Virus record (IMG/VR): IMGVR_UViG_3300020440_001329
Location: 1 to 26,270 of that record
Strand: one strand, 5' to 3'
Length of the DNA: 26,270 nucleotides
Source of the DNA: a virus
Lineage: Duplodnaviria > Caudoviricetes
Of the stretch, positions 1 to 26,270 are shown one piece after another; position 1 is the stretch's first letter, and every line of letters begins with the position of its first letter. The position numbers were made by a program, and so were the translations under genes. The notes under the pieces are model-generated. The model was not told where the DNA came from and made no database searches. It saw nothing but the letters and a program-made list of their open reading frames with translations.

Positions 1-2
1 AA

Positions 3-326
3 TTTGCGAGCTGCAGTTGTAGTGCAACACCATTACAACGCAGGAAATCAAATGCACCTTCGCGCAAAAAGTCTAAGGGCTATTATGCGAAAGTAAAGTC
101 TGGAAGCGGAACTGGCTCCAAAGCCGGTGGTGGAATGACTGCTAAAGGTGTAAGAAAATATCGTAAAGATAATCCGGGGTCAAAGCTTAAAACGGCCGTG
201 ACAACTCCTCCTTCAAAACTTAAAAGAGGTAGTAAAGCCTGGAAGCGTAGAAAATCATTTTGTGCCAGATCTAGAAGCTGGAAGTCAGAGCGTGGTAAAG
301 CAGCACGCCGTAAATGGAACTGCTAA
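3..326 (+). CDS. Small, highly basic phage protein (DUF6321-like), 5'-truncated by the window edge
   Basis: The frame of the listed 135..326 ORF is open back to position 3 (FASCSCSATPLQRRKSNAPSRKKSKGYYAKVKSGSGTGSKAGGG-MTAKG...). GGMTAKGV..YR..NPGSKLKTAVT...RRKSFCAR...ARRKWNC resembles a recurrent small phage protein family (from recall). Confidence 0.7.
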   Translation, partial: FASCSCSATPLQRRKSNAPSRKKSKGYYAKVKSGSGTGSKAGGGMTAKGVRKYRKDNPGSKLKTAVTTPPSKLKRGSKAWKRRKSFCARSRSWKSERGKAARRKWNC

Positions 327-360
327 TATAAATTATATAAATTAAATCAAATTAAATTAA
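327..360 (+). promoter_or_regulatory. AT-rich translation-initiation leader without Shine-Dalgarno (Bacteroidota style)
   Basis: tataaattatataaattaaatcaaattaaattaa directly precedes the groEL ATG. Similar attaaatt leaders precede the ATGs at 18356 and 21104. Confidence 0.5.
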
Positions 361-1959
361 ATGGCAATACAATTCGGTTCGCCTAAAATAGTTAAAGAAC
401 TAAGCTTTAAAGATGAAGCTAAGAAAAAACTTATTAAAGGCATTGATAAATTAGCGGAGGCTGTAGGCAGCACGCTAGGAGCTTCCGGGAGGACGGTGGT
501 ACTTGAAGATGATTTCGGTAATCCGCATGTTACAAAAGATGGGGTTACTGTTGCAAATTATGTTAACTTAGAAGACCCTGTTGAAAACTTAGGTGTTACT
601 ATGTTAAAGCAGGCGTCTCGTCAAACAGCATCTAAAGCAGGAGATGGTACTACAACCTCAACAGTGCTTGCACAAGCCATTATTCATAATTACTTTAAAC
701 AAAACGGTGAAGACTATTCATTTCGTGATGTTAAGAGTGGCATTATGGCTTTTGCGAAACATACATTAAAACAATTAGAAAAAAGAAGTGTTTCCGTTGA
801 TGATAAAAGATTAAACCAAGTCTCAAGAATATCAGCCAATAATGACACTGAGCTTGGTGACTTTATAGCAGAAGCATTTAAATCAGCGGGAGATAACGGA
901 GTAGTTACCATGGAGACATCTCCAACAAACGAAACGTATATAGATGTAGTAGATGGAACACATATTAATGCTACATCAAAAAGTATACACTTCTATACTA
1001 ATAGAGAAAAGGAAATAGGGGAGTTAGAAAAACCCCTTATATTCTTGTGTGCTTCTGAAGTTACTAATATCAGAAGAATACAAATAATATTAGAGCATGC
1101 GATTAAGTCCAATAGATCGTTACTGCTCATTGCCCCTTGCGAACAGCAGGTAGTGTCAGCTTTAGCAATGAATCACGTAAAGGGCAATATTAAGTGTAAT
1201 ATCATAGATCCTCCGTCGTTTGGGCTGAAACGTAAGGACATATTAGATGATATTGCCCTTCTAACGGGTGCTACTGTTATTGATGAAAGTCTAGGCGACT
1301 CTCTAGATAATATCACCCCAGAAGTGTTAGGACAGGCCGATAAGGCTATCATAGATAATGATGGTACTACTCTTGCTATTAAAGAGGTATCAAAAGAAGT
1401 TACAGAACGCGTTGATTATTTAAAGGCGCAGTTAGATGAAGAAGATCACCATGTGATGCGACCACATATTGAAAACCGCCTGGCTATATTATCAGGAGGC
1501 GTTTCTATAGTATATGTTGGTGGCGATACAGATGTTGAGGTTTCAGAGAAAAAAGATCGCGTCGACGATGCTATACACGCCGTGCGTGCTGCAAAAAAAG
1601 AAGGTATACTACCAGGAGGTGGTTCAGCTTTAGCTTTTGTTGCTGGTGCGGATTGGGAAATGAAACTAAAACCAGGTGAGCTTGCAGGTGTTAATATATT
1701 GAAAAGTTCTTTATATGCACCTTTTTTACTTATATTAAGTAATGCAGGATTAGATATATCAAGCTACCCTAAACTAGATGGATGGGGCAAAGGTATTGAT
1801 GTTACAGATGGTAAAATTAAAGACATGCGTAAAGCTGGAATTATAGATCCATTATTAGTAACTAAGTCTGCTCTTCAAAACGCTATATCTGTAGCCACTA
1901 CGATTCTTTCAACTGATTGTGTAATTTCAAATGTACGAGAAGGTGAAGGCAATAGGTAG
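361..1959 (+). CDS. groEL: Phage-encoded group I chaperonin GroEL (Cpn60), 532 aa
   Basis: VTKDGVTVA, AGDGTTTSTVLAQA ATP-binding motif, ISANND, PSFG..RKDILDDIALLTG, EKKDRVDDA, GILPGGG, GIIDP. No C-terminal GGM tail. Confidence 0.97.
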   Translation: MAIQFGSPKIVKELSFKDEAKKKLIKGIDKLAEAVGSTLGASGRTVVLEDDFGNPHVTKDGVTVANYVNLEDPVENLGVTMLKQASRQTASKAGDGTTTSTVLAQAIIHNYFKQNGEDYSFRDVKSGIMAFAKHTLKQLEKRSVSVDDKRLNQVSRISANNDTELGDFIAEAFKSAGDNGVVTMETSPTNETYIDVVDGTHINATSKSIHFYTNREKEIGELEKPLIFLCASEVTNIRRIQIILEHAIKSNRSLLLIAPCEQQVVSALAMNHVKGNIKCNIIDPPSFGLKRKDILDDIALLTGATVIDESLGDSLDNITPEVLGQADKAIIDNDGTTLAIKEVSKEVTERVDYLKAQLDEEDHHVMRPHIENRLAILSGGVSIVYVGGDTDVEVSEKKDRVDDAIHAVRAAKKEGILPGGGSALAFVAGADWEMKLKPGELAGVNILKSSLYAPFLLILSNAGLDISSYPKLDGWGKGIDVTDGKIKDMRKAGIIDPLLVTKSALQNAISVATTILSTDCVISNVREGEGNR

Positions 1960-2203
1960 ATACATTATTATCTCTGAAATAAAAGAAGATATAAAGAAAA
2001 CAGATGGTGGACTGCTACTTGCAGAAAGTCATCGCGAAGATATAAGATACCGCACTGCAGATGTTATTTCTGTGGGCACAGCGGTAGAAGGTGTAAATAT
2101 AAATGACAAAATATATTATGACAGGCATGCTGGGCATAATATAGAAATTGGTAAAGATATTTATAAAGTTATACAGGAGCAAGATGTTATAATAGTATTG
2201 TAA
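1931..2203 (+). CDS. groES: Co-chaperonin GroES (Cpn10); true start may be GTG at 1943 (MKAIGRYIII)
   Basis: KTDGGLLL mobile loop, VISVG...V..ND.IYY, YKVIQEQDVIIV. Overlaps the 3' end of groEL. Confidence 0.9.
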   Translation: MYEKVKAIGRYIIISEIKEDIKKTDGGLLLAESHREDIRYRTADVISVGTAVEGVNINDKIYYDRHAGHNIEIGKDIYKVIQEQDVIIVL

Positions 2204-2649
2204 TGGACAGAAGCGATTTTTTAGAGCGAGGCGAGCTAAAAGTTGACTTTCTTAAATACTACAGGCTTGTGTCTCGCTGGGCTTGTAAAGAAAACAATAT
2301 ATCAATATCAGATTTAGAATTGTTATTTTATTTAGATCCTATTAAATACTTTACTATAAAAGATTTTCAAAATGGCACGATGTATTACCATTGGGACAGG
2401 CAGCGTTTTTATAGGTTGCAAAGAGAAGAATGGGTTGAAAAAATACATAAAGGTAATGGTCGCTTAGGCGATCATAATAAGTACAAAGTGTCTTTTAAAG
2501 GCAAAAGACTTATTAATAGAATTTACAAAATATTAATAGGCGAGGAAGATATGCCTTTGTCTGCTAAGCGCGGTTTTGGAAAACGTAAAAGTTATGTAGA
2601 TAAAGTATACTCTAACGCAATAGATAAATTTAACAAAGATAAATTATAA
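2203..2649 (+). CDS. Hypothetical protein, possible MarR-like winged-helix DNA-binding protein
   Basis: ISISDLELLFYL helix, FYRLQREEWVEK, YKVSFKGKRLINRIY (wing then helix). TAATG coupling to groES. Confidence 0.5.
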   Translation: MDRSDFLERGELKVDFLKYYRLVSRWACKENNISISDLELLFYLDPIKYFTIKDFQNGTMYYHWDRQRFYRLQREEWVEKIHKGNGRLGDHNKYKVSFKGKRLINRIYKILIGEEDMPLSAKRGFGKRKSYVDKVYSNAIDKFNKDKL

Positions 2650-5600
2650 ATGGCTAGAATATCAACGTACGGTCAGGACAGCACTTTAAACAAGCTAGAT
2701 AAGGTATTAGGTACTGACAGTGCTACTGGCGCTACTAAGAATTACACTATCGATTCTATGATAGGCCTTGTTAATAGCGAAGACCTAGTCAACGTTTTTG
2801 ATGGTGTGTCGTATTCATTTAAAAGCTATGAAGCCGGATCAACAAACCCAAGAGGTATTATAAACCTCAACGCAGGTGCTGCGGCTAATTCGCCGTTTAG
2901 CGGTATAAGCCAAATATATATATCTGTATTAGATAAACACGGTAATTCTATAGCAAACTATTTAGATGACACATTAAATAGTTTTATTAGAATAGTACAA
3001 AAAACTAATATTGATACATACGGTGTTTTAGAAGTAACAGCTGTAGCTGATCATGATGGTGGAGCTTACAAACTTTTGACTGTAACTCCCCGTGTTAATA
3101 ATGGCGATATAATAGTAAATGAAGAATATTTTGTTTCAAACTATTCTGCAGTATTTGATCAAGATTTTTCAGATGATTCTGTAACAGAATTTAGCGACGT
3201 AACAGATGCTGGTTCTGGTGCTATTATAACATCAGCTGAAAGAACAAGTTTAAATAATTTTACAGCAAACGGATTAGTACACAATGACGTAGTAGACAAT
3301 GTAACTACGACAGATACTACATTGCCTTTATCCGCTAATCAAGGTAAAATATTAAAGGGTTTAATTGATAGCATTAACACTCTTCTCACAAGTGATAATG
3401 TTGATTTAGACAGCTTGCAAGAGGTTGTAGATTATATAGAGGCTAATAGATCTACATTAGATAGTTTAGGTATTAGTAATATATCTGGATTGCAAGCAGC
3501 TTTAGATGCTAAGCAAAATACAGAGGTTGGTAAAGGTTTATCAACTGAAGACTTTACAAGTGCTTTGCTAACTAAATTAAACGGCATTGCTGCACAAGCT
3601 GAAGTTAACGTACAATCTAATTGGAATGAAGCTAATACTGGAAGTGATGCGTTCATTCAAAATAAGCCGTCGGATTTAACTAATTTAACCATACACGGTG
3701 TAACCGAACTAAACGATGTAACTTCGGCAGGTTCGGGCGACATTATAACTTCGCCTGAAAGAACTAAGTTAACTGGTATTGCGGCGGGTGCTGAAGTAAA
3801 TGTGCAGTCTAATTGGAATGAAACAGATTCTAATAGCGATGCTTTTATACAGAATAAACCAACACTAGCTCCATCTGGCGCTGAAGCAAACGTACAATCT
3901 GATTTTAATGAAACAGATACAGGCAGTGACGCCTTCATTTTAAACAAACCAGATTTAACACTAAAAGCTGATAAAGCTACGACTATAGAGGTTGCTGGAA
4001 CTGCTAATGAAGTGGAAGTGAGTCCCAGTGGTGCTCAAGATTTATCTGCTAGTAGAACTTTTACTGTTGGGCTACCAAATAATGTTACTGTTACTAACGA
4101 TCTAACAGTAGGAGACACTATAGAGCTTACTAATGCTCAAGGGTCGACGCCCACTTTTGATAATGGTTTTTATCATATATTAGAAGATACAGCAGATACT
4201 TTACACTTTAGATATGGTGGTAAAGACGTTAGTATTGATTACTTTACTGAAATACTACCAACAGGTATATTAAACGGTGGTGAACTTACTAAAGCTAACA
4301 ATACACAATTTACAATTGCAGCAGGTGATGGAATCATTAATGATCTTAACAAAACAGCTGGATCTGATCCGCACCCTGAAATTAAAAAAATAAACTGGAG
4401 TCAGCAAACAATTACAGTATTTAATTTAGATTCCAATGAAACGAGCCAGCTTAATGCATGGATATATGTTGACGTAAACGGAGTTGTTCAACAACAGGCA
4501 ACTGCTTTTACAGACGCGCAAAAAAGATCTAATATAGTAATTGGATCTGCAATACATACAGAAGGTGTTTTAAAGTTCGTAAGAACATTTCCTGTAACTG
4601 CGTATAATAGCAATTCTCAACTAACAGAGTTTGCTAATATATTTGGTCCACTTAAAAAATCAGGACACAAAGTATCAGCTAATGGTGCAAATCTTTCTAT
4701 AGATAGAGCAGCAGGCGTTGCTTTTGCGCTAGGCAGAAATTATGTTGCGGATCCTGAAAACCCATCTACAGTATCGGATAGCGCTCAAGCGCAGTCAACG
4801 ATTCATAGATATTACAGAGACGGCAACAATGGTTTTGTTTTAGACGACGGGGTTGCAGGTGCTGGGTATACAACTTTGGATCCTGCTAAATATGACGATG
4901 GCACAGGTACACTGGCAACTGTGTCTGGTGGTCATTATAGCGTGCAAAGGCTATATTATTTCCCAGGAACACCATCTATTATAATTTCATATTATGGTCA
5001 CGACGAGTACAACTCTTTAGACGCAGCTGAAAAAAATTATATCTTTGAAGATTTCATTGAAAATGAAAACACTGCCCAGCAAGCTATATATTTAGGAGCT
5101 GTAATAATGTCTGGAGGAGCAACCGCCCTTAATAACTCAGCACAAGCTAAATTCTTAACAGCGGGTTCTTTTAGAGGTTTAGCCTCTGTAAACTTAGGTG
5201 GAGTCGCAGCTTCCGCTACACTGGGCGATTTAGGGGATGTAACCATATCGGCTGTAGCTAATAACCAATTATTAAAGTATAATAGTTCAAGTACAAATTG
5301 GGAAAATGCCACTGTTGATTCTGATGACATTGTAGAGGGTTCTACTAATTTGTATTACCCTTCGGCTGATGCTACTAAAGTTGGGCATATTTCAGTAACT
5401 CAAGCTGTAGATCTAGATACAATAGAAAGCGATACAGCAACAAATAATGCTAAAGTTACTTTTCCTGGTTTTGGAACAACGTCAGGAACTTCTTTAGAAG
5501 GTAATACACAATTTGTAGACGGTACAGGAACAACTGGAATATTGCCTAAATTTAGCGGTTCAGATACTCTTACAGACTCAGTAATACATGAGGTATTTGG

Positions 5601-6879
5601 TAATATAGGAATTAATACTGGCTTTCCAAACGTTTCTTTTGAAATAAATGCTAGTGACGCAATAAAAATACCTTCGGGTAATCAATCATCTAGGCCAGGT
5701 ATACCAGCAAACGGTATGCTAAGGTATAGTACCACTGATAATCAGTTTGAAGGTTATGCAAATGGGGCTTGGGGTGCTATAGCAGGTTCTGGAGGTGGAA
5801 GTGGCGAAATAGTCAAACAAACATTTAGCGGCACTGGCTCACAGGCTACATTTACTTTATCTAATACAATTGCAGACATTGACAATATATCTGTATATGT
5901 AAGTGGTGTTTATCAATACCCATCAAATTATACAGTAAGCGGCGCGAATGTTACTTTTGCAGCGGGCTCAATTCCTGCATCAGGTACGGATAATGTTCAT
6001 GTTGTGCACACAACTACTGTATCAAGTATAACAGAAGTGGGTTCTGTGTTTGTAGACCAGTTTACTGGAAACGGAACAGATACGCAGTTTTCACCTTTAG
6101 GTGCAGCGCCTTCTAGTGAGAACCATACAGACGTATATATAGACGGTGTATACCAACAAAAAAATGCTTATAGTATATCCGGTTCACAAATAACATTTAG
6201 TTCAGCGCCAGATAGTGGTGCTTATATAGAAGTTAAAACAACGGGTACTATTGCGCCTGCTGCTGTTAATGCTGTTACTACAACTTTAGTTTCAGATTCA
6301 TTTACGGCTACCGCAGGGCAAACCAGTTTTACACTTACAAACGGAACGCCTAGTGCAAAAGAACTTACAATGGTATTTGTACAGGGCGTATATCAAGCTA
6401 AAGCAAATTATAGTTTACTTACTAGCCCTACTAGAATAGTACTCACAGAGGGTGCTGAAGTCGGTGAAGAGGTTGAAGTCTTATCTGTAAGCGGCGCTAA
6501 TTTAACAACAAGCCCTGTAACAAGTGTAGACGGAAACACGGGTGCTGTAACCTCTGCTGTAACAAGTGTAAATGGTCAAACAGGTGCAGTTACTGTTGCT
6601 TCCACAATGGGAGTTAATGTAATAAACTCAAGCACTACCGCTACAGCAAACAACCTTTATGTATTTACAGCGAATCTTACACTGACCTTACCAGCTAGCC
6701 CGAGTGCGGGTGACTCTATAAAGATTTCAAATAGATCTGGAGTTACAACCTGTGTACTTGCAAGAAATGGTAGTAATATAATGGGTAGCGCATCTGATTT
6801 AACATTAGATACAGCATCTGCCAGTTTTGAATTAATATACTCCGACGCAACAAACGGCTGGGTAATAATAGGACAATAA
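2650..6879 (+). CDS. Large mosaic tail-fibre/virion structural protein, 1409 aa
   Basis: S/T/G/N-rich. Tail-fibre motifs LSANQGKIL, LDSLQEVV, GKGLSTEDFT, NVQSNWNE repeats, IPSG..RP...GMLRY...FEGY..GAW, VTSVNGQTGAVT. C-terminal TLTLPASPSAGD...ELIYSDATNGW domain (T4 gp9/gp10-like). Confidence 0.85.
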   Translation: MARISTYGQDSTLNKLDKVLGTDSATGATKNYTIDSMIGLVNSEDLVNVFDGVSYSFKSYEAGSTNPRGIINLNAGAAANSPFSGISQIYISVLDKHGNSIANYLDDTLNSFIRIVQKTNIDTYGVLEVTAVADHDGGAYKLLTVTPRVNNGDIIVNEEYFVSNYSAVFDQDFSDDSVTEFSDVTDAGSGAIITSAERTSLNNFTANGLVHNDVVDNVTTTDTTLPLSANQGKILKGLIDSINTLLTSDNVDLDSLQEVVDYIEANRSTLDSLGISNISGLQAALDAKQNTEVGKGLSTEDFTSALLTKLNGIAAQAEVNVQSNWNEANTGSDAFIQNKPSDLTNLTIHGVTELNDVTSAGSGDIITSPERTKLTGIAAGAEVNVQSNWNETDSNSDAFIQNKPTLAPSGAEANVQSDFNETDTGSDAFILNKPDLTLKADKATTIEVAGTANEVEVSPSGAQDLSASRTFTVGLPNNVTVTNDLTVGDTIELTNAQGSTPTFDNGFYHILEDTADTLHFRYGGKDVSIDYFTEILPTGILNGGELTKANNTQFTIAAGDGIINDLNKTAGSDPHPEIKKINWSQQTITVFNLDSNETSQLNAWIYVDVNGVVQQQATAFTDAQKRSNIVIGSAIHTEGVLKFVRTFPVTAYNSNSQLTEFANIFGPLKKSGHKVSANGANLSIDRAAGVAFALGRNYVADPENPSTVSDSAQAQSTIHRYYRDGNNGFVLDDGVAGAGYTTLDPAKYDDGTGTLATVSGGHYSVQRLYYFPGTPSIIISYYGHDEYNSLDAAEKNYIFEDFIENENTAQQAIYLGAVIMSGGATALNNSAQAKFLTAGSFRGLASVNLGGVAASATLGDLGDVTISAVANNQLLKYNSSSTNWENATVDSDDIVEGSTNLYYPSADATKVGHISVTQAVDLDTIESDTATNNAKVTFPGFGTTSGTSLEGNTQFVDGTGTTGILPKFSGSDTLTDSVIHEVFGNIGINTGFPNVSFEINASDAIKIPSGNQSSRPGIPANGMLRYSTTDNQFEGYANGAWGAIAGSGGGSGEIVKQTFSGTGSQATFTLSNTIADIDNISVYVSGVYQYPSNYTVSGANVTFAAGSIPASGTDNVHVVHTTTVSSITEVGSVFVDQFTGNGTDTQFSPLGAAPSSENHTDVYIDGVYQQKNAYSISGSQITFSSAPDSGAYIEVKTTGTIAPAAVNAVTTTLVSDSFTATAGQTSFTLTNGTPSAKELTMVFVQGVYQAKANYSLLTSPTRIVLTEGAEVGEEVEVLSVSGANLTTSPVTSVDGNTGAVTSAVTSVNGQTGAVTVASTMGVNVINSSTTATANNLYVFTANLTLTLPASPSAGDSIKISNRSGVTTCVLARNGSNIMGSASDLTLDTASASFELIYSDATNGWVIIGQ
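3598..3951 (+). repeat. Three degenerate 24-codon intragenic repeats (AE.NVQS.WNE....SDAFI.NKP)
   Basis: Copies at about 3598-3669, 3790-3861 and 3880-3951, with shared DNA such as aacgtacaatct, tctaattggaatgaa and aatgaaacagat. Confidence 0.85.
5806..6495 (+). repeat. Three tandem ~75-aa beta-domain repeats (F.G.G..T.F...V...GVYQ...Y)
   Basis: VYVSGVYQYPSNY / VYIDGVYQQKNAY / VFVQGVYQAKANY motifs in the 1409-aa protein. Confidence 0.75.
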
Positions 6880-6880
6880 T

Positions 6881-7444
6881 ATGGGTAATTTATCAACACA
6901 TTTTCCAGCACCTACATCTAGTAATGTTTTAGAGCAGATTGCTTATTATGCAGATGGCAAAACAGTTACTGCAGATGCAGGGAACTTTACGGCCCCTAAT
7001 ATAACAGCTATCACAGGGGTAACCAGTAATTCTTTTATAGATAGCCCCGGCACTAATATAGATTATACCCCACCCACAGGCACTACTAAAGTTATTTACG
7101 AGGCTGAGATCATGGCTAGATATTATAATGATACTCACATGAGCCCTTCTTGGTATGTAGAGTTAGATGGAACACAAATAAATCAGACTAGAAGAACGGA
7201 GCTGCAGCAGAACACATATGAAATGGTTCTACATTCGGTAGCCGTTATAGATATAGATGGAGGCTATAGTGATGATATTGCTAATTCAAAACTCTCTTCT
7301 TGGAATAGTGCTAAAACTATTAAAATCAAAATATGTTGTTATAGTACTAGTTACCAGTTTTACGTAAATGGCGTTTATCATTATGCGGGATCTGCTGCTA
7401 ATTATATTACCCCACCTATGATTAAAGTAACGGCAATTAAATAA
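6881..7444 (+). CDS. Putative tail-fibre-associated structural protein, 187 aa
   Basis: Follows the tail-fibre gene with a 1-nt gap; beta-rich; MGNLSTHFP start and IDYTPPTGTTKVIYE motif. Confidence 0.55.
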   Translation: MGNLSTHFPAPTSSNVLEQIAYYADGKTVTADAGNFTAPNITAITGVTSNSFIDSPGTNIDYTPPTGTTKVIYEAEIMARYYNDTHMSPSWYVELDGTQINQTRRTELQQNTYEMVLHSVAVIDIDGGYSDDIANSKLSSWNSAKTIKIKICCYSTSYQFYVNGVYHYAGSAANYITPPMIKVTAIK

Positions 7445-7449
7445 AAATT

Positions 7450-7749
7450 ATGATTTCATATACATATCAAGTATTATCATTAAAAAAACATAATGATAAT
7501 TTTTTAAACAATATAAAAAGTTTTAAAATACGTGTTACCGGCACAGAAGGCGGAGAATCACACTATGTAGATGAAGAACTATTATTAGATATGCCTTCTG
7601 AAGATTCTTTCATAGAATACCAGGATTTAACTGAACAAAATTTAATTGATTGGTATACTGATGGTATCAGAGAAGAAATGGCTAAATACGAAATACAAAA
7701 CAAATTTAATTTAAACGTAGGTACTGAAACAACTAACTTTCCCTGGTAA
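7450..7749 (+). CDS. Small acidic tail-fibre accessory/chaperone-like protein, 99 aa
   Basis: FIEYQDLTEQNLIDW motif and terminal FPW, typical of small proteins next to tail-fibre genes (from recall). Confidence 0.55.
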   Translation: MISYTYQVLSLKKHNDNFLNNIKSFKIRVTGTEGGESHYVDEELLLDMPSEDSFIEYQDLTEQNLIDWYTDGIREEMAKYEIQNKFNLNVGTETTNFPW

Positions 7750-10700
7750 TGATAGGAACATCACAATTAATTAATGCATTTGGCGCACCGGTTTGTTTTA
7801 CAGACACGACAGACATATTTAAAGACAGAAGCGGCGTTGCTTTATATGGTTTAGATTATGATGCTTCAGATGCTGGTGGCGCTTCGGGTAAGTTTGGTGA
7901 AGCTGCAATATTTAACGGGAGTAGTAGTAAGATTGTCCTACCTGCTTTAGGGAGTGGATTTACAGGTTCAAGTGAAAGAAGTGTTTCTGCTTGGGTTAAA
8001 ATTACCTCAACACCTTCAGGGTCTATAGCCATATTCAATTCAGGAAGTGCTGCAACATTGCAATCATTTGGTTACTTTATAGGAACTTCAAGGGAAGTAA
8101 TTATAAGTTATTACAATAAAAATTGGAGTACAAGTGAAACTATTAGTTTAGATACTTGGAATCATATTGTTTTTACTTATAATGGTGGAGCAGTAGAAAC
8201 TTTATCTAATTCAAAAATATATATTAATGGCACACTTGCAACTTTAGGAAGTACAACAGGTTCTGCTACAGGAATTGCAAACACTACTGACACAAATCAC
8301 GCTATAGGTGCTTATACTCCAACCTCATCACTTTTTTTTAATGGCTCAATAGACCAAGTAAGAATATATAACACGGCACTTACACAATCTCAAGTCACTC
8401 AGTTGTATCAAGAAAATGCTTCTACCTTAAGTCAACATTTATTCGGATGTATTGCAACCTACAATCTTGATGGCAGTGCAAAGGAATCTTTAGGTACTAC
8501 AGCATATGACGGTACAGAAACAGATATAACATATAGATATGACGGAACCCCAACAAACGTAGACTTTGGCGTTGGAGGCAAATCAAACTATGGAGCGAGA
8601 TTTAATGGGAGTAGTAGTTATATACAAACTTCACTGAATTCAAGCAATATATATGCTATATCCTTTTGGGTGTATTTTGAATCGGGAGTTACTGAATACA
8701 CTCCATTTGGCACAGATGTAAGTTCAGGAGCAGGAGATATAGCTAGTGAATTGCAGACAAATGGTTCTTTTTCAATGACAATACAAAATAAAGCATATAG
8801 TACGGGCGCAGGGGGATTAGGTTCAACAGGGTGGAAACATATTGCATATAGTTCAAATCAACAATTATATATAAATGGAGTATTACATACAGGAGGAACA
8901 ACAGCAACTAATACAAATCCAAGCGCAAATCTATTGATAGGAGGGTGGAGACTACCCGTTCCATCTTGGGGTGCGTTTAATTCTAAACTTGACCAAGTAA
9001 GAATATTCAACAAAGCCATTAGTGCTGCAGAAGTTTCTAAACTTTACGGGAATGGTGCAGGCGAAATAGCTTGTGCATATACATCGACTACAGACAACAT
9101 AGCTTTACCTATTACTAATACTGCATATTATAAATTAGATAATAATAGTAAAGATTCAGCTAGATCAACTGGTAAGTTTAATGAGGGCGCAATATTTAAC
9201 GGGAGTAGTAGTAAAATAAGTACGACAATTAATAATTCAGATGTTGAATCTTTTTCTCTTTGGTTTTATTTTGAGTCAGGAACTACTGTCGGCAGATTAT
9301 TAGGCTCTAATGTTGGAAGCAGTGGGGGAAATTTAGCTGTAGAAGTTGCTACAAATGGAGCTATATCTGCTCAATTACAAAATTTAAGATATGCGGCAGG
9401 AAGTGGCGCTTTAGGTTCAACAGGATGGAAGCATATATATTACGATACAAATAGAGATCTTTATATAAATGGAACACTGCATACAGGCGGAACAGACGGT
9501 ACAGACTCTTTTGGTAATTCAACTGTTCTTATAGGCGCTTTAAGAACAAATTATGGGTTTATAAATACCACCATTGACCAAGTAAGATTTTACGATGTAA
9601 CCTTAAGCTATGCAGATGTATCAAATTTATATGCCGAAACAGCTAGCGATACTAGTACATTATCTTTTCCATCTGGTAAAACAGCAATTGCAACATATCA
9701 ATTAGATGGTAATTCTACAGATTTATCTGGAAATTATAACGGTACAGATACTAATATAACATATGCTTATGATGGTACTGAATCAAACATTGAGTACAGA
9801 TTCGGAAGGTTTGGTCAAGCAGCGGTGTTTGATGGATATAACAGCATAATTGAAGCAAGCAATGTTAGTGGGCTAAATAATGCAACTGCTGTTAGCGCGT
9901 CTTTATGGTTTAATTGGGACGACTCAGCCTCTGTAAGTAATTACGGCCATCTTATTAATATAGGAACCGGTACATTAGTTAATGGAGATTATTTTGGCCT
10001 TGCCATAGGAGATGATGGGGGAACCTTCAATAGAGTTCTATACGGTTACTTTCCAGAAGGCTCTAGTTCAACTGGGCAAACGGTAAAACCTAATGCATGG
10101 CACCATGCAGTGATTGTTCATGAAGGTACATCTGTAAAATATTATTATAATGGGAATTTAATAGCAACACATACTAAAACCTCACTTTCTTTGCCGTCTT
10201 CTGGTAATAACATCACAATAGGTGAATATGCGTACAATGGAAGTCATCATTTTAAGGGTCAAATAGACCAAGTTAGAATCTACGACGCCGCCCTTACATC
10301 TGACCAAGTAACAGAACTTTACAACGAAAAGCCTGAAGTAGATACGTCTAACTTTAAGACTGTGTTATATACAGGGAATGGTGGTACGCAATATATTTCA
10401 AATGTAGGAATGGACTTGGAAACTAATGGTGGATTGATTTGGTTTAAGAATAGAGACCAAACAGACACTCATAGATTACACGATTCAATAAGGGGTATTA
10501 CAAAGTATGTTTCAACATCGAGTACAGGCGCTCAAGTCACAATAAGTAGTGGCGGCCCACAATCTTTTGATTCAAATGGTTTTACAACTTCATCAGGTCA
10601 CGCTTATAATGCTACAAATGAAGATTACGTAGCTTGGGTATGGAAAGGCGGTGGCGATGCGGTGTTGAACGAGCAGGGTAGCGTAAACAGCCAAGTAAGT

Positions 10701-11327
10701 GCCAATACAGATGCAGGGTTTAGTATTGTGAAGTATACAGGGAACGGAAGTGGTAATAACACAAGCACAACTGTAGGACACGGATTATCTTCTGCTCCTG
10801 AACTTGTAATAGCAAAAATATTAGATACATCAGGTAATTGGCAAATTCAATATGCTAAAGATAGTGACAATTTAGCAGGTAGTTTTACTACAAGTGCATT
10901 AGGTAATCACAGTGCAGTAGTGCCTACTTCTACAGTATTTAATCCTTACTACGCAAATACAAGTAATAACTTTATTACCTACTGTTTCCACAGCGTATCG
11001 GGTTATAGCAAGATAGGGAGTTATAGTGGGTCATCATCATCCCAAAGAATATACGTTACAGATGATGGTACATCTTCAGGAAGTGGTGGATTTGAACCAT
11101 CTTGGGTTATGATAAAAAGAACGGATTCTATCGCTGCAAATTGGATAATATACGATAAACCAAGAGGTAATGGTGATATTGAATTATATCTTGACAGTAG
11201 TTCGAATGAATCAAATACATCATCAGTAAGAGGTATAACATTTCAATCAGATGGGTTTACTCTGGATAATTCGCATAGTGCGTACAACACAAGTGGGGGG
11301 GATTTCATCTATATGGCATTTAAATAA
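7749..11327 (+). CDS. Multi-LamG/concanavalin A-like virion adhesin with C-terminal YTGNG-type domain, 1192 aa
   Basis: Four LamG bodies (FNGSSS/FDG...W.H....YING...(I/L)DQVR). C-terminal region with YTGNG, GLIWFKNR, YVAWVWKGG, GFSIVKYTGNG, GFEPSWVMIK, IYMAF. Confidence 0.88.
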   Translation: MIGTSQLINAFGAPVCFTDTTDIFKDRSGVALYGLDYDASDAGGASGKFGEAAIFNGSSSKIVLPALGSGFTGSSERSVSAWVKITSTPSGSIAIFNSGSAATLQSFGYFIGTSREVIISYYNKNWSTSETISLDTWNHIVFTYNGGAVETLSNSKIYINGTLATLGSTTGSATGIANTTDTNHAIGAYTPTSSLFFNGSIDQVRIYNTALTQSQVTQLYQENASTLSQHLFGCIATYNLDGSAKESLGTTAYDGTETDITYRYDGTPTNVDFGVGGKSNYGARFNGSSSYIQTSLNSSNIYAISFWVYFESGVTEYTPFGTDVSSGAGDIASELQTNGSFSMTIQNKAYSTGAGGLGSTGWKHIAYSSNQQLYINGVLHTGGTTATNTNPSANLLIGGWRLPVPSWGAFNSKLDQVRIFNKAISAAEVSKLYGNGAGEIACAYTSTTDNIALPITNTAYYKLDNNSKDSARSTGKFNEGAIFNGSSSKISTTINNSDVESFSLWFYFESGTTVGRLLGSNVGSSGGNLAVEVATNGAISAQLQNLRYAAGSGALGSTGWKHIYYDTNRDLYINGTLHTGGTDGTDSFGNSTVLIGALRTNYGFINTTIDQVRFYDVTLSYADVSNLYAETASDTSTLSFPSGKTAIATYQLDGNSTDLSGNYNGTDTNITYAYDGTESNIEYRFGRFGQAAVFDGYNSIIEASNVSGLNNATAVSASLWFNWDDSASVSNYGHLINIGTGTLVNGDYFGLAIGDDGGTFNRVLYGYFPEGSSSTGQTVKPNAWHHAVIVHEGTSVKYYYNGNLIATHTKTSLSLPSSGNNITIGEYAYNGSHHFKGQIDQVRIYDAALTSDQVTELYNEKPEVDTSNFKTVLYTGNGGTQYISNVGMDLETNGGLIWFKNRDQTDTHRLHDSIRGITKYVSTSSTGAQVTISSGGPQSFDSNGFTTSSGHAYNATNEDYVAWVWKGGGDAVLNEQGSVNSQVSANTDAGFSIVKYTGNGSGNNTSTTVGHGLSSAPELVIAKILDTSGNWQIQYAKDSDNLAGSFTTSALGNHSAVVPTSTVFNPYYANTSNNFITYCFHSVSGYSKIGSYSGSSSSQRIYVTDDGTSSGSGGFEPSWVMIKRTDSIAANWIIYDKPRGNGDIELYLDSSSNESNTSSVRGITFQSDGFTLDNSHSAYNTSGGDFIYMAFK
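7905..9214 (+). repeat. Exact 26-nt direct repeat gcaatatttaacgggagtagtagtaa (7905-7930, 9189-9214), plus shorter repeats between LamG units
   Basis: Read directly from sequence. ttaggttcaacagg also occurs at 8817-8830 and 9411-9424, and gaccaagt.aga marks each DQVR. Confidence 0.9.
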
Positions 11328-11403
11328 AATAAGAAATATTATATTTTCACAATTAGTGTAAAATGAAAATAAGATGGAAGATTTAAAAAATATTTAAAAA
11401 ATT

Positions 11404-11754
11404 ATGGCTTTAACAAAAATAACATCGGGTGTAATAGCGCCAGAATTCACAACTTCGGCAAATTTAGTGTCAGGCACATCCGTATCTGTTGATTGGAATA
11501 GCGCTCAAATATTTAGAATAACCCCAAATCATGCGGTAACATTTTCTTTTACAGATTATAAAATAGGTATGGTAAAAATTATTGTAGCTACAGGTGGTGG
11601 CGGAAGTAATACACTTGCTTTTCCATCCGAGGCTGTTAAGCTAAGCGGGGATTATGACGACACGACTGGTACTAAAAACTTTATACAGATAGTGTGTACA
11701 GATGATGACGGTACCCCTGAGTTCTTTTATTCTATATCGCAACAGGCTACATAA
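11404..11754 (+). CDS. Hypothetical virion protein, 116 aa
   Basis: MALTKIT start and beta-rich composition, typical of small tail-associated proteins. Confidence 0.6.
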   Translation: MALTKITSGVIAPEFTTSANLVSGTSVSVDWNSAQIFRITPNHAVTFSFTDYKIGMVKIIVATGGGGSNTLAFPSEAVKLSGDYDDTTGTKNFIQIVCTDDDGTPEFFYSISQQAT

Positions 11755-11765
11755 TATTAAATGAA

Positions 11766-12182
11766 ATGGCTAAAAAACGTTTTAAAGATACCGGCGTTGG
11801 GAAGTTCTTATTAGAAAAAATTCCTAACGTCGTTGGCGCTATAGCGGGCGATACACCAGTGGGTTCTGTAATACAGGCTATTATAGGTGGATCAGATATG
11901 TCTGAAGAAGACAAGAAAATTGCACTTAAAAAATTAGATATTGAAAGAGCTGAAATAGATGGTACAACTAAGCGCTGGGTTGCAGATGCAACCTCAGGAT
12001 CTTGGCTTGCTGCTAACGTTCGTCCTTTAACATTGGTGTTTTTAACAGTAAGTTATGTAGCTGGATGGTATATGGGGTATCCTTTAGAAAACATTACCGG
12101 ACTTTTGACGATCGTGATTGGTGGATATTTCGGATCGCGGGGAGTGGAAAAAGTATTTGGAAATAGTAAACATAAACAATGA
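11766..12182 (+). CDS. Holin-like membrane protein (resembles GTA 3TM holin family)
   Basis: SWLAANVRPLTLVFLT and LLTIVIGGYFGSRGVEK motifs; two hydrophobic segments; upstream of the endolysin. Confidence 0.75.
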   Translation: MAKKRFKDTGVGKFLLEKIPNVVGAIAGDTPVGSVIQAIIGGSDMSEEDKKIALKKLDIERAEIDGTTKRWVADATSGSWLAANVRPLTLVFLTVSYVAGWYMGYPLENITGLLTIVIGGYFGSRGVEKVFGNSKHKQ

Positions 12183-12337
12183 ACGATTTAAAAATTTATG
12201 GCATAAACGTCGGCGCGGTTGTTTTTTCAGCTATGCCAAACATAAACCCCACTTTGCAGACTATTGTGTTAATTATGACAATAGTATATACAGGGATGAA
12301 TATTTATATTAAATTAAAAGATAGAAATAAAAAATGA
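12179..12337 (+). CDS. 52-aa membrane protein absent from the ORF track (second holin/antiholin candidate)
   Basis: MNDLKIYGINVGAVVFSAMPNINPTLQTIVLIMTIVYTGMNIYIKLKDRNKK*. ATGA overlaps with both the upstream stop (12180-12182) and the downstream start (12334). Confidence 0.8.
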   Translation: MNDLKIYGINVGAVVFSAMPNINPTLQTIVLIMTIVYTGMNIYIKLKDRNKK

Positions 12338-12678
12338 AATACTTTGAAGAGTCTGAGTTTAACGGTTTTGAAATGATGGATGAGAAGCTTCTTTCAATGT
12401 TAGACGAGCTACGAGAAGCTTATGGCTATCCAATAAAAATTACATCGGATTATAGAAGCCCAGATCATCCAATTGAAGCTGCCAAAAAACAACCAGGCGA
12501 GCACGCATATGGTGCCGCGGTAGATATAGAAAGTGTAGGCGGTGAAAAAACTTTTAAATTAGTTAAAGCCGCAATTGAGGTTGGTTTTACTAGAATAGGT
12601 GTCAGTAGAAAAAAAGGTTTTATACATTTAGGAATAGGTTATCCAAATGCACCTAATACAACTCTATGGACATATTAA
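12334..12678 (+). CDS. Peptidase M15A family Zn peptidase, putative endolysin
   Basis: ITSDYRSP..H, H-x6-D (HAYGAAVD) and FIHL zinc-ligand motifs. Confidence 0.88.
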   Translation: MKYFEESEFNGFEMMDEKLLSMLDELREAYGYPIKITSDYRSPDHPIEAAKKQPGEHAYGAAVDIESVGGEKTFKLVKAAIEVGFTRIGVSRKKGFIHLGIGYPNAPNTTLWTY

Positions 12679-12688
12679 AATAAATTGA

Positions 12689-12910
12689 ATGAAATTAATT
12701 AGGAAAATATCTATTGGTCAGGATTATAAAAATGAGGCCATGCATTACTCTGTAGGCCAAGACGTATACGGGGGTCATAAAATTTGTGACATATTGCGTA
12801 CAGAAGACGGATCATATCAAATATATATTGAAAAGATGGGTTCGCAATTACCTTGGAAACATTTTAATAAAAACATGGCTATATCAATAGAGTATAACTT
12901 AGATTATTAA
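12689..12910 (+). CDS. Hypothetical protein, 73 aa
   Basis: IRKISIG.DYK..AMHY.VGQ motif; abuts the next gene. Confidence 0.7.
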   Translation: MKLIRKISIGQDYKNEAMHYSVGQDVYGGHKICDILRTEDGSYQIYIEKMGSQLPWKHFNKNMAISIEYNLDY

Positions 12911-13498
12911 ATGAGGTCATTATACAATTATATTATATCAACAAATAACAGATACAAGAATAAAACATCTGTTGAAGGAAAAGAACTTATATTAAACACC
13001 GAAGTTACCGAAAGAGATTACGAGTTTGTAAATAGAGTAGGTACAGTTGTAAGTGTTCCTATAAACATAAAAACCCCTATAAAGCCGGGAGACAATGTTA
13101 TAATACATCATAATGTATTTAGAAGATGGTATGACATTAGAGGTAACGAAAGAAATTCAGGTAATTATATAGACGAAAACAGATACACTGTATCGCCAGA
13201 AGAATTGTTTGCTTATAAACAAAACGACAAATGGCATTGCCCTAATATGTATTGTTTTGTAGAACCTTTAGAAAACGAAGACATATGGAGCGCCGAGAGT
13301 GAACAAAAACTTTTAGGAGTGCTTACATATACTAATGACTATTTAAGCTCGTTAGGTGTAGCCTGTGGCGATATTGTAGGGTTTACACCTGATTCTGAAT
13401 ACGAATTTAACATAGATGATAAAAAATTATATAGAATTTTATCAACAGAAATAACTATCAACTATGGACATAAAAAAGAAACGAATACTTATTCTTGA
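12911..13498 (+). CDS. Protein with two tandem GroES-like domains, 195 aa
   Basis: Domain 1: LILNT...GTVVSVP...IKPGDNVII...YTVSPEELFA. Domain 2: YCFVEP...GVL...VACGDIVGF...EYEFNIDDKKLYRI...EI. Confidence 0.65.
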   Translation: MRSLYNYIISTNNRYKNKTSVEGKELILNTEVTERDYEFVNRVGTVVSVPINIKTPIKPGDNVIIHHNVFRRWYDIRGNERNSGNYIDENRYTVSPEELFAYKQNDKWHCPNMYCFVEPLENEDIWSAESEQKLLGVLTYTNDYLSSLGVACGDIVGFTPDSEYEFNIDDKKLYRILSTEITINYGHKKETNTYS

Positions 13499-13724
13499 AG
13501 CTGCTGAAAATTCAATTAATGAATTGATAAAAGTAATGAATAAGAAAATGGATCCAGATGAACTAGATCCTGAAAAAGTAAAAATATCAGCCTCAGCTTA
13601 TAGGCTTGCGATGGAAGATGCTATTGCGCTTTTGCAAAGAGTAGAAGAAATAAATGAAATGATGAACGAAACACCTAAGACTGCTAAAGACAGTTTTTAC
13701 GGTGTAGAAAACAGAGCTAAATAA
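13464..13724 (+). CDS. Small helical protein, candidate terminase small subunit
   Basis: 86 aa, helical pattern, TAATG-coupled immediately upstream of terL. The call is positional only. Confidence 0.45.
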   Translation: MDIKKKRILILEAAENSINELIKVMNKKMDPDELDPEKVKISASAYRLAMEDAIALLQRVEEINEMMNETPKTAKDSFYGVENRAK

Positions 13725-15961
13725 TGTATAAACAAAATCTATATGCTATACACTCTGCGCATTTGTCTACAAAAAATGTAAAAAGAAACAATAAGCTAAA
13801 AAATTATAAGTACGGTTATAATGATGATCTTGACTGTGTAGTAATAAGTAAAGATGGTACCATAGGTGAAATTTTTGAAGTACAAGGATTACGTATTGCA
13901 CTGCCTGCAATACCTAAAGAAGTATATTCAAATAGCGAAAAACCTGAAGATCAAGTTTTTAAGCAAACCTTAAAACCCGCTACGCTATCAAAGATTAAAT
14001 CAATACATGATTTTCAATTATATCCAGATGACATTAAAGAAAAGTATTACGAATATATTAATTCAGAGTTTGATCGTCGCAGTGATGGCTACTGGTTTAT
14101 GTGCAACGGCACAGCAACCTATATCACAGGAACACACTATATGTACCTTAACTGGACAAAAATTGATATTGGTGCACCTGAATTTAGACAATCAAACAAA
14201 ATATTCTTTTACTTTTGGGAAGCCTGCAAGGCTGATTACAGATGTTATGGAATGTGCTATCTCAAAAATAGACGGAGTGGATTCTCCTTTATGGCTAGCG
14301 GAGAGACAGTTAATCAAGCTACAATATCAAAGGATGCAAGATTTGGGGTGCTATCAAAAAGTGGTAGTGACGCAAAAAAAATGTTTACCGATAAAATTGT
14401 ACCTATATCAATCAACTACCCGTTCTTTTTTAAGCCGATACAAGATGGGATGGAAAGACCTAAAACAGAACTTTCCTACAAAATACCATCCAAAAGACTT
14501 ACAAGGAATTCATTTAAAGCCACTGATCAAAGCGAAGTTCAAGTTGGCGAAGGGCTTGACACTACAATTGACTGGAAGAACACAGGCGACAACTCCTATG
14601 ACGGTGAAAAACTAAAATTACTAGTTCACGACGAATCTGGTAAATGGGAAAAGCCTGATAACATATTAAACAACTGGCGTGTTACTAAAACTTGTTTAAG
14701 ACTAGGCGCAAAAATAGTTGGCAAGTGTATGATGGGATCTACATCAAATGCCTTAGATAAAGGTGGCGAAAACTTTAAAAAATTATATAATGATTCAAAA
14801 GTTGAAAACCGAAACCGCAATGGGCAGACTGCTAGTGGACTATACTCTTTGTTCATTCCTATGGAATGGAATTATGAGGGATTCATTGACAAATATGGAT
14901 TTCCTGTCTTCGATAATCCAGAAGAACCAGTCGAAGGAATCGACGGAGAACTTATCAGAAATGGAGTCATCAATCATTGGGAGAATGAAGCAGATGGACT
15001 CAAAGGGAATAATGATGCTTTAAATGAATTTTATAGACAGTTCCCAAGAAGCGAAAAGCACGCATTTAGAGACGAAATAGAAAAGTCTTTATTCAATTTA
15101 AATAAAATATACGAACAAATAGATTTCAACGAAGAAATGACAATGAAGGGTTATGTAACCCGAGGTTCTTTTCAATGGAAAAACGGAGTTAAAGATTCTG
15201 CGGTAGAATTTTATCCAAATAAATCAGGAAGATTTAAATTATCTTGGATTCCACCGGTTGAAATGCAAAACAATATAATAGTAAAAAACGGTATTAAATA
15301 CCCGGGCAATAAAGATTTAGGTGCTTTTGGTTGTGATAGTTATGATATTAGCGGAACAACAGATGGCAGCGGATCTAATGGTGCTCTTCATGGGCTTACT
15401 ACATTTAGTATGCTTTCAGAAGTGCCGTCTAGTCAATTTTTTTTAGAATATGTTGCTAGACCACAAACTGCTGAAATATTTTTTGAAGATGTGCTTATGG
15501 CAATGATATTCTATGGAATGCCAATACTTGCTGAAAACAATAAACCTAGATTATTATATCATATTAAGAGAAGAGGCTATAGAGGGTTTTCAATGAATAG
15601 ACCCGATAAAGCATTTAGAAAATTATCTATAACAGAAAAAGAGTTAGGTGGTATACCCAATACTTCGGAAGATATAAGACAAGCTCATGCAGCAGCAATT
15701 GAAAGTTATATTGAAACTCACGTTGGGTTAAAAGAAAATGGTGATTGCGGCAGAATGTACTTTCAAAGAACATTAGAAGACTGGGCTAAATTTGATATTA
15801 ATAAAAGAACAAAATTTGATGCGTCTATAAGCTCAGGGCTTGCCATAATGGCTTGCCAAAGACACTTATATGCATCTAAAACCGTAAGAGAGGTTAAAAA
15901 AATAGACTTTGGATTTTCAAAATATAATAACCAAGGTTTAAAAAGTCAAATAATACAATAA
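13724..15961 (+). CDS. terL: Terminase large subunit (crAss-like), 745 aa
   Basis: Walker A-like LKNRRSGFS, Walker B LLVHDESGKW, MGSTSN coupling motif, nuclease acidic motifs FGCDSYD, LAENN, KFDASIS. Confidence 0.93.
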   Translation: MYKQNLYAIHSAHLSTKNVKRNNKLKNYKYGYNDDLDCVVISKDGTIGEIFEVQGLRIALPAIPKEVYSNSEKPEDQVFKQTLKPATLSKIKSIHDFQLYPDDIKEKYYEYINSEFDRRSDGYWFMCNGTATYITGTHYMYLNWTKIDIGAPEFRQSNKIFFYFWEACKADYRCYGMCYLKNRRSGFSFMASGETVNQATISKDARFGVLSKSGSDAKKMFTDKIVPISINYPFFFKPIQDGMERPKTELSYKIPSKRLTRNSFKATDQSEVQVGEGLDTTIDWKNTGDNSYDGEKLKLLVHDESGKWEKPDNILNNWRVTKTCLRLGAKIVGKCMMGSTSNALDKGGENFKKLYNDSKVENRNRNGQTASGLYSLFIPMEWNYEGFIDKYGFPVFDNPEEPVEGIDGELIRNGVINHWENEADGLKGNNDALNEFYRQFPRSEKHAFRDEIEKSLFNLNKIYEQIDFNEEMTMKGYVTRGSFQWKNGVKDSAVEFYPNKSGRFKLSWIPPVEMQNNIIVKNGIKYPGNKDLGAFGCDSYDISGTTDGSGSNGALHGLTTFSMLSEVPSSQFFLEYVARPQTAEIFFEDVLMAMIFYGMPILAENNKPRLLYHIKRRGYRGFSMNRPDKAFRKLSITEKELGGIPNTSEDIRQAHAAAIESYIETHVGLKENGDCGRMYFQRTLEDWAKFDINKRTKFDASISSGLAIMACQRHLYASKTVREVKKIDFGFSKYNNQGLKSQIIQ
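14007..14615 (+). CDS. Candidate overprinted (+1 frame) exported protein inside terL
   Basis: 202 stop-free codons. MTLKK-SITNILIQSLIVAVMATGLC-ATA|QQ resembles a signal peptide. terL codons around 14072-14127 are C-ending-rich. Confidence 0.4.
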   Translation: MIFNYIQMTLKKSITNILIQSLIVAVMATGLCATAQQPISQEHTICTLTGQKLILVHLNLDNQTKYSFTFGKPARLITDVMECAISKIDGVDSPLWLAERQLIKLQYQRMQDLGCYQKVVVTQKKCLPIKLYLYQSTTRSFLSRYKMGWKDLKQNFPTKYHPKDLQGIHLKPLIKAKFKLAKGLTLQLTGRTQATTPMTVKN

Positions 15962-15964
15962 AAA

Positions 15965-18325
15965 ATGGCAGAAGCTACAGGACAAGTTACCCAATTTCCC
16001 AGCCAATCGGTTGACGATGCTACAAAAGCTAGCATGGACTACGGAATGGAAGTGGCCCGCGGTATACAAAATGAATGGTTTAGAAAATCATCTGGCACAG
16101 GAAGGTTCGTCCAAAATCAACGAGACTTTCATAAACTAAGATTATACGCCAGAGGTGAGCAATCTGTTCAAAAATATAAAGATGAGTTTTCTGTAAACGG
16201 AGATTTATCTTATCTTAATCTTGATTGGAAACCAGTACCAATTATACCTAAGTTTGTGGATATAGTTGTTAACGGTATGCAAGATAGGTTATTTACAGTT
16301 AAAGCTTTTGCACAAGATCCAACATCTGTTAAAGAAAGAACTGATTTTGTAGAAAGCGTGCAAATTGATATGCAAACTAAAGATTTTGTTGACGACGTAA
16401 ACAATACTCTTGGTATAAATATAAGTAATACAGACCCAGACGATCTTCCAGCTTCTAATGATGAACTTGAGCTGTATATGCAAATAGGTTATAAACAATC
16501 TATAGAATTAGCTCAGGAGCAGGCAATTGATAATGTTTTTAAAAGAAACAGTTATCCTGAAATTAAAAAGCGCATAGATTATGATCAAACAGTTTTAGGC
16601 ATCGGCTGCGCAAAGCACACGTTTAATAACACAGAAGGTATAAATATTGAGTATGTTGATCCTGCTAACTTAATATATTCTTACACGGAAGATCCTAACT
16701 TTGATGACGTATATTATTTTGGAGAGGTTAAGCAAATTAAGTCTAATGAACTTAAAAAACAATTCCCAGAATTAACAGATGAAGAATTTGAAAACATAGT
16801 TAAAAGTTCTTCTAACTATAATAATTACGATTATATAAATAGTGATTCTAATGATACAGTAGATACAAACACTTTAACCGTTTTGTATTTTAATTGGAAA
16901 TCTTGGGAAAAAAGCGTATACAAAATAAAAGAAACATCTACTGGTGCTAAAAAAGCTATAAAAAAAGACGATAGTTTTAATCCACCTAAAGACCAAAGAA
17001 CAAGATTTGAAAAAGTAGCTCAAGCAAGAGAAACTATATACGAAGGCGTAATGGTTCTTGGATCTGATAAGCTTCTTAAATGGGAAAAAGCTACTAATAT
17101 GGTTCGCCCTGATTCTAACGTTAATAAAGTAATGATGAATTACGTTGTTAGCGCACCTAGAATGTATAAGGGTAAAATTGAAAGCTTAGTAAGTAGAATG
17201 GTTACTTATGCTGATTTAATTCAGCTTACACATTTGAAACTACAACAAGTAATACAGAGAATGACGCCGTCAGGTGTTTATTTAGATGCTGATGGACTTG
17301 CAGAAATTGATTTAGGCAATGGAACGAATTATAATCCGCAAGAGGCTTTAAATTTATATTTTCAAACAGGTTCAGTTATAGGTAGGTCTATGACGGTAGA
17401 CGGCGATGTAAATCCTGGTAAAGTGCCAATACAAGAATTACCCGGAGGGGGAGGTCAACAATCAGCATTGCTTATACAAGCGTATAATTATTATTTAACA
17501 ATGATGCGCGATGTAACGGGATTAAATGAAGCAAGAGATGGGTCAGACCCTGATCCCTATGCGCTAGTTGGTGTACAAAAATTAGCTGCTGCAAATTCTA
17601 ATACAGCAACAAGGCACATTTTGCACAGCTCTTTATATATTACTAGTACGTTAGCAGAAGCTATATCAGTAAGAATAAAAGATGTATTAGAATATCACCC
17701 GCAAAGAGACGCTATGATTAGCGGTATCGGAAGATTTAGTGTTGGAGCATTAAAAGAAATGGATAAATTACACATTCACGATTTTGGTATATTTTTAGAT
17801 TTAGATCCAGACGAAGACGAAAAACAACTTGTAGAAAATAATATACAAGCTGCATTGTCAAGAGACCAAATACATCTTGAAGATGTTATTGATATTAGGC
17901 AAATTAAAAATATTAAATTAGCAAATCAATTATTAAAATATAGAAGAGCTAGAAAAGCTGCTGCTGATCAAATTAAAGCAGAAAGAAATATTGCTGCTCA
18001 GTCTGAGGCTAATGCAAAAGCCGCGCAAGCTGCTGAAATGGCAAAAGCACAAGCTGAAAGCATAAAAGCTGAAGCTAAAGGCAAGTTAGCCGAATTACAA
18101 ACAGAGCTTGATATTAAAAAATTAGAAACAGAAGCAAACACTAAACGGCAATTAATGCAATATGAATTTGATTTAAATATGAAGCTTAAAGAAATGGAGC
18201 TTGATACTAAAAAAGAAATTGAATTGCAAAAGCCGCCATCAAATCCAAAACCTAAAAAAGGTTTTGAGTCCTCCGGAAACGACGTTTTAGGCGGAATAGA
18301 TTTAAGTGGTTTTGAACCAAGATAA
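15965..18325 (+). CDS. Portal protein (crAss-like), 786 aa
   Basis: Directly after terL; VPIIPKFVDIVV, FQTGSVIG, TGLNEARDG, HDFGIF motifs and C-terminal coiled coil. Confidence 0.88.
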   Translation: MAEATGQVTQFPSQSVDDATKASMDYGMEVARGIQNEWFRKSSGTGRFVQNQRDFHKLRLYARGEQSVQKYKDEFSVNGDLSYLNLDWKPVPIIPKFVDIVVNGMQDRLFTVKAFAQDPTSVKERTDFVESVQIDMQTKDFVDDVNNTLGINISNTDPDDLPASNDELELYMQIGYKQSIELAQEQAIDNVFKRNSYPEIKKRIDYDQTVLGIGCAKHTFNNTEGINIEYVDPANLIYSYTEDPNFDDVYYFGEVKQIKSNELKKQFPELTDEEFENIVKSSSNYNNYDYINSDSNDTVDTNTLTVLYFNWKSWEKSVYKIKETSTGAKKAIKKDDSFNPPKDQRTRFEKVAQARETIYEGVMVLGSDKLLKWEKATNMVRPDSNVNKVMMNYVVSAPRMYKGKIESLVSRMVTYADLIQLTHLKLQQVIQRMTPSGVYLDADGLAEIDLGNGTNYNPQEALNLYFQTGSVIGRSMTVDGDVNPGKVPIQELPGGGGQQSALLIQAYNYYLTMMRDVTGLNEARDGSDPDPYALVGVQKLAAANSNTATRHILHSSLYITSTLAEAISVRIKDVLEYHPQRDAMISGIGRFSVGALKEMDKLHIHDFGIFLDLDPDEDEKQLVENNIQAALSRDQIHLEDVIDIRQIKNIKLANQLLKYRRARKAAADQIKAERNIAAQSEANAKAAQAAEMAKAQAESIKAEAKGKLAELQTELDIKKLETEANTKRQLMQYEFDLNMKLKEMELDTKKEIELQKPPSNPKPKKGFESSGNDVLGGIDLSGFEPR

Positions 18326-18355
18326 TTTTTACAAACTATTATATATTATTAAATT

Positions 18356-19573
18356 ATGGCAAAATGGACAGTAAAGGGCGTCATAGATGACGAACCTAAA
18401 ACAAAACAAGAAACAGAACAAGCGGTTCTTGACAAAGCGGTTGAAAAGGGGGAAATAGAACCTGAAGCTGCTGGCAAAGAATCAGAAGAAACACCAAAAA
18501 TTGATTTAGATGCCGTTCAGAAGCAAAGCACAGATGAGGTTCCTGTACGCGACGAACCCACAACTAGCGAAAAAGTTCAAGAAGAAAACATCGAAAACAA
18601 AGATGAAGACACTTCCGGAGAAACTCAAGAAGACGAGTCGCCGATCGAAATCGTCAATGAGGAGGAAACTCCGCAGGTAAATGATCAGCCAAAAGTTGAT
18701 CAAAGAGCCGCTGAAATAAACGAACAACCACAACCTGTGGAACAAACACCACAAGTTGAGCTACCAGAAAATATTGATAAACTAATTAAGTTTATGGATG
18801 AAACTGGAGGCACTCTTGAAGATTATGTTAATATGAATAGAGATGTTTCAGATTTATCCGACGGTGAACTATTAAGACAATATTATTCTCAATCAAAACC
18901 TTGGGACTCACAAGAAATAAACGAATATATGGAAGATAATTTTTCATATGACCAAGAAGAAGATGAGCCAAGAGATATACGTTCTAAGAAAAGAGCGTTT
19001 AAAGAAGAACTTCATAATGCACGTAAATTTTTTAATAATCACAAAGAAAAGTATTACGCGGATCTTAAGTTAAACCGCCAAAAAGAAATTCCACAAGATT
19101 ATCAAGAAGCTTATAATGCATATGGTGAATATACAAAAGAACAAGAATTAAATAAACAACTTAATCAGGTTTTTTTAGAAAGAACAGACGGCGTATTTAA
19201 CGATGACTTTAGAGGTTTTGATTTCCAAGTTGGAGACAATAAATACCGTTATAAAGTTAATAACGTTAATGAAACAAAACGCCTACAATCTGATATTTCT
19301 AACTTTATCAAACCTTTTATGAATGATAAAGGTGAAATTGGAAATGTTACTGGGTATCACAAAGCTTTATTCGCTGCACGAAATGCAGATAAGCTAGCGC
19401 AGCATTTTTATGAGCAAGGCCGTGCCGATGCTTTAAAACAAAATGCTAAAGACGCTAAGAATATTGATATGACACCCAGACAAGAAGGTACAATACAAAC
19501 AAAAACCGGTCAAAAATTTAAAGTTGTTTCTGGCGATTCTAGTTCTAAACTAAGAATTAAACTTAAACAATAA
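18356..19573 (+). CDS. Acidic protein between portal and capsid, probable scaffolding protein
   Basis: E/Q/P-rich disordered N-terminal third, helical C-terminal part (HFYEQGRADA); position in the head module. Confidence 0.7.
   Translation: MAKWTVKGVIDDEPKTKQETEQAVLDKAVEKGEIEPEAAGKESEETPKIDLDAVQKQSTDEVPVRDEPTTSEKVQEENIENKDEDTSGETQEDESPIEIVNEEETPQVNDQPKVDQRAAEINEQPQPVEQTPQVELPENIDKLIKFMDETGGTLEDYVNMNRDVSDLSDGELLRQYYSQSKPWDSQEINEYMEDNFSYDQEEDEPRDIRSKKRAFKEELHNARKFFNNHKEKYYADLKLNRQKEIPQDYQEAYNAYGEYTKEQELNKQLNQVFLERTDGVFNDDFRGFDFQVGDNKYRYKVNNVNETKRLQSDISNFIKPFMNDKGEIGNVTGYHKALFAARNADKLAQHFYEQGRADALKQNAKDAKNIDMTPRQEGTIQTKTGQKFKVVSGDSSSKLRIKLKQ
18510..18680 (+). CDS. Overprinted 56-aa basic protein (+1 frame) nested in the scaffold gene
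   Basis: MPFRSKAQMRFLYATNPQLAKKFKKKTSKTKMKTLPEKLKKTSRRSKSSMRRKLRR*. The N-terminal motif resembles standalone small phage proteins of MPFKSKAQ.R..YA..P type (from recall). Host-frame codon usage shifts over this span. Confidence 0.7.
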   Translation: MPFRSKAQMRFLYATNPQLAKKFKKKTSKTKMKTLPEKLKKTSRRSKSSMRRKLRR

Positions 19574-19585
19574 ACATTTTAAAAA

Positions 19586-21037
19586 ATGGCTTTAACAACT
19601 GGAATTGAACATTTAACTCCCTCGCCAAGTAAAGGGACGTTATTCCAAGGTAACTATATTACCGATTTTGATTTTACAAAACAATTTTTACCAGACGTAT
19701 ACGAAAAAGAAGCTGAGGTTTACGGAAATCGTTCTATCTCTTCTTTCTTGCGTATGGTGTCTGCTGAGATGCCCTCTGCTTCTGACGAAATAAGATGGGT
19801 AGAACAAGGAAGATTACACATCCGCTACGACAATGTTGCTTTAGGTACTGCTAATGCAAATGGCACAGTAGTATTTACTGTAACTTTTGACGCAAATCCT
19901 GATGCTGTAGCTTATGCTGCTGGTGCTGCTCCTGCCGTACGTGTAGGTCAAACTATTATGGTACAAGGACAAACTTCAGCTGGTGCTGCTACTGGACCTG
20001 TACTTAAAGGTGTAGTAACTGTAGCTGGTGCTGCTGCTGCTGGAGACACAGGTACTTTCTCAGCTGTATGTTATACTGCTGCCAACTTTAACACCGTTAC
20101 TGGAGCTGCTTCTTATGATCACGCAACTGTATTAGTATATGGTTCTGAGTTTGCAAAAGGAACAGACGGAATGGACGGGTCAATTGATGCTTCTTATAGC
20201 TCATACACTAACAAACCAATTATCTTAAAAGATAACTACGCTGTTAATGGATCTGACACTGCTCAGATTGGTTGGATTGAAGTTACTTCTGAAAACGGAG
20301 CTTCTGGATACCTATGGTATTTAAAATCAGAGCATGAAACGCGTCAGCGTTTTGAAGATTACCTAGAAATGGCTATGGTAGAAGCTGTAGAAAAAGCAGG
20401 TACTGCTGGATCAGCTTTCCCATCTAACATTACTGGTTCTGAAGGGTTATTTGCTGCTCTAGAAAGCAGAGGAAATGTATTTACAGATCTTTCTGCTGAT
20501 ACAGATCTTTCTGATTTTGATACTATTCTTAAGCAACTAGATAAGAATGGTGCTATTGAAGAAAACATGCTTTACACAGATAGAGATCTATCTTTATCAA
20601 TTGATGATGGATTAGCTTCTAAAAATTCTTACGGGTCTGGTGGTACTTCTTACGGAGTATTCAACAACTCTGAAGATATGGCTTTAAATTTAGGATTTGC
20701 TGGTTTCCGCAGAGGTTCTTATGACTTCTACAAAACTGATTGGAAATATCTAAATGATTTTGCTACTAGAGGCGGATTTGGTGACATCGAAGGAGTACTT
20801 ATTCCTGCTGGTACATCAACTGTATACGATCAGCAATTAGGTCAAAATATTAAACGACCATTCTTGCATATCCGATACAGAGCATCTGAAACTGATGATA
20901 GAAAAATGAAAACTTGGATTACAGGTTCTGTAGGTGGAGCTTATACTTCTACTACTGACGAAATGCGAGTTTCTTTCTTATCTGAAAGATGTTTGATTAC
21001 TCAAGGAGCTAATAACTTCTTCTTATTGAAAGACTAA
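19586..21037 (+). CDS. Major capsid protein (crAss-like, presumed HK97 fold), 483 aa
   Basis: Position after portal and scaffold; WVEQGRLH, GSEFAKGT, GSDTAQIGWIEV, GYLWYLK, LNLGFAGFRRG motifs; strong GCT/TCT/ACT bias suggests high expression; hairpin follows. Confidence 0.9.
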   Translation: MALTTGIEHLTPSPSKGTLFQGNYITDFDFTKQFLPDVYEKEAEVYGNRSISSFLRMVSAEMPSASDEIRWVEQGRLHIRYDNVALGTANANGTVVFTVTFDANPDAVAYAAGAAPAVRVGQTIMVQGQTSAGAATGPVLKGVVTVAGAAAAGDTGTFSAVCYTAANFNTVTGAASYDHATVLVYGSEFAKGTDGMDGSIDASYSSYTNKPIILKDNYAVNGSDTAQIGWIEVTSENGASGYLWYLKSEHETRQRFEDYLEMAMVEAVEKAGTAGSAFPSNITGSEGLFAALESRGNVFTDLSADTDLSDFDTILKQLDKNGAIEENMLYTDRDLSLSIDDGLASKNSYGSGGTSYGVFNNSEDMALNLGFAGFRRGSYDFYKTDWKYLNDFATRGGFGDIEGVLIPAGTSTVYDQQLGQNIKRPFLHIRYRASETDDRKMKTWITGSVGGAYTSTTDEMRVSFLSERCLITQGANNFFLLKD

Positions 21038-21046
21038 TTATTAATG

Positions 21047-21090
21047 TAAGGGACGGGGCGTTTTAGAGCGCCCCTGCTCTTATTTATTTT
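21047..21090 (+). terminator. Probable intrinsic terminator after the major capsid gene
   Basis: GGGGCG(TT)-ttag-(AG)CGCCCC stem at 21055-21074, extendable by TAAG/CTTA, followed by T-rich tcttatttatttt. Confidence 0.7.
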
Positions 21091-21103
21091 ATTAAATTAT
21101 ATT

Positions 21104-21829
21104 ATGGAAAATTGGGAAGTACGGGACAGAACATATGTCCTTAAAAACGGTTTATCGCCGCTGACTTATACCATCAAATCAAAAAATATTTTATGGTTTG
21201 ATGAAAAGAAAAAAACAAATCGTGAAATACGATATGCTACTAATCAAAATTCTTTATTCAGAGATGAACAAGATGATTTTGCTAGACTAGCTCACATAAC
21301 ATTTCAAAACGGAGTACTTCACGTACCTCGAACAGAAGTGATGTTACAACAGCTTCTTTCTTTATATCATCCTAGTAAAGATAATCTTTATGAAGAAATA
21401 GATGAAGTACAAGAAGCAATTGACGAAGTTGAAGTAATTGAATTTGAACTTCACGCAATGAAACTTGTTCAAGAATTAGAAATAGAGCATTTAGAAGCGA
21501 TACTTAGAACAGAAATTGGTTCTGATGTAAGTAAAATGTCTTCAAAAGAAATAAAAAGAGATTGTTATCTTTTTGCTAAAAACAACCCAAAGCTATTTGT
21601 AGAAGTTGCAACAGATGAAGATATTAAACTTCGTAACTTAGCTAATAGATGTGTTGAAGCTGGAATAGTTAATTTAACAGATGATAACACAGTATTTAAA
21701 TGGGCATCAAATGGTAAAAAGATTTTAACAGTACCTTTTGAAGAACATCCATATACAGCGTTTGCGCGATTCTTTAAAACAGATGAAGGTGTAGACGTTA
21801 TGAAAGCAATAACTAAAAAGCTTTCGTAA
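21104..21829 (+). CDS. Conserved protein downstream of the capsid gene (crAss-like capsid module), 241 aa
   Basis: REIRYATNQ.S.F.DEQ and ITFQNGVLHVP motifs; syntenic position. Confidence 0.65.
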   Translation: MENWEVRDRTYVLKNGLSPLTYTIKSKNILWFDEKKKTNREIRYATNQNSLFRDEQDDFARLAHITFQNGVLHVPRTEVMLQQLLSLYHPSKDNLYEEIDEVQEAIDEVEVIEFELHAMKLVQELEIEHLEAILRTEIGSDVSKMSSKEIKRDCYLFAKNNPKLFVEVATDEDIKLRNLANRCVEAGIVNLTDDNTVFKWASNGKKILTVPFEEHPYTAFARFFKTDEGVDVMKAITKKLS

Positions 21830-21835
21830 AAACCA

Positions 21836-21863
21836 GGTTATAGTTATTCGTTTAGCTATAACC
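21836..21863 (+). other. Intergenic stem-loop (weak terminator or RNA processing/stability element)
   Basis: GGTTATAGTTA-ttcgtt-TAGCTATAACC, an 11-bp stem with one G-U pair; no clean U-tract. Confidence 0.55.
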
Positions 21864-21884
21864 ATCTAATTAATAATAAAACCA

Positions 21885-22589
21885 ATGGTAAGTATAGACA
21901 ACGTTTATAAAACAGTTTTAAATATCCTTAATAAAGAAAATAGAGGTTATGTAGTGCCAAGAGAATTTAATACTCTTGCACTTCAAGCACAAAGTGAAAT
22001 ATTTGAGGGATATTTTTCTTCAAGAAACTATGCTTTAACTAATGATTCTGATTATTCAGATATTAGAAAAAACATAGAAGAAAAAATAGCTTTATTTGAA
22101 AACGAAGAAACAATTTCCTCAGGCACATTTGCTAATGCCGCTGGTAATTCAACTACTAGTTATTATGCTTACCCTAGTAACTTTTATAGATTGAGTAGCG
22201 TTTCAGTAAGCGGTATTCCTATTGAGGAGGTTACTAATAAAAAAATAAACTATATAAACAAATCACCTTTAACAAAGCCTACAATAAAAAATCCTTTGTA
22301 TGTTAGGCATGAAGATGGTTTAGTAGTGCACCCTTTAACCGGTGTTACAGATATTTTAATAAACTATGTTAGAATACCTGCTGAACCTCAATGGGTTGGT
22401 GGTACTACTGCTGGACAAATAGTAGCTAATACTAGTGCTAGTAATTATAAAGATTTTGAATTACATAGCTCAGAGTTTCCAGAATTAGTTATTAAAATAT
22501 TATCATATGCAGGTGTTATTATAAGAGCAGCAGATGTAGCACAGGTTGCATCAGCTAAAGAACAACAAATAATTCAATCTGAACGATAA
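21885..22589 (+). CDS. Head-tail connector/ring-type structural protein, 234 aa
   Basis: ILNKENRGY..P.EFN.LA..AQ, YPSNFYRL, NYVRIP..P.W, FELH.SE...LV.KIL.YAG; synteny with crAss-like tail genes. Confidence 0.65.
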   Translation: MVSIDNVYKTVLNILNKENRGYVVPREFNTLALQAQSEIFEGYFSSRNYALTNDSDYSDIRKNIEEKIALFENEETISSGTFANAAGNSTTSYYAYPSNFYRLSSVSVSGIPIEEVTNKKINYINKSPLTKPTIKNPLYVRHEDGLVVHPLTGVTDILINYVRIPAEPQWVGGTTAGQIVANTSASNYKDFELHSSEFPELVIKILSYAGVIIRAADVAQVASAKEQQIIQSER

Positions 22590-23539
22590 TGGCAGAAACA
22601 AGAAAGTTATATAACGAAAGAGGTTATTATGCAACACGTCAAGGCGATACGGCTAATATACCGTCTGATTTTCAAGGATTAGGATATTATAGAAGAACTA
22701 ACCTTGAAGATGCAGTAAACAACTTTATTGTTGCTTATATAGGTGAAGATAAAGTTTTACCTAAAGTGCCAAGATATGAAGTTGAGTTTTGGGCACAAAG
22801 AGGTATGCAAGAATTTAGCTATGATATACTACACAGTCAAAAAAGTATAGAAGTTGAATTGGGCCCAGCATTAACAGTACCATTGCCACAAGATTATGTA
22901 TCATTAGTTCAAGTGTCTCATGTTGGCGAAGACGGTGTAAGAAACTGTTTACTTGCAAAAAGAAAAAGTAGCAATGCAACGGCACCAACACAGGATGGTA
23001 GCTTTAATTATACATTTGACAGCAACGGAGAACTTATTGTAGCATCTGAATCTGAAATGATAAAAAGATTTCAAGATGAAAATAATCCAGATAATGTAGT
23101 TCAATCCGCACAAGATTATTATTATTCGAACTATAATAATGATAACTTTTCATATTTTAATAAAAGATTTGGCGGTATACCTGAAGAAATGAATGCAGGT
23201 GGCAACTATGTTTTAAGTGAAGAAGATGGTATTATATACTTTGACGGATCATTTGCAAGCTCTGGGCAAGACTTAGTGGTAATAGATTATATATCTGATG
23301 GTATTGCTGATAATGGCGATCTATCAAATGTATATATACCTAAACTTGCTGAAGATGCTTTATATGCTTATATTCTTTATAACCTATCGAAGTTACGCCC
23401 TGCTAGCGCGCAGCTTGCGCCGCTTTATAAAAAAGAAGCAGGAGCTAAAATGCGAAACGCAAAAATAAGATTAAGTAATTACAACTTAAAAGAGCTAGCT
23501 CAAGTATTGAGAGGAAAAGCTAAATGGATTAAACACTAA
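22589..23539 (+). CDS. Ring/tail tubular-type structural protein, 316 aa
   Basis: AQRGMQEFSYD, LPQDYV, DYISDG, IPKLAEDALYAYI, RNAKIRLS motifs; TAATG coupling. Confidence 0.65.
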   Translation: MAETRKLYNERGYYATRQGDTANIPSDFQGLGYYRRTNLEDAVNNFIVAYIGEDKVLPKVPRYEVEFWAQRGMQEFSYDILHSQKSIEVELGPALTVPLPQDYVSLVQVSHVGEDGVRNCLLAKRKSSNATAPTQDGSFNYTFDSNGELIVASESEMIKRFQDENNPDNVVQSAQDYYYSNYNNDNFSYFNKRFGGIPEEMNAGGNYVLSEEDGIIYFDGSFASSGQDLVVIDYISDGIADNGDLSNVYIPKLAEDALYAYILYNLSKLRPASAQLAPLYKKEAGAKMRNAKIRLSNYNLKELAQVLRGKAKWIKH

Positions 23540-23545
23540 AATTAA

Positions 23546-25537
23546 ATGGCAGAAAGTAAAAGAACATTCCAAGGCGCCAAGATGAATAAAGACATCGAGG
23601 AAAAAATATTAAAGCCTGGTGAATATAGAGATGCACTTAATATAAGCGTAGACTTTTCAGAAGATGGAAATATTGGTTCTATAGAAAACTTAAAAGGGAA
23701 TGCTCTTATTGGTGGACAAAATATAATTAGTGATAAAATAACTAATCCTAAAGTTATAGGCAGTTATCCTAATCCTGAAGAAAATAAAATATATTATTTC
23801 GTTACAGGCACAAACGCCGATGGAATATTTGAATACGATGCAACCGATCCCGCTAATCCGGTTGTATCAACAGTAATAATAGATAGCACAACAGCGGCTA
23901 AAACTGTTGAACAAAAAAACTTTCTTTTTACTGACGCAGGCGCTCAAGCTTCTGTTGCTAAAAATGGTTTTATAAGCGTTAGTTCACAAAGAGGAATAAT
24001 AGAAAGTTTAACTGAAAATTTTGATGTAGTATCCGTGGATACACCAAGAAATGTTTTGGTTAGAGTGAAAGTTCCAAAAGGATTTTTAAACACAGGTGAC
24101 TTTGTTTCAGACACCATATCTACAACCCAATTAGCTATTTCTGCGCCTGAAGTAATACAGAATGAACCAACAAATATAACTGAAAATCAATTTACTTTAA
24201 ATGCAGAATACACTAGTAATAGTGCTAGCTTAACAGATATAGGATTTTATTGGATATTAAACACTGGAGGTGGTGTTACTACAAGTATTTATTCTAATGA
24301 ACTTAGAATAGACGCTAGCGACTTGGTTGGAAGCTCAGCTTTATTAGGTAAATATGTACAAAAACACGGCATTAATTTAGACCCTTTTGAGGGGGTCGCT
24401 GCTAGCGGCTTAATATTAATTGATAAAAGTGGAGCTACAATATCTGATTCTACATATACAATATTTACAAATAACGAATCAAGAGCGCCACATTCAATTA
24501 CATTTTCAACATTACCTAGCTTTCCGATAACTGTAGCTGAAATTGCTTCCGCAACTACAATAACAGATGCATATACACCTGCACAAATACAAAGCGGCGG
24601 AAATCAAATATCTTTATCTTCTAATATAGTTTCGCCATTTACTTCAACCGTAACAGGACAAACTGCAGGATCGCAAATAGCTTCTGTTGCATACGCAACA
24701 AACAGCGCAGGTACAACGTTAAGTGAAGTAAAATATTTTACACTTAAAGCATCGAGTATTAATAGATGGAGTGGAACAGAATATGTTATAGTTCCCGCTA
24801 TAGAAGATATAACAGCAGGAAACTTAACAGACGAGGTAGACGATAGAAATCTAGGTTATGGAAGTTTCTTTAAAACTAGCGGTGATTGTATTTTAAACAT
24901 AGCAGCACCTTCAACCGATGGACTGCGCGCAAACGCAACCGTAATTACTAGCTTAGATGATGATACATCAGGTTTTTCATCAAGTCCGACTGGATTAACA
25001 TTTGCCAGAGCATTTGGTGCTAATAACAATACAAGAACAGCAGCAGTATTTGTAAGTAATTTTTCTGCAAATACAAGTTATCAAATAACAATACCAACAA
25101 ATTCTGGTATTCCAGCAAAAACTATAAGAATAAATAAAGGAACGCCTTCGGGTACATTTCATACTTCAACTTTAAGTTTAAATTTATCTGGTGTTAATGT
25201 AACAAAAGTTAGCAGCGGGGGGTATCAATATAACACATCACCTAATCCTAACGCTTCATACATATTAGGCCCAGTATCTTCAGGTGAGTCTGTTCAAGTT
25301 GTTATACCGCTAAATGATACAACTTCTGTGTTGTCATCAGCATCTAGTTTTGTTAGTTCTTTTGATGCTAATAATTTAAGTGTAACAGTTACAGGGAAAA
25401 CAGAGGGTGTTGATTTTGATTATTATATTGAAGATACTAGTACAGCGGTTCTTGGGTTTTCACCTGGTATTATATTTGAAGGTACACCTTCGTTATTAGG
25501 AACGTCTCCAACTGTAAATATAACATATACAACATAA
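23546..25537 (+). CDS. N-terminal ~115 aa of a muzzle/tail-stabilisation protein (P22 gp10-like) fused to S/T-rich Ig/fn3-like domains, 663 aa
   Basis: KMNKD.....K.GEYRDALNI......G..ENLKGN start motif, IYYFVT and IFEYD strands; later AYATNSAGTT fn3-like motif. Confidence 0.75.
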   Translation: MAESKRTFQGAKMNKDIEEKILKPGEYRDALNISVDFSEDGNIGSIENLKGNALIGGQNIISDKITNPKVIGSYPNPEENKIYYFVTGTNADGIFEYDATDPANPVVSTVIIDSTTAAKTVEQKNFLFTDAGAQASVAKNGFISVSSQRGIIESLTENFDVVSVDTPRNVLVRVKVPKGFLNTGDFVSDTISTTQLAISAPEVIQNEPTNITENQFTLNAEYTSNSASLTDIGFYWILNTGGGVTTSIYSNELRIDASDLVGSSALLGKYVQKHGINLDPFEGVAASGLILIDKSGATISDSTYTIFTNNESRAPHSITFSTLPSFPITVAEIASATTITDAYTPAQIQSGGNQISLSSNIVSPFTSTVTGQTAGSQIASVAYATNSAGTTLSEVKYFTLKASSINRWSGTEYVIVPAIEDITAGNLTDEVDDRNLGYGSFFKTSGDCILNIAAPSTDGLRANATVITSLDDDTSGFSSSPTGLTFARAFGANNNTRTAAVFVSNFSANTSYQITIPTNSGIPAKTIRINKGTPSGTFHTSTLSLNLSGVNVTKVSSGGYQYNTSPNPNASYILGPVSSGESVQVVIPLNDTTSVLSSASSFVSSFDANNLSVTVTGKTEGVDFDYYIEDTSTAVLGFSPGIIFEGTPSLLGTSPTVNITYTT

Positions 25538-25785
25538 TGGCACAAATAATATTGTACCCAGCGGGTGAAACAACAGTTAAAACTGTTTTTACTCCAAATA
25601 CAAATATAACTATAGATTTTATAGAAAATAAATATAATTTAAATATTAATTTTTCAGAAGGAGATACTATAAGTAATTCTCAAGAATTATATATTGAAAA
25701 TCAATTTTCAATTGACAAATGCGAAACCATTAATGGTGTTCAAGAATTTGACGCTAACGTTATTGTACAATACACAGAAATATAA
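25537..25785 (+). CDS. Hypothetical 82-aa beta-rich acidic protein
   Basis: TAATG-coupled to the upstream gene and ends 2 nt before the next ATG. Confidence 0.6.
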   Translation: MAQIILYPAGETTVKTVFTPNTNITIDFIENKYNLNINFSEGDTISNSQELYIENQFSIDKCETINGVQEFDANVIVQYTEI

Positions 25786-25787
25786 AT

Positions 25788-26270
25788 ATGCCTAGTAAGA
25801 TACTAAATTTTAATAAAGACCGTTTAATTACAGGGATCAATATAATTGATGGCATGTTATTTTTTACAGATAACGAAACAGAGCCAAAAAAAATTAATAT
25901 TGAAAAGTTTAAAGGTAATAAAGCAGATGCACCTGTAGATCATTCATCAGGTACAACTCATATATATAATCGGCCTTTTGAAGAAAGAGATATTACTGTA
26001 ATAAAAGAACACCCTATAAAAACAATACAAACCTTTACAACCTCTATTGCAGGTTATGGAGGTGGAGATATTATTGATATTGGAGACGGAGCTTCTTATT
26101 ATGATTCAACGTATTCTGGTGAAAATGATACTATAGGGGTTCCTACTGTTACTAATAATGGTTTACAACTAAACTTTATTAATAGAATAATAATAAACGG
26201 TAGTGTGTTAAATTCAAAAGATTTAAGAGAAGTTGGATTTTATTATACTTTTGACCCTGAATATGCCACT
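25788..26270 (+). CDS. Continuation of the muzzle/tail-stabilisation protein (3'-truncated, not in ORF track)
   Basis: Open to the window end: MPSKILNFNKDRLITGINIIDGMLFFTDNETEPKKINI...DITVIKEHP. The LNF..ITGINIID..LFFTDN..EPKKINI motif resembles crAss-like muzzle proteins (from recall). Confidence 0.8.
   Translation, partial: MPSKILNFNKDRLITGINIIDGMLFFTDNETEPKKINIEKFKGNKADAPVDHSSGTTHIYNRPFEERDITVIKEHPIKTIQTFTTSIAGYGGGDIIDIGDGASYYDSTYSGENDTIGVPTVTNNGLQLNFINRIIINGSVLNSKDLREVGFYYTFDPEYAT

Follow-up and report, generated by a model that had tools for sequence, protein, structure and literature searches.

A small gene of 56 codons almost certainly lies nested in the +1 frame of a probable head scaffold gene of the window, the whole 26,270-nucleotide stretch of phage DNA that we analysed. 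The explanation that, taken as a whole, we think probably correct is that of an old, selected nested gene with a likely late, head-internal product that binds and neutralises the packaged DNA. The genes and regions concerned are as follows.

13724..15961, + strand: terminase large subunit gene (phrog_6681, E 2.5e-165)
15965..18325, + strand: portal gene (phrog_6547, E 6e-136)
18356..19573, + strand: host gene of 405 aa, probable head scaffold (from its position between portal and capsid genes, its pI and predicted long helices)
18496..18509, + strand: probable initiation region of the nested gene (A run at -14 to -10, A at -6, TAG directly before the ATG)
18510..18680, + strand: nested gene of 56 aa, in the +1 frame of the host gene, kept in relatives and under purifying selection
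18510..18626, + strand: conserved core of the nested gene, codons 1-39, with predicted helices at 6-15, 17-26 and 29-33; the rest is a variable basic tail
19586..21037, + strand: probable major capsid gene (phrog_13704 'virion structural protein', E 3e-97; capsid role from position)

Read off the DNA, the nested frame shows an in-frame TAG at 18507-18509, then the ATG at 18510, and it ends with a TAA at 18678-18680; the initial annotation had proposed a second gene with these limits, and both its coordinates and its translation are correct. The ORF spans host codons 52-108, and it is an embedded overlapping gene in the usual sense, since it lies entirely within the 405-codon gene, in another frame, with both frames open. 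Our recount of the peptide gives 14 K and 8 R, which agrees with the 22 K/R reported before, with a single acidic residue and a pI of 12.0. The uncommon host-frame codons that had been said to mark the overlap (gcc, cgc, gac, ccc, atc, tcg, ccg and gtc) are all eight present there, each making up 3-25% of its own synonymous class in seven window genes, and C at host codon position 3 is more frequent within the overlap than elsewhere (0.26 versus 0.10, Fisher p = 0.002). The stretch 18300/18343-18654 is matched without difference or indel by contigs from two DNA runs of other studies; since these contigs repeat the stretch without indels, the nested frame is no assembly slip. Contigs from RNA libraries also span the nested stretch, and such contigs can show neither frame nor transcription. 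A second nested gene, starting at ATG 18681, was considered and rejected, as it has 12 codons, is lost in relatives and is altered in one RNA-library contig.

The host gene encodes an acidic, helical protein between the portal and capsid genes, as expected of a head scaffold, and on this position and make-up we consider it a probable one. Its pI is 4.68, its N-terminal 138 residues hold 41 D/E versus 14 K/R, and its C-terminal domain is conserved and predicted to be helical. The protein has no match of useful score to PHROG, Pfam or PDB folds, and no likeness to curated or solved scaffolds among them; a PDB fold search with the C-terminal domain gave nothing useful, a result that says neither that the fold is new nor that one is absent. 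The closest cultured relatives of the host protein, at 31-36% identity in the C-terminal part, come from Flavobacterium Elemovirus phages, in which the relative is annotated as 'structural protein', and from Maribacter phage Panino; because of these relatives, the window phage likely infects Flavobacteria.

The nested ORF is conserved across relatives of the host gene. An intact, ATG-started +1 ORF is found at 33 of the 35 loci retrieved with the host protein, and in 62 of 80 relatives (58 by profile and 4 divergent ones by eye), the 80 being the best of 539 confirmed with a profile of the C-terminal domain only, in 6 of the 64 parts of the collection. The initial annotation had asked whether the +1 ATG and stop are conserved in scaffold homologues, and we find the ORF intact in 75 of 95 distinct full-length host genes, the window included, that were retrieved by host gene alone. 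These 75 ORFs are 37-69 codons long; 69 begin M-P and 6 begin M-S-P.

We compared the two frames in 35 disjoint pairs drawn from the set retrieved by host gene, with pN/pS as a ratio of uncorrected proportions. Over the first 14 nested codons, pN/pS is 0.30 (bootstrap 0.19-0.39) in the small frame and 1.03 (0.88-1.25) in the host frame, a span in which conservation is favoured because the motif used to call nesting lies in codons 1-8. The 22-codon span gives 0.35 in the small frame versus 1.22 in the host frame, and the host C-terminal domain gives 0.22. An upstream control, made without gap alignment, has ratios of 0.76-0.86 in the host frame and 0.66-0.71 in the +1 frame. An earlier estimate from 87 genes partly retrieved with the peptide (0.17, 1.25 and 0.19) is superseded by these pairs. 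The suppressed synonymous change in the host frame that had been anticipated is thus present, and the overlap is under purifying selection in the small frame and under none in the host frame. In contigs of other runs, the variants at 18569, 18572 and 18668 each leave the small-frame protein unchanged but alter a host residue, two of the three coming from a single contig of depth 2.5. At the DNA level, other phages' contigs begin to fit the window at 90% or more near the nested ATG and diverge again by 18550-18576, so that 18508-18576 is an island of DNA conservation at the start of the nested gene. The gene is also dispensable: it is missing from 20 of the 95 host genes, from one complete 63-kb genome and from phage Panino. 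We found no copy of the nested family in P-SSM2, Panino or the complete genome G001 with a first-look filter that is not fully sensitive.

The same small gene is lodged in a second, unrelated place. In all 68 elemo records and MW202828 it lies within a giant virion gene, again in the +1 frame, and the 68 Flavobacterium elemo records leave it unannotated. One such Elemovirus copy, at MT497114.1 3582-3710, would encode a 42-residue product. Scanning with the Elemovirus subtype, we found 80 loci: scaffold relatives account for 56 and giant genes for 24, of which one is truncated where its contig ends. The 23 positive records among 32 have one copy each; most of the 32 were picked for having a copy, and the telling point is that there is no second one. 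Positive records include 14 of the 15 that are near complete. The scaffold loci of 16 giant-type genomes hold no copy, two of these loci being incomplete at the start. The initial annotation had proposed a functional tie between the basic peptide and the acidity of the scaffold, and this is not supported, since in these relatives the gene sits in the giant virion gene and the scaffold lacks it.

An Elemovirus giant-gene copy and a scaffold copy share 27 of their first 28 residues. Their DNA is alike at 101 of 129 bases in the ORF but at only 36 of 80 upstream and 38 of 77 downstream, such that the likeness stops at the start and the stop of the ORF (flanks 45-49%). Each of four sequence subtypes is found free, scaffold-nested and giant-nested. 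AU tests reject a single clade both for the giant-borne copies (p 0.027) and for the scaffold-borne copies (p 0.003), and do not reject a single origin of all nested copies (p 0.115), on a peptide tree that is weak (40 columns, 3 starred branches). On the host tree, giant-type genomes fall on separate branches, absences are scattered, and well-supported branches force 14 changes, less about two that concern one row and the outgroup. We conclude that the small gene very probably moved between host genes.

In nine pairs of host genes with and without the small gene, the host frame remains open and the overlap is remodelled; the closest such pairs differ by in-frame deletions of 21-69 bases, with flanks that are still similar. 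Because gene loss leaves the host frame open, the host residues of the overlap appear to be a tolerant linker. The peptide had originally been described as overprinted on the scaffold, and our results reverse this order: the small frame is conserved and widespread while the overlying host residues are neutral and deleted in frame upon gene loss, which makes the small frame the older of the two, with the acidic host stretch over it as a by-product. An open frame is the only constraint that the host gene imposes on the nested gene. Codon 3 is TTC in all 20 of 20 nested copies, as opposed to 9 of 21 free copies.

On this reading, the nested gene is a member of an old and widespread phage family that sits, shifted by one base, in an acidic linker which the probable scaffold can do without. 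Judging from the order portal - small gene - ~290-aa gene - capsid that is seen at three free loci, an upstream extension of the scaffold frame may have swallowed a free gene. Acquisition of a -1 frame without stops (with codon 3 as TTC, for instance, and never TTT) would have made it a portable dual-coding piece, which recombination could shift among low-complexity linkers of structural genes or, instead, swap for another family member. A broader proposal, which we put forward only tentatively and hold to be rather doubtful, is that a dual-coding cassette free of nuclease or recombinase hops by recombination between free sites, the scaffold linker and the linker of giant injected proteins, and that its 38-residue product is a general N-terminal module for head loading or DNA anchoring in thousands of phage proteins, from marine Flavobacteria phages to phiKZ.

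L423 and L425 have giant genes that both belong to phrog_32588; one of them nests the small gene at about codon 499, and in the other genome the small gene is free, five bases past the stop. At L406 the nested copy is shortened to 22 codons and is apparently decaying before loss. The giant host genes of L427 and L429 match phrog_10089 'DarB-like antirestriction' in their C-terminal parts, which fits injected proteins. L419 is nested by our rule and was counted as free.

The nested protein, by sequence comparison, belongs to a large unstudied phage family. Our family profile retrieved 233 short called proteins and 920 longer ones, and at a 50% identity threshold the family falls into 4,501 clusters, of which 649 reach E <= 1e-10; a few of the clusters are repeat artefacts. 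Standalone homologues had been suspected, and they exist: free-standing copies with a closed -1 frame are found in 023Pt_psg01 (annotated), in C75C1, P-RSP2 and S-CBS2 (unannotated) and as Geostin gp43, and further free-standing relatives are Barnyard gp9 and Patience gp10, as well as phiKZ gp165.1 and 201phi2-1 gp383, which have an insert. The 201phi2-1 protein aligns to both halves of the profile around an insert of about ten residues. Family phages infect Flavobacteria, cyanobacteria, actinobacteria and, as jumbo phages, Pseudomonas. Among 41 loci on phage-like contigs in bins of the genome collection, 21 are free; scaffold relatives enclose 10 and giant genes the other 10. Near 14 of the 21 free loci there is a gene for a head or tail protein, eight of these with the portal (the scan covered 35 neighbouring ORFs from 19 of the 21 loci). 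Free-standing copies often follow the portal, and several adjoin replication genes.

By profile, phrog_1375 (Barnyard gp9, Patience gp10) and phrog_16759 (phiKZ gp165.1, 201phi2-1 gp383) are of the same family; their members are free-standing annotated genes, whereas the window gene is nested and belongs to a branch with an M-P-F start that has no curated model of its own. The window protein matches phrog_1375 over residues 3-51 at E 8.6e-5, as do 72 of 79 aligned relatives at E <= 0.01, while three free copies and the Elemovirus copy have no match to it. Since its match is weak beside that of Patience gp10 (E 1e-31), the window protein is a distant branch of phrog_1375. The nested peptide matched no Pfam family and no nuclease family, and a tblastn search with it against phages gave no match, although relatives used as queries did match. 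A link to DUF3008 (PF11450), for which the sole lead was an Atlas feature at 0.82, is not supported, as none of 79 members matched at E <= 0.1. PDB sequence matches to designed beta-propellers were set aside, as these were summed repeat matches only.

The conserved part of the protein is predicted to be a folded, lysine-rich three-helix unit of about 38 residues, with pLDDT 93-97 over residues 1-40 (AlphaFold2, 79 rows). A viral fold search matched uncharacterised family members, including the phrog_1375 and phrog_16759 proteins; a PDB fold search gave nothing useful (Foldseek; VIA-align, best Z 2.5) and shows neither a new fold nor the absence of one. A protamine is an arginine-dominated chain without a folded core. 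The nested peptide, called protamine-like at first, differs from this, with 8 R and 14 K in 56 residues and a conserved, aromatic and helical core of predicted fold; only its tail is a variable basic run.

The product of the nested gene putatively binds nucleic acid, and we regard a late, head-internal, DNA-binding protein as an evenly balanced proposition. The 38-residue helical core and the basic tail would bind DNA or the head interior, and a head-internal product would likely neutralise packaged DNA. In favour of such a role are the pI of 12 and the structural nature of the genes that house the small gene and of most genes beside it; its frequent loss counts against the role. Patience gp10 is only distantly related (19.9 bits); Table 1 of PMC4324244 counts it among the virion proteins, and Table S1 of that paper gives it 1 stringent spectrum from particles as against 4 and 2 from infected cells. 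For the phiKZ and 201phi2-1 relatives, matches extend over the initial 45-60 positions of two PHROG profiles labelled 'virion structural protein'; 201phi2-1 gp383 is without the mass-spectrometry virion mark that its neighbour gp382 has. At locus L395 (6881-7944), a run of small, very basic genes corresponding to Patience genes 111, 10, 11 and 12 follows the portal, and the spectra in PMC4324244 include 30-33 from particles for each of Patience 111, 11 and 12.

The core could instead be an N-terminal address tag for the prohead interior (capsid, portal or scaffold), which alone would serve as filler and when fused would load cargo; we hold this reading to be improbable though worth keeping in view, and it is compatible with DNA binding rather than exclusive of it. 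Consistent with a tag, the module is N-terminal in 113 of 120 listed longer relatives (96-980 aa, of the 920 found) and in 59 of 66 long proteins among 143 new representatives, the passengers behind it vary (ligase domains, lysozyme, DUF6321), and free copies cluster near portal and capsid genes. However, family phages differ greatly in their head proteins, such that a common ligand such as DNA fits better, and the N-terminus itself is not constant: six copies have an M-S-P start, and in actinophage members additional basic residues precede the motif. We consider it unlikely that the product is a late or injected effector without a structural role, directed at a machine of the host cell (ribosome, RNA polymerase or a defence protein). 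Its patchy presence and swapping of subtypes do resemble accessory genes, some free copies lie beside replication genes, and the Patience gp10 spectra are more numerous at 30 min than in particles in the table of PMC4324244; but the two lodging sites, like most of the neighbours, are structural genes, and the hosts belong to several phyla, which also argues against an effector.

The start of the nested gene appears to carry the A-rich initiation pattern of Flavobacteria. A at -13 is found in 86% of 74 nested starts and 90% of 21 giant-gene starts, similar to 96% of 68 capsid starts, as compared to 28% of 1,373 other +1 ATGs. Nested starts resemble capsid starts in having A at -13 to -11, -6 and -3, whereas other +1 ATGs differ; the window genome has T, not A, at -3. 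The genomes in this profile are related and so not independent, and the A pattern recurs in the giant-gene flanks. In Flavobacterium johnsoniae, initiation is reported to be driven by A at those upstream positions (PMC6847099). This start context supports putative translation of the nested gene, and ribosomes would start at its own ATG on a late structural message.

It is very unlikely that the frame is reached instead by +1 frameshifting, which would yield a fusion of the scaffold N-terminus to the basic tail. Three such chimeras do exist among database proteins (P0002, P0003 and P0140), and a phmmer search with the nested peptide returned two frameshift chimeras. However, the chimeras trace back to DNA in which single contigs have an indel, 79 of 79 loci have a +1 stop 0-9 codons ahead of the ATG, the ATG and its A-rich context are retained in two unrelated host genes, and free copies begin at the same residue.

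An open +1 frame is by itself weak evidence for a nested gene. The 56-codon frame stayed open in 3.8% of 20,000 random synonymous recodings of the host gene, and an open frame with an M-P-F beginning occurred in 0.09% of them. Host genes that lack the nested gene often contain open +1 stretches of 16-60 codons rich in lysine, but a chance open frame, or the shadow of a conserved scaffold motif, is refuted to the point of a negligible probability by free-standing homologues with a closed -1 frame and by host-frame ratios of 1.0-1.2 versus 0.30-0.35 in the small frame.

Embedded phage genes are exemplified by lambda Rz1 in Rz and by phiX174 E in the scaffold gene D. Like these, the window gene is small, lies wholly inside another gene in its +1 frame and has its own start, and it shares with E a location inside a scaffold gene. 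In Rz1 and E, the inner frame is usually regarded as the newer one and stays with a single host gene, whereas the inner gene here is the older one, with thousands of free relatives and two unrelated host genes. The internal proteins of T4 have an N-terminal capsid-targeting sequence. The window protein resembles these and protamine-like viral core proteins as a small, basic, putatively head-internal protein with an N-terminal module before variable cargo; we found no sequence or fold likeness to them, and both targeting and DNA binding are putative here.

A further parallel is the ShiLan element, described in PMC11855218 as a mobile insert in actinophage methylases that is stop-free in the host frame, encodes a real gene out of frame and is thought to be tolerated by the host protein as a loop. 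The window gene is similar in its patchy presence and in DNA likeness bounded by the insert. ShiLan is an HNH homing endonuclease that homes to one site (PMC11855218), whereas the window gene, with 37-69 codons, matches no nuclease family and is found at different sites in different genes. In a literature search that covered few subscription journals, we found no paper on the nested gene or its nesting, and none on a gene that encodes no enzyme, exists both free and fused as well as nested at two unrelated sites, and has been lost repeatedly.

Gene overlaps are commonly taken to be new frames that grew up on an old gene and became fixed in it. Here the inner gene is old, the outer residues are a by-product, and the pair is separable, as seen from repeated loss and from reappearance in another host gene. 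The free, scaffold-nested, giant-nested and lost states form a natural series for the study of how overlaps originate. The results also supply a gene that had been overlooked in an abundant group of aquatic phages, which includes cultured Elemovirus isolates (by an estimate from 6 of the 64 parts, about 7,500 stored stretches fit the pattern of the host gene), and they point to a large unstudied N-terminal module of phage proteins.

Elsewhere in the window, 135-326 (+) holds another small basic gene, a DUF6321 (Pfam E 1.7e-9), and DUF6321 also occurs within three long proteins that start with the nested gene's module. At 361-2203 (+) the translations are those of GroEL-like and GroES-like genes, a pair that is annotated in Elemovirus as well. 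A 195-aa gene upstream of the terminase (12911-13498, +) may be a second GroES-like gene, as the equivalent place in Elemovirus and Panino is annotated as a co-chaperonin.
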